Source: Candidatus Latescibacterota bacterium
GTDB lineage: Bacteria > Latescibacterota > UBA2968 > UBA8231
Direction of reading: 5' to 3'
DNA length: 64,000 nt
Assembly: GCA_965248265.1 (NCBI GenBank)
Contig: CBDFJF010000002.1
Location: 3,328,001 to 3,392,000, forward strand
The notes beneath the pieces are model-generated. The model was not told the DNA's origin. It saw only the letters and a program-made list of their open reading frames with translations, and searched no databases. How positions within the stretch are numbered: position 1 is the first letter of the stretch; each line of letters opens with the position of its first letter. Positions 1 to 64,000 of the stretch are shown piece by piece. Made by a program: the position numbers and the translations under genes.

Positions 1-224
1 TTCTCGACATTCATGATATCAATAGACAGATCATGGAATCGTGTGGTGGTGGTCCCTCAGGCGACGGATCGTCTGGCGACGACGAAGAAAGGCCTTCGGC
101 GTCAACGGAGGTGGAATTGATCAACGAGATATTGAAAGTGGACGCCGTTGCACGCCAGCAAGCCCACACGGCGGTTGCCGGACGTGTTGGTGGCGCGGAT
201 GAGCTGGTGAGCGGTGTTGGCTGA
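1..224 (+). CDS. dxr: 3' fragment of probable 1-deoxy-D-xylulose-5-phosphate reductoisomerase (runs off the left edge)
   Basis: Frame is open from the edge: LDIHDINRQIMES...INEILKVDAVARQQA resembles the DXR C-terminal helices (FLDI..IN..V....L.E+L..D..AR), with a G/S/D-rich insertion. Confidence 0.6.
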   Translation, partial: LDIHDINRQIMESCGGGPSGDGSSGDDEERPSASTEVELINEILKVDAVARQQAHTAVAGRVGGADELVSGVG

Positions 225-288
225 GGGGAGGCGTGCGTTGTGAGGGTGGTTGAGTTGAGTAGGTTATCATAGGGCTAAGGACTAAACG

Positions 289-564
289 ATGTCACGGCAA
301 GGGTCAAGCACACAGGAGACACCTACGGGTGGAAACCGGTGGCCGAGCGAACAGTTTTTCCTCAAGCTGCAGCAAATCTTGACTGCGCTCATTCTGGTTT
401 CGTTCGTCCTGATCGTGGTCATGACCACGGCCTCGACAGGACCGTTCGTCATCGTTGCCGGAAAATTGCTGTTCCTGTTGATATTGCTGTCCGCCGCGAC
501 CTGGTTGGCAACATGGATCATTAAAGTATGGCAGGAAAAGCGAGGATCTGCATGGAAACGCTGA
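289..564 (+). CDS. small membrane protein, two predicted TM helices
   Basis: AAGGA RBS upstream; two long hydrophobic stretches; overlaps the start of the next gene. Confidence 0.65.
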   Translation: MSRQGSSTQETPTGGNRWPSEQFFLKLQQILTALILVSFVLIVVMTTASTGPFVIVAGKLLFLLILLSAATWLATWIIKVWQEKRGSAWKR

Positions 565-992
565 CGGCGAGAGGATCTTTCCACGCCGCCCATAGACAAC
601 TCGGTTATGACGGTCGCTGCGTTCACGTCCATGGCCACACCTGGCGGGGAACGTTTCTGGTGCGGGCCCAGCGCTTCCCGCGCCTTGAGCGGCTGGATAT
701 GTCGGTCGATTTCGGTGCGTTGAAGGACATCTTCAAGTTCCTCGACCACAAGATGTTGATCTCCGATCAGGACGTGACCTTTCTGGACAGTCAGATCTTT
801 GATCCCGAAGGAGTCGTCGTGATGCCGGGTAAGAATCCGAGTGTCGAGAACGTGGCGTTGTACTGTATGAATGAGGCAGTGGATGTGCTCGCGAAGTTGT
901 TCCCTGGAGAGGGCGTTGATTACCAGATCGAGGTCACGATCCAGGAGACCGACAATAACGTTTTCACCCTCGAACAGACGGTGACTGTGTAG
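552..992 (+). CDS. queD: 6-carboxytetrahydropterin / 6-pyruvoyl-tetrahydropterin synthase family protein
   Basis: FHAAH, CxxxHGH, DFGxLK, LDH, NPSVEN and ET motifs; ATG 552 preceded by GAGGA. Confidence 0.85.
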   Translation: METLTARGSFHAAHRQLGYDGRCVHVHGHTWRGTFLVRAQRFPRLERLDMSVDFGALKDIFKFLDHKMLISDQDVTFLDSQIFDPEGVVVMPGKNPSVENVALYCMNEAVDVLAKLFPGEGVDYQIEVTIQETDNNVFTLEQTVTV

Positions 993-1005
993 GTCAGGTG
1001 GCGCC

Positions 1006-1272
1006 ATGCCCAAGGAAGGTCTGCTCACAGCGAATGACGTAGCCGGTTACCTGAGGTGCTCCGTGTCCACGGTCCGCCGGCTGGTGGTACGGACGGAAAT
1101 CCCTCATTTCCGTGTCAGCAAGTTGGTCCGTTTTCGGCGAAGCGATATCGATGCCTGGTTACTGAAACACCGCGAGGGCGGACTGGCTGCGGAGAGTCTC
1201 AAACTACCCGAAGACCACCCCGATCAGCTGCCGCTGTTCGGGCGCGAGATTGCCCGGGACTGGGACCTGTGA
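1006..1272 (+). CDS. helix-turn-helix DNA-binding protein (excisionase-like, HTH_17)
   Basis: LLTANDVAGYLRCSVSTVRRLV...IPHFRV..LVRFRRSDIDAWL pattern. Confidence 0.85.
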   Translation: MPKEGLLTANDVAGYLRCSVSTVRRLVVRTEIPHFRVSKLVRFRRSDIDAWLLKHREGGLAAESLKLPEDHPDQLPLFGREIARDWDL

Positions 1273-2825
1273 GACCGATAGCGGCGGTCACGGCACTCGG
1301 CTGGGCTCTGGTGCTGTCCGCGTGTGGTTTGCCCGGCCGGGATAATCCCGCTGATCCCGGTGCTCCCGGCGAGGACGAAGATCCCGGCATCGAGTTCATT
1401 GCCACGATCCCGGAAGGCGTTGGGTTCACGGGAGATCGTTTCGCCGAAATACGGTACATTGTCACGGCCGCTGATATTCCGGATGGCCTGTCGGGGCCGA
1501 TGAATCTCGTCGGCGATCGTGCATCAGCGTTGGTGCGTGGCATACCGATCGGAACGAACAGGGTCATCGTCGTCGACGCCTTCGATCCCAATGAAATCCG
1601 CACATTTTCAGCCTCCGATACGATATCGGTAACGGCCAACTCTCCTCAAAGTGTCTCGCTCGTCTTTCAACGGCTCACGGGGACCATCGAAATTTCATCG
1701 GACCTGCCCCCGGAAATCACCCAGTTCGAAGTGAACGTAGTCGCTGATGGCGACACCGTCAGCTTCTCCTACGAAGTCTCCGGTGCAGTTCAGGAGCGGA
1801 TATCGGACATTCCCACTGGCACTGGAGTTTTAGTGGGAATGAGTGGCATTGATTCCGAGCAACAGGTGTTGCTACAGTCTACGGAACTGGCCAACGTTCA
1901 GAGTAATTTTGTCACCCACATCAGCGTCAACGCCGTCATCGGGGTTCTTCAGATTCGAGCGAATTTCCCTGGCTACATCCCCGTCGTCCCGATCGATCGT
2001 TTCAGTGATCTGGCCGGAACGTTCTTCAAACGCTCTGAACGGCTCCAGTTGCCGGCGGCCGACGAGCCGATCGACTTCGACGAAGACTTTCTGATGCGCA
2101 GCTTGGGGCCCAACGGTGAGGTCGTTGAGCAGTATCATTTTGATGCCAGGCCGAGCGCGCCGGCGCTCGTGTTCATGGCGGTTGATTTTCGCGGTGACCC
2201 CATCGTCGGCCAGCTTCCGGTGTTCGATGAAATCCCCGGAGACGAGGCCTACAACGACGTCAGGCGGGTGGTCGAGGTCGAAGTCGAGCGGGACTACAGG
2301 CCGAATGCGGCAACCTCATGGGCCATGATGGATGCTCAATACGAAGACACCACGATGACGGATCGGATCATGCACTGCGTCGTGGTTCCGGATGGATCCG
2401 TGGCCACCAAGCGCTTCGCTGCTGACATCCCGGTGGAGCTTCAGGATGGCTGGTACCGTGAGCAGATCGTCAAGTACCTGTTGTTCGAAAATCCCGAGAG
2501 TTCCCTGACCATCGATTTTGCCGGAAATAGTTTAAGCACTCCGATCATGTACGCGTTTCTGCAGAACGACATGGATGTCAGGGATGGTTTCGCAGTCGAT
2601 GACGATGGCAACACCCACAACGTGGTCACGCTGCTTCCCGGTCAACAGGGCTATTCTCCTCTATGGGCGTTGACCCTGTTCATACTGGATGCGTTCGATC
2701 GCGTTGCCGATGTGCCCAGCGCACAGTCGCAGGCTACCAATGTTGAAAACAGACTGGAACTGGAGGATGGAGCCGTCATCCTCGTCAATGCCCCCATAGT
2801 TGCCGTGCTCCCGAGCGGCTCTTGA
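1269..2825 (+). CDS. putative lipoprotein with repeated beta-rich domains
   Basis: GTG 1269 overlaps the upstream TGA; signal peptide with lipobox LSAC followed by RDNPADP; two internal repeats (VRGIPIGT / ISDIPTGT) and a C-terminal two-repeat region (AYNDVRRV / GYSPLW). Confidence 0.75.
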   Translation: MRPIAAVTALGWALVLSACGLPGRDNPADPGAPGEDEDPGIEFIATIPEGVGFTGDRFAEIRYIVTAADIPDGLSGPMNLVGDRASALVRGIPIGTNRVIVVDAFDPNEIRTFSASDTISVTANSPQSVSLVFQRLTGTIEISSDLPPEITQFEVNVVADGDTVSFSYEVSGAVQERISDIPTGTGVLVGMSGIDSEQQVLLQSTELANVQSNFVTHISVNAVIGVLQIRANFPGYIPVVPIDRFSDLAGTFFKRSERLQLPAADEPIDFDEDFLMRSLGPNGEVVEQYHFDARPSAPALVFMAVDFRGDPIVGQLPVFDEIPGDEAYNDVRRVVEVEVERDYRPNAATSWAMMDAQYEDTTMTDRIMHCVVVPDGSVATKRFAADIPVELQDGWYREQIVKYLLFENPESSLTIDFAGNSLSTPIMYAFLQNDMDVRDGFAVDDDGNTHNVVTLLPGQQGYSPLWALTLFILDAFDRVADVPSAQSQATNVENRLELEDGAVILVNAPIVAVLPSGS

Positions 2826-2832
2826 TGGACCC

Positions 2833-3000
2833 CTAGTGCCCTGTCACGGAAGTATCCTTGTATTCGGTCGCCGATTCATCCCGACCTGCTGCGTTGCGCT
2901 CAATCGGCATATCCCACCGATATGCCTCATCGCGCGCCTTGCAGGCCGGGGCGACTCGGCGCCCTCATTTCACAAGCCTACTTCCGTGACAGGGCACTAG
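2833..3000. mobile_element. 168-bp MITE-like palindromic element
   Basis: Perfect 22-bp terminal inverted repeat CTAGTGCCCTGTCACGGAAGTA / TACTTCCGTGACAGGGCACTAG; interior is self-complementary around GGCATATC-ccacc-GATATGCC; intergenic. Confidence 0.85.
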
Positions 3001-3010
3001 ACAAGCTGCG

Positions 3011-5317
3011 ATGAGCGCTCGGGGAGGCGAGATTTCTCGAGTTGCCGTTCTCGGTGCCGGTGTCATGGGCACACAGATTGCCGCCTTGCTGGCCAACGCC
3101 GGTTTCGATGTAGACTTGCTCGACCTTCCCGCGGACGGCGATCCAGCTGGGCGTGCTCGATCAGCTCTTGCTCGCGCCGGCAACGAACGTCCGCCCATTT
3201 TCTTCACTCCTGATATCGGCCTCCGCATCCGCCCTGGAAGTATAGAGGATCTGTCCTGTCTGGCTGAGGCCGACTGGGTGATCGAAGCCGTCGTAGAGGA
3301 TCTCTCACTGAAGGGGTCTGTCCTGTCCCGCATCTCGGAGGTAATCTCCGAGACCTGCGTAATCAGTTCGAACACCTCTGGTCTTTCGATCGGTCGTCTG
3401 TGCGAAGTCCTGCCCGCGCAGCCGCGGGCTCGGTTTCTCGGCATTCATTTCTTCAATCCAGTAAGACAGATGAGGCTGGTCGAAGTGATTCCGAGTGCTC
3501 ACACGGATTCGGCGATTGTTGCACGGATGACGGCCTTCGTCGAACACAGCCTCGGGAAGAGGGTAGTGGAGTGTCGCGATACGCCCAATTTTATCGCCAA
3601 TCGGCTCGGAGTTTTTGCATTGATGGATGCGTTGCACCGCATGGAGAGTGGCGCTCTCTCAGTGGAGGAAGTCGATGCCGTCACCGGGTCACTGCTCGGT
3701 CGTCCGCGCACCGCGACCCTGCGCCTCTGTGACCTCATCGGCCTGGACACCTTGGTGAAGGTCGCCGGAACGGCCTTCGTCAATTTGGGTGGTGAGCGCC
3801 AACGCGATGTCTTTAAGCCTCCTGCCTTCGTCGAGCGCATGCTGGAGGCAGGTCTGTTGGGTGTGAAGGCGGCAGGAGGCTTTTACCGCAAGGTGGAGGG
3901 GAGTGGAATTGAAGTGCTGGATCTGGGTAGTCTCCAGTACCGGTCCTCAACAACACCGGAATTGGGAGCGTTGGCCGCCGCCACCGCGACCCGCGATCCG
4001 AGGATGCGCCTACAGAGCGCCTACAACTGTGAGGGGGGAGACAGACTCGCTCGTTTTGCCCGTGACCACCTCAACGCAGTACTGGTTTATGCCTGTGAGC
4101 ATGCCGCTTCCATGGCCAGCGAACTCACCCATGTGGATCTGGCCATGCAGTACGGGTTCAACTGGGAACTGGGTCCATTCGAAATGATCGATGCTATCGG
4201 TTCGTCGACATGGACCGGTGGACTAGTGCAGAAGGGCATGGATGTGCCTCCCTTGATGGCGCAGATAAACCAGGCTGGCGGTTTCATCTACTCGACAGAA
4301 AGCTCGGGATCGGGGCGGAGGGCGTTCTCGATGATGCGCCACGCACATGAGCCAATGCCGTCTTCAGACAACGACGAAGAACTCCTGGAGACAGCACCGG
4401 TGCGCTGGGAGAACGAAGGTGCACGGGTGCTGGAACGCGATGGCATAGGGATAGTCGTATTCAGAGGCAAGATGAACGTCATCGGTGTGGCTGCGCAAGA
4501 GATGATTCACCGAGCACTGGATGCCGATTTTCGGGCGCTCGTGCTTGGTGGGGCAGGGGGGAATTTTTCCGCTGGTGCTGATCTCGCTCACATGATGGCG
4601 TTGATAGAAGATGGTGATTGGCCAGGGTTGATCGGCTATCTCGATCGATTTCAACGGGCTGTCATGGGGCTGCGCTACGTTCCTATCCCCGTTGTTGCCG
4701 CCCCGTTCGGTCTGGCTTTGGGGGGAGGCTGCGAGTTCTGTTTAGCGGTGGATCGGTGTGTGCCCGCCGCGGAGTTGAGCATGGGTTTGGTGGAAACGCG
4801 TGTGGGTCTCATTCCCGGAGCGGGAGGTTGTATGGAAGTGGCGCGTCGTTTCGGCAGTGAACGTGCCATCGGCGATGCCTTCGAATTGGTCTTTGCCGGG
4901 GATTTCTCCGACAACGCTCTGCAGGCGCGCGCATGGGGGCTGCTCGAACCCGGCGAGAGCATTGAGATGAATGGCGAGCGTGTGTTGAGGTCGGCGATTA
5001 CCGTTGCCAATGAAATGGTGCAGGCCGGATATCATCCGCCCGAATCGATCCCTTTTCGTGTGGCCGGAGACACGGCGCTCGATGCTTTGCAGGCGAGTTT
5101 GGCTGAGCGCTGCGCGGCGGGGAAGATATCGGAGCACGATCAACACATCGGCCGCCTCCTGGCCGGGGTGTTGTGCGGAGGAGGGGGGCGGGAGACATCC
5201 ACCGAACAGGAATTGCTCGAATTGGAACGCGAGGCCTTTCTTGATCTATGTCACACGCCGGCGACGCTGGAGCGTATGGCCCACATGTTGAAGTCGGGAA
5301 AGCCGTTGAAGAACTGA
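3011..5317 (+). CDS. 3-hydroxyacyl-CoA dehydrogenase / enoyl-CoA hydratase fusion (FadN-like)
   Basis: GAGVMG Rossmann motif, SSNTSG, HFFNP, DTPNFIANR; crotonase domain FSAGADL, ALGGGCE, GLIPGAGG; ends GKPLKN. Confidence 0.92.
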   Translation: MSARGGEISRVAVLGAGVMGTQIAALLANAGFDVDLLDLPADGDPAGRARSALARAGNERPPIFFTPDIGLRIRPGSIEDLSCLAEADWVIEAVVEDLSLKGSVLSRISEVISETCVISSNTSGLSIGRLCEVLPAQPRARFLGIHFFNPVRQMRLVEVIPSAHTDSAIVARMTAFVEHSLGKRVVECRDTPNFIANRLGVFALMDALHRMESGALSVEEVDAVTGSLLGRPRTATLRLCDLIGLDTLVKVAGTAFVNLGGERQRDVFKPPAFVERMLEAGLLGVKAAGGFYRKVEGSGIEVLDLGSLQYRSSTTPELGALAAATATRDPRMRLQSAYNCEGGDRLARFARDHLNAVLVYACEHAASMASELTHVDLAMQYGFNWELGPFEMIDAIGSSTWTGGLVQKGMDVPPLMAQINQAGGFIYSTESSGSGRRAFSMMRHAHEPMPSSDNDEELLETAPVRWENEGARVLERDGIGIVVFRGKMNVIGVAAQEMIHRALDADFRALVLGGAGGNFSAGADLAHMMALIEDGDWPGLIGYLDRFQRAVMGLRYVPIPVVAAPFGLALGGGCEFCLAVDRCVPAAELSMGLVETRVGLIPGAGGCMEVARRFGSERAIGDAFELVFAGDFSDNALQARAWGLLEPGESIEMNGERVLRSAITVANEMVQAGYHPPESIPFRVAGDTALDALQASLAERCAAGKISEHDQHIGRLLAGVLCGGGGRETSTEQELLELEREAFLDLCHTPATLERMAHMLKSGKPLKN

Positions 5318-5355
5318 CCGCGGATACGCATTAACCACGGAAGGGTGATGAGCAT

Positions 5356-6819
5356 ATGGGATTGCGAACGGCTGATCAGTATCGCAGCAGCTTGAGGGAT
5401 GGCAGGCAGGTGTATTGTGAGGGGGAACTGGTGGAGGATGTCACCGTGCACCCTGACATCGGGATCGCCGTTGACCACGCTGCTCTCGATTTCGAGCTGG
5501 CAGAGCATCCCGAGCACCGAGAACTGTTCACGTGGAGGCAGGATCCCGACGGAGAGCTTTGCAGTCGTTATTTCAAGAAGCCGCAGGACGCACAGGATCT
5601 GCTGAATCGCCGCGAGATGATCGAGCGCTCCACGCGGCTGGGAGGCAGCGTTGTCCTGCTGATCAAGGAGATTGGCTCGGACGCGCTTTTCGCACTGCAC
5701 CAGGTGAGCCACCAGGTCGACGAAAAGGTGGGAACCGAGTACAACGCACGTGTCAACGCCTATCTGGACAGGTGTCGTAAGGAAGACCTGAGCCTGGCCG
5801 TGGCGCAGACCGACGTCAAGGGTGATCGCAGTCTGTTACCATCGCAACAGGAACACCCCGATTACTACGTGCATATAGTTGAGGAGCGGGCGGACGGGAT
5901 TGTCGTACGGGGTGCCAAGGCGCACACGACATGCACTCCGTATGTCGACGACATCATCGTACTGCCGACACGGGCGATCGGTGAGGAGGACAGCGCCTAC
6001 GCCGTTGCCTTTTCTATTCCCGTCAACGCCGATGGAGTGAAGCTGATCGCCAGTCCCTTTGGGTCTCCGGATCCCAGCACGTTCCACCACCCTGTGAGCG
6101 CGCGCCACCGGCTCGTCGACACGCTCACGGTATTCGATGATGTATTCGTTCCGAACGAGCGTGTATTTCTCAAGGGTGAGTGGCAGGCGGCCGGGGCCGT
6201 CGCCAATACCTTCGTCGAGTTTCATCGGTTTACCGCCATCTCCTACAAACCGCCCTTGTGTGATCTGTTCATCGGGGCGGCCGCGTTGCTGGCCGAGTAC
6301 AACGGTATCGAGCGGGCAAGCCACGTGCGCGAGAAGCTAACCAAGCTGATCGTCTACGCGGAGACCGTGCGAGGGTTGAGCAGGGCCGCGGCCTACGAAT
6401 GCCGGCTCTCGGAGCAAGGCGTGGCGGTTCCAGACATCGTCACCACCAACCTGGCCAAGTATTTTTTCGCCAGCAACTACCATCAGGCGGTCAGCTGGGT
6501 GCAGGATATTGCCGGAGGTCTCGTCGTCACGGGGCCGTCAGAGAAGGATCTGGACAATCCGGAGACACGCCCCTATATCGAACGCTTTCTAGGTGGCAAA
6601 AGCGGGGTCAGTACGGAAGACCGCCTGCGCGCCTTTAATCTTGTGCGCGATCTGACCGCCTCAGACTTCGGGGGCTACAACGAGTTTCTCGCCATCCATG
6701 CGGAAGGCTCGCTGGAGGCGCAAAAAATCACGATCCATCGAGACTACGATATTGATCGCTGCAAGCAGCTGGCGATCGATGTTATCGAGGATGCGAAGGG
6801 TAAGAATGGCAAAGAGTAG
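5356..6819 (+). CDS. 4-hydroxyphenylacetate 3-hydroxylase / 4-hydroxybutyryl-CoA dehydratase family flavoprotein
   Basis: YRSSLRDGRQVY, AQTDVKGDRS, GIVVRGAKAH, VFDDVFVP.ERVFL and DIAGG motifs. Confidence 0.88.
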   Translation: MGLRTADQYRSSLRDGRQVYCEGELVEDVTVHPDIGIAVDHAALDFELAEHPEHRELFTWRQDPDGELCSRYFKKPQDAQDLLNRREMIERSTRLGGSVVLLIKEIGSDALFALHQVSHQVDEKVGTEYNARVNAYLDRCRKEDLSLAVAQTDVKGDRSLLPSQQEHPDYYVHIVEERADGIVVRGAKAHTTCTPYVDDIIVLPTRAIGEEDSAYAVAFSIPVNADGVKLIASPFGSPDPSTFHHPVSARHRLVDTLTVFDDVFVPNERVFLKGEWQAAGAVANTFVEFHRFTAISYKPPLCDLFIGAAALLAEYNGIERASHVREKLTKLIVYAETVRGLSRAAAYECRLSEQGVAVPDIVTTNLAKYFFASNYHQAVSWVQDIAGGLVVTGPSEKDLDNPETRPYIERFLGGKSGVSTEDRLRAFNLVRDLTASDFGGYNEFLAIHAEGSLEAQKITIHRDYDIDRCKQLAIDVIEDAKGKNGKE

Positions 6820-6831
6820 TCGGGGTTATCG

Positions 6832-7599
6832 TTACATACTGGTCCAACCGCCATCGACGAAGAGGGTGTGGCCGGTGACATAGCTGGCCGCCTCGGATGC
6901 CAGAAACACAACAGCCCAGGCCACCTCTTCGGGTTGGCCCCACCGACCCATGGGAGTGCGGTCGACGACGCTCTGGCGCAGGCGGGGACGCTCGTTGACG
7001 GCCGCCGTCATTTCCGTCTCGATGTATGCCGGCGCCACCGCGTTGACGCGCACGCCGGAGCGGGCCCATTCGACCGCCATACTCCTGGTCATGGCGGCGA
7101 GCGCGGCCTTACTGGCAGAGTAGGGTGCCAGCCGCGGCAATGCACGGACGGCCGCAATCGATGAGACGTTGACGACGGAGCCACTGCCTTGCTCGAGCAT
7201 GGTCGATCCTACCGTGCGAATGATTCCAAAGGTGGCATTGACGTTGACGTCCAGAATCTGGGCCCATTCTTCGGGCTCTACCTTCTCGATGCCTTTGACG
7301 ATCGGACTTATGGCCGCATTGTTGACGAGGATATCGATCTTGCCGTTATCCTCCAGCAGCTGTTCGTTCAGGGCGCGGACAGCGCTGGGATTTGAGATGT
7401 CGCAGAGAATGGACGTTGCCTTCCCACCTTGCCCACGTATAGAATCGACGGTTTCATCCAATTGCGCGCTGGTGCGGCTGGTGACGACGACTTCAGCTCC
7501 AGACTCGGCCATCGCCACGGCACTGGCGCGGCCGATTCCACGGCCACCCCCGGTCACGAGGGCTCTCTTGCCAGCCAAGCTGAAGGGAGTGAGGTCCAT
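6832..7599 (-). CDS. short-chain dehydrogenase/reductase (classical SDR)
   Basis: TGGGRGIG, NNAA, YSASK catalytic motif, VDGG C-terminus. Confidence 0.93.
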   Translation of the reverse strand: MDLTPFSLAGKRALVTGGGRGIGRASAVAMAESGAEVVVTSRTSAQLDETVDSIRGQGGKATSILCDISNPSAVRALNEQLLEDNGKIDILVNNAAISPIVKGIEKVEPEEWAQILDVNVNATFGIIRTVGSTMLEQGSGSVVNVSSIAAVRALPRLAPYSASKAALAAMTRSMAVEWARSGVRVNAVAPAYIETEMTAAVNERPRLRQSVVDRTPMGRWGQPEEVAWAVVFLASEAASYVTGHTLFVDGGWTSM

Positions 7600-7657
7600 C
7601 TTTATCCTCGGTGCGTCGGTGAGTCAGGTTTTCTTGAGGCGGACTTGAACATAAACA

Positions 7658-9346
7658 ATGGTTGATTCGCTCACGAGGATGTGGGTCCTGATCGGATCTC
7701 ACTTGAATACCCGGGCGCAGGCCCAGCTGGTGGGAATACTACCCAACGAACTCTCGGCTGCGGTGCGGGGCCAGTTGCGCCGGGGGATGAACGATGATGT
7801 TCTGGCAGAATGGGGCGAGCTGTCACCAGCTGAAAGGCGCGTCCTCTCCGGGTTTCGGGCACATCGATCAGATGAGACTGATCACGACGAGCAAGAGGAA
7901 ACATCAGAAGAGGCACAGGACCCTGCAGAGACCGACGACGATATCGAACATTCGCCACTGTGCGCGGCGCTACTCAGTTTGGCCCTCCTGGACGCACCCC
8001 GGCCGGTGGATGCCGCTTCCCTTCTTGTTGAGTTGCCATTGAGGTTTCAGGGCCAGATCATCAATCTCATCGTTACCAGCTCCGTTTTCAGCGCGACCTG
8101 GGGACTCGAGCGCGACGAGCGGGACCTTGTCGAGGGCATGCGCGAGATCATGACGTCGGCTGACAGTTGGGGAGTGCTTCCCTCCTGTGAGATTCTCAGG
8201 GCCATCGACACGACGCGACGGCTGCGGCGCGCCATCAGTTCCACTGCCGCGATCGACGAAGATGCGGTGACGATTCTTCAGAATCATCTCTTCGTCTTCG
8301 CTGATGTTATCCGTTTGACGGACAGAGAGCTTCAGGCCCTCTTGAACCGGGTCGCCAATCAGCCGCTCGCCAGAGCCTTGAGTGACGCACCGGATGCGGT
8401 GCGCGATCGACTGCTCACAAACATGTCCCCAAGACGTTCCAGGCTGGTCGCGGAAGAGGGTGAGTTCATGGGGGAACTCGAAGTCGAAGATATACGAGCG
8501 GATCAGCGGGACATCCTGGAGACGCTGCGTGAGCTGTACGAGAGCGGTGACATCTCCACGTATTTCGGCTCCGTCAGGGGCAGGGGGGAGAGCACCGAGC
8601 CCGAAGACGACGTGGAAGGTGATTCAGGGTTGGAGCTTTTAGAGGAAGAGGAGCCAGAGCCGGAACTCGGGGCTCGACCAGCCACGGCCAAAGAGCACGA
8701 GCAAGCCTCCCCGCGCACCGGTCGCTCCCGCCTGGTTCCCATACTTGTCGCCAGCATCGCCGGAACCGGACTGATGACCTTGCTCATCCTTGTGGTCTCT
8801 CAGTTCGGAGATGACGATGAGAGTCGGAGAGAGTCTGAAGCTCGCGGAAACCGCGCCTCCGGAGCGGGCAGCAAATTGGATGGACAGGTACTGGTGCAAA
8901 GAGAAATCAGTGACACGCAGTCCGCGCAACCCGCTGCCGATGAGGCGCATGGACAAGCCGATCCAGGAGGCGAAATCAGCGCGGTCATTGAGTTCCCCGG
9001 GAAAAGCGGTCAGACAACAGCCGAGGTGCGGGTGGATGAGGGTAGTGAACTGGAAGACCAGGAGGCTGCCATGGACAGCGTCAATACGGAATCCCGCGGC
9101 GACCTGTACTTGCGGATGGGGCGGGTTTCTTGTGCCGTCGTCAGCGAGACAGACACTTTTGTGGTGCGATCACCGCTGGTCGCAGTACGGGGTGCGCCCG
9201 GGGCCGTCTTTGCCGTGCAGGTGGTTCTGGACGCTTCAACGACCGTGTTCGTCGAGCGCGGCCAGGTCGAGGTGAAATCGGAGCGCCAGTGGAGCGACGA
9301 TCCCGTGGTTCTGAGGGCGGGACAGCGTCAGCGATTCGAACCCTGA
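7658..9346 (+). CDS. FliG-like protein fused to a TM helix and a FecR-like C-terminal domain
   Basis: FliG-like segments EHSPLCAALLS, LFVFADV and NMSPRRSRLVAEE...QRDIL..LREL.ESG; TM LVPILVASIAGTGLMTLLILVV; FecR-like tail AVRG...F.V...TTVFVERGQVEV...LRAGQ. Confidence 0.75.
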   Translation: MVDSLTRMWVLIGSHLNTRAQAQLVGILPNELSAAVRGQLRRGMNDDVLAEWGELSPAERRVLSGFRAHRSDETDHDEQEETSEEAQDPAETDDDIEHSPLCAALLSLALLDAPRPVDAASLLVELPLRFQGQIINLIVTSSVFSATWGLERDERDLVEGMREIMTSADSWGVLPSCEILRAIDTTRRLRRAISSTAAIDEDAVTILQNHLFVFADVIRLTDRELQALLNRVANQPLARALSDAPDAVRDRLLTNMSPRRSRLVAEEGEFMGELEVEDIRADQRDILETLRELYESGDISTYFGSVRGRGESTEPEDDVEGDSGLELLEEEEPEPELGARPATAKEHEQASPRTGRSRLVPILVASIAGTGLMTLLILVVSQFGDDDESRRESEARGNRASGAGSKLDGQVLVQREISDTQSAQPAADEAHGQADPGGEISAVIEFPGKSGQTTAEVRVDEGSELEDQEAAMDSVNTESRGDLYLRMGRVSCAVVSETDTFVVRSPLVAVRGAPGAVFAVQVVLDASTTVFVERGQVEVKSERQWSDDPVVLRAGQRQRFEP

Positions 9347-9372
9347 ATCGGCCGCCGAGCCTGAAATCGTCC

Positions 9373-10152
9373 TCATGCACCCGCTTTCAGAACCCTGTCT
9401 TCGAGGACAGGGAATGTCGACCTCGCCTCAGCCACGAGAGAGAGTTCGATGTCGGCCGTCATCACCGTTTCCAGATCTCCTGCCGACGCTTGAGGTATGC
9501 CCCAGGGATCGACTACCATGCTGTGCCCGGCGTACAGCATCCCGTCCTGTTTACCGCAGCTGTTGCAGGAGATGAGGTAGCACTGGTTTTCGAGCGCGCG
9601 CACCCGGTTGAACAGTTGCCAGTGTTCCAGGCGCTGGTGGGGCCAGCCCGAGCAGACCAAAAAGCACTCGGCACCCGCGTCTGACAGGCTCCTGAAGAGC
9701 TCTGGAAAGCGCAGGTCGTAACAGGTGGCCAGACCGAACGTGGCCAGTGGAGTGCTGACCAGTTTCGGCGTTTGTCCCGGGGTCAAAAGCTCGGCCTCAC
9801 GGGATTGGTAGCCGAACAGATGGATCTTGTGGTAATACTCCAGTACCTCTCCTGAGGGCGCGAGGAAGGCAGCGGTGTTGTGCAGCCCGGCATCCGATTC
9901 CGCCACCCAGCTTCCAGCGTAGAAGTGACAGTTCTTTTGCCGGGCGATCTCCTGCATGGCGTGGAGGGTTGGTCCATCGAACGACTCGGCCTCCGCCTCC
10001 ATGCGCTCGTAGCAGAACGCGCCGGTCGTCCACAGTTCAGGCAACAGGAGCAGATCGACATCCTCCAAGGGTTCGATCAGCTTGGTGGCGCGACGGATTT
10101 GCTCCACTTTCGAACGCTCACTGGCGCTGAGTTGAACAGAGGCTATGCGCAT
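9373..10152 (-). CDS. carbon-nitrogen hydrolase (nitrilase superfamily)
   Basis: LPELW, YHKIHLF and TCYDLRFPE catalytic triad motifs; RALENQ; start set at MRIASVQ. Confidence 0.92.
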   Translation of the reverse strand: MRIASVQLSASERSKVEQIRRATKLIEPLEDVDLLLLPELWTTGAFCYERMEAEAESFDGPTLHAMQEIARQKNCHFYAGSWVAESDAGLHNTAAFLAPSGEVLEYYHKIHLFGYQSREAELLTPGQTPKLVSTPLATFGLATCYDLRFPELFRSLSDAGAECFLVCSGWPHQRLEHWQLFNRVRALENQCYLISCNSCGKQDGMLYAGHSMVVDPWGIPQASAGDLETVMTADIELSLVAEARSTFPVLEDRVLKAGA

Positions 10153-10426
10153 CTCGAGGCCCCTAGAACAAGCCATACATCCACTTTATTGACATCCGCA
10201 ACGTATTGATAGAGAATGGGTTGAGCTAAATATTTCATGCAGAATACCACCTTGCGGCGAATCCGAGATACAACGGATCCAAGATATCTGTAGTCTAGCG
10301 CACGTAGATCCCGTAGTGCGACCACCAGCGCATCTGATCGGCATGGGTGGGTAATTGGCGCGGTAATCACTCGGCGAGGAACAAACGTAAGTCTATGTAC
10401 TATATGAAAAAAAACGAAAAAAGGGG

Positions 10427-10456
10427 TTGAGTATTTCTGCTTCTGTGCCGTATATT
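10427..10456 (+). promoter_or_regulatory. putative sigma70 promoter with upstream A-tract (UP-like)
   Basis: TTGAGT-18-TATATT preceded by A-runs at about 10407-10422. Confidence 0.45.
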
Positions 10457-10875
10457 TTACTCCGATTCAACACAGATGTAGTTTTCCTTGTCCAACTCCC
10501 TGATTAATCTAAAGTAAAGACCCTCCCCGTAGAGTTCGCCTGCACAGGCCGGCCTCACGATCCCCAATCGTCGAGACGGTGCTTCAGTGGTTCGCTCTGC
10601 AAACGCAGTATGTGAATCTCCCTCGATGGGTTGTTCCCCCAACCCGGCTAGCACTCCCCATTTGCGGCAGCGCGTTGGCCGCATTCTCTCTCCGATCTCC
10701 CGTTGACGGTAAATAGGGCGATTTGCCGGCGATGGATGCCGTGCGACTCAGCCTCAGGATCATCGAATAGCGGACTCCAACATCGAACCGCTCGTTGATC
10801 CGCCAGTATGCGCTAGTCCTTGGTTCACCCCTCATGCGCACTGGTTGTCACTCATCAGGAGGAGGAGTGCGATAT

Positions 10876-11724
10876 ATGTCCACGCTACAGACCGACACGC
10901 TGGTCGATCAGTATTTCCACGAGATCGAGAGCTCGGTCGGACTATCGGCAAAGGACGAGATAGAGGTGGCAAAAAAGATCAAGGATGGCGATCAAGACGC
11001 GCTCTCGTCGCTGGTCAAGGCGAATCTGCGTTTCGTCGTCAGCGTCGCCAAGCAATACCAGAACCTGGGATTGCCCCTGTCCGATCTGATCAACGAAGGC
11101 AATCTTGGGCTCATCGTGGCCGCCAAGCGCTTCGATGGGTCGAAGGGGTTCAAGTTCATCTCCTACGCGGTGTGGTGGATTCGCCAGTCGATTCTGCAGG
11201 CACTGGCGGAGCAGTCGCGTATCGTACGCCTGCCGCTCAACCGGATTGGCGAACTCACACGGGTCAACAAGGTTCTCACCAAATTGGAGCAACGGCTCGG
11301 GCGGCCACCGGAGACCGAGGAGATCGCCGCCGAGCTCAACGTCAATGCCAATGACATGGATCTGCTGTTGCGCCTGTCTCAGCGGCCAGTTTCCCTGGAG
11401 ACGCCCTGTGACGACGGAGAGCCGGATCGGTGCATCGGCGATCTGCTGCCGGATGACTCGCTTCCGGCCTGCGACGAAGTCCTATCAGAGGATGAGCTGA
11501 AGGACGAGATCCAGGAAGCGATGGGGGCGCTAACCGAGGGCGAAGCACGCGTGTTGCGCATGTACTATGGCCTGGATGGCGAGGAGCCGATGACGCTGGA
11601 GGAAATCGGTACCTACGTGGGCCGTACTCGCGAGCGGGTTCGCCAGATCAAGGAGAAGGCCCTGCAAAAACTGAGGCACCCGAACCGCAGCGACGTGCTC
11701 AAGGAGTACTACGGAGACGAGTAA
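10876..11724 (+). CDS. RNA polymerase sigma factor, RpoD/SigA family (short form without region 1.1)
   Basis: ANLRFVVSVAK, DLINEGNLGL, FISYAVWWIRQ, RIVRLP, TLEEIG...RERVRQI; GGAGGAG RBS. Confidence 0.95.
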   Translation: MSTLQTDTLVDQYFHEIESSVGLSAKDEIEVAKKIKDGDQDALSSLVKANLRFVVSVAKQYQNLGLPLSDLINEGNLGLIVAAKRFDGSKGFKFISYAVWWIRQSILQALAEQSRIVRLPLNRIGELTRVNKVLTKLEQRLGRPPETEEIAAELNVNANDMDLLLRLSQRPVSLETPCDDGEPDRCIGDLLPDDSLPACDEVLSEDELKDEIQEAMGALTEGEARVLRMYYGLDGEEPMTLEEIGTYVGRTRERVRQIKEKALQKLRHPNRSDVLKEYYGDE

Positions 11725-11799
11725 CGACGTCAACACACGAGTGGGGAATCCGACGCATCTGCCGATAGTCCAGAAGAGTTGGGTGGCTCTCCAGCTTTC

Positions 11800-11828
11800 T
11801 TGACAGCTTGGTGACTGACCTCTAGCTT
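11800..11828 (+). promoter_or_regulatory. sigma70 promoter of the tRNA gene
   Basis: TTGACA-17-TAGCTT, ending 11 nt before the tRNA. Confidence 0.7.
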
Positions 11829-11839
11829 TTCGTACCTAT

Positions 11840-11915
11840 TCCGGCGTAGCTCAGCTGGCAGAGCGGGTGGCTGTTAACCACCATGTCGTAGGTTCGAGCC
11901 CTACCGCCGGAGCCA
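11840..11915 (+). tRNA. tRNA-Asn (GTT)
   Basis: Acceptor stem TCCGGCG/CGCCGGA, anticodon arm GGTGG-CT-GTT-AA-CCACC, GGTTCGAGCC T-arm, encoded CCA; 76 nt. Confidence 0.97.
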
Positions 11916-11924
11916 GATTGGATG

Positions 11925-11964
11925 AAGCGCAACTCCTTTGATTTTGAGGGGGTTGCGCTTTTCT
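11925..11964 (+). terminator. intrinsic terminator after tRNA-Asn
   Basis: AAGCGCAACTCCT...AGGGGGTTGCGCTT hairpin followed by a T-rich tail. Confidence 0.75.
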
Positions 11965-12085
11965 GTTCCATGCCCACGGCCAGCCGTTGTCGCGAGTCTT
12001 CCGACCCTCACAAAGCCCTGAGTTCACTCGACACCAAGCCCCAAGCCATCTTGACTATGTAATGCCCGCTTATTGATCTATCCAT

Positions 12086-12327
12086 ATCACCTACATTTTT
12101 TTTGTGGGCGGAGTACTCGCGATGACGGCCATTGGTATGGATATGGCTACAGCTTTCGGTGCGGTAGCTGCCGCCTTGGGCAATATCGGACCTTAGGTGA
12201 ACTGGACCCGAACGACAACTGTTTTCAGACCCCTCTTGTTGGGAAATGGCTCCTGGCCCTTTTTATGCTCCTTGGTCGACTCGAAATCTTTACCGTGCTG
12301 GTCCTATTCTCTCCGGCATTCTGTTGA
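12086..12327 (+). pseudogene. trkH: frameshifted 3' remnant of TrkH potassium uptake permease
   Basis: One frame reads ...AFGAVAAALGNIGP* and the shifted frame continues LGELDP.DN...GKWLLALFMLLGRLEIFTVLVLFSPAF, the TrkH C-terminus; the N-terminal bulk is missing. Confidence 0.8.
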
Positions 12328-12329
12328 AA

Positions 12330-14024
12330 ATGAAACCACTTCTTTCCGAATTTGCTCGCCTCAGCAGCGATCAGGCCACACGCCGAAATCTGCGGCCTCT
12401 TCTATGGCTCCTGCTCATCCTCTTCTCTTTAGTCGTCATCTACAGCCTGATCTTTCACGTGCTGATGGCAATTGAAGGCCGGGAGTTCACGTGGTTGTCG
12501 GGCGTCTACTGGACACTCACGACCATGTCGACGCTGGGGTACGGCGACATAACCTTCACCGGCAACCTGGGTCGCGTATTCTCGATCTTCGTGCTCCTCA
12601 CGGGCACGGTGTGCATGCTCATTCTGCTTCCGTTCACTTTGATACAGTTCTTCTATCTGCCCTTCGTGCAAGCCCAGGCCGCCGCTCGCGTCCCCCGAGA
12701 GCTGCCGGAAAACACCAGGGATCACGTGATCCTCACGCACTTTGATCCCGTATCCAGTGCGATCGCCCGCAAGCTCAAGCAGTATGGCCATTCTTATACA
12801 CTGCTTGCGCCGAGCCTGGAGGAGGCGGAGCGTCTTTCAGACCTGGGTTTCAGCGTAATCTTGGGATACGCTGACGATGCGGAGACCCTTCGCAATGCAC
12901 GCATAGACCGTGCTGCCCTGGTAACGTTGACCTCCAGCGACGTGGTCAGCACCAAGGTGGCGTTTTCGGCAAGGCAGCTGGCGCCCGACGTCCCCATAAT
13001 CGCCACGGCGGACAAAGAGGCATCTGTAGACATCCTCGAGCTGAGTGGCTGTTCCCAGGTCCTGCAACTGCGCGAAATGTTGGGCCGCGCTCTGGCCAGA
13101 CTTGCACGTGGCGGGAAATTCATTGCTCACGTGATCGGTCAGTTCGATGAGCTGCATATCGCGGAGGCGACGGCCACCGGTACCCCCATGGTCGGAAAGA
13201 CCCTTGAAGAGATCGGGTTGCGCAGGGAGATGGGAATCACCGTGATCGGCGTCTGGGAGCGGGGTCAGTTTTCGACTGCTCTGCCCGAGTCCAAGGTCCA
13301 CGAGAACACCGTTCTGGTTTTCGCCTGCAGCCGCGATCAACTGGACCAATTCGAAGATACTTTTCGCGCTTACAACAATGTCGAAGAACCGGTGGTTATT
13401 CTTGGCGGCGGGCGCGTGGGACGGGGTACGGCCCGCTCCCTCGACGCCATGGGACTGGACTACCGCATTGTCGAAAAGTTGCCTGAGCGCGTTCTCAACC
13501 CGGAAAAATGTGTCGTGGGTGATGCTGCGGAGTTATCTGTGCTGGAAGAAGCCGGAATCATGCGCACTTCGACGGCAATCGTAACCACGCACGACGACGA
13601 CTTGAACATCTATTTGACCATCTATTGCCGTCGCTTACGGCCCGATCTTCAGATCATCAGCCGGACCACGGTAGAACGCCACATTCATCTCTTGCACGAA
13701 GCCGGCGCCGATTTCGTGCTCTCCACCGCCTCGATGGGTGCCGACGCCGTCCTGCATTACTTCCTGCACGGTGACACGTTGATGATCGCGGAAGGATTGG
13801 ATGTATTCAGGGTCAAAATACCGGAATTGCTGTCGAACAAAACGATCGCGGACGCGCATATTCGTCGGGATACAGGGTGTACCGTAGTTGCTCTCGGCGT
13901 CGATGGCACGATGCAGGTAAACCCGGACCCTCAATTGCCTTTGCAGATTGACGCGGAAATGCTGCTCATCGGTAGCAGTGCCGGTCAAAAGCGCTTCTTC
14001 GAGCTTTACTCCGACGCCAGGTAA
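12330..14024 (+). CDS. potassium channel with tandem RCK (TrkA-N/TrkA-C) domains
   Basis: TTMSTLGYGD selectivity filter between two TM helices; two RCK units, the second with ILGGGRVG. Confidence 0.9.
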   Translation: MKPLLSEFARLSSDQATRRNLRPLLWLLLILFSLVVIYSLIFHVLMAIEGREFTWLSGVYWTLTTMSTLGYGDITFTGNLGRVFSIFVLLTGTVCMLILLPFTLIQFFYLPFVQAQAAARVPRELPENTRDHVILTHFDPVSSAIARKLKQYGHSYTLLAPSLEEAERLSDLGFSVILGYADDAETLRNARIDRAALVTLTSSDVVSTKVAFSARQLAPDVPIIATADKEASVDILELSGCSQVLQLREMLGRALARLARGGKFIAHVIGQFDELHIAEATATGTPMVGKTLEEIGLRREMGITVIGVWERGQFSTALPESKVHENTVLVFACSRDQLDQFEDTFRAYNNVEEPVVILGGGRVGRGTARSLDAMGLDYRIVEKLPERVLNPEKCVVGDAAELSVLEEAGIMRTSTAIVTTHDDDLNIYLTIYCRRLRPDLQIISRTTVERHIHLLHEAGADFVLSTASMGADAVLHYFLHGDTLMIAEGLDVFRVKIPELLSNKTIADAHIRRDTGCTVVALGVDGTMQVNPDPQLPLQIDAEMLLIGSSAGQKRFFELYSDAR

Positions 14025-14029
14025 CACAC

Positions 14030-15040
14030 TCAACTGCGCGTCATTTTCTTTCCGAACACGACCACGAACAGGGCCATCATGAACGCACCTATGAAAGCTT
14101 GCGCCGCGGCCAGCGGGCGCACAATCCAGATCTGACGCGCTTCATCGCTGTAGCCCAGTGTCGTAAAGGTGACTACGCTGTAATAGACACATTCAGCAAA
14201 GTGTGAGAAGTTAGTCTCCAAACTGGCTGAAGGGTCAAACTTCACTGGCCCCTCGGGACTCAGGATACCGGCGAAGAAATAGCCGACGCCGCAGATCAGG
14301 TTGAGGGCCAGAGCGGAGATGATTACTCGTGGAGGGCTTTCGCCGTAAGCGCAGACGAGGTCGATCAGCTTGGACCATGCCCTGCCCCCCGACCAAAGCG
14401 GCATCTGTTTGCGCCTCATTGTCATCTCCTGCCAGAAGAACCGACCCGCCTGGTTGGCCTCGGCTCGCGCTGCATACACCCGCCGCAAGGAGCGATATAC
14501 CTCCTCGGCCTCGTGGTACTCAGCCAGTGCCTTCTTCCGATCACCCTGACGCTCAGCCTGCATAGCTCGCTGCTCGTTCACGCAGCGCTCACCCCACTCT
14601 GTCCGTTCCAGCCGGGCGCCCTCGAGGCTTGCCCCCAGCAACTCGGCGTTCTGCAGCAGGGCCTCGTTCAGGTTGGCGCCCGCCAGGTTCGCCTTGAGCA
14701 GTACCGCCCCGCGCAGGTCCACATTGTAGAGGCTGGATCCCTGCATGTTGGCCCGGAACAGATTCGCTCCGCGCAGATCGCGGTTCCTCTTGTTGCTGAG
14801 CTTCAAGCCCTCTAGCGAGGCGTAGCGAAGGGAGAAGCCCTCCATCGATTGCCCGCTCTCGGCCCATTCCTCGAGAAGCTCGCACACGTTCCGATCTTCT
14901 TTCGAAATGTCGGCATCGTGCCAGAAGCACAGCCCCTTCGTGCCGTCAACGGAAGCGGCCGGGCAGCGGCTGCCGTCGCTGCGCACAAAGCCGCACGATT
15001 GTCTTGTTGCTTCACCTGAGATCCCGACCTCTTCTGCCAT
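14030..15040 (-). CDS. pentapeptide-repeat protein with C-terminal 2TM ion-channel domain
   Basis: N-terminal C..C..CFWH cluster; A(N/D)LxG pentapeptide repeats; YGESP; YYSVVTFTTLGYSD. Confidence 0.85.
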   Translation of the reverse strand: MAEEVGISGEATRQSCGFVRSDGSRCPAASVDGTKGLCFWHDADISKEDRNVCELLEEWAESGQSMEGFSLRYASLEGLKLSNKRNRDLRGANLFRANMQGSSLYNVDLRGAVLLKANLAGANLNEALLQNAELLGASLEGARLERTEWGERCVNEQRAMQAERQGDRKKALAEYHEAEEVYRSLRRVYAARAEANQAGRFFWQEMTMRRKQMPLWSGGRAWSKLIDLVCAYGESPPRVIISALALNLICGVGYFFAGILSPEGPVKFDPSASLETNFSHFAECVYYSVVTFTTLGYSDEARQIWIVRPLAAAQAFIGAFMMALFVVVFGKKMTRS

Positions 15041-15335
15041 TGTCGACGCGCTCCATATTCCTCAATTGAGAGTGCTCAATTACCCACAATAAAGCCGCGG
15101 GCCTGGGATTGGCAAGAATTTGCCATCAAGACAAGGCTGTGGCTGACGGCCACCGCGACCCGGTGTCACCGGCGGCCGTGACCATAGCGACGGAGTCAGC
15201 GCGTCGCTATCTTGTGGCGTGGGTCGGTCTTGGACCCTCATTTTTCGACTACAGATTTAGCAGGAATTGATGGAATGTTACGTACGGAACAGAGGCAGGG
15301 GATGGTTCTTTAAGCGCTGTTCGGTTGAGCCATGA

Positions 15336-15983
15336 TCACTTCTGCAGCCGGGAAGACTCCTCTTTCTTTACCAGGCCCCAGCTCAACCCTCTTGTAGCCG
15401 TGTCGACGTCGACTTGGATATGGACTCCGTCGTCGTGAAGCAACAGCCGTTGGGAGCCGTCGTCCATCACCATCTGAGTCTCATGGACCGGGCTGCTGAA
15501 GATCTCGATCTGCGACGAGCTCGCCGTTTCGCGACAGAGTACCGAGAATATGGCGACGATCCCCTCTCCTGATCTGGAGCGCTGAGTGCCCGGGCCCAAC
15601 ACGGCCGTATAGTGCAATAGGCGCTGGTTCGCCGGTACCCCCTGCTTTTGACCGTTGGGCAAAAGACAGTTCGTCACCTCCACTGCATCTTGGAAAAACG
15701 GACCTGTTCGGAAGGGAGCCAGCGTGCCGTCGGTCCTGTTCTCGACAATCAGATCGAAGGGCCCCTCAGGCACGGTGACGTACAGCGAAAACCCCGTCGC
15801 TGGCAGGCGCCCAAACTCAGCCTGGATGGCGATGTCAAGGGTATCGCCAACACCCGCTTCGATCACTGTTTCACCGGTCACATGCTGGCTCAACAACAAG
15901 GCCTGACCCGCGGCGGGGTCGGACGTGGCTGCGAGACCAAAGATCAGGAGCAGCGGAATGAGCAAAACAGGGTTCGGTTTCAT
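15336..15983 (-). CDS. secreted protein, beta-sandwich (cohesin-like) with C-terminal SWGLVK motif
   Basis: Signal peptide ending PAAG-Q; VGDTLDIAI and SGEGIVAIF strands; GGAGAG RBS. Confidence 0.65.
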   Translation of the reverse strand: MKPNPVLLIPLLLIFGLAATSDPAAGQALLLSQHVTGETVIEAGVGDTLDIAIQAEFGRLPATGFSLYVTVPEGPFDLIVENRTDGTLAPFRTGPFFQDAVEVTNCLLPNGQKQGVPANQRLLHYTAVLGPGTQRSRSGEGIVAIFSVLCRETASSSQIEIFSSPVHETQMVMDDGSQRLLLHDDGVHIQVDVDTATRGLSWGLVKKEESSRLQK

Positions 15984-16110
15984 AAGAATGCATCTCTCCT
16001 GTTTCGTTTATCGGCTGAAATCTCCTAGGCTTTAATTTTTTTCTCAGAGTGTACACGCCGCCGCCACAGCCTCCTTCGTGCCTGTTTTGCCGAAACAGGT
16101 TGGTTTTTGA

Positions 16111-17622
16111 TCAAAAGTACTGGCCGACGGCCGCCGACAGCTGCCACACCCGTCCTCTGGCCACATCCACCCGGATCACGGGCGTGCTGTAGACGCGCGG
16201 TAGACCGATCCGCATACCGGCGCCCATGGCAACACGCAGGTCGGGATCCATGGAGGGTGGCGACCAGGCCGTGCCGGCGTCCACGAAGACGGCCGCCGCC
16301 AGCACATAGTCAGGCGTTGCCACGAAGGTGGGGCGCGCCTCCAGGTTGAGGATGAGGCGACGGCTGCCGTCCAGACTGCGGGGCTCGTAACCCCGCAGGC
16401 CACGCTCAACACCGAGCAGGAACTGGGCGGCATCCTCGGGACGACTGACGGTGTCAAATCTGAATCGCATCGCCACCGAGTGAATCTCATGCACGCGGTG
16501 GTAGGTCCGCAATTGCGTCGAGGTAAGCAGGTTCCGGTACTGACCGTTCTCGATTCGTGAGCTGATTGAGAAGCTGGCGAAAGCGAATGTCGACCGACCG
16601 ATGACGATCCGTGGCACCAGTAGTGCCGACACTATGGGAAAGTTGCGGTCCGACCCAAGGCGGCGATTGGATAGGGACGTGCGAACGGTCACCCAGCTGC
16701 CTACCTGCAGATCCTCCAGTCGTCCCAACTGTTGCACGTAGCGAGCACGACGGTAACGCGGTTGCCAGAGGGTGATGCCGACGGACGGCAGCACGCGGCG
16801 CCGATCTACCGGCGCATAGGCGAATCCGTTTGTTGTCTCGAAACGGCGATCCTGAATGGCGATGGAAAAGCTGGTGCGCAGTTTGTAGTCGCCGCGACTG
16901 GCGGAGTGTCCGACCCAGGCGGAGCCGTGTTCGGAAAAGTTGCGATAACGGGCGGTCAGCGTTCTGCCCGAGTAGAGTCGGCGGATGCTCTCATGGCTGG
17001 AAAGCGAGGTGCCGTAGGCCCAGCGGGTGGACAGCGAGTAGTAGCTCCGGCTCAACGACAGCGCGACATCGTGTCCTTCAGCGGCGGCAGCGAAATCGCT
17101 CGCGAGAGCCAGGCGTGCGTTGGTGATTCTGGGCAGCCGATGGGCCACTGAACCACGGTTTCCCGTTACCGGGTCGTGAGTCAGCTCGACCTGAGCGATC
17201 TGTCCTCGTCCGAGGAAGTTGTAATCCAGGGCCACCAGACCGTAGCTGAGTTCGCTGGCTTCGCCGGAAAACAGCGGTGACAGGGCGCGGGAGTAGAGAT
17301 CCTGAACGACGACGCTCACGTCGACGGTCGTCTCGTCACGAGTTGAGACACAGATCGAGGCATCCCCGAGATAGAGCAGTCGTCTGAGATTGCGTTCGGT
17401 CTCGGTGATGATGGCCGTATCGAGGGTATCACCAACCTCGAACAACAGCTCGCGCTCGATGATCTGTGTCCGTGTTCGCTGGTTGCCGCTGATCGTGATA
17501 TGCTCGATTCGCCGAGCGGGGACCGAGGAAGTTTCTCCCGCCGCGGCGACAGCTTTCCCCGGTGTAGGAGGTGCAGCGAGCAGGCTGATTGCAGCCAGAA
17601 ACCAGAGAAAGAGGTTGATCAT
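16111..17622 (-). CDS. Omp85/BamA-TamA family outer membrane protein (single POTRA)
   Basis: Signal peptide; POTRA I.ISGNQRTR..IIEREL; NFLGRGQ, GLRGY, FVDAG, GAGMR; C-terminal Phe (GQYF). Confidence 0.85.
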   Translation of the reverse strand: MINLFLWFLAAISLLAAPPTPGKAVAAAGETSSVPARRIEHITISGNQRTRTQIIERELLFEVGDTLDTAIITETERNLRRLLYLGDASICVSTRDETTVDVSVVVQDLYSRALSPLFSGEASELSYGLVALDYNFLGRGQIAQVELTHDPVTGNRGSVAHRLPRITNARLALASDFAAAAEGHDVALSLSRSYYSLSTRWAYGTSLSSHESIRRLYSGRTLTARYRNFSEHGSAWVGHSASRGDYKLRTSFSIAIQDRRFETTNGFAYAPVDRRRVLPSVGITLWQPRYRRARYVQQLGRLEDLQVGSWVTVRTSLSNRRLGSDRNFPIVSALLVPRIVIGRSTFAFASFSISSRIENGQYRNLLTSTQLRTYHRVHEIHSVAMRFRFDTVSRPEDAAQFLLGVERGLRGYEPRSLDGSRRLILNLEARPTFVATPDYVLAAAVFVDAGTAWSPPSMDPDLRVAMGAGMRIGLPRVYSTPVIRVDVARGRVWQLSAAVGQYF

Positions 17623-17834
17623 GACAGTAGCGGGCGATGGGTCGCTGCGGTAGACGATCTGATCGATGGGATTCGTGGCTCCTGGAGGTTCGACTCGCAA
17701 GATTGCGGACAAGTTCGGTGAAGAGGGCGAATACACCAACTGGGCGCCGGTTGCTTGCGTATCTCAGGCACCTTGCGTACCATTCATGCGGAGATAAAGA
17801 CCAGTACAACTGCATTGCCTACAAGGGGTTAATC

Positions 17835-18473
17835 ATGACTTACAGGTTCGGATACAAAATCGGATTCGGCGCTGTTCTGACCGCTATATTGTCGGTGTCG
17901 GCACCGGCTGATGCTGATCTTTCCCTGTTTGTTGGTACTGTGGGCTTCGACGAAGAGGCCAATCTGGAAACTGCTCCGGCGTTTGGCCTGAGATGGGGCA
18001 AGGGGAGTTCGATGTTCGGTGGCGAGACGTCGCTGCTGATCGCGCGCCCGCCACGACAGATAGCGGACTCGGAGGAAACCGCGACGGCCATCTTCTATGA
18101 GGGCCGTTTCCTCATCAACATTCCAGCTGGCCAGTTGAAGCCGTTTGTCGGTGTTGGCGTTGGCGCCGTCACGGTGACCTCGACGGATCTTCCCACGGGC
18201 ATTCCTCAGGACACACAGACAGCCTTGTCTTCGGTAACCGATTTGCAGACCAGTACCTCAATCAGCTATGGTGGCGGGCTGCGATATGCGCTCTCCGAGC
18301 GTATGGATGTGCGCCTGGATCTGCGCCAGTACCTGGTTTTCTCAGTCACTGGAGTAGTAACGAGCGCGGCCGCCCAGGAGTTGCAGAATCAGACTGGTCA
18401 AGATCTTCCCAAGAGCGATGACAGTACAGTGCAGTACAACGAGTTGACTGTTGGAGTCTCATTTAATTTCTAA
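17835..18473 (+). CDS. outer membrane beta-barrel protein (OmpA-like membrane domain)
   Basis: Signal peptide ADA-D; KPFVGVGVG, YGGGLRY, ends GVSFNF. Confidence 0.85.
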   Translation: MTYRFGYKIGFGAVLTAILSVSAPADADLSLFVGTVGFDEEANLETAPAFGLRWGKGSSMFGGETSLLIARPPRQIADSEETATAIFYEGRFLINIPAGQLKPFVGVGVGAVTVTSTDLPTGIPQDTQTALSSVTDLQTSTSISYGGGLRYALSERMDVRLDLRQYLVFSVTGVVTSAAAQELQNQTGQDLPKSDDSTVQYNELTVGVSFNF

Positions 18474-18541
18474 GACTAGCTGTTAGTTTCAAGTTTTCCT
18501 TCCCTTTCCCTTGTCCTGCCACCTCAATTCAGGGGGGACTC

Positions 18542-19345
18542 TTGGGCCTACTGATCGGATCGTTGGAGGCCCTCGGCGCCAAGATCACCGGTTCGCTGGA
18601 GAACGCCTGGCGCCTGAGTGCCTTCTCTGCCGGGGCGCTGGGTGCCGTCATCCGTTTTTGCGGACATCAGGGGTTCCTGGCAGCCTTTCGCGTTACCTTG
18701 CAGCAGGTGTATTTCACCGGCCTTGAGGCCTTGCCGTTCGTCAGTCTCTTGGCGCTGCTTCTTGGATCGACCGTCATCGTCCAGTCATTGCCGCAGTTAC
18801 AGGGCGTTGGCGCCAACGAGCTGATCGGCAAGATTCTCGTGATCAGCATCGTTCGTGAGCTTGGTCCGATCCTTACGGCCATGGTCGTCATCACGCGATC
18901 GGGAACAGCCATGGCGGCGGAAATGGCTACCAACCGTATCACGGGTCAGGTTGAAGCGCTGGAGTCGATGGGGGTGGATATCCTCCACTATTTGATTGCT
19001 CCCCGGATCCTTGGCTCGATGATCTCTCTTTTTTGTATGGTGATGTATTTCGATGTGATCGCGCTGGTCGGCGGATTCCTCGTGGCCAGCATACGGTTGA
19101 CGATGCCGTTTTCTGTCTACCTGCAGTACATCATCGAATCGCTATCCGCACTGGATCTGTACATTAGTCTTTCCAAGAGCATCCTGTTCGGCCTGGTGAT
19201 AACCCTGTTCTCGTGTTATCACGGCCTGCGGGCGCAGCGCGCTCCGTTCGAAGTGCCGATGGTAGCCAGGTCGGGGGTGATCCAGGCCATGTTTTTCGTC
19301 TTTGTCTCGAGTGCCGTCATCTCGGCGGCCTTTTACTGGATTTGA
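18542..19345 (+). CDS. mlaE: MlaE-family ABC permease
   Basis: VRELGPILTA, RSGTAMAAE, ALESMG, YLIAPRI. Confidence 0.9.
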   Translation: MGLLIGSLEALGAKITGSLENAWRLSAFSAGALGAVIRFCGHQGFLAAFRVTLQQVYFTGLEALPFVSLLALLLGSTVIVQSLPQLQGVGANELIGKILVISIVRELGPILTAMVVITRSGTAMAAEMATNRITGQVEALESMGVDILHYLIAPRILGSMISLFCMVMYFDVIALVGGFLVASIRLTMPFSVYLQYIIESLSALDLYISLSKSILFGLVITLFSCYHGLRAQRAPFEVPMVARSGVIQAMFFVFVSSAVISAAFYWI

Positions 19346-19348
19346 ACT

Positions 19349-20236
19349 GTGCAGCAAGACGCTTCCGTTCCCCCCACTTTGGTCGAGATGAGAGATGTGA
19401 CGCTGGAGGTCGATGGACAGGTCTATCTGAGTCAGGCCAACTTGGAAGTCCGGGTCGGCGAGTCGCTGATCGTGGCCGGCCTTCCCGGATCGGGTAAGTC
19501 GTTTGTGATCAGGCTCATGCTCGGGCTGCCGGGGCTGGGTTCCGGATTGAGATCCCATCTGGAGGGAGAGGTACTCGTCGATGGTGTTGATGTGGCGGCC
19601 ACGTCAGGTCCGGAACTTCAACAGCTGCGCTCCCGCATGGGTTCCGTTTTGCGTGATGGAGGGCTCATCGAGAACATGGATGTACGTCGTAATATCACGT
19701 TGCCGCTGACGTATCACCACCGCACAAGCATGGGCAAGGCAGACATCGATGAGCGCTGTGATCTGCTGCTACAGGATCTGGGGCTGTCCCAACTCAACAG
19801 GCCGGGATTGCGCCCGGTCGGACTCAACAGAGAAGAGCGTATCTACGTGTCCCTGGCCAGAGCGCTGGCCAACGAGCCTTTCCTGCTCTTGATGGATGAT
19901 CCGGCGGCAGGTTTGAGTCCCGGTTGTGCGGCCCAGTTGAGTGATGCGTGCTTCGGCTACTATCCACGGTTTCCCACCCACCCTGAAACACAACCACCGA
20001 GCACGCTGCCGCTCACCCGTGTGACTACAACGTCGGATATCGGTCGCTATATGGCGTTCGGCGATCGCTTCGTCGTTCTCCATGAGCAGCAGCTCCACGA
20101 GGTCGGCGGGCGTGATGCCGTGGCGGCGAGTTCGGAAGCCCATGTGAGGATGTTACGTTCAGAGACTACCCAGGGTGCCAGCGGGGAGGGAAGTGCATTG
20201 CAGTCGCCGATGACACAACCTCCAGTCGAAGCCTGA
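19349..20236 (+). CDS. mlaF: MlaF-like ABC ATP-binding protein with degenerate motifs
   Basis: Walker A GLPGSGKS; sits between mlaE and mlaD; signature, Walker B and H-loop are altered. Confidence 0.7.
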   Translation: MQQDASVPPTLVEMRDVTLEVDGQVYLSQANLEVRVGESLIVAGLPGSGKSFVIRLMLGLPGLGSGLRSHLEGEVLVDGVDVAATSGPELQQLRSRMGSVLRDGGLIENMDVRRNITLPLTYHHRTSMGKADIDERCDLLLQDLGLSQLNRPGLRPVGLNREERIYVSLARALANEPFLLLMDDPAAGLSPGCAAQLSDACFGYYPRFPTHPETQPPSTLPLTRVTTTSDIGRYMAFGDRFVVLHEQQLHEVGGRDAVAASSEAHVRMLRSETTQGASGEGSALQSPMTQPPVEA

Positions 20237-20258
20237 AGAAGAGGGAGAAAAGTAGACG

Positions 20259-21221
20259 GTGAGTGAACGCGGAAACAAAGTGATGCTGAACGAGTCGAAG
20301 GCCGGGCACATCATGGTCGGCCTTTTCGTCGTCGTGGCAGCGGTGGCGTTTGGGTGGCTGCTGATCAGCCAGCAGCAGGGTCCGGACGACTACTCCATCG
20401 TCGCTGAATTCGACACCATGGGCAGCATTAACGAAGCGACCAAAGTCAAGCTGAGAGGATTTACCATAGGCCAGGTCAAGGACGTTGATTTTCGTCCCCG
20501 GCCCCCGAGCGGGGAAGCCTACTTCCTGGTTGAGCTGGGCATCGACAAGCGCTATGAGGTCCCCCGGGGAACGATCGCGGAAATCCGCGGCAGTGGGCTG
20601 GTTGGGGAGGCGTTCGTCCATCTGGACGTCACTGAAGCTGGAGTGCTGCCGCTGGAAAAAGGGGAGCGAATCAAGGGTCGGTCAGACCCCGGGATGAAGG
20701 ATCTGACCGCGAAGATCAAGGACGCGGCGCTAAAGCTGGGGGGAGCCGGCAGTTCGCTGGCGAACGCCGATTTGGGGAACAGGCTGGGAAGCATTAGCAA
20801 GAACGTCTCACGTATCGCCGACGACCTGGGTCGAGTGACGCGCAGTGCTGACAGCCTGCTCATTGTCAGTCGTCACATGATGCACGGCATGGAGCCAGGG
20901 CTGCAGCGGACCGTCGACGGCATGGATCGCAGTCTGGCACATCTGGCCATGACCCTGAGCCGTACGGACACACTGATCGCGGGTACCAGCGAGGATGTGC
21001 GCAGTTCCGTACGCGCGCTGCGCTTGATGGTAGAGCGCATGGACAAGGTACTCCAGCGCGTCGATACGCTGGTGCAGTACAAAGAACAGGAGATCGACGA
21101 GACGCTGACCAATCTGCACCAGGCATCATCAGCTGTGCGCGAAATAACGCAGCACCCCTGGAAGCTCATCACCGGTCAGGGGATCGAGGACGACTCTAAC
21201 GGGGCCGAGGACTCAAACTAG
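20259..21221 (+). CDS. mlaD: MlaD/MCE-family protein
   Basis: N-terminal TM; MCE domain VKLRGFTIGQV...IRGSGLVGE; helical tail ending in HPWKLI. Confidence 0.9.
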   Translation: MSERGNKVMLNESKAGHIMVGLFVVVAAVAFGWLLISQQQGPDDYSIVAEFDTMGSINEATKVKLRGFTIGQVKDVDFRPRPPSGEAYFLVELGIDKRYEVPRGTIAEIRGSGLVGEAFVHLDVTEAGVLPLEKGERIKGRSDPGMKDLTAKIKDAALKLGGAGSSLANADLGNRLGSISKNVSRIADDLGRVTRSADSLLIVSRHMMHGMEPGLQRTVDGMDRSLAHLAMTLSRTDTLIAGTSEDVRSSVRALRLMVERMDKVLQRVDTLVQYKEQEIDETLTNLHQASSAVREITQHPWKLITGQGIEDDSNGAEDSN

Positions 21222-21234
21222 GAATCAGAGGGCC

Positions 21235-21813
21235 GTGGACGGCGAGACCAGCATTCGGGAATTGCGGCAGCAGCTGATTCGGGCAAGGCAAGAGTGTGAC
21301 CCGGATCTGCTGCAGCATGTGCTGGAGGGTGTGTCCAGCCTTGCGGGAGACGGCTATCGGTGCTGTCTTGTGGACTACTCCGCCTGCAAACCGGCTGCCT
21401 ATGTCCGCGTCGTCGGTTTCGAGCGCTCCCGCGTCAAAACCCAGCTGGAGTTCCCGATCGATCCAGGATTGAGTTCCGAGCAATGGCTGCCCCTGTCGCA
21501 TCTGGCAGATTATGAAGAAGCCGCCGATCCTGAGAGCATCAAGCGCATCTATGACGGTGTGTCTGCGTACGTGCACCATCCAGAGGCTGAATTGGTTGAG
21601 GAAACGCCGCAACTGGAGGCCTTCTTACCCGTCGCTGTGCCGAGCGCCGGCAAGGCAGCTGCGCATCGGGGGGCCAAGGGGCACGCGAAGTCCGGGCGCG
21701 ACAAGGTCAGGAGACCCATGCCACGCTCGCACATCGCATGGTGGTTCTTTGCCGGCGCCCTGATGGCGGTGAGCCTGATGATTTTCGCTGGCGCCAGCCG
21801 GACGTTCATGTAG
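21235..21813 (+). CDS. hypothetical protein with C-terminal TM anchor
   Basis: GTG with GAGG RBS immediately after mlaD; C-terminal hydrophobic helix. Confidence 0.6.
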   Translation: MDGETSIRELRQQLIRARQECDPDLLQHVLEGVSSLAGDGYRCCLVDYSACKPAAYVRVVGFERSRVKTQLEFPIDPGLSSEQWLPLSHLADYEEAADPESIKRIYDGVSAYVHHPEAELVEETPQLEAFLPVAVPSAGKAAAHRGAKGHAKSGRDKVRRPMPRSHIAWWFFAGALMAVSLMIFAGASRTFM

Positions 21814-21835
21814 GGGATTGGAGAGTGGTGTCGAT

Positions 21836-22020
21836 ATGAGTGACGACGTCAAGGCTTGCCTGGAGGAGTGGGTTGAAGGCGGCGAATCGATGGAGGGCTT
21901 CGTCCTGCGGTACGCCCACCTGGAGGGTATCGCCAAGCCCTGGCCGCAATGCAGGCGTTCACGGGAGCCTTCATGATGGCGATGTTCGTGGCCCTATTCG
22001 GCAAGAGGATGACCCGGTGA
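21836..22020 (+). pseudogene. internally deleted paralog of the 14030-15040 pentapeptide/ion-channel gene
   Basis: LEEWVEGGESMEGFVLRYAHLEG matches LEEWAESGQSMEGFSLRYASLEG; after a frame change ALAAMQAFTGAFMMAMFVALFGKRMTR* matches PLAAAQAFIGAFMMALFVVVFGKKMTRS. Confidence 0.85.
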
Positions 22021-22679
22021 TTGTGAGGTGCGTGATGATTCTTGCCATCATCCTCGGCGTTGCCAGTGCCGTTGGTGGGCAACCCCTTACTGCCGCCCAA
22101 GAGGCCTTCCAAAAGGGTTACGCCTATCACACAGGCGAAGGTCAGGAAGCCAATCAGGATCTGGCACGACGATACTATCTTCAGGCAGTGAAACTCGACC
22201 CGACGCTGTTCCCGGCGTTGTCGAATCTGGGCTTGATTTACTATGGAACCAAGAATTACAAAAAGGCCAAATACTACTACTCTGAGGCGATCAAGGCGGC
22301 ACGTGGCAATGACGGCATTACCGGGCGCGAAGAGGCCAAGGTTTCCAGTGACCTGGGTGGCTGTTATTTCCAGGAGGGAAACTTGCTAGAGTCGGAGAAA
22401 TGGTTTCGCGCCGCGATCGCCCAAGATACCGGTCTCGTGGAGGCCCACTACAACCTCATCAACCTGCTGTTGAAGCAAGATCGGAGGGATGAGGCGCGCA
22501 TGGCCATGGCCGTGGCCGAACGGGTAGCCCCCAGCACCCGCTACGGCTTATTCGAAGGACGTCTTCGCGGAAAGCAGAGCTGGGATGAATGGAACCCGGC
22601 ATGGGTCAAGGTCATTGCTGGCGCCGTCCCCCTCGGCCTCCTCGTGTTGCTACTATTGCGCTGGTTGAAGAATCGCTAA
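22017..22679 (+). CDS. exported TPR/Sel1-repeat protein with C-terminal membrane anchor
   Basis: GTG overlapping the upstream TGA; signal peptide; ALSNLG.IY and AHYNL TPR motifs; C-terminal TM followed by a basic tail. Confidence 0.75.
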   Translation: MIVRCVMILAIILGVASAVGGQPLTAAQEAFQKGYAYHTGEGQEANQDLARRYYLQAVKLDPTLFPALSNLGLIYYGTKNYKKAKYYYSEAIKAARGNDGITGREEAKVSSDLGGCYFQEGNLLESEKWFRAAIAQDTGLVEAHYNLINLLLKQDRRDEARMAMAVAERVAPSTRYGLFEGRLRGKQSWDEWNPAWVKVIAGAVPLGLLVLLLLRWLKNR

Positions 22680-22694
22680 AGGTGTGCGTATAAT
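22665..22694 (+). promoter_or_regulatory. sigma70 promoter of the B12 operon
   Basis: TTGAAG-18-TATAAT directly before the riboswitch. Confidence 0.6.
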
Positions 22695-22699
22695 TGATG

Positions 22700-22870
22700 T
22701 GTTCGGCTCCGTGGTAATAGGGAAGGCGGTGCAAATCCGCCGCGGTCGCGCCACTGTAACCGGCGAGTTGTCCTAGCAAACGAATCCGCAGCATCTCCAC
22801 TGACTCCGATTCGGAGTTGGGAAGGAGGCGGAAGCGTTTTAGCCGGAAGCCAGGAGACCTGCCCGGAGTC
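22700..22870 (+). ncRNA. cobalamin (B12) riboswitch
   Basis: AATAGGGAA-GGCGGTGCAAATCCGCC-GCGGTCGCGCCACTGTAA, CCACTG, TGGGAAGG and B12 box AAGCCAGGAGACCTGCC; lies upstream of a B12-type ABC transporter. Confidence 0.95.
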
Positions 22871-22975
22871 TGGAGTTCAGTATCGCCTTCGCGGGAAAGG
22901 CCGACCTCCACCAGGGCTGTATCGTGGCCTGTAGACGAGTCGAGCCGACCTGCGTTCCTGGAGGTCGGCTTTTCT

Positions 22976-23827
22976 ATGAGTGACGTGACTGTCCCCGTGC
23001 CTTCGTTCGAACTGATCTCGGTCTCGGCCGGGTACCGAGCCGGTGAGACCGTGATCGAGCAGATTGATCTGCGGGTGGAGGAAGGCTCGTTCACGGGACT
23101 GATTGGACCGAACGGGTGTGGCAAGACAACGCTCTTAAGGGTGATGTCGGGGATCATCAGGCCGGCTGTGGGTACCGTTTTCCTAGACGGCAAGATGCTC
23201 GAACAGTTGTCAAGGCGGGAAATCGCCTGTCATTGTGCGGTGGTGCCCCAGGAAGCACCCATCTCCTTCGCTTTCACGGTGCGTGAGACGGTCACCATGG
23301 GCAGACATCCCTACGTCGGCCGCTTCCGCTCACTCAGCGACGTCGACGAGGGCATCGTCGATGAGGTGATGGCCCGTACGGCTACCGACCATCTAGCGGA
23401 TCGCAGCGTCCTGGAACTGTCCGGGGGCGAGCGTCAACGCGTCATCATCGCCCGAGCCTTGTGTCAGCGACCGCAGGTACTGCTCCTCGACGAACCCACA
23501 GCCCATCTCGATATCAATCATCAGATAGAGCTTCTTGAACTCCTGAGCGAACTCAGCGACAAACAGCGACTGACGATCGTTTGTGCGACCCACGACCTCA
23601 ACCACGCCTCCGCGTACTGTGACCGGATTCTGCTGATGCAAGATGGACGTTCACGTGCCTTTGGCACTCCGGGGCAGGTCATCACACGTGACGCCATTCT
23701 GGATACCTACGGCGTGGATGTTCATATCGAGTATGGTGATGACCGGCCGTTCATCGTGCCGGTGTCTTCACGCCGCCGCCTGGCTGCCGCTTCAGCTGCC
23801 TCCAGCTCTGCGGGATTCGGGATATGA
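22976..23827 (+). CDS. btuD: cobalamin ABC transporter ATP-binding protein
   Basis: GPNGCGKT, LSGGERQR, LLLDEP, THD; riboswitch context. Confidence 0.85.
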   Translation: MSDVTVPVPSFELISVSAGYRAGETVIEQIDLRVEEGSFTGLIGPNGCGKTTLLRVMSGIIRPAVGTVFLDGKMLEQLSRREIACHCAVVPQEAPISFAFTVRETVTMGRHPYVGRFRSLSDVDEGIVDEVMARTATDHLADRSVLELSGGERQRVIIARALCQRPQVLLLDEPTAHLDINHQIELLELLSELSDKQRLTIVCATHDLNHASAYCDRILLMQDGRSRAFGTPGQVITRDAILDTYGVDVHIEYGDDRPFIVPVSSRRRLAAASAASSSAGFGI

Positions 23828-24756
23828 GGCGCCCGTTGTGGGCGTGGATGCTGGCAGCTGTCATGGCGCTGCCCGCGATTTTGGTGTCTTACGTGAGTGC
23901 TCAAGCCGGCGACGGTGAGGGTCTCTTCAGCGCAGTCGATGCCCGCGGTGTCACCGTCGATCTCGCTCGGCAACCCATGCGGTTGGTGTCGCTGGCGCCG
24001 AGTAACACCGAACTGCTCTTTGCCCTTGGGGTCGGTCGGCGAATCGTGGGCGTGACGGAATACTGTGATTTTCCCGATGAGGCCGGGGCCATCGCGAAAG
24101 TAGCTTCGTACTCTGACATGAGCGTGGAGCGGATCATGGCGGTGAATCCCGACCTGGTCCTGGCGGCCCGCGGCAATGACCTGGAGGGCCTCAGAAGCCT
24201 GCAGGAGCTGGGGGTGCCGGCCGTTGCCCTCGATGTGCAGACCATTCCGGAGTTACTGAGCGCCGTCGGGAGGGTGGGACGATTGCTTGGAGTCACAGCG
24301 GCGGCGGATTCTCTGAGTCGCGGCTTGAGCCGACGTGCGGCCACTGTTTCCGCGTCAATCCAGGATATTCCGATCGTTCAAAGGCCAAGGGTAATGTGGG
24401 GTTACTGGGGGGATCCAATTTTCACGGCGGGACCCGGATCGCTGATCGATCACCTCATCCGTGAGGCGGGAGGCATCAATGTCGCTGGCGAGGCGCCAGT
24501 GAGATGGCCCCAGGTCAGTCTCGAGTCGGTAGTGGATTGGGCCCCCGATGTTCTCGTCACCACGCACCTGCCGTCCGATTTCACGGCCATGTCCTCGGAA
24601 ATCGAAAAGCTGCGTGCGATGGATGGCTGGCGCTCACTTCCGGCGGTACGAGAGGGTCACGTATATCACATCGAGGCCAACGTCTTCACGCGCTCAGGTC
24701 CGCGTATGGTCGAAGGCCTGGAGCGACTCGCAGCCATCCTGAAGACGATTGACTGA
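23824..24756 (+). CDS. btuF: cobalamin-binding periplasmic protein
   Basis: Signal peptide; RLVSLAPSNTELLFALG, VGVTEYCDFP, PDLV, RSGPR. Confidence 0.88.
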   Translation: MRRPLWAWMLAAVMALPAILVSYVSAQAGDGEGLFSAVDARGVTVDLARQPMRLVSLAPSNTELLFALGVGRRIVGVTEYCDFPDEAGAIAKVASYSDMSVERIMAVNPDLVLAARGNDLEGLRSLQELGVPAVALDVQTIPELLSAVGRVGRLLGVTAAADSLSRGLSRRAATVSASIQDIPIVQRPRVMWGYWGDPIFTAGPGSLIDHLIREAGGINVAGEAPVRWPQVSLESVVDWAPDVLVTTHLPSDFTAMSSEIEKLRAMDGWRSLPAVREGHVYHIEANVFTRSGPRMVEGLERLAAILKTID

Positions 24757-25795
24757 AACGACCTCTACGCATCGAGTTCCCAATCATCCAATCCGGCGCC
24801 TGGCAGTGGCCATTCCGTTGCTGTGTGGGGTGTTGGTTTGTCTGATGCTGATGTCGCTGGGCATCGGCCCCGTTTCCGTGGAGCCATCCAAGGTCGTAGC
24901 CCTCTTGCTGGCTCCTGATGCCGACGACGAGTCGACTGAAGCAGAGGCCATCATCGTGCGTACGATTCGTCCGCCCCGGGTTCTGTTGGCCGTCCTCATT
25001 GGAGCCCTGCTGTCGTTGAGTGGGGCCGTGATGCAGGGGCTCTTTCAGAATCCGATGGCCGATCCGTATGTCGTGGGCGTGTCCTCCGGGGCGGCGTTGG
25101 GGGCAACAATCGCGCTGTCGCTTTCACTCGAAGCATGGCTGTGGGGCATTCACTCGGTATCGTTGTTCGCTTTCGTAGGGGCTCTTGGGGTGACTCTGAT
25201 CGTGTACGGTATCTCCGTGCGGGGCGGCAAGGTGCCGGTGTCGGTCTTGCTGTTGACGGGGGTCGCCATCGGCTCACTGGCGGCTGCGTTGACTTCCTTC
25301 CTGATGATGATGAGCAACCAGAATCTACACCGTATTCTGTATTGGCTCCTCGGTGGATTGGCCTCACGCCGCTGGGAGCATGTGGAGATGGTGTGGCCTT
25401 ACGCTCTTGTCGGCGTGGTCGTGTTGCAGGTATTCGCGCGCGATCTCAACCTCCTGCTGCAGGGAGAGGAGAGTGCTCAACACCTGGGAGTCAATGTCGA
25501 GCGGGTCAAACTGCTGTTGCTGGGTACTGCCGCTTTGTTGACTGCCGCCGCCGTGGCTGTCAGTGGGATTGTCGGCTTCGTCGGTCTGTTGGTGCCGCAC
25601 ATCATGCGCTTGCTCGTCGGTCCGGATCATCGCAGGTTGTTTCCTGCGTGTGCTCTGGGGGGAGCCATCCTCGTCGTCGGGGCCGATATCCTGGCCCGAA
25701 CGTTGATTGCGCCAGCAGAGATTCCCCTTGGGGTGATCACGTCGATGCTGGGTTGTCCTTTTTTCCTGTTCCTCCTTCACCGCAGGCGTCTTTAA
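24749..25795 (+). CDS. btuC: cobalamin ABC transporter permease (FecCD/BtuC family)
   Basis: QGLFQNPMADP, GEESAQHLG, GFVGLLVPH, EIPLG. Confidence 0.88.
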   Translation: MTETTSTHRVPNHPIRRLAVAIPLLCGVLVCLMLMSLGIGPVSVEPSKVVALLLAPDADDESTEAEAIIVRTIRPPRVLLAVLIGALLSLSGAVMQGLFQNPMADPYVVGVSSGAALGATIALSLSLEAWLWGIHSVSLFAFVGALGVTLIVYGISVRGGKVPVSVLLLTGVAIGSLAAALTSFLMMMSNQNLHRILYWLLGGLASRRWEHVEMVWPYALVGVVVLQVFARDLNLLLQGEESAQHLGVNVERVKLLLLGTAALLTAAAVAVSGIVGFVGLLVPHIMRLLVGPDHRRLFPACALGGAILVVGADILARTLIAPAEIPLGVITSMLGCPFFLFLLHRRRL

Positions 25796-26239
25796 ATGGA
25801 GATTTCGAGAAGGAGGTTCCTACGCGGTCTGCCCGCTACCGTCGCGGGTATTACAGCTGGTGCGACGCTCGAGAGTACAACAGGTTGCGCGATCGCGGCG
25901 AGTTATCACGTGACCGCTGTGAAAGGGCGTGTGGCGATCTCCGTAAGCGAGGTGCAGGCTCGTATGGGGGAGCAGGACGCGTTGATCCTGCGGGGGACAG
26001 ACCTGCCAGAGGCCGTATTGCTCTTGAGGCGACCCTCCGGCTTCACCGCTTTGGGTACGACGTGCACCCACCTGGGATGCTCGGTGCGCCCCGGAAAGGG
26101 GCAACTGCAGTGCCCATGTCATGGTTCGAGTTTCGATCTTACGGGAGCTGTCGTTCGCGGGCCGGCTCAACGACCACTCAATCGGTACCCTGTATCGGTG
26201 AGCGGGGATGAACTGTTCGTGAGGGTGGAGGGGGTGTGA
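25796..26239 (+). CDS. Tat-exported Rieske [2Fe-2S] protein
   Basis: SRRRFL twin-arginine motif; CTHLGC and CPCHGS; GPA.RPL. Confidence 0.9.
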
Positions 26240-26242
26240 AGG

Positions 26243-26815
26243 ATGGTCGGGGACATGGTTGTAGTCTCCGGATTGCCGCGATCAGGCACATCGATGATGA
26301 TGCGTATGCTGCAGGCCGGTGGACTTCAACCGTTGACAGATGGTGAGCGGGCGGCCGATGAGGACAACCCCAAAGGTTATTACGAGTACGCTCCAGTCAA
26401 GCGACTGGCCAAGGACAATTCCTGGGTCGGCGAGGCACGGGGAAAGGTTGTGAAGGTCGTTTCACGGTTGTTGTATGAACTTCCCGAGGACCACAGTTAC
26501 GACGTCCTTTTCATGCAGCGAGATATTCGAGAGATCCTGACTTCCCAGGAGGTCATGCTCGCACGCATGGGGACGGCGGTTGCGGTATCGGAGCAACAGC
26601 AGCTGCGCTTGCGATTCGAGCGCCATCTGGTAGAATTGGAAGAGTGGCTCGCTCAGCGCAGCTCCTTTCGGGTACTACAGGTAGCGTTTGCCCGCGTGCA
26701 TGAAGATCCATTGGAAGCGGCAACGCGGGTGCGCGATTTTCTGGATGAAGACCTCGATACCCAAACGATGGCCGAGGCGGTAGACGAAAAGTTGTACCGC
26801 CAGCGCGAAAAGTAA
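26243..26815 (+). CDS. sulfotransferase-family protein
   Basis: VSGLPRSGTSMMM PAPS-binding loop; NPKGYYE. Confidence 0.85.
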   Translation: MVGDMVVVSGLPRSGTSMMMRMLQAGGLQPLTDGERAADEDNPKGYYEYAPVKRLAKDNSWVGEARGKVVKVVSRLLYELPEDHSYDVLFMQRDIREILTSQEVMLARMGTAVAVSEQQQLRLRFERHLVELEEWLAQRSSFRVLQVAFARVHEDPLEAATRVRDFLDEDLDTQTMAEAVDEKLYRQREK

Positions 26816-26902
26816 CGGGGGTCAAGTCCCGGAATGCGGATCGCACAGGGGTTGATGCACAGGCTTTGATATAGTGGGGTTTATATAGATGGGGTTTGTA
26901 TA

Positions 26903-27472
26903 ATGGTAACACTGTCGAAAATCTACACACGCACGGGGGACAACGGGACTACCAGACTCGGCAACAACGAGGCCGTTTCGAAGACCGATGTACGCATCGA
27001 GTGCTGCGGTGCAGTCGATGAACTCAACTGCATTTTGGGATTGGCGCTCATCAGTGATCTGCCGTCCGCCGCAGCCGATCTGGTGGCTTCAATACAAAAC
27101 GACCTCTTCGATCTCGGGGCCGATCTCTGCCTGCCTGACGGGAACACGGGTTTACGGGTTTCGGCGCGCCAGGTTTCGCGGCTCGAGGAAGCCATCGATC
27201 AAATCAACGCCAACCTCGAACCGCTGAACAGTTTTCTGCTTCCCGGAGGTTCCAGGGCGGCATCCTGGCTGCACCTGGCAAGGGCGGTGTGTCGCCGAGC
27301 AGAGCGTCGTGTGTGGCAGCTGCGTGAAACCGAAACCGTAAACGAGAATGTCAGTTCTTATCTTAACCGTCTCTCCGACCTGTTGTTTGTGATGGCTCGC
27401 AACGCCAATGATCATGGGCGCGCCGACATTCTGTGGGAACCGGGACGATTTCGCGGAGGCGATGAGGACTGA
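26903..27472 (+). CDS. pduO: cob(I)alamin adenosyltransferase, PduO type
   Basis: KIYTRTGDNGTT, DELN, QNDLFDLGADL, RAVCRRAER, YLNRLSDLLF. Confidence 0.93.
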   Translation: MVTLSKIYTRTGDNGTTRLGNNEAVSKTDVRIECCGAVDELNCILGLALISDLPSAAADLVASIQNDLFDLGADLCLPDGNTGLRVSARQVSRLEEAIDQINANLEPLNSFLLPGGSRAASWLHLARAVCRRAERRVWQLRETETVNENVSSYLNRLSDLLFVMARNANDHGRADILWEPGRFRGGDED

Positions 27473-27521
27473 GTACTGCTATAAAGAGTACACCTATGAG
27501 ACCTATCTCCAGGAGTTACCG

Positions 27522-28178
27522 ATGATCCAGCACAGGCGTTTGCTGCTGCTCATTCCGTGCGCAGCTTCCCTCGCAGTTTCCCTGTCGTTGTCCGCTTGCA
27601 GTCAGAATTACAGTCCCAACGAGGTGGATGAGGCCCTGAAGGAGAAAGGACTCTCTCGACTTGAGGCAGTCGCCGCGTCGGAAGGACAACGTAGAGAAGC
27701 CGAGCGTATGTCCGTGCCTGCGTACGGCGCTGGTGGGGAGGAATTGAGCCTGCCCGGGTTGAAAGCCTTGGTTCCGGCAGGCTGGCAGCGACGGTCTCCT
27801 TCGAGTTCCATGCGAGTCGCCGAATTCGCCTTGGAAGCCAACGATGGCGGCTCGGAAGAGGCATCATTGGCCGTGTTCAAGGGTCCGATGGGATCGGTCG
27901 AGGGCAACATCGATCGCTGGATTGGCCAGTTCGATGATGTGACCGGAAGCGAGCGTTGGGAGGTGTCCCTCGATGGCGGAACACGAGTGACGATGCTGGA
28001 TGTCTCCGGCACCTTCACCGGCTCGATGGGCAGCACCGGACGCCAGGCAGGCTACCGCCTGCTGGGGGCCATCGTCGGTGAGGGATCGTATTACCTGAAG
28101 TTACTGGGGCCTGGCTCAACGGTTGGAGAGTGGAAGGCGAGTTTCGACGAGTTCATCGGCAGCATCTCTACGAACTAG
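27522..28178 (+). CDS. putative lipoprotein of unknown function
   Basis: AGGAG RBS; lipobox LSAC; PAGW...SSMR.AEF, GS..GNIDRW.GQF and Y.KL.GP motifs. Confidence 0.7.
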   Translation: MIQHRRLLLLIPCAASLAVSLSLSACSQNYSPNEVDEALKEKGLSRLEAVAASEGQRREAERMSVPAYGAGGEELSLPGLKALVPAGWQRRSPSSSMRVAEFALEANDGGSEEASLAVFKGPMGSVEGNIDRWIGQFDDVTGSERWEVSLDGGTRVTMLDVSGTFTGSMGSTGRQAGYRLLGAIVGEGSYYLKLLGPGSTVGEWKASFDEFIGSISTN

Positions 28179-28190
28179 GCAGCCATCACC

Positions 28191-29032
28191 ATGTACATGC
28201 AACTCGAGGACGAGTTCGGCGACATCATCGGCAAGGCCAGAAGAGGCCAGGAGTTGTCGGTGGCTGATCTGGCAGATCAATCAAACGTCAGTGAGGACGA
28301 TATCGTACGCATGGAGGCGTACGAATTGACGCCTGACGACGACAGCATCCGGCGGCTCGCTGCCGCCCTTGGCCTGAGTCCCGACAAGCTGCAGGCCAGC
28401 GCCGCGCGTGGTTTTTTTCCGCTCTACCCCAATGGCCGGGCCATCGACGGCTTGATCGTCGAAATGATGGTGTTGGGTAGTGACTTCCTAATGAACGGAT
28501 ACGTCGTCGGTTGCTCAGAAACTGGCCAGGGTGCGGTGGTCGATCCCGGTTTCGATGCCGAAAAGATTCTGCGAACCGTCGAATCTACGGGGATGGACAT
28601 TCAAAGCGTCCTTCTAACTCACGGCCACGGCGACCATGTTGGGGCTCTGTCCAGATCTGTCAGGCCACGGGTGCTCCAGCTCTCATCAGCGAAGACGACA
28701 TACCGTTGTTGGGCGGACTGCGGACCAAAGTCGAGGGCACGATCCGAGATGGCGAAACCATTACCATGGGCAACGCCAACTTCATGGTTCGGCGTACCCC
28801 CGGTCACACCGAGGGAGGCCTCTCGTTGATACACGATGAGGTGGTTTTCGTCGGGGATGCGCTATTCGCCGCATCGCTGGGAGGAACGAGGAACCGGGTC
28901 GATTACGATCGCCAGAGAGCGGCGGTGGAGGAACACCTGCTGTCTCTCGATCAATCGGTGGTTCTTTACCCCGGACATGGCCCCGCCACAACGGTGGGTG
29001 AGGAGCAACTCAACAACCCGTTCTACTCTTGA
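28191..29032 (+). pseudogene. XRE-HTH / metallo-beta-lactamase fusion, split by a frameshift near 28650
   Basis: First frame has the HTH and THGHGDH; the -1 frame continues CQATGA...TPGHT...GDALF...PGHGP.TT..E...NPF. Confidence 0.75.
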
Positions 29033-29089
29033 GATCGGGAAAGCGACCCAATCAGTCGGCGGTGTGGCTCGCTGTCATGGGATATCTGA

Positions 29090-29935
29090 TCACAACAGCA
29101 GATCATCCATGGGCGGATAGCAACCCGGCTGGCGCAGACGGCTGAGGGCGCGTTCCTTGATCTGGCGGATTCGTTCCCTCGTGACCCCGAGTTGGTCGTC
29201 TATCTGGTCGAGTGTCAGTGGTTCATCGCCATCGAGACCGAAATAGCGCAGGATGACGTATTCTTCCCTGCCGTCCAGATTGGCGAGGATGCGGTCAACT
29301 TGCCCACGAACGGATTCTGCGTCGAGCAGGCTGTCCGGTGGGCCCTGTGCCGAGTCGGCGATGGTGTCGAGAAGATTGCGCTCGTCCTCACCTTCGAAGG
29401 TGGCGTCCAAAGAGCGGACCGCGCGCGCGCTGAGCATGGTGTTGACGACGTCGTGCATGGACAGGTCCAGGTCATCGGCGATTTCATCGACATTGGGTTC
29501 TGCTTCGCGTCCCTGACCGAGTCGTCTCGCTGCCTCAGATATCTCACGGAGCTGACTGAGCTTGTTGAGGGGGAGCCGGACGGTGCGGGCCTGGTCGGCG
29601 ACTGCCTGCAGAATCGATTGTCGAATCCACCATACGGCGTACGAGATGAACTTGAATCCACGCGTTCCGTCGAAGCGCTCGGCCGCGGTGAGTAGTCCCA
29701 GATTCCCGGCGCTGATCAAATCGGGTAACGACAGTCCGCGGTTCTGGTAATTCTTGGCCACTTCAATGACAAACCGCAGGTTGGCCTGCACGAGTTCGTT
29801 GCGCGCCTCCATGTCCCCTTCGTTGATACGCTCGGAAAGCTCGACCTCACGCTCACGAGACAGTGGCTTGGAGTCTGTGATATCATTGAAATACAAGCGG
29901 ATCGCGTTCTCACCGTCGAACATCGAATCGAACAT
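29090..29935 (-). CDS. RNA polymerase sigma factor, RpoD/SigA family (second short paralog)
   Basis: ANLRFV, DLISAGNLGL, FISYAVWWIRQ, RTVRLP, RERIRQIKERAL. Confidence 0.93.
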   Translation of the reverse strand: MFDSMFDGENAIRLYFNDITDSKPLSREREVELSERINEGDMEARNELVQANLRFVIEVAKNYQNRGLSLPDLISAGNLGLLTAAERFDGTRGFKFISYAVWWIRQSILQAVADQARTVRLPLNKLSQLREISEAARRLGQGREAEPNVDEIADDLDLSMHDVVNTMLSARAVRSLDATFEGEDERNLLDTIADSAQGPPDSLLDAESVRGQVDRILANLDGREEYVILRYFGLDGDEPLTLDQIDDQLGVTRERIRQIKERALSRLRQPGCYPPMDDLLL

Positions 29936-30087
29936 GATTGCAGTTCCTTCGCTTGGCTGGCGACCTACATGACCGATCGAGTACGAACGGTACGCCGCAT
30001 GGCTACCTTCGTCAAGAACATTTCAGCCACACTACGCTTGCATGCCTTGGGCCGCCATCGCCCACAGAAAAGAATGTCTTTTTCGGC

Positions 30088-32376
30088 ATGACGGAATCCT
30101 CAACTCGCCCCCTGAGCCCACCGACCATCACGGTTCGAGGGGCAGCAACGGGTCCCCTGCAAAGCCTCGACCTCGATCTCGAGGTCGAGCAACTCGTTTG
30201 CTTTTCAGGTCCTGCTGGTTCTGGAGCCAAGGCATTGGCCGTAGATGTTCTCCTCGCTGAAAGCCAGCGTCGGTACTGCGCGGTACTCTCGCCGTTGGAG
30301 CGACAGCGAATCCGGGCAGCTGCACCTGCAGCAGTGGACAAAATTGTCGGCCTGCCTCCAGCGGTCCTGCTGTCGGAGTGCCAAGGACCGGCGCTGCTGA
30401 GCGTCGGTGATTTTCTGCAGGTGACACGTTTTTTCGCGGACCTGTTTCTCCGTCAGGGCACAATTACCTGTCCGACATGTGGTCAAATGTGCGCATCGTT
30501 CGACGTGGAGTCGGCCGCATGTTGGGTAACTCGGCAGTCGTCGGGTTCCATACTCGTCATTGCCCCTCTTGAACTTGAGCAGGCTTCATCACTCACATCC
30601 GTCCTCGAGATCCTCCAGCAGTCTGGATTCACCAGGCTTTTCCTGCGCAATCAGGTGGTCCGCTTCGAGGACCTGTCACCTGGTGATCTGGGTGCGACGG
30701 GGCAGGGGGAGGAATTGCTCGTCGTCATCGATCGCATACGCTCGGTCGAAGAGGGTGGCCAGAGATTGCGGGAGGCGTTGCGGACGGCACGGGCCATCGG
30801 TCGTGGTCGGAGCCTCGTTGCCAATCAAGACGAGGATTCTTCAATCTGGCTGAATCAGATGTTGACCTGTACGGGCTGCTCATCGACCTATGACGATCCC
30901 ACGGTCGACGAACTTCTGACAACACCGTATCGATGCGCCATTCATCCCGAACATGTCACCCTGGATGACTGCTCGCTGGGTCGCCTGCTGGCCATGCGGA
31001 TCGACGAGGTCTTCGATTTCACCACCAACATGATGGAGTCGTCGTCGCAGAAGGGGGGTGGACAGATCGAACCCCAATGGGCGTTGCTGAGTATGACGGC
31101 CGGACTGAGTCTCGGTCACCTCCACCTGGACGGCAGTCTGTCTCAGCTTTCAACGGGGGAGCATCTTCGCCTGGTGATTTCGGCGGCGGCGAGCGCTGGA
31201 CTCGTCGGTATTCTTTATATCTGCCAAACACCGGTGTCCCTGCTCGACGACGAGGCTTGCACCCAGACCTTGTCGCTGTTGCGGCGGCTTGTCGATCGCG
31301 GCAACACGGTTATCCTGGTGGACGATGATCCGCTCGTCCACTCCGCCTCAGACAGGGTGCTGTGGTTCAGTCAGGGAAGACTCTTGCCATCGCCGCCAGA
31401 GAAGCCGAGCGTCGACGACTCGTTCGGACCTGAATCAAGAGTGCGGCCTCGGGTTCGTGATCTGCCCGACATCGTCATAACAGGGACGGGAGTCCCTCCT
31501 CTGTACTCACCGATCGAAGTGAGGTTACCTCCTGGACAGCTCACCTGTGTCACCGGTATTTCCGGTTCGGGGAAGAGCTGTCTGCTAAGCGAACTGATAT
31601 TGCCGGCGTTTCGGTCCGCCCAGGCCAAGAGGAAGTCGGAGGGCACGGTCCTTGTCCGCGCCAGTGCCAGTACGATTCGCAGGGCCCGGTTGTTCGGCGA
31701 CGATGGCATGCACAGCGACGAGACTGTTCTCGAGACGTTGGGACTTCTCGGCAGGGTAACTGGGCTGTTCGCTCGCACGCCAGTTGCCCAACAGCGTGGG
31801 TACGCCTCTGACTGGTTTCAACTCGGCAGTCCAGGAGGTCGTTGTCCGAGCTGTGCGGGGCGCGGGCGTGTACGGCAGGACATGGAGTTCCTCGAAGATC
31901 TCGACCTTCCATGCCTTACCTGCGAAGGACGTCGCTATCAGCCCGAAGTCATGCAGATCACCTGGCGAGGCCGCTCAATGGCCGATGTCCTGGGGATGAA
32001 TCCAGTTGAAGCGGCGGATTACTTCCAGAAGCAGGATGCGCTGGCAGGTTCGCTCAAAATGGCCAGCTCCTCAGGTCTGAAAACTTGCGTATTGGGGGAC
32101 AGGGCAGCGGACCTGGACAGGTCAATGGCACTCCGGGTGCAGTTATGCGCCATACATCAACGGGTCAGCGAAAGAGACCTCATCCTCCTCGACACTCCAG
32201 CCGCAGGGGGGAATGCGGATGACGTGACACTGCTGCTGGCTCTGCTCGCCCAGATCTGTGACCGCGGAGCAACCGTCGTGGTTGCCGAGACCCGCAGTGA
32301 AATCGTTGCCGCCGCCCCCCGTGTCATCACCATGGGACCCGGACGCGGGGACGAAGGCGGGCGAGTGATTGCTTGA
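30088..32376 (+). CDS. UvrA-like protein with degenerate ATPase motifs
   Basis: AESQRRY, GLPPA, zinc-finger CxxC pairs, LSTGE, RGNTV, GISGSGKS, GRCPSCAGRG...CEGRRY, MGPG.G..GG.VI: UvrA architecture. Confidence 0.8.
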   Translation: MTESSTRPLSPPTITVRGAATGPLQSLDLDLEVEQLVCFSGPAGSGAKALAVDVLLAESQRRYCAVLSPLERQRIRAAAPAAVDKIVGLPPAVLLSECQGPALLSVGDFLQVTRFFADLFLRQGTITCPTCGQMCASFDVESAACWVTRQSSGSILVIAPLELEQASSLTSVLEILQQSGFTRLFLRNQVVRFEDLSPGDLGATGQGEELLVVIDRIRSVEEGGQRLREALRTARAIGRGRSLVANQDEDSSIWLNQMLTCTGCSSTYDDPTVDELLTTPYRCAIHPEHVTLDDCSLGRLLAMRIDEVFDFTTNMMESSSQKGGGQIEPQWALLSMTAGLSLGHLHLDGSLSQLSTGEHLRLVISAAASAGLVGILYICQTPVSLLDDEACTQTLSLLRRLVDRGNTVILVDDDPLVHSASDRVLWFSQGRLLPSPPEKPSVDDSFGPESRVRPRVRDLPDIVITGTGVPPLYSPIEVRLPPGQLTCVTGISGSGKSCLLSELILPAFRSAQAKRKSEGTVLVRASASTIRRARLFGDDGMHSDETVLETLGLLGRVTGLFARTPVAQQRGYASDWFQLGSPGGRCPSCAGRGRVRQDMEFLEDLDLPCLTCEGRRYQPEVMQITWRGRSMADVLGMNPVEAADYFQKQDALAGSLKMASSSGLKTCVLGDRAADLDRSMALRVQLCAIHQRVSERDLILLDTPAAGGNADDVTLLLALLAQICDRGATVVVAETRSEIVAAAPRVITMGPGRGDEGGRVIA

Positions 32377-32401
32377 CGCACCTCCCCCATATCTATATTC
32401 T
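32373..32401 (+). promoter_or_regulatory. putative sigma70 promoter of the CBS-korAB operon
   Basis: TTGACG-17-TATTCT. Confidence 0.5.
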
Positions 32402-32464
32402 TGGAACTAGCCCTAAGTCCTGATTTTTTCTGATATTTCAGACGGATTTCACCCCGAATTGGCG

Positions 32465-32935
32465 ATGAGCTCAGACCTCGATTTTCAATACGAGAAAATT
32501 TCTCGTCTTGATCTTACGACATACGCCACCGCACGAGCAGGTACCTCCATTTCCGAGACCCTCGCGCTCATGCGCGAGCGACGTGTAAGCGCCGTGCTCG
32601 TGGAAGACGAGGCTCACCGCATAGTCGGGATTTTTACCGAGCGTGATGTATTGTTGAAAGTGGCGGGGGAGGCGGATGCGTTGGACCAGAGCGTCGATTC
32701 GGTGATGACCGCCCAGCCGCAGACCTTGTCCCCCAACGATACCGTCGGTCACGCCCTGCAACTGATGAACGAAGGTCACTATCGAAATGTGCCCGTTCTC
32801 GATGAGGATCAAGGTGTCGTCGGAAACCTCTCGCAACACGCGCTCATAACCTTTCTGACAGATCGCTATCCAAGGGAGATATACAATCTGCCACCTGAAC
32901 CGGATATGATCCCGCAGACCCGCGAGGGGGCTTGA
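32465..32935 (+). CDS. CBS-domain protein
   Basis: VGIFTERDV, VMT..P, YRNVPV: a tandem CBS pair. Confidence 0.88.
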   Translation: MSSDLDFQYEKISRLDLTTYATARAGTSISETLALMRERRVSAVLVEDEAHRIVGIFTERDVLLKVAGEADALDQSVDSVMTAQPQTLSPNDTVGHALQLMNEGHYRNVPVLDEDQGVVGNLSQHALITFLTDRYPREIYNLPPEPDMIPQTREGA

Positions 32936-32984
32936 GCGTGTCGGGCCGCGTGGTGCCGAGTGAAGTGCAGCGGGGGAGCCCGAC

Positions 32985-34874
32985 ATGACCGATACCGCAG
33001 CATCGGGAGCTGAGCAGGCGAAGGAGGCTTCCGGACGGATCCGCGAGCAAACATCCGTCGTCATCCGTTTCTCCGGTGACTCCGGCGACGGCATGCAGTT
33101 GACCGGAGATCAGTTTACGAACACTTCCGCCATCTTCGGCAACGACGTCAGCACCTTCCCCGATTTTCCAGCAGAGATCAGAGCTCCCGCCGGTACCATT
33201 CCGGGGCTAAGCGGTTTCCAGGTACATTTTTCTTCCACTGAACTGTACACAGCGGGCGATGCACCTCAGGTGCTGGTGGCCATGAACCCAGCCTCTCTCA
33301 AGGCGAATCTCGAGGATCTCGTACCGGGCGGGGTCATCATCGTCAACGTCGACGCCTTCACGCGAAACAACCTGCGCAAGGCCGGTTACGATGAGACTCC
33401 GTTGGGTACCGACAGCTTGCAAGGTTACGAGGTTCATCAGGTTCCGCTGACTTCGATGACGCGTGCGGCGCTGGAGGATGTGGAGGGCCTCACCAACCAG
33501 CAGAAGGATCTGTGCAAAAATGCCTTCGCACTCGGACTGGCGTTCTGGATGTTCGACCGCCCACTCGAGACCACGATCAAGTTCTACGAAGAGAAGTTCG
33601 TCAAGCGCCCACAGGTCATCGACGCCAACACCAGGGCGTTGAAGGCCGGGTACAACTACGGCGAGACCTCCGAAACCATGCAGTCGCGGGTGCATGTGCC
33701 AAGTCGTCTTGCCGTGACGCCAGGTAAGTACCGCCGCTTGACGGGGAACGAGGCTCTGGTACTGGGCCTGGTAACGGCGGCACAAAAGGCCAACAAACCC
33801 TTATTCTATGGCAGCTACCCGATCACACCAGCCAGTCTGATTCTGGAGGGTCTGGCGGCTCTGAAGCATTTCGATGTGCGAACTTTTCAGGCGGAGGACG
33901 AGATCTCCGCGATCGGTTCAGTGATCGGGGCCTCGTTCGGTGGTGCTTTTTCCGCTACAGCCAGTAGCGGTCCAGGAATCGCGCTCAAGAGCGAAGGCAT
34001 CAATCTGGCAATCGTGCTCGAACTGCCGATGGTGATCATTAACGTTCAGCGAGGAGGGCCGAGCACTGGGTTGCCGACAAAGACGGAACAGGCCGATCTG
34101 CTGGAAGTTCTTTTTGGTCGCAACGGAGAAAGCCCCGTACCGGTGATTGCCCCAGCGACTTCAGCCGAATGTTTTGATATGGCCATCGAGGCCTTTCGGA
34201 TTGCCGTCCGTCACATGACACCAGTGTACCTGTTGTCAGACGGGTACCTAGCCAATAACTCGGAGCCTTGGTTGATACCCGATCCCGACGACATCGATCT
34301 GATCGAGGTGACACACCGCACTGATCCGGAGGGTTATCAACCCTACATGCGGGATGATGCAACGTTGGCCCGCCCGTGGGTGGTGCCGGGAACACCTGGC
34401 TTGGAGCACCGCATCGGTGGGCTCGGCAAGCGTGATCACACAGGCGAGGTTTCATACTCACCTCAGGATCACGAAGCGATCGTGCTGCGACGAGCGGAAA
34501 AGGTGGCCAGGGTGGCCGATTTCATTCCGGAAACTGAGGTTACGGGGCCGGCACAGGGTGACCTGCTGGTGCTGGGATGGGGTGGTACTTACGGAGCCAT
34601 TGCGGCAGCGACTGAGCAGGCTCAGCAGGAAGGGCTATCTGTTGCCACCGCCCACCTTCGCTACCTGAACCCCTTCCCTAAGGATTTGGGAAACATTCTC
34701 GGCAGGTATCGGCAGGTGCTCGTGCCTGAACTGAATCTCGGTCAGCTCTCGATGCTGATTCAGGCGCGATACCCAGTCCGGGTGATTCCGTTGAACAAGG
34801 TGCAAGGGCAGCCCTTCACGATTCGTGAGGTACTGGCAAAAATCCGCTCCATTCTGTCGCTGAACGGCAGTTGA
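32985..34874 (+). CDS. korA: 2-oxoacid:ferredoxin oxidoreductase alpha subunit (gamma-alpha fusion)
   Basis: GDSGDGMQLTG, PAEIRAP, YPITPAS, QAEDE, SGPG, QRGGPSTGLPT, ELNLGQ. Confidence 0.95.
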   Translation: MTDTAASGAEQAKEASGRIREQTSVVIRFSGDSGDGMQLTGDQFTNTSAIFGNDVSTFPDFPAEIRAPAGTIPGLSGFQVHFSSTELYTAGDAPQVLVAMNPASLKANLEDLVPGGVIIVNVDAFTRNNLRKAGYDETPLGTDSLQGYEVHQVPLTSMTRAALEDVEGLTNQQKDLCKNAFALGLAFWMFDRPLETTIKFYEEKFVKRPQVIDANTRALKAGYNYGETSETMQSRVHVPSRLAVTPGKYRRLTGNEALVLGLVTAAQKANKPLFYGSYPITPASLILEGLAALKHFDVRTFQAEDEISAIGSVIGASFGGAFSATASSGPGIALKSEGINLAIVLELPMVIINVQRGGPSTGLPTKTEQADLLEVLFGRNGESPVPVIAPATSAECFDMAIEAFRIAVRHMTPVYLLSDGYLANNSEPWLIPDPDDIDLIEVTHRTDPEGYQPYMRDDATLARPWVVPGTPGLEHRIGGLGKRDHTGEVSYSPQDHEAIVLRRAEKVARVADFIPETEVTGPAQGDLLVLGWGGTYGAIAAATEQAQQEGLSVATAHLRYLNPFPKDLGNILGRYRQVLVPELNLGQLSMLIQARYPVRVIPLNKVQGQPFTIREVLAKIRSILSLNGS

Positions 34875-34916
34875 CGACGAGATGATAAGGATGCATGACC
34901 GAGAAAGCAGGCAGCG

Positions 34917-35960
34917 ATGACGGACGCAGTCCTTGATACGGCAACAGCCGTGGACAACAAACTGACACGGAAGGATTTCGTTTCGGACCAGGAGGTCCGG
35001 TGGTGCCCCGGGTGCGGCGACTATGCGATTCTGGCACAGATGCAGAAGGTGCTACCAGAAGTAGGCGTGCCCAGAGAACAGATCGTCTTCGTATCAGGTA
35101 TCGGGTGCTCGAGCCGATTTCCTTATTACATGAACACCTATGGTCTGCACTCCATTCACGGCAGAGCACCGACACTGGCTTCGGGGTTGAAGGCAGCAAA
35201 CCCAGACCTGAGCGTCTGGGTCGTGACCGGAGACGGGGACGGGTTGTCGATTGGTGGCAACCACCTCATCCATTGCCTGCGTCGCAACGTCGATGTGAAG
35301 ATCATTCTGTTCAACAACCGGGTTTACGGACTCACCAAAGGCCAGTACTCGCCCACGTCCCTTCCCGGACACCGCACCCAGTCCACTCCGATGGGATCGA
35401 TCGATTACCCCTTGAACGCTCTGTCGGTGGCGATCGGTGCAGAGGCGACGTTCGTCGCGCGAACGCAGGATACGAACACGAAGCATCTCAGCGAGGTCTT
35501 GCGTCGCGCTGCCGCTCACCGTGGCACGGCATTCGTCGAGGTCTACCAGAATTGTGTCGTCTACAACCCCACCGCCTGGCAACACACGACGGATCCCGGG
35601 CTGCGCGATGACAACATCGTGTTTCTGGAGGAAGGGGAGCCTTTGGTGTTCGGCAAGGACATGGACAAGGGGATCCGCATGAATGGCCAGGAGCCGGAGG
35701 TGGTCGCGTTGGGGAACGGGGTGAGCGAGGCCGAGTTGATCGTGCATCGCGAGGGCGTGCAGAACACGGCCTACGCCTATATGTTGAGCAGGATGGAGGA
35801 TCCAGGGATGCCGCTGCCCTTCGGCATACTGCGTTGCGTCGAGAAGCCGTCCTACAATCAGATGTTGAGTGCCCAGATCGAGACCGCCGTGCGGGAGTCT
35901 GGTATGGGCGACCTGTCCGATTTGTATAGCGCGGCAGATACGTGGACCGTGGAGACGTGA
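34917..35960 (+). CDS. korB: 2-oxoacid:ferredoxin oxidoreductase beta subunit
   Basis: WCPGCGD, SGIGCSSR, HGRA, GDGDG TPP motif, YGLTKGQYSPT. Confidence 0.95.
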   Translation: MTDAVLDTATAVDNKLTRKDFVSDQEVRWCPGCGDYAILAQMQKVLPEVGVPREQIVFVSGIGCSSRFPYYMNTYGLHSIHGRAPTLASGLKAANPDLSVWVVTGDGDGLSIGGNHLIHCLRRNVDVKIILFNNRVYGLTKGQYSPTSLPGHRTQSTPMGSIDYPLNALSVAIGAEATFVARTQDTNTKHLSEVLRRAAAHRGTAFVEVYQNCVVYNPTAWQHTTDPGLRDDNIVFLEEGEPLVFGKDMDKGIRMNGQEPEVVALGNGVSEAELIVHREGVQNTAYAYMLSRMEDPGMPLPFGILRCVEKPSYNQMLSAQIETAVRESGMGDLSDLYSAADTWTVET

Positions 35961-35965
35961 AGGCG

Positions 35966-36535
35966 ATGATGGGATCGGTGGATTCTTCGTCTACGACTCC
36001 AGCCCAATCTCACGGGTTGATCTGTTCGGCCTGTGGTCACGACAACATTCCGGGCGCAGATGTGTGCGAGGAGTGCGGTCAGGCGCTTACGGATGCACCT
36101 GTCGAAGAAAGCGCGGCCACACAGGAGAGCGGTCTGTTCGATCGTCCGCTTCTCGAACTGAACCCGAGACGCCCCGAATGTGTGGAGAGGCAGACTTCCC
36201 TTGCAGAGGTGATCGCGCGGCTGAAGGGTCGCAACGTAGGGTGCGTTCTGGTTACTGGTAATGGCGGCGAACTCATAGGTATTTTCACCGAAAGAGATGT
36301 CCTCTATCGGGTGGTGGGCTTGATCGAGAACCCGGAAAGCATACCGGTGGAGAGCATGATGACCCCGGATCCGACCGCACTAAAGGCATCCGATCCCATC
36401 AGCCGTGCCCTCCACATGATGGGACTACACGGTTTTCGCCACGTGCCCATAGTCGATGACGATGCCAGGCCGGTCGGCTTTATCGCCTTGCGTGATATCG
36501 TCAGCTTGATGGAGGAGAGCTTTGTTGATCCCTGA
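35966..36535 (+). CDS. zinc-ribbon plus CBS-domain protein
   Basis: CSACGHDNIPGADVCEECG; IGIFTERDV; FRHVPIV. Confidence 0.88.
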   Translation: MMGSVDSSSTTPAQSHGLICSACGHDNIPGADVCEECGQALTDAPVEESAATQESGLFDRPLLELNPRRPECVERQTSLAEVIARLKGRNVGCVLVTGNGGELIGIFTERDVLYRVVGLIENPESIPVESMMTPDPTALKASDPISRALHMMGLHGFRHVPIVDDDARPVGFIALRDIVSLMEESFVDP

Positions 36536-36635
36536 GGGCTGATGGAGAACGCCAACCGGCGTTGGTCGAATCGGCTTTTCGAAGCGAGGACTGCATTGTC
36601 AGGCCCTCGCTTTTTCACTTGGAGGACGACGTCCC

Positions 36636-37124
36636 ATGCCTTCGAATGCAAGACTCTTGGTCGCTCTGGCTGCGTGCACGGCCACACTCACACTCTCCAA
36701 CCTGCGGGCGACTGGTGAAATTCTCAACGCCGACCTCAATGCGATTCGCTCGGTTTCCGAGGCTGACTGGCTACAACTCAAGCTGGAGCTGCTCGGCCTG
36801 CGGCTCAGCTATCCCGCGTACCGGATTCAACTCAGGTTGAACGAGGACAACGTCATCTCTTTCAATTTCTGGATCAGTGCGCCGCTGGCGGAGCATCTGG
36901 AGGAGGCGGGCAGAGGCGAAACCGAACGCATACTTGCCTACCATGCTGAAGGCATTGGCAGCCAGGTATCGACTCTGGTTCGTGAGGACTTTCCGGAAAT
37001 GTGGCCGAACTTCGAGTTGAGATCAGATCTGAGCGGAGTTTTTCTGGTGCCTGGTGATGAATTCGATTCGCTGCCGGAGGAGATAGCCGTGTGGCAGCGA
37101 GACGAACTGCGCTGGATGCGCTAG
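36636..37124 (+). CDS. hypothetical exported protein
   Basis: GGAGG RBS; N-terminal signal-like segment. Confidence 0.65.
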   Translation: MPSNARLLVALAACTATLTLSNLRATGEILNADLNAIRSVSEADWLQLKLELLGLRLSYPAYRIQLRLNEDNVISFNFWISAPLAEHLEEAGRGETERILAYHAEGIGSQVSTLVREDFPEMWPNFELRSDLSGVFLVPGDEFDSLPEEIAVWQRDELRWMR

Positions 37125-37126
37125 TG

Positions 37127-37181
37127 ACGATCCTGCGGATCGTTTCGACGAATCCTACAGATTAACGATCCTTTGGATCGT
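37127..37181. repeat. two copies of the palindrome ACGATCC-nnn-GGATCGT between convergent genes
   Basis: 37127-37143 and 37165-37181, with a degenerate third unit between them. Confidence 0.6.
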
Positions 37182-37204
37182 CCGACGCCACTCTTCGGGT
37201 CGTT

Positions 37205-37435
37205 CTATTCGGGGTCGTTTCGGAATGTAGTGCCCTGCATCGATTCCCTCAGTGGAATGGTCTTGTCTATGACGGGTTCCTCCGTCGTAACTACCCATCC
37301 CTGGACCTCTCGTCCAAAAACAACCACCTGCTTCGGAACGACCTCGACCACGTTGGTGGCGGCGCGCGTGTGTCGCTCACGGTCGACGCAGAAAAAGGTA
37401 TGTCGCCGGGTTACCCCTTGCTCGATGAAATTCAC
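37205..37435 (-). CDS. small hypothetical protein downstream of hemE
   Basis: Fills the gap after hemE on the same strand; plausible composition; no recognised family. Confidence 0.4.
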   Translation of the reverse strand: MNFIEQGVTRRHTFFCVDRERHTRAATNVVEVVPKQVVVFGREVQGWVVTTEEPVIDKTIPLRESMQGTTFRNDPE

Positions 37436-37450
37436 TGCTTTTGCCCCGCT

Positions 37451-38515
37451 TCAGTTAGAAGACTCGAATGCGTGAACGGTGTCGATCAACCGCTTCACCT
37501 GGTCGTATGGTGTTTCCGGATGCACGCCATGGCCGAGATTGAACACATGAGGCCGGCCGGCCGTCACCGTTAGCAGTTCCGTGGCGACGGATTCGACGTG
37601 CTCTGGTGACCCGAAGAGCGCGCAAGGATTCAGGTTACCCTGCAATGCGTGCGGCTTCTTGCCTTCCAGTAGACGAAAAGCGTTGGCGATGTCCGTGCGC
37701 CAGTCCACGCTGAGCGCCTCCACCGCCAATTCGCCGATTTCATCGAGCAGGTGAGTCGCTCCCAACCCGAAATATATACGCGGTACCCCAGACGACTCCA
37801 GCGCCGCGAATACGCGGTCGAGGTACGGCCGGCAGATACCGACGAATTCGTCCGTGGACAGGACTCCGACGCAGGTATCGAACAGCTGAACTACCTGAAC
37901 CCCTGCCCGCACCTGCATCTGCAGGTAGGCGATGGTGATGTCGGTGAGTCTCGACATCAGCGCATGGGCGCAGTCTGCATCGTGGTGAAGCATGCGGCGG
38001 AAAAGTGAGTACTCCTTGGCGCTGCCACCCTCCACGAGGTAGGTGGCAAGGGTAAACGGGGCGCCTGCGAAACCGATGAGCGGTACAGATGGGGGAAGGG
38101 CGCGCCCGATTTCCCCGATCGCTTGAACCACGTGAGACAATTCTTGTTCGGGATCGTATTCGCGCATGCCTGTGACATCGTTTCGCGTGCGTAGCGGTGA
38201 ACCGATGGTCGGCCCCGGGGCGAAGACGATGTCACACCCCATCGGCATCACTGGAGTAAAGATGTCGGCGAAGAGGATGGCTGCGTCGACCTCCAGCATG
38301 TCTACGGGCATCAAGGTGATCTGTGTGACCAGCTCAGGATCATCGAACAGAGCTTGAATCGAGCCAGTCTTTTCCTTGAGTTGTCTGTACGGTTCCAGGA
38401 TGCGGCCGGCCTGCCGCATCAACCAGATTGGTCGGATCGACGGGACGCCGCCGGAGAGTGCCTGCAGCAGTGGGGGAACCGGTGTGGTGGTGGAAGGGGT
38501 TACCAATTCGGGCAC
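37451..38515 (-). CDS. hemE: uroporphyrinogen decarboxylase
   Basis: PIWLMRQAGR, DAAILFAD, LIGFAGAPFTLATY, LQGNL, FNLGHG. Confidence 0.95.
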   Translation of the reverse strand: MPELVTPSTTTPVPPLLQALSGGVPSIRPIWLMRQAGRILEPYRQLKEKTGSIQALFDDPELVTQITLMPVDMLEVDAAILFADIFTPVMPMGCDIVFAPGPTIGSPLRTRNDVTGMREYDPEQELSHVVQAIGEIGRALPPSVPLIGFAGAPFTLATYLVEGGSAKEYSLFRRMLHHDADCAHALMSRLTDITIAYLQMQVRAGVQVVQLFDTCVGVLSTDEFVGICRPYLDRVFAALESSGVPRIYFGLGATHLLDEIGELAVEALSVDWRTDIANAFRLLEGKKPHALQGNLNPCALFGSPEHVESVATELLTVTAGRPHVFNLGHGVHPETPYDQVKRLIDTVHAFESSN

Positions 38516-39981
38516 ACGCCCAACGAGCTGTGGCGCGTGGTTCGGCCCAGGTCGCGGACCCTCACTCCCTCCTCGGCGTAGTAGACACAGATATAGTCGT
38601 TCCGGGCAGGGCTGGTTGAGGTCCAGTCCAGGGTCTGGCGCTGCGGAGTCACATTGAGTGCCATGCGGCAGACCAGCAGATCATACACGGCCTCCACAAG
38701 AGTACGGCGCCGGATCATGTGCGAGGGGATTCCGAGACTCGTCGCCAGGTATCGCAGGTACTGGTTCTGCTCCATGAAATTCTTGCCGATACTCTCGCGC
38801 GGAGATTCCTGTGAGATCAAAGCCCACCCCGGCTCCGGAGTCTCCGAAGTCATGAACGCACTTCCCCGGTACCTGCCCAGCTCCTGGATCTGGCCGAAGA
38901 GGGCGGGAAACGCCTTGGCCAGCGTCAATACGGTGCATGGCTGGTTAACCCCCTTGTGGACGAAGCGGGGGATCCGTGGAATCAAGGTGAACTGTTTCTC
39001 GGCGAGCTTACTGTTGCGCAGACTGGCTACGACCTTGTCGCTCAGCTTGGCTCGCAGGCGCTGTTGCAGTTGGATCAGGTCATCCTTCTGCAGCGACAAG
39101 TCCAGTGCCGCCTGAACATCTTCGAGGCTGATCTTGTGCGCGAAGATGTCGATCTCATTTTCCTGCGGCTCCGGCGGTCTTCCTCTGGCAGGTCGGCTGC
39201 CATCTGCTGCCGCCTCTCCCTGGCGGGGGAGGCCTCCGTGAGCAGAATCCTGGTTGCCGTCAGGTACCGATTGAATGCCGGGGGTGGAATCAGCAAACAG
39301 GTCGTCGCTTGACCCTCCCATCGGGGATGCCTCGGCCTCATTGAATCCCTCGAATGAGGCCGCAGGTCCGGCCTCCTCCGCCTCATCGTCGTCGAATACC
39401 TCGAACAGGGCAGCAGACTCGGTTTCAGTAGCGCCGGTCGATGCGCCTGCGTCTGCTTCCTCCTCATCGACCAGACCGGAAAAGGCGAACGAACTGGAAT
39501 CTGGAGTCTCGTGGCCATTGTCGGAGACCGTATCCGCCTGGCCCAGTTCAAAGAGCGCAGGGTCCGGCGCGGTTGCCACGTCGATTTCCTCCTCCTCCTC
39601 CACTTCTTCCTCTTCAAACAGACTGTCGGCCATTTCAGGAAAGGCGTCGCCATCAGCTCCGGCATCCACCGAGAGCACCACGTCTTCCTCGGGCGCTTCT
39701 TCGATCTCTTCCACCGGGTCGGGCAGCAGGGAAGCGAACTTGTGCAGAATCTCATCGATGCGGCTGCCGACTCGACCGTTGACGTCGAATTTGGTTTTGG
39801 CCTGCTGCAGCGCGCTCAGAGCAGTGGTCAGATCATCCTCAGACAAGCCCTCTCCCAGTTCCTCCAGCGGATCCAGCAGGTCAGACGTCCATTGGGTCAC
39901 CAGAAGGCGATCCTCCGTTCGCTCGATGTAACTCTCGAGCGAACGGATCTCGTTCTTTAGTTGTTGAGAGATATCGTCCAA
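38500..39981 (-). CDS. hypothetical protein: helical N-terminus, long acidic linker, conserved-looking C-terminal domain
   Basis: 493-aa ORF with a D/E-rich middle; C-terminus aligns by eye with that of 40115-41362. Confidence 0.75.
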   Translation of the reverse strand: MDDISQQLKNEIRSLESYIERTEDRLLVTQWTSDLLDPLEELGEGLSEDDLTTALSALQQAKTKFDVNGRVGSRIDEILHKFASLLPDPVEEIEEAPEEDVVLSVDAGADGDAFPEMADSLFEEEEVEEEEEIDVATAPDPALFELGQADTVSDNGHETPDSSSFAFSGLVDEEEADAGASTGATETESAALFEVFDDDEAEEAGPAASFEGFNEAEASPMGGSSDDLFADSTPGIQSVPDGNQDSAHGGLPRQGEAAADGSRPARGRPPEPQENEIDIFAHKISLEDVQAALDLSLQKDDLIQLQQRLRAKLSDKVVASLRNSKLAEKQFTLIPRIPRFVHKGVNQPCTVLTLAKAFPALFGQIQELGRYRGSAFMTSETPEPGWALISQESPRESIGKNFMEQNQYLRYLATSLGIPSHMIRRRTLVEAVYDLLVCRMALNVTPQRQTLDWTSTSPARNDYICVYYAEEGVRVRDLGRTTRHSSLGVCPNW

Positions 39982-40114
39982 AACAGACTCAGCCAGTTGG
40001 GCGCCTTGAATGCGAGGCCGCGCGAATGCTCAAACACGTCATAAAATACAGTGCCATAAGTAGTTGTACTGATTAAACCTACTGAATCGAAGCTGGATTT
40101 TCAACCAGGTGCGT

Positions 40115-41362
40115 TCAGGAGGATTCGAACACAACCGACACCAGCACTCCCGGCCACCGTGCCTTTCCCGGTCGCCAATGAGGTACACCGTGTTTTCCGG
40201 AAATGCGGATAATACCATCCTTGATATAGACGTAGACCTGCTTCTTCGATCGGTCTCCGTCGTTGTGGTAGGTCGTGCGGGTGATGCTGTTGCAGCTGTC
40301 GAAGAATTCGTCCTGTTCGAGGGCGTGCTTGAGAATGACCCGGTCGTAGACGTCTTCAAGAGCCGACTTCTGTTTGAGGAATCCCGGTGGCAGTTCGTTG
40401 GCGCGGGCGTACATCATCAGTCGCATACCGGGTTTCTTGAAGGTGCAGTTGAGGTATTGGCGATCCACCAGGCACCAGTGCGACCTGGCGATCGGATCCC
40501 GGAATAGGGGAAGGCGCGCGTACCACAGCGTCTTCTCTGAACTCGTCATGAAGGAGCTGGAAAAACGGTGCTTGAGCGCTTCGATCGTGCAGGCCTCGGC
40601 TTCGTTTCCATCCGAGCCGGGAAGAAGCGCACAGCGGTAGAGCAGGGCGTAATCCTTGAATGCCTTGCGCAGAGCACGAACGCGATTGGCGCGCACATGG
40701 GGACGTAACTGGGGACGCTCGAACAACAGTTTCCACAAGCTTTCGAGTTTCTCCGAGGCCTCGGAGAGCTGCCCGTCGTCGAGAGGATGTCCCAAAGCTT
40801 GTCCCAGGCGGTTCGTGTCGACGAAGCGCGATCCCAGTATGAGTCGCATGCGCTCGGCGACTGGCAGGTCGATGAGTTTGGCTTGCGTTCCACCTGTCGA
40901 GATGGGCTCGGCGACATCCTCCTCTTCGTCGTCGTCCTCCTCGTCGCTGACGTAAAGCTTGCGGTCCTTCTTGACGGCGGCGATCTCACCTTGAAGCTGG
41001 TTTATCAGTCCAGGGTCCACATCGGAGATCGAACCGCTCAGGTCCTCGACTTCGGCCAAATCCTGAGCCAACTCCTGCTGCAAGCCCTGAATCTGCTCGC
41101 GTCGGTCGATTATTCGGTCAACGGGGTTGAGTAACCGACGCAGGGATACCAGACGATCGATGTAGGGTTTGGTGGAATGCGCGATGTGGTGGCTGAGTTC
41201 GAGGTCCTGTACCGGATTGTGCTTGCCTTCCACGAGCTCAGTAATCCGGTGGGCGAGATCAACGATCTTCGCCCTCACGCCGGCTGGCGGCGATGCCCCT
41301 GTTGTCGGCGAGGATATATCGTCGTCGGTGATGGGGCCATTGTCGTTTTCAGAATCAGCCAT
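40115..41362 (-). CDS. hypothetical protein: coiled-coil N-terminus, acidic patch, C-terminal domain paralogous to 38500-39981
   Basis: Start MADSEN with GAGAG upstream; shared CT..L...F, W.L, E.VYD...AL and VY....R motifs. Confidence 0.75.
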   Translation of the reverse strand: MADSENDNGPITDDDISSPTTGASPPAGVRAKIVDLAHRITELVEGKHNPVQDLELSHHIAHSTKPYIDRLVSLRRLLNPVDRIIDRREQIQGLQQELAQDLAEVEDLSGSISDVDPGLINQLQGEIAAVKKDRKLYVSDEEDDDEEEDVAEPISTGGTQAKLIDLPVAERMRLILGSRFVDTNRLGQALGHPLDDGQLSEASEKLESLWKLLFERPQLRPHVRANRVRALRKAFKDYALLYRCALLPGSDGNEAEACTIEALKHRFSSSFMTSSEKTLWYARLPLFRDPIARSHWCLVDRQYLNCTFKKPGMRLMMYARANELPPGFLKQKSALEDVYDRVILKHALEQDEFFDSCNSITRTTYHNDGDRSKKQVYVYIKDGIIRISGKHGVPHWRPGKARWPGVLVSVVFESS

Positions 41363-41445
41363 GTGTCTCTCAGTCCGCGGACCGCGATCAATCAGGATGG
41401 AGACACCCACCTCACCAGGGCCGAAGGCCTTGCCCAATGCCGCGG

Positions 41446-44253
41446 TTAGTTTCCGGGCTCTACCATCCACTCCGGCAACGTGATACGGAAGCGGTAGATG
41501 TCGGTTTCCGGCTTCAAGGAGATAACCGGATCCGTGATGCCGCTCGCGATCACCTCTTCCTCTTCATCGGAACGAGAGGCCAAAATCCTTAATGGCGGCA
41601 TGCGGCGACCGGGCCAGAGGAGGGCTGGCTCAATCTCGATCTCTTCCGTGCACTCCACTGGGTAGACGTCAATGCGCCAATTTTTCTCCCGCAGGAGGAC
41701 GGCTCCCTGCAGTTTGAGGGCACCTACCGCTCGGGTGTGATCGCGCGTGTCGCAGTACAGATATTGGTCTGTGCGCGCGTAATCGATGCGACCGTCGCCG
41801 TCATCGGCTGAGAACACGAGAAAGTCGTCCGGGTCGTAGGCGAGAAACGATGCGGGAGGCAATCGATAGGTAGTGCCGGCGTGCTCGACCGACCAATCCT
41901 GCTCCCAACTGCCATTGACATGGATGTTGAGCCCGTTGGTGTATTCGACTTGAACCTGGCTGTCTTCATACGCTCCTGACACCAGTGCTTCAGTCGGTTC
42001 GATCAAGTTACCGCCGTGGTGGTAGAGGATCGACTTTACTTCGACGCCGAGGTATTGTGTCTGCAGTTTCTGCAGCAGATAGTAGGTTTTCACCAGGGCA
42101 GGAAGACCCCACTCCTTCTGGTCGGGCAAGCACGCGGCGTGACCGTAGGCGACGGTCGTAGCCAGGTAGCGGTCGAACCAGGCACTGCGACTGTGCATCT
42201 CCTCGGCAGGGATCTGAGAGCCAAAGAATTGGGAGGGGGTACCGACTCCGGCGTCAATCTCGAATGGGTGCAGGAAACGCAGAGCGAAATCAACGAGTAA
42301 GGGTTGCTTATGCGGGCTTGGGCCTGCCATGCGGGCCAGGTATCCAGAGAGCAAACCGCGATACAGCCAATGTGTGCCGCCGTCACCCACCACCCCCTCT
42401 GGGCTGGACTGTGCAATCTGGGTCATCATGGACTGTTCGGCGAACAGGGTATCGCGATATCGAGCGGGGCGTTCCAGGCGGTCGTCGAAATCAACTCTCT
42501 CCCAGGGAGGCGCTGCCCCGTGGGTGCCGACGTACGGAACACTCCGCGGGTATCTCGACCGCAGCATCTGACCATAGTCTGAGGCGGTTTTCACGGCCTC
42601 GGTTGGTTTCAGCAGATAACGCCCCGGGCCCGTTTTGGTCCAGGATCCGTTCGAGTCGATGCCGACGAGGTCGGGATCCCAGGAGGGGTCCAGCGGCGCG
42701 ACATCGGTAAGGGCGGAGTACACCGAATAACTGTACCCGAGGTCATCGACCGCCTCCAGGTACTCGTCCAGGGCATCGCTGCCACCCTTCATGGTGGCCC
42801 CCTGGAGGCCCAGCGCGCTGTGGGCGTCCCCGTCATGCCAAAGCTCGGCAGGATGATTCACCAGCACCGAGTCCATGCCGAGTTGTTTGCACATCAACAG
42901 TCGCTCGTAGGCCTCGACGTAGGCTTCCTCTTGCGGTTGCAGCGCGGGGAGGTTGTACCAGACGAGTTCGCGCAGTCCTTCCCACGTTGGCATCGAGGTC
43001 GGCGTCGGAAGAGTCGGAAGGACCTCGTCGAACTGCCGGGACACGGTCAGGATCCATCGCTCCTTGAAGGCGGCTCGCTTGCCGTCAGTGGCAGGCTCGT
43101 ATCGACATCCCCCATTGAGCTTCAGTTGCGGGGTCTCTTCGTCGGAAAGCCCGCGCAGGACTGATGCAGAAGACTCGTACCAATCCAAAAAACTCGACAC
43201 GAATACGCCTGATGTGCACAACAGAGCTGGCTGTCCTTCTCCGAAGTTGAAGTACGGGATTCGGATGAGGCGTGGATGCACAGCTCCGGAGACATACCCC
43301 AGATCGACGCCGGCGGCTTTGCCGTTGCCCCCTTCGAGTTCCACGATCAGTGTCTTGCCCTGGATGCGCAGACGGTACAGGAAGTCGGCGAGCTCCTCCT
43401 CGTATTTCCACTGCCAGCGAGCCTCCACACACTCTCCGACCTGCTCGCAAGAGACCAGGTGACGTTCCACCGTGTCGTCGTCTGCCGTCCAGATTTGACC
43501 GCCCATTTCAATCGAGATCCCGCCATGTTCGGCTAGCTTGATCGGCTCCGCGTTGTTGACTTCGACTTCTATGTCGGACAGGTTGCCGTCGATAGGGGTG
43601 TACACGTAGCGGACCACGGCGGATAACGAGCGGGCCTCGAAAAAGAACGAGATCCCGTCATGATCGATGCTGTTGGTAAGCTCCTCCTCGACCTTGGGCA
43701 GCATGGATTGTGGCTCGGTATACAGCGATGGTGCCGCTGGGACCGGCTCTAACGAGGATAGAGAGGTACCGGTCTGAAAACCGACGCCACCAATCCGAAT
43801 TTCCTGGTCCTCTCGGCAGAGAATGCCGCGGAGCGTGAGTCCGGCCAGCTCGCCTTTGCGAAGAGTCTCTCCAGCCTGTAGTAGGTGCCAGCCGGTGAAA
43901 TCCAGCGAGCCGAGAACATGCTCTTCCCCATCTGAGGAAAGCAATATCAGGTCGGGCAGATGCTGAGGATCAAAAGGGGTGCCTACGTAAATCCATACCA
44001 GGGTGGCGCTGGTATCGGTGGGTAGACGAATGGGCTCCAGCGGTCGCAAGACCACATCGCCAGCGCCGGACACCGTCAAGTTCAACGCTGGAGGCTGATC
44101 GTCGGTGTCCTCGTATTCAGCCGGGGGGAATACGGTTCCGGTGGTTCCGTCTCTGAAGTCGACTTCCCAGGTGTCCAGAGTATCGACGACGCAAGATTGG
44201 GGAAATCGAGTGGCGAGATTACCGTCGACTTGCTCATCCATTTGGATGGCCAT
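41446..44253 (-). CDS. large acidic protein, possibly glycoside-hydrolase-like (TIM barrel plus beta domains)
   Basis: About 935-aa ORF without signal peptide; GG.DAL..Y...V..LGY segment, PWERVDFD, AYGH, YYLLQKLQ..Y and Y.NG..I.VNG resemble GH101/GH129-like uncharacterised proteins. Confidence 0.55.
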   Translation of the reverse strand: MAIQMDEQVDGNLATRFPQSCVVDTLDTWEVDFRDGTTGTVFPPAEYEDTDDQPPALNLTVSGAGDVVLRPLEPIRLPTDTSATLVWIYVGTPFDPQHLPDLILLSSDGEEHVLGSLDFTGWHLLQAGETLRKGELAGLTLRGILCREDQEIRIGGVGFQTGTSLSSLEPVPAAPSLYTEPQSMLPKVEEELTNSIDHDGISFFFEARSLSAVVRYVYTPIDGNLSDIEVEVNNAEPIKLAEHGGISIEMGGQIWTADDDTVERHLVSCEQVGECVEARWQWKYEEELADFLYRLRIQGKTLIVELEGGNGKAAGVDLGYVSGAVHPRLIRIPYFNFGEGQPALLCTSGVFVSSFLDWYESSASVLRGLSDEETPQLKLNGGCRYEPATDGKRAAFKERWILTVSRQFDEVLPTLPTPTSMPTWEGLRELVWYNLPALQPQEEAYVEAYERLLMCKQLGMDSVLVNHPAELWHDGDAHSALGLQGATMKGGSDALDEYLEAVDDLGYSYSVYSALTDVAPLDPSWDPDLVGIDSNGSWTKTGPGRYLLKPTEAVKTASDYGQMLRSRYPRSVPYVGTHGAAPPWERVDFDDRLERPARYRDTLFAEQSMMTQIAQSSPEGVVGDGGTHWLYRGLLSGYLARMAGPSPHKQPLLVDFALRFLHPFEIDAGVGTPSQFFGSQIPAEEMHSRSAWFDRYLATTVAYGHAACLPDQKEWGLPALVKTYYLLQKLQTQYLGVEVKSILYHHGGNLIEPTEALVSGAYEDSQVQVEYTNGLNIHVNGSWEQDWSVEHAGTTYRLPPASFLAYDPDDFLVFSADDGDGRIDYARTDQYLYCDTRDHTRAVGALKLQGAVLLREKNWRIDVYPVECTEEIEIEPALLWPGRRMPPLRILASRSDEEEEVIASGITDPVISLKPETDIYRFRITLPEWMVEPGN

Positions 44254-44297
44254 GAATCCTTGTTTCCCCTTTGCGAATGAGTCCTGGCAAACTGGCC

Positions 44298-44326
44298 AAG
44301 ATAGTGGAACTGACAATGAGTGTCAA
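44298..44326 (-). promoter_or_regulatory. sigma70 promoter of the 44253-to-37205 minus-strand gene run
   Basis: Minus strand TTGACA-17-TATCTT. Confidence 0.6.
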
Positions 44327-44394
44327 GGTGGTAGCGACTCCGTTGACAGCCTCTGCACACGAGGCATCTTCTTGTGGGGCAAGGAGGTTGGTTC

Positions 44395-45624
44395 ATGAAC
44401 AGGGAGTTCGACACGCTCGTCATCGGCGGCGGCGCGGCGGGGTTGATGGCCGCCCTGAGCGCTGCAGAGGCGGGCCAGTCCGTGATCTTGCTCGAGGCCA
44501 ATGAGCAGCTCGGTAGGAAAATCCTGATCTCGGGAAACGGCCGCTGCAATATCACCAACGTCGATGGCGACGAGCTGTCACACTTTCACGGTGCCAACCC
44601 ACGCTTCGTCGGCACCGTGCTGGAGCAGCTACCGGTGAAGGAGACGCTCGCCTTGTTCGATGATCTCGGCATTGCCACCAAGCAGGAAAAACGTGGGCGA
44701 CTGTTCCCGGTGTCCGATCAGGCGCGCTCCGTCGTCGATGTTCTCGAGGATCGGGTACTGCATCGCGGTGGACGGATTGCGATTGGGGCGCGAGTTGAGA
44801 CGCTGGATCGCAGTGATGCTTATGAGGTGCGGTGCGCTGATGGCCGGCGCTGGCGCGGTGCCAGAGTTATCATGGCCAGTGGTGGTGTCAGTGTTCCCAA
44901 GATGGGAGCGGACGACAGCGGTATGCAGCTGGTTGAGGGCATGGGGCACACTCGCACGCCTCTCTATCCCGGTCTGGTTGCCCTCAACAGCGATAATCTT
45001 CAAGTGCAGCGCATGCACGGTCTCAAGGTGTGGGCTCAGGTCTCGGCGCCGCTGTCATCCGGGCGCCTCATCGTCGACACGGATGATCTGCTCTTCGCGA
45101 AGTACGGTGTTTCCGGTTTCACCATTCTGAATCTGAGCGCAACGCTGGTTGATGAACTGTGCAAGGGCCCGGTGGAGCTCTCGATAAATCTGATGCCGGG
45201 GTGCCGTGCGGAGGAGGTCTCTGAGTTGTTGAAGAACAGATGGGAGAGGAATCCACATCGGTCGCTCGAGTTGAGTTTCGCCGGTTTGTTGACCACCAAG
45301 CTGACACGACCTCTTCTGGCTGGCAATGGTTTTGAGCGGGAAACGAGTGTGCAGGCCATATCCAAGGCCCAACGCTGGCAGCTGGCGCAGCTACTGACCG
45401 ATTGGCGTGTCGTCGTCACCGGTCCGCGACCGTTCGAGTACGCCGAAGTCACGATTGGAGGTATTCACAGCGCTGAGATAGACCCGCACAGCCTCGAATC
45501 CTACGTCGCTCCCGGCTTGTATCTCACCGGGGAGATGATCGACGTACACGGAGACCTGGGTGGCTATAATTTTCAGTGGGCCTGGTCGAGCGGTTGGGTC
45601 GCCGGTCGAGGATTTAGCAACTAA
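44395..45624 (+). CDS. HI0933/BaiN-family flavoprotein
   Basis: IGGGAAG, GRKILISGNGRCN, GRLFP, VTIGG, GGYNFQWAWSSG. Confidence 0.92.
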   Translation: MNREFDTLVIGGGAAGLMAALSAAEAGQSVILLEANEQLGRKILISGNGRCNITNVDGDELSHFHGANPRFVGTVLEQLPVKETLALFDDLGIATKQEKRGRLFPVSDQARSVVDVLEDRVLHRGGRIAIGARVETLDRSDAYEVRCADGRRWRGARVIMASGGVSVPKMGADDSGMQLVEGMGHTRTPLYPGLVALNSDNLQVQRMHGLKVWAQVSAPLSSGRLIVDTDDLLFAKYGVSGFTILNLSATLVDELCKGPVELSINLMPGCRAEEVSELLKNRWERNPHRSLELSFAGLLTTKLTRPLLAGNGFERETSVQAISKAQRWQLAQLLTDWRVVVTGPRPFEYAEVTIGGIHSAEIDPHSLESYVAPGLYLTGEMIDVHGDLGGYNFQWAWSSGWVAGRGFSN

Positions 45625-45643
45625 CTACCGGAGGTCGCTTTCG

Positions 45644-45672
45644 TTGACACTCCCGGAACACCCGGTTACAAT
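45644..45672 (+). promoter_or_regulatory. sigma70 promoter, probably giving a leaderless or near-leaderless mRNA
   Basis: TTGACA-17-TACAAT ending 9 nt before ATG 45682; no SD present. Confidence 0.65.
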
Positions 45673-45681
45673 GAATTCCGC

Positions 45682-46287
45682 ATGACGCAGACGCCCGATA
45701 TCGCCGCCGTGATTCTGGCGGCTGGAATGTCGACTCGAATGGGGGGAAGGCTGAAGCAGCTTCTGCCTTTCGGAACCGATGAACGGCCCATGATCGACGT
45801 GGTCGTCAGCCGCGTTGTGGCCCAAGTCGATCGCGTCATCGTCGTTCTCGGCCACCGGGCCGATGATATCGCACCGCTGCTGAAGGATTACAGCGCGGAG
45901 TTGGTGGTCAATGAACGATACAAGCAGGGCATGATCACCTCCGTCCAATGTGGGATCAGGGCCGCGGGCGAGGCCCGTGGCTACCTCATTTGCCTGGGCG
46001 ATCAACCCGGGTTGGGCGAACAGACCCTGGGACTCGTGTTGGAACGCGCCAAGCACATGCGCAAAGGGATCGCGATTCCCGTTTGCGATGGACATCGGGG
46101 TCATCCCATTTACTTATCTAAACACTACCGCACCGAGATCCTGGGTTTACCGCACAGCGTCGGCCTGAACCAGGTGACCGGGGCGCATCCCGATGAGACG
46201 GAACAGATTCAAGTGCCGGACGAAAGCATTCTGATCGATGTCGATACGCCACAGGAATACGACGAAACGCGGTATCGCTGGGATTAA
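45682..46287 (+). CDS. molybdenum cofactor cytidylyltransferase-like nucleotidyltransferase (MocA family)
   Basis: ILAAGMSTRMG..KQLL, LGDQP, RGHP, DVDTP; adjacent to xdhC. Confidence 0.88.
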   Translation: MTQTPDIAAVILAAGMSTRMGGRLKQLLPFGTDERPMIDVVVSRVVAQVDRVIVVLGHRADDIAPLLKDYSAELVVNERYKQGMITSVQCGIRAAGEARGYLICLGDQPGLGEQTLGLVLERAKHMRKGIAIPVCDGHRGHPIYLSKHYRTEILGLPHSVGLNQVTGAHPDETEQIQVPDESILIDVDTPQEYDETRYRWD

Positions 46288-46329
46288 TCGACCTTCAGGA
46301 TCCACTACGGAGATAAGCGACAGCATATC

Positions 46330-47478
46330 ATGGAAGACGTAATCAAGGAAGCCGCCGCCATCGAAGGCCGTCACGCGTTGGCCTCACTCGTTGACAGCAG
46401 CGGCTCGATCCCGATGAGCGAGAGAGCGAAGATGCTCGTCGCCGAAGATGGCCAGGTAGTAGGCACCATCGGTGGGGGGTGCCTCGAGGCCGAGATCATC
46501 AACTGCGGCAGGGAAGTGCTGGAGAGTGGTGGTCAGCCGCATGTCACCGAATACACGATGACGGAGGAGCAAGCGGGAGAGAGCGGACTCAATTGCGGTG
46601 GATCGGTCCGTATCTACACCGAGCAGATTGATGACCGTTCAGGGCGCAGAGTGTTCTCCAAGATCATGCAGGCCAAAGCAGAAAGAGTGCCCTGTGTCCT
46701 GGCGACGATCCTTGCCCAACTCGAACCTGGGGACAGCAGCCGGGCTCGAGTCCTCTTTTACGGCGACGGTGCGAGTGTCGGGTCCTTCGGTAACTCGCAA
46801 TTGAATGAAATTGTCCGCGCGCAAGTTGAGGCCGTGTTGATTGAGGAAGAGGCCACCGTCGTACGCCTGGACCCCGGCGAACTTGATGTGGACACGGCGG
46901 CCGGCATTGGCTTAGCTCCCGCGCGTGATGAAGCTGCTGGTGTAGAGGTGTTCCTGGAGCCGTTCGTGCCTCCTCCGGTGCTGTACATCTTCGGCGGCGG
47001 CCATGTGGGAGCTCAGATCGCCCGGTTGGCAAAGAATGTCGGCTTCTACGTCATCGTCGTCGATGACCGTCCCGCTTTCGCCAACAACCAGCGACATCCC
47101 GATGCGGATGAATGTCTGGTGGCCGAAGACATCCCGGCGCTCTTCCACACCCTGCCACTGGACGATCAATCCTACATCGTCGCCGCATCCAGAGGGCATC
47201 AACTGGACGAGGTCGTCGTTCGCGAGGCGGTCCAGCGACCGGCTCGATACATCGGAATGCTGGGTAGCGAACGCAAGAAAGTCATCATGTGGAAACGGAT
47301 CGAGACCGAAGTCGGGGGTCGCGAGCGCCTGGATCAGGTGCATGCCCCGATCGGCTTCAACATCGGGGCTGACAATCCCGAGGAGATCGCCGTCAGCGTG
47401 CTGGCAGAACTGATCGACGTTCGCCGTGGTGACAAGAAGGAGTGGAAGACGAAGAAGAAGCGGGCGTCGTCATCATGA
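46330..47478 (+). CDS. XdhC/CoxI-family molybdoenzyme maturation factor
   Basis: GTIGGGCLE, CGG, IFGGGHV, VDDR, YIGMLGS, APIG..IGA..PEEIA. Confidence 0.92.
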   Translation: MEDVIKEAAAIEGRHALASLVDSSGSIPMSERAKMLVAEDGQVVGTIGGGCLEAEIINCGREVLESGGQPHVTEYTMTEEQAGESGLNCGGSVRIYTEQIDDRSGRRVFSKIMQAKAERVPCVLATILAQLEPGDSSRARVLFYGDGASVGSFGNSQLNEIVRAQVEAVLIEEEATVVRLDPGELDVDTAAGIGLAPARDEAAGVEVFLEPFVPPPVLYIFGGGHVGAQIARLAKNVGFYVIVVDDRPAFANNQRHPDADECLVAEDIPALFHTLPLDDQSYIVAASRGHQLDEVVVREAVQRPARYIGMLGSERKKVIMWKRIETEVGGRERLDQVHAPIGFNIGADNPEEIAVSVLAELIDVRRGDKKEWKTKKKRASSS

Positions 47479-48518
47479 GCGCTTCGCCTACCGGGTCCGC
47501 TGCCGGACTTCGTTACGGTGTTGCGGCCTGCCAGGTCGATCAGGCCAATCCCAAAGAGCGCGCGGAGATTACAGGCAACACGGCACGTATGTTGGAGATG
47601 ATCGACATGGCCGTGGAGGGCTACGCTCCCTTTCACGAGATCAAGCTCCTGGTTTTCCCCGAGTTCGGCCACGCGGCACCGATTTACTCGACAGCCAAGG
47701 GGTTGCTGGCCAAGTTGACGCTGCCGATCCCCAACGAGCACACGGCCAAGTATGAGACCAAGGCCAGGGAACACGGTGTCTACATCCAGACCGCCAGTTT
47801 CCTGGAAGAGGACCCTCGCTGGCCCGGGAACGTCTTCAACACAACCTGCCTGATCGGACCCGAGGGGATCCTGTTCAAGTACCGGAAGGTAAATCCATGG
47901 ATCCCCTGGGAAGTCCACACCAGTCCCCATGATCTGGATGGGTACGACGACGAACTCTTCCCGGTAGCCAGAACCCCGATAGGAAATATCGGCGCCGCGA
48001 TATGCTACGACTGGCTCTTTCCAGAGTCTCTGCGTCAGTTGACCGCCAACGGAGCGGAGATCCTGGTCCGAGTCTCCGCCTACATGGATCCTTGGGGAGC
48101 AACCCCGCCGATGGATTGGTGGACGATGGTAAATCGTTGTCGGGCAATGGAAAACACTGCCTATGTGGTAGGTGCCAATCAGGGCGCATCACTGGCTAAT
48201 TACGCCCCATTCTCGTGGCCGGGAGGCAGCATGATCGTCGACTACGAGGGCCGTATCCTGGCCCAGGCAGACCCAGGTCCCGGCGAGAAAATAGTCGTCA
48301 CCACCATCGATGTCGGTGGTCTCCGGCACGAGCGTCGACAACGACTTGGGCACCTGGCTCTGGCTCATCTGAGGACCGAGGCTTATCCGTTGTACAGGCA
48401 GCCGTTTTTTCCTCAGGGCCGGTACAGCGAGCCCTCGAACCACACGTATGACCACAATGTTGAGGCGATTGCTGACGTCAAGGAACGTCTCTCGCTTGAG
48501 CAACCCGATTCTGATTAA
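47475..48518 (+). CDS. nitrilase-superfamily amidase (formamidase-like)
   Basis: VFPEF, KYRKVNPWIPWE, ICYD; ATG overlaps the xdhC stop. Confidence 0.85.
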   Translation: MSASPTGSAAGLRYGVAACQVDQANPKERAEITGNTARMLEMIDMAVEGYAPFHEIKLLVFPEFGHAAPIYSTAKGLLAKLTLPIPNEHTAKYETKAREHGVYIQTASFLEEDPRWPGNVFNTTCLIGPEGILFKYRKVNPWIPWEVHTSPHDLDGYDDELFPVARTPIGNIGAAICYDWLFPESLRQLTANGAEILVRVSAYMDPWGATPPMDWWTMVNRCRAMENTAYVVGANQGASLANYAPFSWPGGSMIVDYEGRILAQADPGPGEKIVVTTIDVGGLRHERRQRLGHLALAHLRTEAYPLYRQPFFPQGRYSEPSNHTYDHNVEAIADVKERLSLEQPDSD

Positions 48519-48616
48519 ACGGTTTTGCGATTCTGTGGTCTAAAGGGGTAAGCGACGCAGAATGTCGCTCAGCGACACAGATCGTCGCGTGACGACTACC
48601 GAACCACAGGATTTCG

Positions 48617-49219
48617 ATGGAGACTGCGATCGCAGCCCCGACGCGACACAACGAGCAGACGGACGCTGAACTGGTAGAGCTCTTCAAGTCCGGATTCGAG
48701 GAAGCCTTCGACGCCATCGTGGTCCGCTATCAGGATCGCATCTACCAGTTCGCCTGCCGGCTGGTCGCAGATCCGGAGGAAGCCAGTGATGTTGCGCAGG
48801 ATGCATTCGTGCGGGCCTACGACAAACTGCGGGGATTCCGCAGCGACTCCGGCCTGTACACCTGGCTCTATAAAATCACCTTGAATATTGGTCTTAATGT
48901 GTTGCGCAAGAGAAAGTTACGTACCTTCATAAGACTCTCTGAACCGTCGGCCCCCCAGCTCTCTATCAGTGCAAGCCAGGAGGAGGACCTGACCAAGGCC
49001 GAGTTGCGGAATCAGATCGAGGAGGCCATCGCGGATCTGCCACCGAAGCAGCGGGCTATTTTCGTGCTGCGTCAATACGATGAGCTGTCTCATCGAGAGA
49101 TCGCCGGCGTCGTGGGGTCCTCCGAGGGGGCGGTTCGGGCAGGTTATTTTCACGCAGTCCGCAAGCTGCAATCGTCATTGGAGGATCTCGCTTTGGAAAG
49201 GGTAGGGTCAAAGAAATGA
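48617..49219 (+). CDS. ECF sigma-70 factor
   Basis: DVAQDAFVRAY, TWLYKI, LP..QRAIF.LR....LSH.EIA. Confidence 0.92.
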   Translation: METAIAAPTRHNEQTDAELVELFKSGFEEAFDAIVVRYQDRIYQFACRLVADPEEASDVAQDAFVRAYDKLRGFRSDSGLYTWLYKITLNIGLNVLRKRKLRTFIRLSEPSAPQLSISASQEEDLTKAELRNQIEEAIADLPPKQRAIFVLRQYDELSHREIAGVVGSSEGAVRAGYFHAVRKLQSSLEDLALERVGSKK

Positions 49220-49788
49220 AATCCACCAGATCGAACTGTGACCGTGAGGCCTTGATCAGTTGGCTGGACGAGTCATTGACTCAGGAGGCGAGTTCGCGAC
49301 TGCGCGATCACCTGACAACGTGCGATGCCTGCAAGACTGAGCTGGAGTCGCTGGAGTCAACACTGGAGTTGGCGCGAAGTGCCTGCCAGCCGCTGGAAAT
49401 GGGACCCTTCGAAGCCCGCGCCTTCGTGCACAAAGTCAGGGGCAGGATCGCGGCCAGACAGCATGGGGTATGGAGGAAGCTGTTTTCTCCGGCACTGGGT
49501 GGTGGCTTTGTCAGCGGCGCCGTTGTCGGTGCGCTGGCTCTGTTCGTCGCTCTCGGGCCTGTGTCCGAGCCGGGTTTTGGTAACCAGGCACCGGCCGGGG
49601 TGGTGCTCGAACAAGCTGCTGAATCCGCAGTTGACGATGTGGATGAGGTAGACGGGGCGGAGGAGGAGGAGCTGGCGGGAGCGATCGATGATTACCTGCT
49701 GGATACCGCTTCTGAACAGGAGTTGTTCTCCGAGATGGAGTCGCTGATCGGCGAAGAGGATCTGCTGGCACTGCTGGAGGAATACTGA
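49216..49788 (+). CDS. zinc-binding anti-sigma factor (zf-HC2) with TM helix
   Basis: HLTTCDAC (HxxxCxxC); single TM; overlaps the sigma stop. Confidence 0.85.
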   Translation: MKSTRSNCDREALISWLDESLTQEASSRLRDHLTTCDACKTELESLESTLELARSACQPLEMGPFEARAFVHKVRGRIAARQHGVWRKLFSPALGGGFVSGAVVGALALFVALGPVSEPGFGNQAPAGVVLEQAAESAVDDVDEVDGAEEEELAGAIDDYLLDTASEQELFSEMESLIGEEDLLALLEEY

Positions 49789-49794
49789 GAGGAG

Positions 49795-50304
49795 TTGATT
49801 GTGCGTACGACGATACTTACATCCATTTGCATTATCCTCATCGCGGTAGCCGCAGGCGGCCAGGGCATGTCAGCGGAACGCGTCGAGATGCTCAAGCTGT
49901 GGCGGATCATTGACGAGCTCGAAATCGAGGAGCAACAGGCGGCTGAATTGTTTCCTTACTGGAGCAAGAATCAGCGTGACAAACGCGGTCTTGGTGATGA
50001 GCGGCGGAAGGCCACGCGCGCACTGCACCAGTTACTACAATCCGAGGGTACTGAAGACGGCGAACTTGAAAAGCAGATCGGGATGATTCAGGCGATCGAC
50101 AAGCAAATGTTCGAGCTGAACAAGGCGTTTCGTGACGGACTGAAGAAGCGCCTGAATGCGCGGCAACGCGCTCGTCTGATGGTTTTCGAGGAACGCTTCA
50201 GGGGTGACCTCCGCGACATGGTCAGAGGTTTTCGCCGCATGCACCACGGTCGTGAGGGTACACGGCGAGGAGGTGGCGGTGGCTGGGGAGAGCTTGACGA
50301 ATAA
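49795..50304 (+). CDS. periplasmic helical protein (Spy/CpxP-like)
   Basis: Signal peptide; EEQQ and LNARQRAR LTxxQ-like motifs; follows the ECF/anti-sigma pair. Confidence 0.7.
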   Translation: MIVRTTILTSICIILIAVAAGGQGMSAERVEMLKLWRIIDELEIEEQQAAELFPYWSKNQRDKRGLGDERRKATRALHQLLQSEGTEDGELEKQIGMIQAIDKQMFELNKAFRDGLKKRLNARQRARLMVFEERFRGDLRDMVRGFRRMHHGREGTRRGGGGGWGELDE

Positions 50305-50321
50305 GATCTGGATATGATGGC

Positions 50322-51032
50322 TTGAAGCGTTATTCCGACGAACAGATAAGAAAGACCCTTTGCAAGTACGAGACACAGGAGACCTGTGTTGAGTTGTCAC
50401 AGGCAGAGAGCAGGCAGGCGAGAATACTTGGGACCGAGGACGCCTACGCCCTCCTTGATCGACTGATAGAGCAGGAGCGATCTCAGCCCCTGCGACGGCC
50501 CCGATTTCCCTACTGGGCTGAGATATGGCCCGCATCACTGGGCTTGTCACGCTACTTCATCGAGAATGAAACTCCGGAACCCAGACACATAGTCAAGGAG
50601 CTGGGCTGTGGTCTGGGTCTGGTCGGTATCGCGCTTGCCCAGCTTGGGCGACGGGTGGAGGCAACCGATTTCGTCGAGGATGCACTGGTTTTTGCTTCCC
50701 ATAACGCACTCGAGAATGGGATTTCGACCCTCCACCGGGTGTCCTATTTGGATTGGAGCCATCCTGTAGGTCGCGAAACTGACTGTATGGTCGGGGCGGA
50801 TATCGCCTACGAGACGCGCAATCACCCTTATCTGATGAGGGTCATACGCAAGCTGCTGCTTCCCGGTGGCTACCTCTACCTGGGTGACCCAAGACGTCCC
50901 GCAGCAAAGCCCCTGATTGCCGTTCTTCGTGAACAGGGCTTCTCCCATGACCTCACCACGCTTCCCGTCACCTGGAAAGCGCTCGATCACGAGGTCGACA
51001 TTCACATCCTGCAAAAGCCGGAACGCCGCTAG
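50322..51032 (+). CDS. class I SAM-dependent methyltransferase (protein-lysine methyltransferase-like)
   Basis: PYWAEIWP, ELGCGLGL, ATD, LDW, GADIAYE, DP.R. Confidence 0.85.
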   Translation: MKRYSDEQIRKTLCKYETQETCVELSQAESRQARILGTEDAYALLDRLIEQERSQPLRRPRFPYWAEIWPASLGLSRYFIENETPEPRHIVKELGCGLGLVGIALAQLGRRVEATDFVEDALVFASHNALENGISTLHRVSYLDWSHPVGRETDCMVGADIAYETRNHPYLMRVIRKLLLPGGYLYLGDPRRPAAKPLIAVLREQGFSHDLTTLPVTWKALDHEVDIHILQKPERR

Positions 51033-52190
51033 TGCTCTGTTAAGAAATCGAGCTTGTACTTTGTCGTAAGTCGTGGTATCATGGATACATATGGTGAATC
51101 CGTCAGGAGGGTGATGCTATGTGTCTCCATGCTCGTTCGCCGAACGCGGCGGAGTCTAAGGAACTGGGACGGTGGCTGAAACGGCCTCGCAACGCCGTGC
51201 AGATGCGCCGTGGGCAGTTGATCTCGTTCAGCGCCCAGGGCATGCGCGTCCAGGAGATCTCGGATACACTGCATCTGCATGAGGAGTACGTTCGCCAGTT
51301 GATCCGCCAGTACAACGAAGGGGGATTGACGGTTTTGCGCACTCGGGCACGTCCGGGGCGTCCTTCGAAGTTGACGCCGGAGGACGAATCCGTGGTGGTG
51401 GAAATTGCCACGATGCCCCCCCGTGCATTCGGCCAGCCGTTCAACCAGTGGTCGTTGCGCAAGCTGACCGACTGCCTGGTGGGACGGCAGATGATTCCCG
51501 AGGTTTCGCATGTGACCATCGGAAAAATCCTGGATCAACATAAGGTTACCTATCAACGGACGCGCACCTGGAAAGAATCAAAGGACCCGGAGTTTGTCTC
51601 TAAAAAAAACGCATCAACCGACTCTACAAGCGGGCGCCGAAAGACACGGTCGTAGTCTGTTTCGACGAACTGGGACCAGTCCAGATCAAGCCGCATGCCG
51701 GTGCTTCCTGGGCCCCACACAAGCGCCCGGTCCGGCATCGGGCAACCTATAGCCGCCACGGCGGCGTCAGCTATTTCTTCGGAGCCTATAACGTCCATGA
51801 GGACATCCTGTGGATGCATCACAAACCCAAGAAACACGCGTCGGTCGTACTCGATTTCCTCAAGACCATTCGGCTCCGCTATCGCACGGCGGAGCGGATC
51901 TATGTCGTCATGGATAATCTGTCGACGCACAAGACACCGCCGATCCTGCAGTGGTGCCAACGAAACCAAGTCTCTCCAGTCTTCACCGCCACCAACGCGT
52001 CATGGATGAATCGGCTCGAATGTCACCTCACCGCAGCCCATTATTTCGTCATTAAAAACAGCGATCCCAACGATCATCGAGAAGTCGGCCAGCGCATGCA
52101 GGAGTACCTGAGGTGGCGAAACAAGAACACCGACAACGCCAAGCTGGCCAAAGTCCAAAACTCAATGCCCACTCTTTAACAGAGCACTAG
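51029..52190 (+). mobile_element. IS630-family insertion sequence
   Basis: Ends CTAGTGCTCTGTTAA / TTAACAGAGCACTAG (15-bp perfect inverted repeat including the CTAG/TA target) enclosing the transposase. Confidence 0.92.
51119..52179 (+). CDS. IS630 transposase, two ORFs joined by a -1 frameshift at the A8 run (51602-51609)
   Basis: OrfA HTH with RPGRPSKL and WSLRKL; the -1 frame gives KRINRLY...FDELGP, VMDNLSTHK and WMNRLE (DDE triad). Confidence 0.9.
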
Positions 52191-52194
52191 CGGG

Positions 52195-53136
52195 TCAGCC
52201 CAGAAGGGTGTTCAGGTGCGTCGCGGCGGCGGCGGCTGTCGCCTGATGGTCGTACCCGCCCTCCAGGACAGAAACCAGGCGTCCCTGACAGTGCTCCCGC
52301 GCAAGCTGCACGACGATCTCCGTCATTCGTTCGAAGCCCTGCTCACTCAAGCGGATGCTGCTGAGTGGATCCCGTGCATGGGCATCGAATCCGGCTGATA
52401 TCAGGATGAACTCCGGACCGAAGGCCTCGATAGCCGGCCGTAGTTCACGGACAAAAACCTGCTCGTAATCGGCATCGCCGTACCCGGAAGGTACCGGGAC
52501 ATTCAGTGTCTGCCCCTGTCCAGTCCCGATGCCTCGCTCCTCCCGCAATCCGGTGCCGGGGTAGAGGGGGTGTTCGTGGACGCTGAAGAAGAACACGCTC
52601 GGGTCCTCCTCGAAGCAGTGCTGTGTCCCGTTGCCGTGGTGGACATCCCAGTCGATGATGGCGACGCGTTCCAACCCGTGTCGCTGCTGCAGATGACGGG
52701 CTGCGATGGCCACGTGGTTGAAGTAGCAAAACCCCATGCACTGTTCGTACTCGGCGTGATGTCCAGGCGGACGGTGGACGCAGAACGCGTGGGCAACCCG
52801 GCCAGTCATGACTTCGTCAACCGCCAGTAGCGTCCCTCCTGTGGCGTGTATGGCAGCCTCGAAGGTCCTCGGTGAGACCATGGTATCCGCGGTGATGGCG
52901 ATGGGCTGGCCAGCACCCGACCATGACTTGACCGAAGCCACGTGCTGGGGACTGTGCACGGTGGTGAGGTCACGTTCTTGTGCTGCCTTAGGAGTCAAGG
53001 CCACGAGTCCGTCGTGGCTGGGTCCTGATTCGACCGCGTTGAGAATGGAAACCAGACGCTCGGGGCATTCGGGGTGCGACGGACCGGAATCATGTTCGAG
53101 AGAAACTGGATGATAAATAAGGGCGGTCTTACCCAT
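52195..53136 (-). CDS. histone deacetylase family amidohydrolase
   Basis: [38 protein letters not shown]. Confidence 0.93.
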
Positions 53137-53593
53137 ACGAGTTGATTTCGGCTATGGCCCGTTTTCCCAGGATTCTGATGTCCTCGGCGATCTCGTCGGT
53201 CTCCAAGTCACCAGCTCGAAACCAACGGTAGTCGGTTGCTTCTGCCTCGGCGATGCGAACTCCGGAGTGGGGCGACTTGCAGCGCGCAAAGTAGACGAGG
53301 TCGATGTGTTGATGTTTGGGCGATATGTCCTCGAGAAGGATGCAGTGCGGTTGATGAAGTACGCGGACATCTCCCCACATACCCGAATGTCCTTCCAGGT
53401 CGACCTCGAGACCGGTTTCCTCTCGAACCTCACGTGCAGCGGCATCATCGGGCAGCTCGTGCGGATCGATATGTCCCCCGGGAGGCAGCCAGGCCTGCAT
53501 TTTCTTGTGCCACAACAGCAGGGTCCTGTCGCCGTCGACGACGAAGGTCGTTGCCGTGAAGTCGCGGGTAAGTTCGTCGGCAGGGGTGTCCAT
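53129..53593 (-). CDS. NUDIX hydrolase
   Basis: [10 protein letters not shown]....[11 protein letters not shown]; HQHIDLVY. Confidence 0.92.
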
Positions 53594-53822
53594 AATTCGT
53601 TGTGGCAGAATGTGTTGAGGTTAGCTATTCGAAGGGGTTATCATTTCAGCTGGGTTTTCAAGTCGGAAATCTCACCATATTCAGAAAGCTAGTCCAAATC
53701 TATCGACGGATTCTGCCGATAGAGTGGATGGAGTGCGCAGGGTACGGCGTGTGAAGAACATGCGAAACCGTGCACTGCACAGTGTATGCAGAAGGCTGTA
53801 TCCTCCAAGCTGTCCATAATCC

Positions 53823-53852
53823 TTGACAGTGCCAGCTTCCCAAGACTATACT
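53823..53852 (+). promoter_or_regulatory. sigma70 promoter
   Basis: TTGACA-18-TATACT. Confidence 0.6.
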
Positions 53853-53915
53853 AAGTCCTTGCATAACAGCAAGGTAGGGTTAGTTGGACGAGGCCGGCCA
53901 CGGCGGGAAACGGAA

Positions 53916-54953
53916 ATGACTGCGCAGCCCAAATTTCAGAACACGTCTGTTTCTGACGTCATCGTCCTCGACAGCCAAGCTCCGGAGACCATCATCTGGC
54001 CTGTTGCAGGTGGGAAAGGCGGGACCGGAAAGTCGACCCTCACCGCCAACATCGGCGTCGGTCTTTCCATGTTGGGATACAAAGTTATCCTGGTGGATGG
54101 TGATTTGGGCGGGGCCGACTTGCACTTGTTTTTCGACCAGATCGCACCCGCCCGCAGCCTCAGCAGTTTTCTCTCGAAAGAGGTCGCCTCGCTGAACGAA
54201 GTCCTGCTGCCGACTCCCAATGAAAACCTGCGTATTGCCTGTGGTGGTAATGAGTTGGTGGGGATGGCCAACCTCTCTTACTCCGCCAAAGCCAAGCTGA
54301 TGCGCCACATTCGCACCCTGGACGCAGATTATGTGCTGATCGATCTCGGCGCTGGATCTTCCTACAACACCCTCGATTTCTTCACGCTATCAGAGAACGG
54401 TATCATCGTCTCGACGCCTGAACCCCATGCACGGGTGGATGCGTACGGATTCATCAAGAACAGCGTCTACCGGAAGCTGCGCCGGCATTTCAACAAGAAT
54501 GAAGAGATCACGAATGAGATCACCGCCTTCGCTCGCAAGGACGGCCGCAAATCCGGGCGGGTCTCTGATCTCATCAAGCGGTTGGCCGCCGTCGATGCCC
54601 TGTCAGCGACGGAGGCGTACGACCTGTTGCAGGCCTACCGTCCCAAGTTGATCATGAACCGGGTGCGCAACCGCAGGCACATTGAGGAAGCGCACCGATT
54701 CGTCAGCCTGGTTGAAGACTATCTGTCTATCCGCCTGGAGTACGTCGGGTATGTGCGCAACGACGACAAGATTCTTGATGCGTGTGAACGTCGCAAGCCG
54801 ATCCTGTTGCACGCGCCGAAGGCCTCGTCCTCGACTGACCTCTACAATGTGCTGATGAGCGGTTTGCATGTACCCGACCGTTTGCACCGGCTAACTGCCC
54901 GCCAGGCTCGCAAGCTGTCGCAGGTGGCCAAGGCCGAAGCCAAGTTCTGGTAG
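53916..54953 (+). CDS. MinD/FlhG(FleN)-like P-loop ATPase
   Basis: Deviant Walker A GGKGGTGKS, VDGDLGG, LIDLGAG, TPEP, AYGFIK. Confidence 0.85.
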   Translation: MTAQPKFQNTSVSDVIVLDSQAPETIIWPVAGGKGGTGKSTLTANIGVGLSMLGYKVILVDGDLGGADLHLFFDQIAPARSLSSFLSKEVASLNEVLLPTPNENLRIACGGNELVGMANLSYSAKAKLMRHIRTLDADYVLIDLGAGSSYNTLDFFTLSENGIIVSTPEPHARVDAYGFIKNSVYRKLRRHFNKNEEITNEITAFARKDGRKSGRVSDLIKRLAAVDALSATEAYDLLQAYRPKLIMNRVRNRRHIEEAHRFVSLVEDYLSIRLEYVGYVRNDDKILDACERRKPILLHAPKASSSTDLYNVLMSGLHVPDRLHRLTARQARKLSQVAKAEAKFW

Positions 54954-55059
54954 GTGGCTGTCTCCAGCTGATGAGCAATTTCGTCCCCAACCCGCCCACG
55001 AATGCTGGGATGGGGGATGGGCGGGATGAATCTCTCTCCTCCTCTCTGCGCAATACTCG

Positions 55060-56139
55060 ATGAATAGCACCTCTTGGACCAAGGGCTCGCTACTCGAGCG
55101 CCTGGCGGTAAAACGCCTCGCCGGGGCCGGCGACGGCCCGTCGAAGGTTTTCGACGTATTTGGCGAATTGCACCGGGTCCGTAAGATCTTGATTCTTCCC
55201 AGCGACAGGGTAGGGGGACTGTTCCTTGGCGCGCCTGTGTACAAAGCGGTGCGCCAAAAGTATGAGAGTTCCTCCATAAGTCTGTTCTCCGATCAGCGCA
55301 TGGCCGGGGTTGCACGCTACATACCTTTCGTGGACGAAGTCATCTCCGGCGATTTGAGGCAACCGACCTGGCGCAACGCTTTTTCCGGGACCGTGGATCG
55401 GCTGAGGCGCGAGCAATTTGACCTGGCGCTGTGCCTTGGGACCGACTGCAGCTTTCGTCTGGCCCAGGTGTGTGGAGCGAGTGGTGCCCGCCTGCGGGTT
55501 GGGTTCAAACGAGATGACAACACGGCACAGCCCTTCAACATCGAACTTGTGCGCACGTCGTCCGACACCTACGAAGTGGATCAGTACGCGGGTCTGCTTC
55601 GATTGCTGGGTATACCTGGCGGCGATGAGGTGCGCTGGACGATTTCTGCGGAGAAAGCGCAGCAGGTCCGGGACCGCTATCTGGATGGGGAATTTGCCGG
55701 CCGCCAGGTCGTCGCGGTTGATCTTGGGAAGGGTGAGCGGCATGGCATGTCCAGTCGGCAGATGGAAGACGTGGTCGGCAGGGTTATCGAGCGTCGCGGA
55801 CGCGCCGTCGTTTTCTTTTCGCTCGCGGAGAAAAAGCAGGTCAACTATCTTAAAAGGACGTACGGGAATCGGATACTTGCCTTCGACCAACAGGATCTAG
55901 CTGCTGTCGCGGCTCTTCTCGAAGGATGCCGAGCTCTGATCTCGTGCAACACCGATCTGCTTCACCTGGCGATCTCCTTGCACATCCCTGCCGTCGGGAT
56001 CATTGATGACAATCCACGACGCTGGATATCCACCCGAAACCCGCTGGTAAAAGTAGTCGCCACCAGGGACATGCGGGCATTGCGGATTGCCGAGGTTGTT
56101 GAAGCACTCGAGGCCGCCCTCAAAGAAGAGTCTGCGTGA
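55060..56139 (+). CDS. glycosyltransferase family 9 (heptosyltransferase-like), divergent
   Basis: KILI...DRVG, PFVDEVI, LRREQFDLAL, GARLRVGF, AALLE.C..LIS.NTDLLHLA. Confidence 0.75.
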   Translation: MNSTSWTKGSLLERLAVKRLAGAGDGPSKVFDVFGELHRVRKILILPSDRVGGLFLGAPVYKAVRQKYESSSISLFSDQRMAGVARYIPFVDEVISGDLRQPTWRNAFSGTVDRLRREQFDLALCLGTDCSFRLAQVCGASGARLRVGFKRDDNTAQPFNIELVRTSSDTYEVDQYAGLLRLLGIPGGDEVRWTISAEKAQQVRDRYLDGEFAGRQVVAVDLGKGERHGMSSRQMEDVVGRVIERRGRAVVFFSLAEKKQVNYLKRTYGNRILAFDQQDLAAVAALLEGCRALISCNTDLLHLAISLHIPAVGIIDDNPRRWISTRNPLVKVVATRDMRALRIAEVVEALEAALKEESA

Positions 56140-56164
56140 GAGAGATGAGACAGGAGTTATCTGC

Positions 56165-56356
56165 ATGCAAGAGATGATAGAACCCGATCGCACGATCATG
56201 ATCGTTTCGATCATCGGTCTGGTGATAATCTGGGGAAGTGTGGCCTATCGAAAGTTCGCTCAAAAGGGAGGCACTCCAGCCCTGAAGAGCGCCAAGTCTG
56301 GCACACCATCCGACGATTCCACGGGCGCTCCAGCAGAAGGGTTGCCCGGGAAATAG
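56165..56356 (+). CDS. small single-pass membrane protein
   Basis: AGGAG RBS; hydrophobic helix IMIVSIIGLVIIWGSVAY then a polar tail. Confidence 0.5.
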   Translation: MQEMIEPDRTIMIVSIIGLVIIWGSVAYRKFAQKGGTPALKSAKSGTPSDDSTGAPAEGLPGK

Positions 56357-56450
56357 CAAAGCGCCAAGAGCACCGTGTGGCGCAAGAATCGATGACCAGC
56401 TTCGGGGGGAAGGCACTGTGCCCGAAGTGAAGAGAGAGGATTGTTAGAGA

Positions 56451-57719
56451 ATGGCGACTGAAGTGGTGATGCCCAAGCTCGGACTGACCATGGAACAGGG
56501 TACGATAGGTTCCTGGTTGGCCGCGGAGGGGGACCAGGTAAAAAAGGGAGAGCCGTTGATCGAAGTGGTCACGGACAAGGTTACGATGGAGGTGGAGGCA
56601 CAAGTCTCGGGCGTTTTGCGAAAGATCGTCGTGGAAGCAGGAACCGAAGTACCGGTCGCCACGCTGGTAGGGGTTATCGGTAGTCCCGATGAGGATATCA
56701 CCGACTTGCTGAACGCCGGCTCTGGAGCGGCGCCCGCACCCGAGCCGACCATTGCAGCGCCACCTGCTCCTCCTCCTGCGCCCGGTCCGGCAGCTCCGGC
56801 ACCCGTAACGGTGACACCGGCTGCTGTTGTTGCTGCTGCTGCGGATGGGCGTCCACATCGGGCCTCGCCAAAGGCGCGCAGGATAGCGGCTGAGCGTGGC
56901 ATTGACCTGGCGATGATTGCCGGCACCGGTCCCGGAGGCAGGATCGTCAGTGCGGATGTCCTGACCGGTGGTTTGGCCCCGGTCGCCGCACCGTCAGCAG
57001 CCACCGTGAGTGCACCAGTTATCACGGCACCGGTTCCGGCAGGCGCCGGAATTGAAGTAGAGTTGACTCGTCCGCAGCAGGTGGCTGCCGAACGTCTGAC
57101 CGCGAGCTATCAGCAGGTCCCGCACATCCATGTGTGGATGGAAATTTCGGCAGTCTGGATGCAACAGTTTCGCCAGGGCTACGCGCTCGAGGGCAAAAAG
57201 GTCTCGTTCAACGACTTGATCGTGAAAGCGAGCGCTAGAGTCTTGAGCGAATTCCCGCGTTTCAACAGTCACTTCGTCAACGGCAAGATTCACCAGTTGA
57301 GCCAGGTCGATATCGGTATCGCCACTGACACGCCTTCCGGGCTCATGGTACCGGTCCTGCGCGACGTGGCCCAGAAATCCGTCGAGGGAATCGCCGTTGA
57401 TTCGGCGACCTTGGTGGACCGCACTCGCAGGGGAGCGCTGGGGCCCGATGAGATGGTGGGTGGAGGTTTCACGATTTCGAATCTGGGCATGTTTGGCGTT
57501 TCCAGATTCACCGCCATCATCAATCCTCCGCAGGTAGCCATCCTCGCCGTCGGCGCTATCGAAAATAGGGTCGTAGCGCTCGACAACGGTGCCCTTGCGA
57601 GCCGTCCCTGCATGTCAGTTGACCTGGCTGGCGATCATCGAGCAGTTGACGGTGCTTCCTGCGCTCGTTTCCTGCAACGGCTCAAGGAAGTGCTGGAGAC
57701 GCCAGGGTTGCTGGCCTGA
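56451..57719 (+). CDS. dihydrolipoamide acyltransferase (E2) of a 2-oxoacid/acetoin dehydrogenase complex
   Basis: Lipoyl domain EVVTDKVTMEV; E3-binding ASP.ARR..GTGPGGRI; SNLGMFG, INPPQ, DHRAVDG. Confidence 0.93.
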   Translation: MATEVVMPKLGLTMEQGTIGSWLAAEGDQVKKGEPLIEVVTDKVTMEVEAQVSGVLRKIVVEAGTEVPVATLVGVIGSPDEDITDLLNAGSGAAPAPEPTIAAPPAPPPAPGPAAPAPVTVTPAAVVAAAADGRPHRASPKARRIAAERGIDLAMIAGTGPGGRIVSADVLTGGLAPVAAPSAATVSAPVITAPVPAGAGIEVELTRPQQVAAERLTASYQQVPHIHVWMEISAVWMQQFRQGYALEGKKVSFNDLIVKASARVLSEFPRFNSHFVNGKIHQLSQVDIGIATDTPSGLMVPVLRDVAQKSVEGIAVDSATLVDRTRRGALGPDEMVGGGFTISNLGMFGVSRFTAIINPPQVAILAVGAIENRVVALDNGALASRPCMSVDLAGDHRAVDGASCARFLQRLKEVLETPGLLA

Positions 57720-57762
57720 GCACAGCGCGACCGCAGTGCGACCATAGAATCGATACGGGCTG

Positions 57763-58551
57763 ATGGCACCTGCACCCGACGTCCGTCGCGAAGACGCCAT
57801 CAAGAAGATCGTTCTCGAGGCCTACGAAGATCCCGATATTGTTTCCCGATACATTCACGTCGGTCTGTGGCCGGCGGAAGAGAATCTATTCCTCGATTTC
57901 GTGGCCGAAGAGGCTACCGTCCTCGACCTGGGGTGTGGCGCAGGGCGAACTACGATTCCGCTGGCCGAGATGGGGTTGAAAGTGGTCGGCGTCGATCTGA
58001 GCGATGCGATGGTCGAAGCCGCGCGCGAACAGGCCACCGAGGCCGGACTGGAGGTCGAGTTCTCCGTCATGGATGCCATGGCCCTCGATTTTCCCGATGC
58101 TCATTTTGACGCTGCCCTGTTTTCCTACAACGGAATCGAGCTGATTCCGGGCAGTTCGGGTAAACGGCGCGTCTTTGAGCAGATTCATCGCGTTCTCAAG
58201 CCCCGGGGTCGGTTCATCTTCTGTTCCCATTCGCCGTTCGCATTTAACCGCTTCGCCCCAATGAGACTCAAGGCCTTACTGCGTTTTCTGGCAGGCAGGG
58301 TTCTGGGTGTCCCGGTCCGGGAACGCGAGATCGGCGAGCGCTTCGTAGACGATGAGTGGGAAGAGGCCAGGTACCTGCAGGTGTTGCCTCCATCCGTCCT
58401 CATCCGGCTGTTGCGCGAATCCGGCTTTGAATTGGTCTACTTCAACACGCGTGGACGCATCGAATCGACGCGCAACTGGGGCTGGAGAGGGCTTTTCGAG
58501 GATGGCGAGCGGTTTTATGTGGCAGAGAAGAGTGTGGAGACCAGGCCGTAA
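57763..58551 (+). CDS. class I SAM-dependent methyltransferase
   Basis: VLDLGCGAGR, GVDLS, RVLKPRG. Confidence 0.88.
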   Translation: MAPAPDVRREDAIKKIVLEAYEDPDIVSRYIHVGLWPAEENLFLDFVAEEATVLDLGCGAGRTTIPLAEMGLKVVGVDLSDAMVEAAREQATEAGLEVEFSVMDAMALDFPDAHFDAALFSYNGIELIPGSSGKRRVFEQIHRVLKPRGRFIFCSHSPFAFNRFAPMRLKALLRFLAGRVLGVPVREREIGERFVDDEWEEARYLQVLPPSVLIRLLRESGFELVYFNTRGRIESTRNWGWRGLFEDGERFYVAEKSVETRP

Positions 58552-58828
58552 TGCCGATAGGATAACAACGGCAAACGGGTACACATTTAATGAGCTGCGA
58601 ATCGAACCAATCGACAGAGCCAGACCACAGCGATCTTGCGCGCACCTTTCTCGAGTGCGGCTATGTGGCGACAGCCAAACCTCCATGCGGGGCTCTCATC
58701 GCAGATCTCCTGGGTGCTCTGGAGGCGTCGGCAATGCTTCCACAAGAGCAGAGCAAGGAGCTGTAGCGTTGTAGACTAGACAAGCAGGATAGCCGGCGAT
58801 TGTAGGGCTATTGGAGTCCTTCCAGTTC

Positions 58829-58857
58829 TTGACCCACCCTTGGCGCCGCATTATCTT
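58829..58857 (+). promoter_or_regulatory. putative sigma70 promoter of ftsH
   Basis: TTGACC-17-TATCTT. Confidence 0.55.
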
Positions 58858-59009
58858 CCCTAACGGTGGCCCTAACTGATTTGCCTTCAGTTCGTTAAAG
58901 CATTCGCGCCGGCATTCGACCGGAGCGCGTACTCCAATCCAATTGTACAAATCCAACGACTGGTTGCAGGCCCGCCAGCGTTCCCCGCCATCGCAAGAGA
59001 GCATTCGAC

Positions 59010-60863
59010 TTGAAACTCGATCGCAAAGCCCAACTCTCGATCGCCTACGCCGTTCTTACGGTCCTGATGCTGTTGCTGATGCAGCAGTATTTCGAAAGCC
59101 AGATCGAGAGTCTTTCCTATAGTGATTTCCGTCGGATGGTCACTGAGGGACAGGTCAGCGAGTGCTACATAGGAACCGATCTGATAAGCGGCACCTACCT
59201 CGATAACGATGGAGAAGAGCGCTCGTTCACAGTTACTCCCATTGACGATGCCGGGCTCGTCGACCTGCTGCTGGAGCATGGAGTCGAGGTCTCCGGAAAG
59301 CCGGCCAACCCCTGGTTCAACTCTTTGCTGTCGTGGGTCCCCATACTACTGATTTTTGGCGTGTTCTGGATGTTTATGGCGCGGCGTCTGGGTGGGGGGT
59401 CCGGCGGACTCATGTCTATAGGCAAGAGCAAAGCCAAGGTGTACATGGAAAAGGGCACCGGGATCACCTTCGATGACGTCGCCGGTATCGACGAGGCGAA
59501 GGAGGAACTGCAGGAGGTTGTTGAATTCCTCAAGACTCCAGAGCGCTTCCAAGCACTCGGTGGTCGTATTCCTCGCGGTGTCCTGCTGGTGGGCCCACCG
59601 GGAACCGGCAAGACGCTGCTGGCCAAAGCAGTAGCCGGAGAGGCAGAGGTGCCGTTCTTTTCGATCAGTGGTTCGGATTTCGTTGAGATGTTCGTCGGAG
59701 TGGGGGCAGCCAGGGTTCGCGATCTGTTCGACCAGGCCAAGAAGCACGCACCGGCCATCGTTTTTATCGACGAACTCGATGCCCTTGGCAAGGCACGCGG
59801 CGGTGGTTATCCCGGCGGCCACGATGAACGTGAGCAAACCCTCAACCAGTTGCTGACGGAGCTCGATGGGTTCGAGACCAATGACGGCGTGATTCTGATG
59901 GCGGCGACGAATCGTCCCGAGATTCTCGATCCTGCTCTGCTGCGGCCGGGTCGCTTCGATCGTCGAGTGGGCGTCGAGCGCCCGGACGTCAAAGGGCGTG
60001 AAGCGATCCTGAAGATCCACGCCAAAACGGTAAAGCTTGGAGATGATGTTGATCTGCCGAAGCTGGCCATGCGAACGCCCGGTCTGGCAGGCGCTGATCT
60101 TGCCAATGTCGTGAACGAAGCGGCATTACTGGCAGCGAGGCGCAACAAAAAGGTCATAACCATGCCGGAGTTCGAGGAAGCGATCGAACGCAGCGTCGCC
60201 GGGTTGGAGCGCAAGAGCCGGGTCATCACGGAGAAGGAGCGCCGGGTGACCGCTTACCATGAAGCCGGCCATGCGGTAGTCGGTGAGCTCAGCCTTCATG
60301 CCAATCCGATCCAGAAAATCTCGATCGTGTCCCGGGGCTCAGCCCTGGGGTACGTCCTCAACATGCCCACCGAGGATCGGTATACTCAGAGCAAAGAAGA
60401 GCTGCTCGCCACGATCACGATGGCTCTTGGGGGCCGGGCAGCTGAGGAAGTCTTTTTCGGGGAGGCCTGGACGGGCGTGACCACTGATTTGCAAACGGTT
60501 ACTGCCATCGCAGAGGCGATGGTCAAAGAGTACGGGATGAGTGATGACCTCGGACTGGTGGCCCACGCCGAGGACCGGCGCAATCCCTTCCTCAACATGG
60601 TACCGGGCGAACGCGCCTACAGCGAGGAGACCGCTCGCAAGATCGATGCTGAGGTTGCCCGCATCGTCGACGATTGCTACGGCAAAGCCACACAGATCCT
60701 GCGCGACCATCGCCAAGCAGTCGACCGGGTGGTCGAGCTATTGCTGGAGAGTGAAGTAATGGATGGGGATGAGCTGCGGGCGATTCTAAATGGCAAGGAA
60801 TCCAAGGCCAACGGCAAAGAGCCCGAAGCAATCTCCACACCTGATCCCAAGGCTGCATCGTAG
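59010..60863 (+). CDS. ftsH: ATP-dependent zinc metalloprotease FtsH
   Basis: Two TMs; [37 protein letters not shown]. Confidence 0.97.
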
Positions 60864-60908
60864 GTTTGGGAAGCCCAGTCTCTGGGCTTGAACCGCTCTC
60901 AACAGAGT

Positions 60909-61364
60909 CTAAGCCTGAGCGATGACCTCCAGTTCGACCGCGGCAGCCAGCGGTAATTCGCTGACACCAACGGCCAAACGCGCGTGCACGCCTCGATCAC
61001 CCAACACCTCCTTCATCAGGTCGGAAGCTCCGTTGACGACCTTGGCTTGATCCGTAAAACCGGCTGCCGAGCACACAAACCCGCTCATACGCACGATCTG
61101 CTTGATCTGATCGAGCGAACCGATCTCAGCCTCTATTACGCTGAGTGCATTGAGGGCGCACAACTGGCTGGCAGCATACCCTTCGTCAACTGACAGATCA
61201 GCTCCGATCTTCCCGGTGTAGGCGATCACGCCGTCTCGAAGCGGCAATTGTCCCGCGACAAAGATGAGGCCTTCAACACGCACCGCGCGGGTGTATGCAC
61301 CAGCCGGTTGAGGGGGTTCAGGCATGCTCAATCCGAGTTCGCTCAGTCTATCGCGTGCAGACAT
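60909..61364 (-). CDS. RidA/YjgF family protein
   Basis: VAGQLP, NGASDL, HAR.AVGV.ELP..A.VELE. Confidence 0.9.
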
Positions 61365-61468
61365 GGTATCTATTCCCGGGGAGTTGAGTTTGAGCCAGAA
61401 GATCGAGAAGCGGCGGCCAATATACTCGAGTCCGAGGTCGATGAGCAAATCACAGATAGGCCTGGTGC

Positions 61469-62716
61469 GTGAGCGAATCGACTAACACTTCAACCGGTCT
61501 CGGCTCATTGCTGCGCATCGCTGACTTTCGTCGTTTGTGGATCTGCGATGGGCTCATGTTCCAGGGGCTGTGGATGGAGGGGCTGGTCGTCGGCTGGCTC
61601 GTACTGGACATGACCGATTCTCCCTTCTGGGTCGCCATGGTCGACTTCTGCCGTGCCATACCGGTCCCCTTCGCGGGGTTGTTCGGACCGGTGTTGACGG
61701 ACCGTTTTCAGCGCCGGAGAGTCATTCTTGCCCTGCAGACGCTCAACGCACTGGCGCTGATGGCAATTGCCGTGCTGTATTGGAGCGATGCACTCGAATA
61801 CTGGCATCTGGCGGCGGCAGCAGCCGTCGGCGGTATCGTCTGGGGACTGGACTGGCCTAACCGGAGGGCCTTCATCCCGGATCTGGTTGGCAAGAGCCGG
61901 GTCGTCGACGGCATGCTCCTCGGCAACGGCGTGCAAGCTTTCGCGCGGGTCTCGGGTCCGCTGCTGGGCGGGGTGGCGCTGGCCGTCCTGGGAGTCGGCG
62001 GTGCCCTGGTGATTCTGGTATCGATGGCCATGCTCTCAGCGCTGCTCCTGATGGGAATCAAGTCCGATGCCAGATCTCCAGATGTTCCTCCCGGCATAGC
62101 ACGTTCTCTCAGCCGCGTCGTCGACGGGCTTCGCTATGTGCGTGGCCAACGCGTCATTCTCGGAATCATGGCAGTGACTGTCATCATGAATGTGTGGGCC
62201 TTCCCCTATCAGTCACTGCTACCAGTGTTCGCGCGAGACGTCCTCGGCAGCGGACCGGTAGGGCTGGGACTGTTGGCCTGCTCGAGCGGCCTTGGGTCGT
62301 TCCTCGGACTGCTCCTGGTGACTCGCTTCCGTCACGATCCTCGCCGGGTGCGAATTTTCACCGGTGGATCTCTCCTGTGCTGTGTCGGCCTCGTGGGTTT
62401 CGCCGGCTGCGAGCACTTTGCCCTCGCCGTACTCATGTTGCTGGTTGTCGGGCTCGGTCAAGCCGGCTTCAGTAGCATGCAGAGCACGATCCTATTAATG
62501 GAGGCGCCCGACCACATCCGCAATCGAGTCATGGGTACTCTGGTATGTGCTATCGGTATGGGCCCCTTTGGTAAAATCCAGGCGGGCAGTATAGCTACCC
62601 TCGCAGGAGCTCCGGTAGCCGTCGCGTCGATGTCCAGTTTTGCCATGATAGCGATGTCGATGGCCATCATAGTGTTGCCCGGCTTTGTGCGGCCCAGGTC
62701 CGTTTCCTCGCGTTGA
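61469..62716 (+). CDS. MFS transporter
   Basis: About 12 hydrophobic segments; DRFQRRRV motif A; P.R.AF.PDLV. Confidence 0.9.
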   Translation: MSESTNTSTGLGSLLRIADFRRLWICDGLMFQGLWMEGLVVGWLVLDMTDSPFWVAMVDFCRAIPVPFAGLFGPVLTDRFQRRRVILALQTLNALALMAIAVLYWSDALEYWHLAAAAAVGGIVWGLDWPNRRAFIPDLVGKSRVVDGMLLGNGVQAFARVSGPLLGGVALAVLGVGGALVILVSMAMLSALLLMGIKSDARSPDVPPGIARSLSRVVDGLRYVRGQRVILGIMAVTVIMNVWAFPYQSLLPVFARDVLGSGPVGLGLLACSSGLGSFLGLLLVTRFRHDPRRVRIFTGGSLLCCVGLVGFAGCEHFALAVLMLLVVGLGQAGFSSMQSTILLMEAPDHIRNRVMGTLVCAIGMGPFGKIQAGSIATLAGAPVAVASMSSFAMIAMSMAIIVLPGFVRPRSVSSR

Positions 62717-62783
62717 AGAATTGACGACCGTGGACGGCACGGCCCTCCACTCACAAGTGTCTCGATCCGCGAAAGGCATTCTC

Positions 62784-63539
62784 ATGGCATCAACAATAGG
62801 CGCTCAGTTGTTCACGCTCCGGGATTCACTGAAGACACCGGATGAGATTCGCGTGACGCTCAAGGAATTGGCGCAACTGGGGTATGAGGCCGTGCAGGTT
62901 TCGGCTCTGGGGCCGATCGATCCGCTCGAGCTCCGTACCATCTGCGACGGCGAGGGGTTGCGGATCGTGGCTACCCACATTCGCTATGACGACATCCGTG
63001 AGTCGCCGCAAAAAGTCATCGATGAGCATGGAATATGGGACTGCACTCATGTCGGAATCGGCAGCATGCCCGCTGATTATCGTGGGGACATGGCTCGCTT
63101 TGCCGCCGAGGCGTCACGCACGGCGCGTCCGCTCATCGACGCCGGACTGACCTTCAACTACCATAACCACAGCTTTGAGATGGAGCGCTTCGGCAACAGG
63201 CCGGGTTTGCAGATTCTCGCCGAGGAGAGTGATCCGGAGGTGTTCTCCTTCGAGGTCGATGTCTATTGGATCCAGCATGGTGGAGGCAATCCCGCCTCCT
63301 GGCTGCGGAGGCTGAAGGATCGTATGTACGTCGTCCACCTCAAGGACATGGCCATGAACGGCAGCGAGCAGCTATTCGCCGAAGTAGGGGAGGGGAATCT
63401 CGAGTGGCCTGAGATTCTCCAGGCTTGCAAAGAGGCGAATATCGAATGGTATTTGATCGAGCAGGATATCTGTCAGCGAGGGCCCATGGAGAGTCTTGGC
63501 ATCAGTTTGAAGAATCTAGGTGCCATGGGTATGCACTGA
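62784..63539 (+). CDS. sugar phosphate isomerase/epimerase (xylose isomerase-like TIM barrel)
   Basis: GAQLFTLR, YHNHSFE, EVDVYW, HLKD, GEGNL, IEQD. Confidence 0.9.
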   Translation: MASTIGAQLFTLRDSLKTPDEIRVTLKELAQLGYEAVQVSALGPIDPLELRTICDGEGLRIVATHIRYDDIRESPQKVIDEHGIWDCTHVGIGSMPADYRGDMARFAAEASRTARPLIDAGLTFNYHNHSFEMERFGNRPGLQILAEESDPEVFSFEVDVYWIQHGGGNPASWLRRLKDRMYVVHLKDMAMNGSEQLFAEVGEGNLEWPEILQACKEANIEWYLIEQDICQRGPMESLGISLKNLGAMGMH

Positions 63540-63551
63540 TCTGCGGTGGCG

Positions 63552-64000
63552 TCAGACGGCCTTGAGTTGGCCGACGAGACCGCAGTTTTGGATGATCTCG
63601 TCCTCGTTCATCATGCCCATCACGATGGAGTGGACACCAGACTGACCCAGTACGTAGCGCACGGCTGTTTCGGGGTTACCGGTGAGTTCGCTGCCACCCC
63701 CAACTACCTTCATGCCGTACACGCCCATGCCGGCCGCTACCATGCGCCCGATCACTGGAATCACCTCAGCTGGTTGCGCGCACATGCTGTGACCGGCATG
63801 ATTCAGGCGTACCAGGTTGACGTCGACCCATGACGTTTGGGAAGCAGTCTGCAAGGCACCGAAATCATGGCATGAACAACCAACAGCTCGAACGATTTCG
63901 CGTGACTTGAAATCGCTGAGGACGTCCATGACTCCGGACATCTCCTGCGGCCAGTCGGAATCAGTGAGACAGTGCAGCAGGATGATATCGATGTAGTCGG
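63552..64000 (-). CDS. aldo/keto reductase, 3' part (runs off the right edge)
   Basis: Minus frame is open to the edge: DYIDIILLHC...RAVGCSCH...GMKV.GGG. Confidence 0.8.
   Translation of the reverse strand, partial: DYIDIILLHCLTDSDWPQEMSGVMDVLSDFKSREIVRAVGCSCHDFGALQTASQTSWVDVNLVRLNHAGHSMCAQPAEVIPVIGRMVAAGMGVYGMKVVGGGSELTGNPETAVRYVLGQSGVHSIVMGMMNEDEIIQNCGLVGQLKAV

Follow-up and report, generated by a model that had tools for sequence, protein, structure and literature searches.

In one class of Candidatus Latescibacterota, uncultured bacteria with flagella, there is a gene whose product joins the middle and C-terminal domains of the flagellar rotor protein FliG, by way of a single membrane helix, to an outer domain of FecR type. 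Until now FliG has been known in soluble form, as a component of the rotor ring; its reuse in a membrane-spanning chimera, put forward by the original prediction for this DNA, holds good. The gene lies in what is called here the window, the whole 64,000 nucleotide stretch of one genome (G000) that was analysed. With the ties to FliF and FliM lost, a membrane anchor gained and the stator-contact charges kept best, the simplest reading is that of a membrane-tethered rotor mimic which may dock or clutch MotAB stators off the C-ring; judging from the conserved charges and the distribution of the gene, we put the probability of this at roughly 0.45.

Layout of the gene and its product

The features of the gene, and of the protein that it encodes (P0001), are as follows.

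7658..9346, + strand: whole gene, a FliG(M'-M-C)-linker-TM-linker-FecR-type fusion of 562 aa (P0001); a single ORF with a start position common to the orthologs
7667..7855, + strand: N-terminal helical domain, a second ARM of FliG_M type, aa 4-66 (HHalign P=78.6 for FliG_M versus 2.5 for FliG_N; pLDDT 86-95)
7856..7954, + strand: first acidic disordered linker, aa 67-99 (pLDDT <50 at aa 79-96; EHSP at aa 97-100)
7955..8152, + strand: degenerate FliG_M ARM, aa 100-165, without EHPQ (HHalign P=96.0)
8255..8554, + strand: FliG_C domain, aa 200-299 (Pfam E=2.7e-24, 86 bits against a cut-off of 23.3)
8288-8299, + strand: LFVF at the MFxF position, aa 211-214 (profile alignment)
8420..8467, + strand: torque helix, aa 255-270 (R259 = E. 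coli R281, family-specific R260, E266/E267 = D288/D289; 37/37 orthologs each)
8558..8569, + strand: family-specific TYFG motif, end of the FliG_C domain (Y in 36/37; nearly invariant in alignment A6)
8579..8725, + strand: second acidic linker, aa 308-356, disordered, with basic residues at its end, ahead of the membrane helix (pLDDT <50)
8732..8806, + strand: single membrane helix, aa 359-383, predicted N-in (hydropathy; helix in the structure model)
8969..9343, + strand: FecR-type beta domain, aa 438-562, corresponding to the PupR CJM subdomain, with no STN subdomain after it (profiles, structure model)

The original prediction had the first ~300 aa follow the FliG domain order. This has to be revised: residues 1-66 resemble a second FliG_M and not FliG_N, which gives the order M'-M-C, and in family-2 orthologs a Pfam FliG_M match at aa ~10-68 falls at the very place of this N-terminal ARM. 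FliG_N, the domain that binds FliF (the co-folded complexes 5TDY and 5WUJ are among the structure matches), gave no Pfam match in P0001 or in the orthologs and homologs scanned, and P0001 itself has no Pfam match to FecR, FliG_M or FliG_N at E<=0.1. Its score against NCBIfam fliG (TIGR00207) is 72.8 bits, below the equivalog cut-off of 226.7. When a profile of 18 orthologs was compared with FliG, the middle and C-terminal domains were found at aa 108-306 (HHalign P=99.7; PDB 3AJC, E=2.5e-37). FliG_M is deleted in three family-1 orthologs, the short forms L044, L045 and L174, and there too the torque charges are kept.

A structure model from 38 sequences (mean pLDDT 74), which replaced one from 12 sequences (mean pLDDT 49), brings the FliG_C domain to within 0.7-0.8 Å rmsd of 1QC7, and superposes on the MotAB-bound FliG of 8UCS at 1.2 Å over 87 residues. 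The single TM and the acidic linker ahead of it, both foreseen, are there as one hydrophobic helix and a stretch disordered in the model. Hydropathy of the helix is at least 1.8 in 36 of the 38 aligned orthologs, and since K and R are more numerous before than after it in 27 of the 38 (equal in 8, fewer in 3), an N-in topology is suggested.

That the fusion could be an assembly chimera was a concern, and is ruled out by dozens of orthologs together with a contig from a different study that spans 7471-9700, and so the gene, at about 96% identity (94 differences, one insertion). A contig of one run, possibly from the source sample, covers the same positions with zero differences. The protein database holds 12 further matches that are likewise annotated with FliG_C; the protein of the window itself is among these.

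The FecR-type outer domain

The proposal of a FecR-like beta domain beyond the membrane is confirmed for aa 438-562 by profiles and by the structure model. In profile-profile comparison with ten true FecR domains of relatives the C-terminal domain reached P=95.3 across 109 columns, where 30 column shuffles gave no more than 1.2 and reversal gave 0.18; with 38 sequences the value was P=97.0. The Pfam FecR cut-off is passed by 3/7 of the family-2/4 orthologs scanned, and 16 closer homologs yielded two matches, both sub-threshold. A search with the C-terminal profile of 1.84 billion representatives gave 844 proteins at E<=1e-3, and the FliG-free matches scanned, from the best 150 of these, pass the FecR cut-off in 24/24 cases. 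Structurally, the modelled aa 438-562 match PupR 120-231 with Z=13.5 and an rmsd of 2.4 Å over 109 residues, and Foldseek paired the domain with 4M0N and 6OVK at E~1e-4. PupR is also the best match of the C-terminal profile among PDB sequences, where E=0.12 is not significant. Two ESM Atlas clusters, at similarities of 0.93 (13% FecR members) and 0.89 (88% FecR members), serve as a lead only. In a departure from the FecR/PupR/FoxR regulators, the GT dipeptide is present in 5/38 orthologs.

The PupR stretch in question is its CJM subdomain, and receptor binding by PupR requires both CJM and the STN subdomain that follows, according to the accessible part of PMC7186176. In 38/38 aligned orthologs of the fusion just 0-30 residues follow the beta domain, and hence the STN subdomain is absent. 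Reception of a signal from TonB-dependent receptors in the canonical FecR way, as first conceived, is weakened by this and also by the surroundings of the gene: the first 22 kb of the window, which were annotated, contain no ECF sigma or TonB-dependent transducer gene, and neither a receptor nor an ECF sigma gene was seen next to the fusion in relatives, whose neighbouring genes were named solely through their similarity to those of G000.

Primary stator-contact charges kept, ring-binding parts lost

Positions are numbered here on E. coli FliG and were compared in 37 orthologs, some of them near-duplicates. R281, D288 and D289 are the primary stator contacts of FliG in the available portions of PMC6079164 and bioRxiv 10.1101/2024.04.30.591856. 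The torque helix had been spotted at the outset with its Arg and acidic pair, and rightly so, the stretch NMSPRRSRLVAEE of P0001 containing the equivalents of all three residues. Identity among the FliG_C domains of the orthologs averages 40% with a minimum of 20%, and the R281, D/E288 and D/E289 equivalents are kept in 37/37; of 122 columns five are invariant and three all-acidic. S279, R281, Q248 and R313 are invariant, and position 282, V in 6/7 canonical paralogs, is always R. K264 and R297 have fared differently: each is present in 7/7 canonical FliGs of the genome, whereas in the orthologs K264 is K in 2/37 (R in 5) and R297 is R in 0/37. In a set of ten different FliG_C fusions, each of the primary positions is retained by just 7/10. 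Among the best 150 representatives the motif S.RR.....[DE][DE] is found in 42 of the 51 FliG-bearing matches, the nine exceptions being one FliG_M-only protein, the seven proteins of a second FliG_C-TM-FecR subfamily that is without the RR motif, and P0074, which has N at 289.

LFVF does lie at the MFxF position, as had been thought; the second F is kept in 30/37 orthologs (81%), and the first position is F or Y in most. EHSP had been taken for EHPQ, the FliM contact in FliG as given in the accessible text of PMC4642947. This equation fails, EHSP being about 5 residues out of register with EHPQ and present in 4/37 orthologs; the string HPQ occurs anywhere in 1/37. A FliG-like polymer in the cytoplasm, also envisaged, is made less plausible by the loss of FliG_N and EHPQ and by the deletion of the middle domain in the short forms. 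On the stator side, the MotA motif RREGILALE is invariant in 23/23 MotAs of the class, and the 3/3 ExbB/TolQ-like proteins of the genome are without the MotA RREG motif, which tells against the suggestion of an ExbB/TolQ motor as partner.

Distribution and gene neighbourhood

A full-length profile, with nine candidates scored per genome, matched at E<=1e-45 in 34 of 151 genomes of the phylum; two of the matches look like canonical FliG, leaving 32 carriers, all within the four families of the window's class. The fusion was found with this profile in 0/36 genomes from ten other families. One fusion homolog bears the label Ca. Handelsmanbacteria. With the C-terminal profile 31 of 101 class genomes match, one of them (G030) by a true FecR, and for the other 30 the 29 loci inspected (G074 was left out) all have FliG-derived sequence upstream of the domain; in four (G005, G042, G053, G085) the gene is split by frameshifts or gaps. 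The paralog count that had been called for shows the fusion to be single-copy save in G092, where a second copy has FliG_M and is without FliG_C.

In family 1 the locus is a housekeeping block with the order dxr (named from its sequence), queD, lipoprotein (1056-2825 in the window), fadB, hpaB, SDR, fusion, sigma-70. The fusion is upstream of the sigma-70 gene in 17/17 family-1 loci with downstream sequence, a nitrilase gene lying between the two in the window. Could the fusion then be a FecR-like anti-sigma factor for this neighbour? The consistent gene order is what speaks for it, and we consider it very improbable indeed: the neighbouring sigma has regions 1.2-4 and is thus not an ECF factor, its gene persists in 8/8 loci from which the fusion is gone, the whole housekeeping block is syntenic, and in families 2-4, where the fusion comes directly after a threonine-synthase-like PLP enzyme gene in 12/12 loci, no sigma-70 gene of the family-1 type was seen beside it in any of the 12. 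Partnership with the neighbouring sigma factor was rejected, adjacency being confined to family 1. With a housekeeping context in one family and a threonine-synthase-like gene in the others, the neighbours give no partner, and the fusion was never found inside a flagellar operon. In a FastTree phylogeny built on ~110 columns the main family comes together with a support of 0.85, and family 1 stands apart from families 2-4; given the weak deep support and two mis-extracted rows (L061 and L063), this tree is taken as no more than consistent with vertical descent.

Association with flagella

That the window is devoid of flagellar genes was correctly noted as far as it goes, there being no other FliG_C, FliF or FliM/N match in it. 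Elsewhere, G000 has a complete flagellar gene set, namely one set of export, rod, hook, ring and stator genes. Phylogenetic profiling, which had been proposed as a check, reveals that the fusion is distributed with these genes: among the 101 class genomes it is present in 22/35 FliP-positive versus 8/66 FliP-negative genomes, and in 27/41 genomes with a MotA match (a category that includes fragments and paralogs) versus 3/60 without. Fisher tests give p=3.5e-7 for FliP and 3e-11 for MotA, values that overstate the association since the genomes are related. Of the eight FliP-negative carriers, the five tested all have flagellin, and two have full FlhA. Within genus g14, FliP and the fusion are in the same 4/13 genomes. 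Where the locus is conserved, the fusion is cleanly missing in 5/5 genomes without FliP or MotA. Because the fusion tracks flagellar genes, their absence from the window is no sign of a role outside the flagellum, and of the motors originally considered it is MotA that the data favour.

The association is not strict. At the conserved locus the fusion is also missing in 3/3 flagellated non-carriers checked (two more genomes had no sigma match), and 13/35 FliP-positive genomes have no match, one of which, G047, was later shown to carry the fusion. Conversely G008, G053 and G090 have the fusion and no MotA match; the flagellar cluster of G008, a genome in one contig, has a deletion between fliI and fliR. 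The fusion is therefore tied to flagella yet dispensable. A lipoprotein gene of the same block, unrelated to the fusion, has been lost in the same genomes, and, kin not being independent, a general change of lifestyle may contribute to the co-loss.

An expanded set of C-ring genes

Dispersed and fused C-ring genes have expanded throughout the class, and the fusion is one of them. G000 has 12 FliG_C matches, including seven dispersed full-length canonical FliGs, and 15 FliM/N C-terminal domains, with five full FliMs; FliG_C matches in relatives range from 0 to 19 per genome. Between fliF and fliH, fliG is absent in 8/8 clusters, these being G000 and 7/7 others with both genes (two more stretches without fliF were left out of the count). 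C-ring domains of G000 are fused to a hybrid kinase, to an adenylate cyclase (with FliG_C), to an ECF sigma factor (with FliM) and to an FGE-sulfatase domain. The kinase is joined to FliG_N+M, and an ECF sigma operon encodes a separate FliG_N+M that has no FliG_C; in G030, FliG_C is fused to an ECF factor. Chemotaxis genes of G000 amount to two MCPs and one CheW domain, and no CheW match was obtained in three of four other genomes tested (G084, G030, G053).

Such gene content gives the main rival its appeal. Here the fusion would be a sensor in the membrane: by trans stacking of its ARM_C on the ARM_M of a truncated FliG(N-M), either that of the kinase or that of the ECF operon, it would convert periplasmic input into kinase or sigma output with no stator role. 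Both potential partners exist in G000, the cyclase and ECF fusions just listed fit such a circuit, chemotaxis genes are sparse, the topology is like that of FecR-type sigma regulators, and besides the subfamily without RR there is a FliG_M-TM-FecR form. This leaves unexplained that conservation is strongest at the torque-helix charges; moreover the fusion's own two ARM_M domains could satisfy its ARM_C, and it has no STN subdomain. On balance we find this reading somewhat unlikely.

Irrespective of signalling, the displacement of fliG from its usual cluster indicates that rotor composition in the class is already unusual, and it may be asked whether the fusion is a structural accessory of the motor, joining the rim of the C-ring by ARM stacking with canonical FliG, showing a normal torque helix to the stators and using the FecR-type domain to link the rotor or the stator ring with a scaffold in the periplasm. 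Retention of the MFxF-position motif, ARM_C and torque charges, and co-distribution with flagella, agree with this. A protein with neither FliG_N nor EHPQ, in which FliG_M can be deleted and the charges kept, is an awkward candidate for it, a subunit anchored in the periplasm would presumably hamper a rotating ring, and seven canonical FliGs are on hand in G000; the accessory role seems improbable.

The class has full, natural MotA-FliG_C fusions (L129, L131, L132), in which FliG_C is paired with MotA outside the C-ring, and this counts in favour of the tethered mimic too. Might the fusion be a second output of the stator, one in which MotAB acts on the tethered FliG_C, and the membrane helix relays either force or the state of the ion gradient to the periplasmic domain, in the manner of TonB with ExbBD? 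These natural pairings, the kept primary charges and the single-pass layout with a periplasmic interaction domain would suit such a device. However, force would travel badly through the disordered linkers of ~55 residues on either side of the helix, there is no dedicated MotAB in the neighbourhood and G000 has a single motA, so that we hold this to be a decidedly long shot.

The tethered mimic considered as a mechanism

How might the preferred reading, a membrane-tethered mimic of the rotor, work? The predicted N-in topology would put FliG_C on a ~55-residue leash just beneath the membrane, near the cytoplasmic face of MotA. The protein would stay out of the C-ring, for want of the FliF-binding domain and the FliM-binding motif. 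Its kept primary charges would let FliG_C occupy the rotor-binding face of MotA, and its lost secondary charges would make this a holding contact and not a torque-passing one, by which stator units could be docked, stored or disengaged. The outer FecR-type domain would anchor the protein, or bind a partner or ligand that sets where and when stators are caught (the weakest step), and conditions outside the membrane would in this manner tune swimming through the fusion.

Several observations count against the mimic. K264 and R297 are lost, P0074 has its N289, there is the RR-less subfamily, three carriers have no MotA match, and the gene is dispensable, stands in no flagellar operon and may have been co-lost with flagella through a change of lifestyle among related genomes. 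In addition the invariant extra R260 and TYFG are foreign to FliG, and could be the sign of a new partner.

A larger construction can be placed on the same material, and we judge it rather unlikely in full. The stator would have a second, non-ring client, a single-pass 'mini-rotor' gripped by MotAB via the FliG torque helix, linking use of the stator to the periplasmic FecR-type domain, within a system spanning the class, where C-ring parts joined to kinases, to cyclases, to sigma factors and to MotA would regulate the motor, taking the place of chemoreceptor arrays.

Relation to known systems

With FliG the fusion shares the FliG_M and FliG_C folds, the MFxF-position motif and the R281/D288/D289 equivalents. 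It differs in having no FliG_N and no EHPQ, in the loss of K264/R297, and in its duplicated middle domain, membrane anchor and periplasmic domain; lacking FliG_N and EHPQ, scoring below threshold and being membrane-bound, it falls outside FliG membership. With the FecR/PupR/FoxR sigma regulators (PF04773; 6OVK, 4M0N) it has in common one membrane helix followed by a CJM beta fold. Unlike them it has no STN, its cytoplasmic part is FliG-derived throughout, replacing the anti-sigma domain, and no ECF sigma or receptor gene was seen adjoining; without anti-sigma domain or STN it is outside that group as well.

Bacillus MotI belongs to the group of stator clutches and stabilisers, as reportedly does Campylobacter FlgX (PMC11725899). 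We know of no stator regulator, from our searches or otherwise, with a fold related to that of FliG. So far as the accessible descriptions go, Borrelia FapA, FlgX and MotI have ferredoxin-like, beta-solenoid or PilZ folds, whereas the fusion carries the contact domain of the rotor itself, copied and tethered in the membrane. If our reading is correct, it would work much like the stator clutch FapA, as portrayed in the available part of bioRxiv 10.64898/2026.10.14.759253, with an unrelated fold.

Full-text searches, covering main texts and few subscription papers as distinct from the supplements in which genome surveys could list such a domain combination, found no account of the fusion or of FliG expansion in Latescibacterota, in keeping with the initial impression of an uncharacterised architecture. 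Should the mimic be real, control of a rotary motor by molecular mimicry would be new, with a copy of the contact domain kept across four families, and there would be a ready tool for holding MotAB in its rotor-bound state without a C-ring. The FecR fold, for its part, gains a setting beyond iron-uptake signalling. The wider pattern, with up to 19 FliG_C domains per genome, fliG out of the flagellar operon and sparse chemotaxis genes, bears on flagellar steering without the standard chemotaxis pathway. The nearest case of a 'spare' FliG is the Borrelia pair FliG1/FliG2, one of which is dispensable for flagellar synthesis in the accessible text of PMC7225975. There the homologs number two; here they comprise seven full FliGs plus fusions in G000, and as many as 19 FliG_C in relatives, with one of them membrane-spanning.

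Rotor and stator domains in other fusions

The joining of C-ring domains to foreign partners extends to two other FliG-TM-FecR forms, to MotA, and to a further set of proteins. The fetched loci (L) and protein sequences (P) are:

P0055, P0076, P0079, P0080, P0081, P0091, P0101: second subfamily, FliG_C-TM-FecR, mostly 360-400 aa, lacking the RR motif of the main family's torque helix (S.RR.....[DE][DE])
P0053; L161:3139-4284: FliG_M-TM-FecR form
L129:8048-9361; L131:4454-5794; L132:6746-7942; L167:1017-2297: MotA and FliG_C fusions
L030:5624-9792; L036:8413-9537; L025:12154-13356; L024:9481-10194; L143:8670-9512: further C-ring domain fusions

MotA and FliG_C are joined in both domain orders, in several genomes of the class, and the product is a stator subunit with a rotor-contact domain of its own. 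The types found across the last set are FliG(N-M)-kinase, FliN-FGE, adenylate cyclase-FliG_C, ECF sigma-FliM, tandem FliG_C and ECF sigma-FliG_C.

Flagellar clusters, flagellin and chemotaxis genes

G000:C2:4096000-4120100 (window's own genome; L026, L027); L177-L191: flagellar operon in which no fliG lies between fliF and fliH
G008:C1 ~2030000-2039000 (L187): damaged cluster of a relative, a deletion fusing truncated fliI to truncated fliR
G000:C1:81444-82457; G000:C2:2882258-2882842: a pair of partial FliF paralogs located away from the flagellar cluster

The fliF-fliH interval lacked fliG in all 8 genomes examined, and in clusters of families 2 and 4 fliM is absent as well, with motB in two copies. 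G008, in which fliF is also frameshifted, retains 12 FliG_C matches and the short form of the fusion despite the deletion; its cluster damage is either decay or an assembly error. Flagellin is expanded too (5-10 matches per genome in G008, G053, G085, G016 and G028). Flagellar genes are present in G084, G030 and G053, but CheW was not matched in any of the three, and MCP gave a single weak match at most in each.

Neighbouring genes in the window

1056-2825 (+): predicted lipoprotein, uncharacterised, lipobox-like LSAC
12246-14024: TrkA-type channel gene
14030-15040 (-): fusion of a pentapeptide-repeat protein with a two-helix ion-channel domain

The lipoprotein, for which a Pfam scan returned nothing above cut-off, is a candidate motility-linked protein. 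It is confined to family 1 (26 of 101 class genomes), and 24 of its carriers have a MotA match, the remaining 2 having FliG_C. It is gone from the locus in 5/5 genomes without FliP or MotA, and two flagellated genomes without the fusion still keep it there. Further along, the TrkA-type channel gene faces the pentapeptide-repeat/ion-channel gene.
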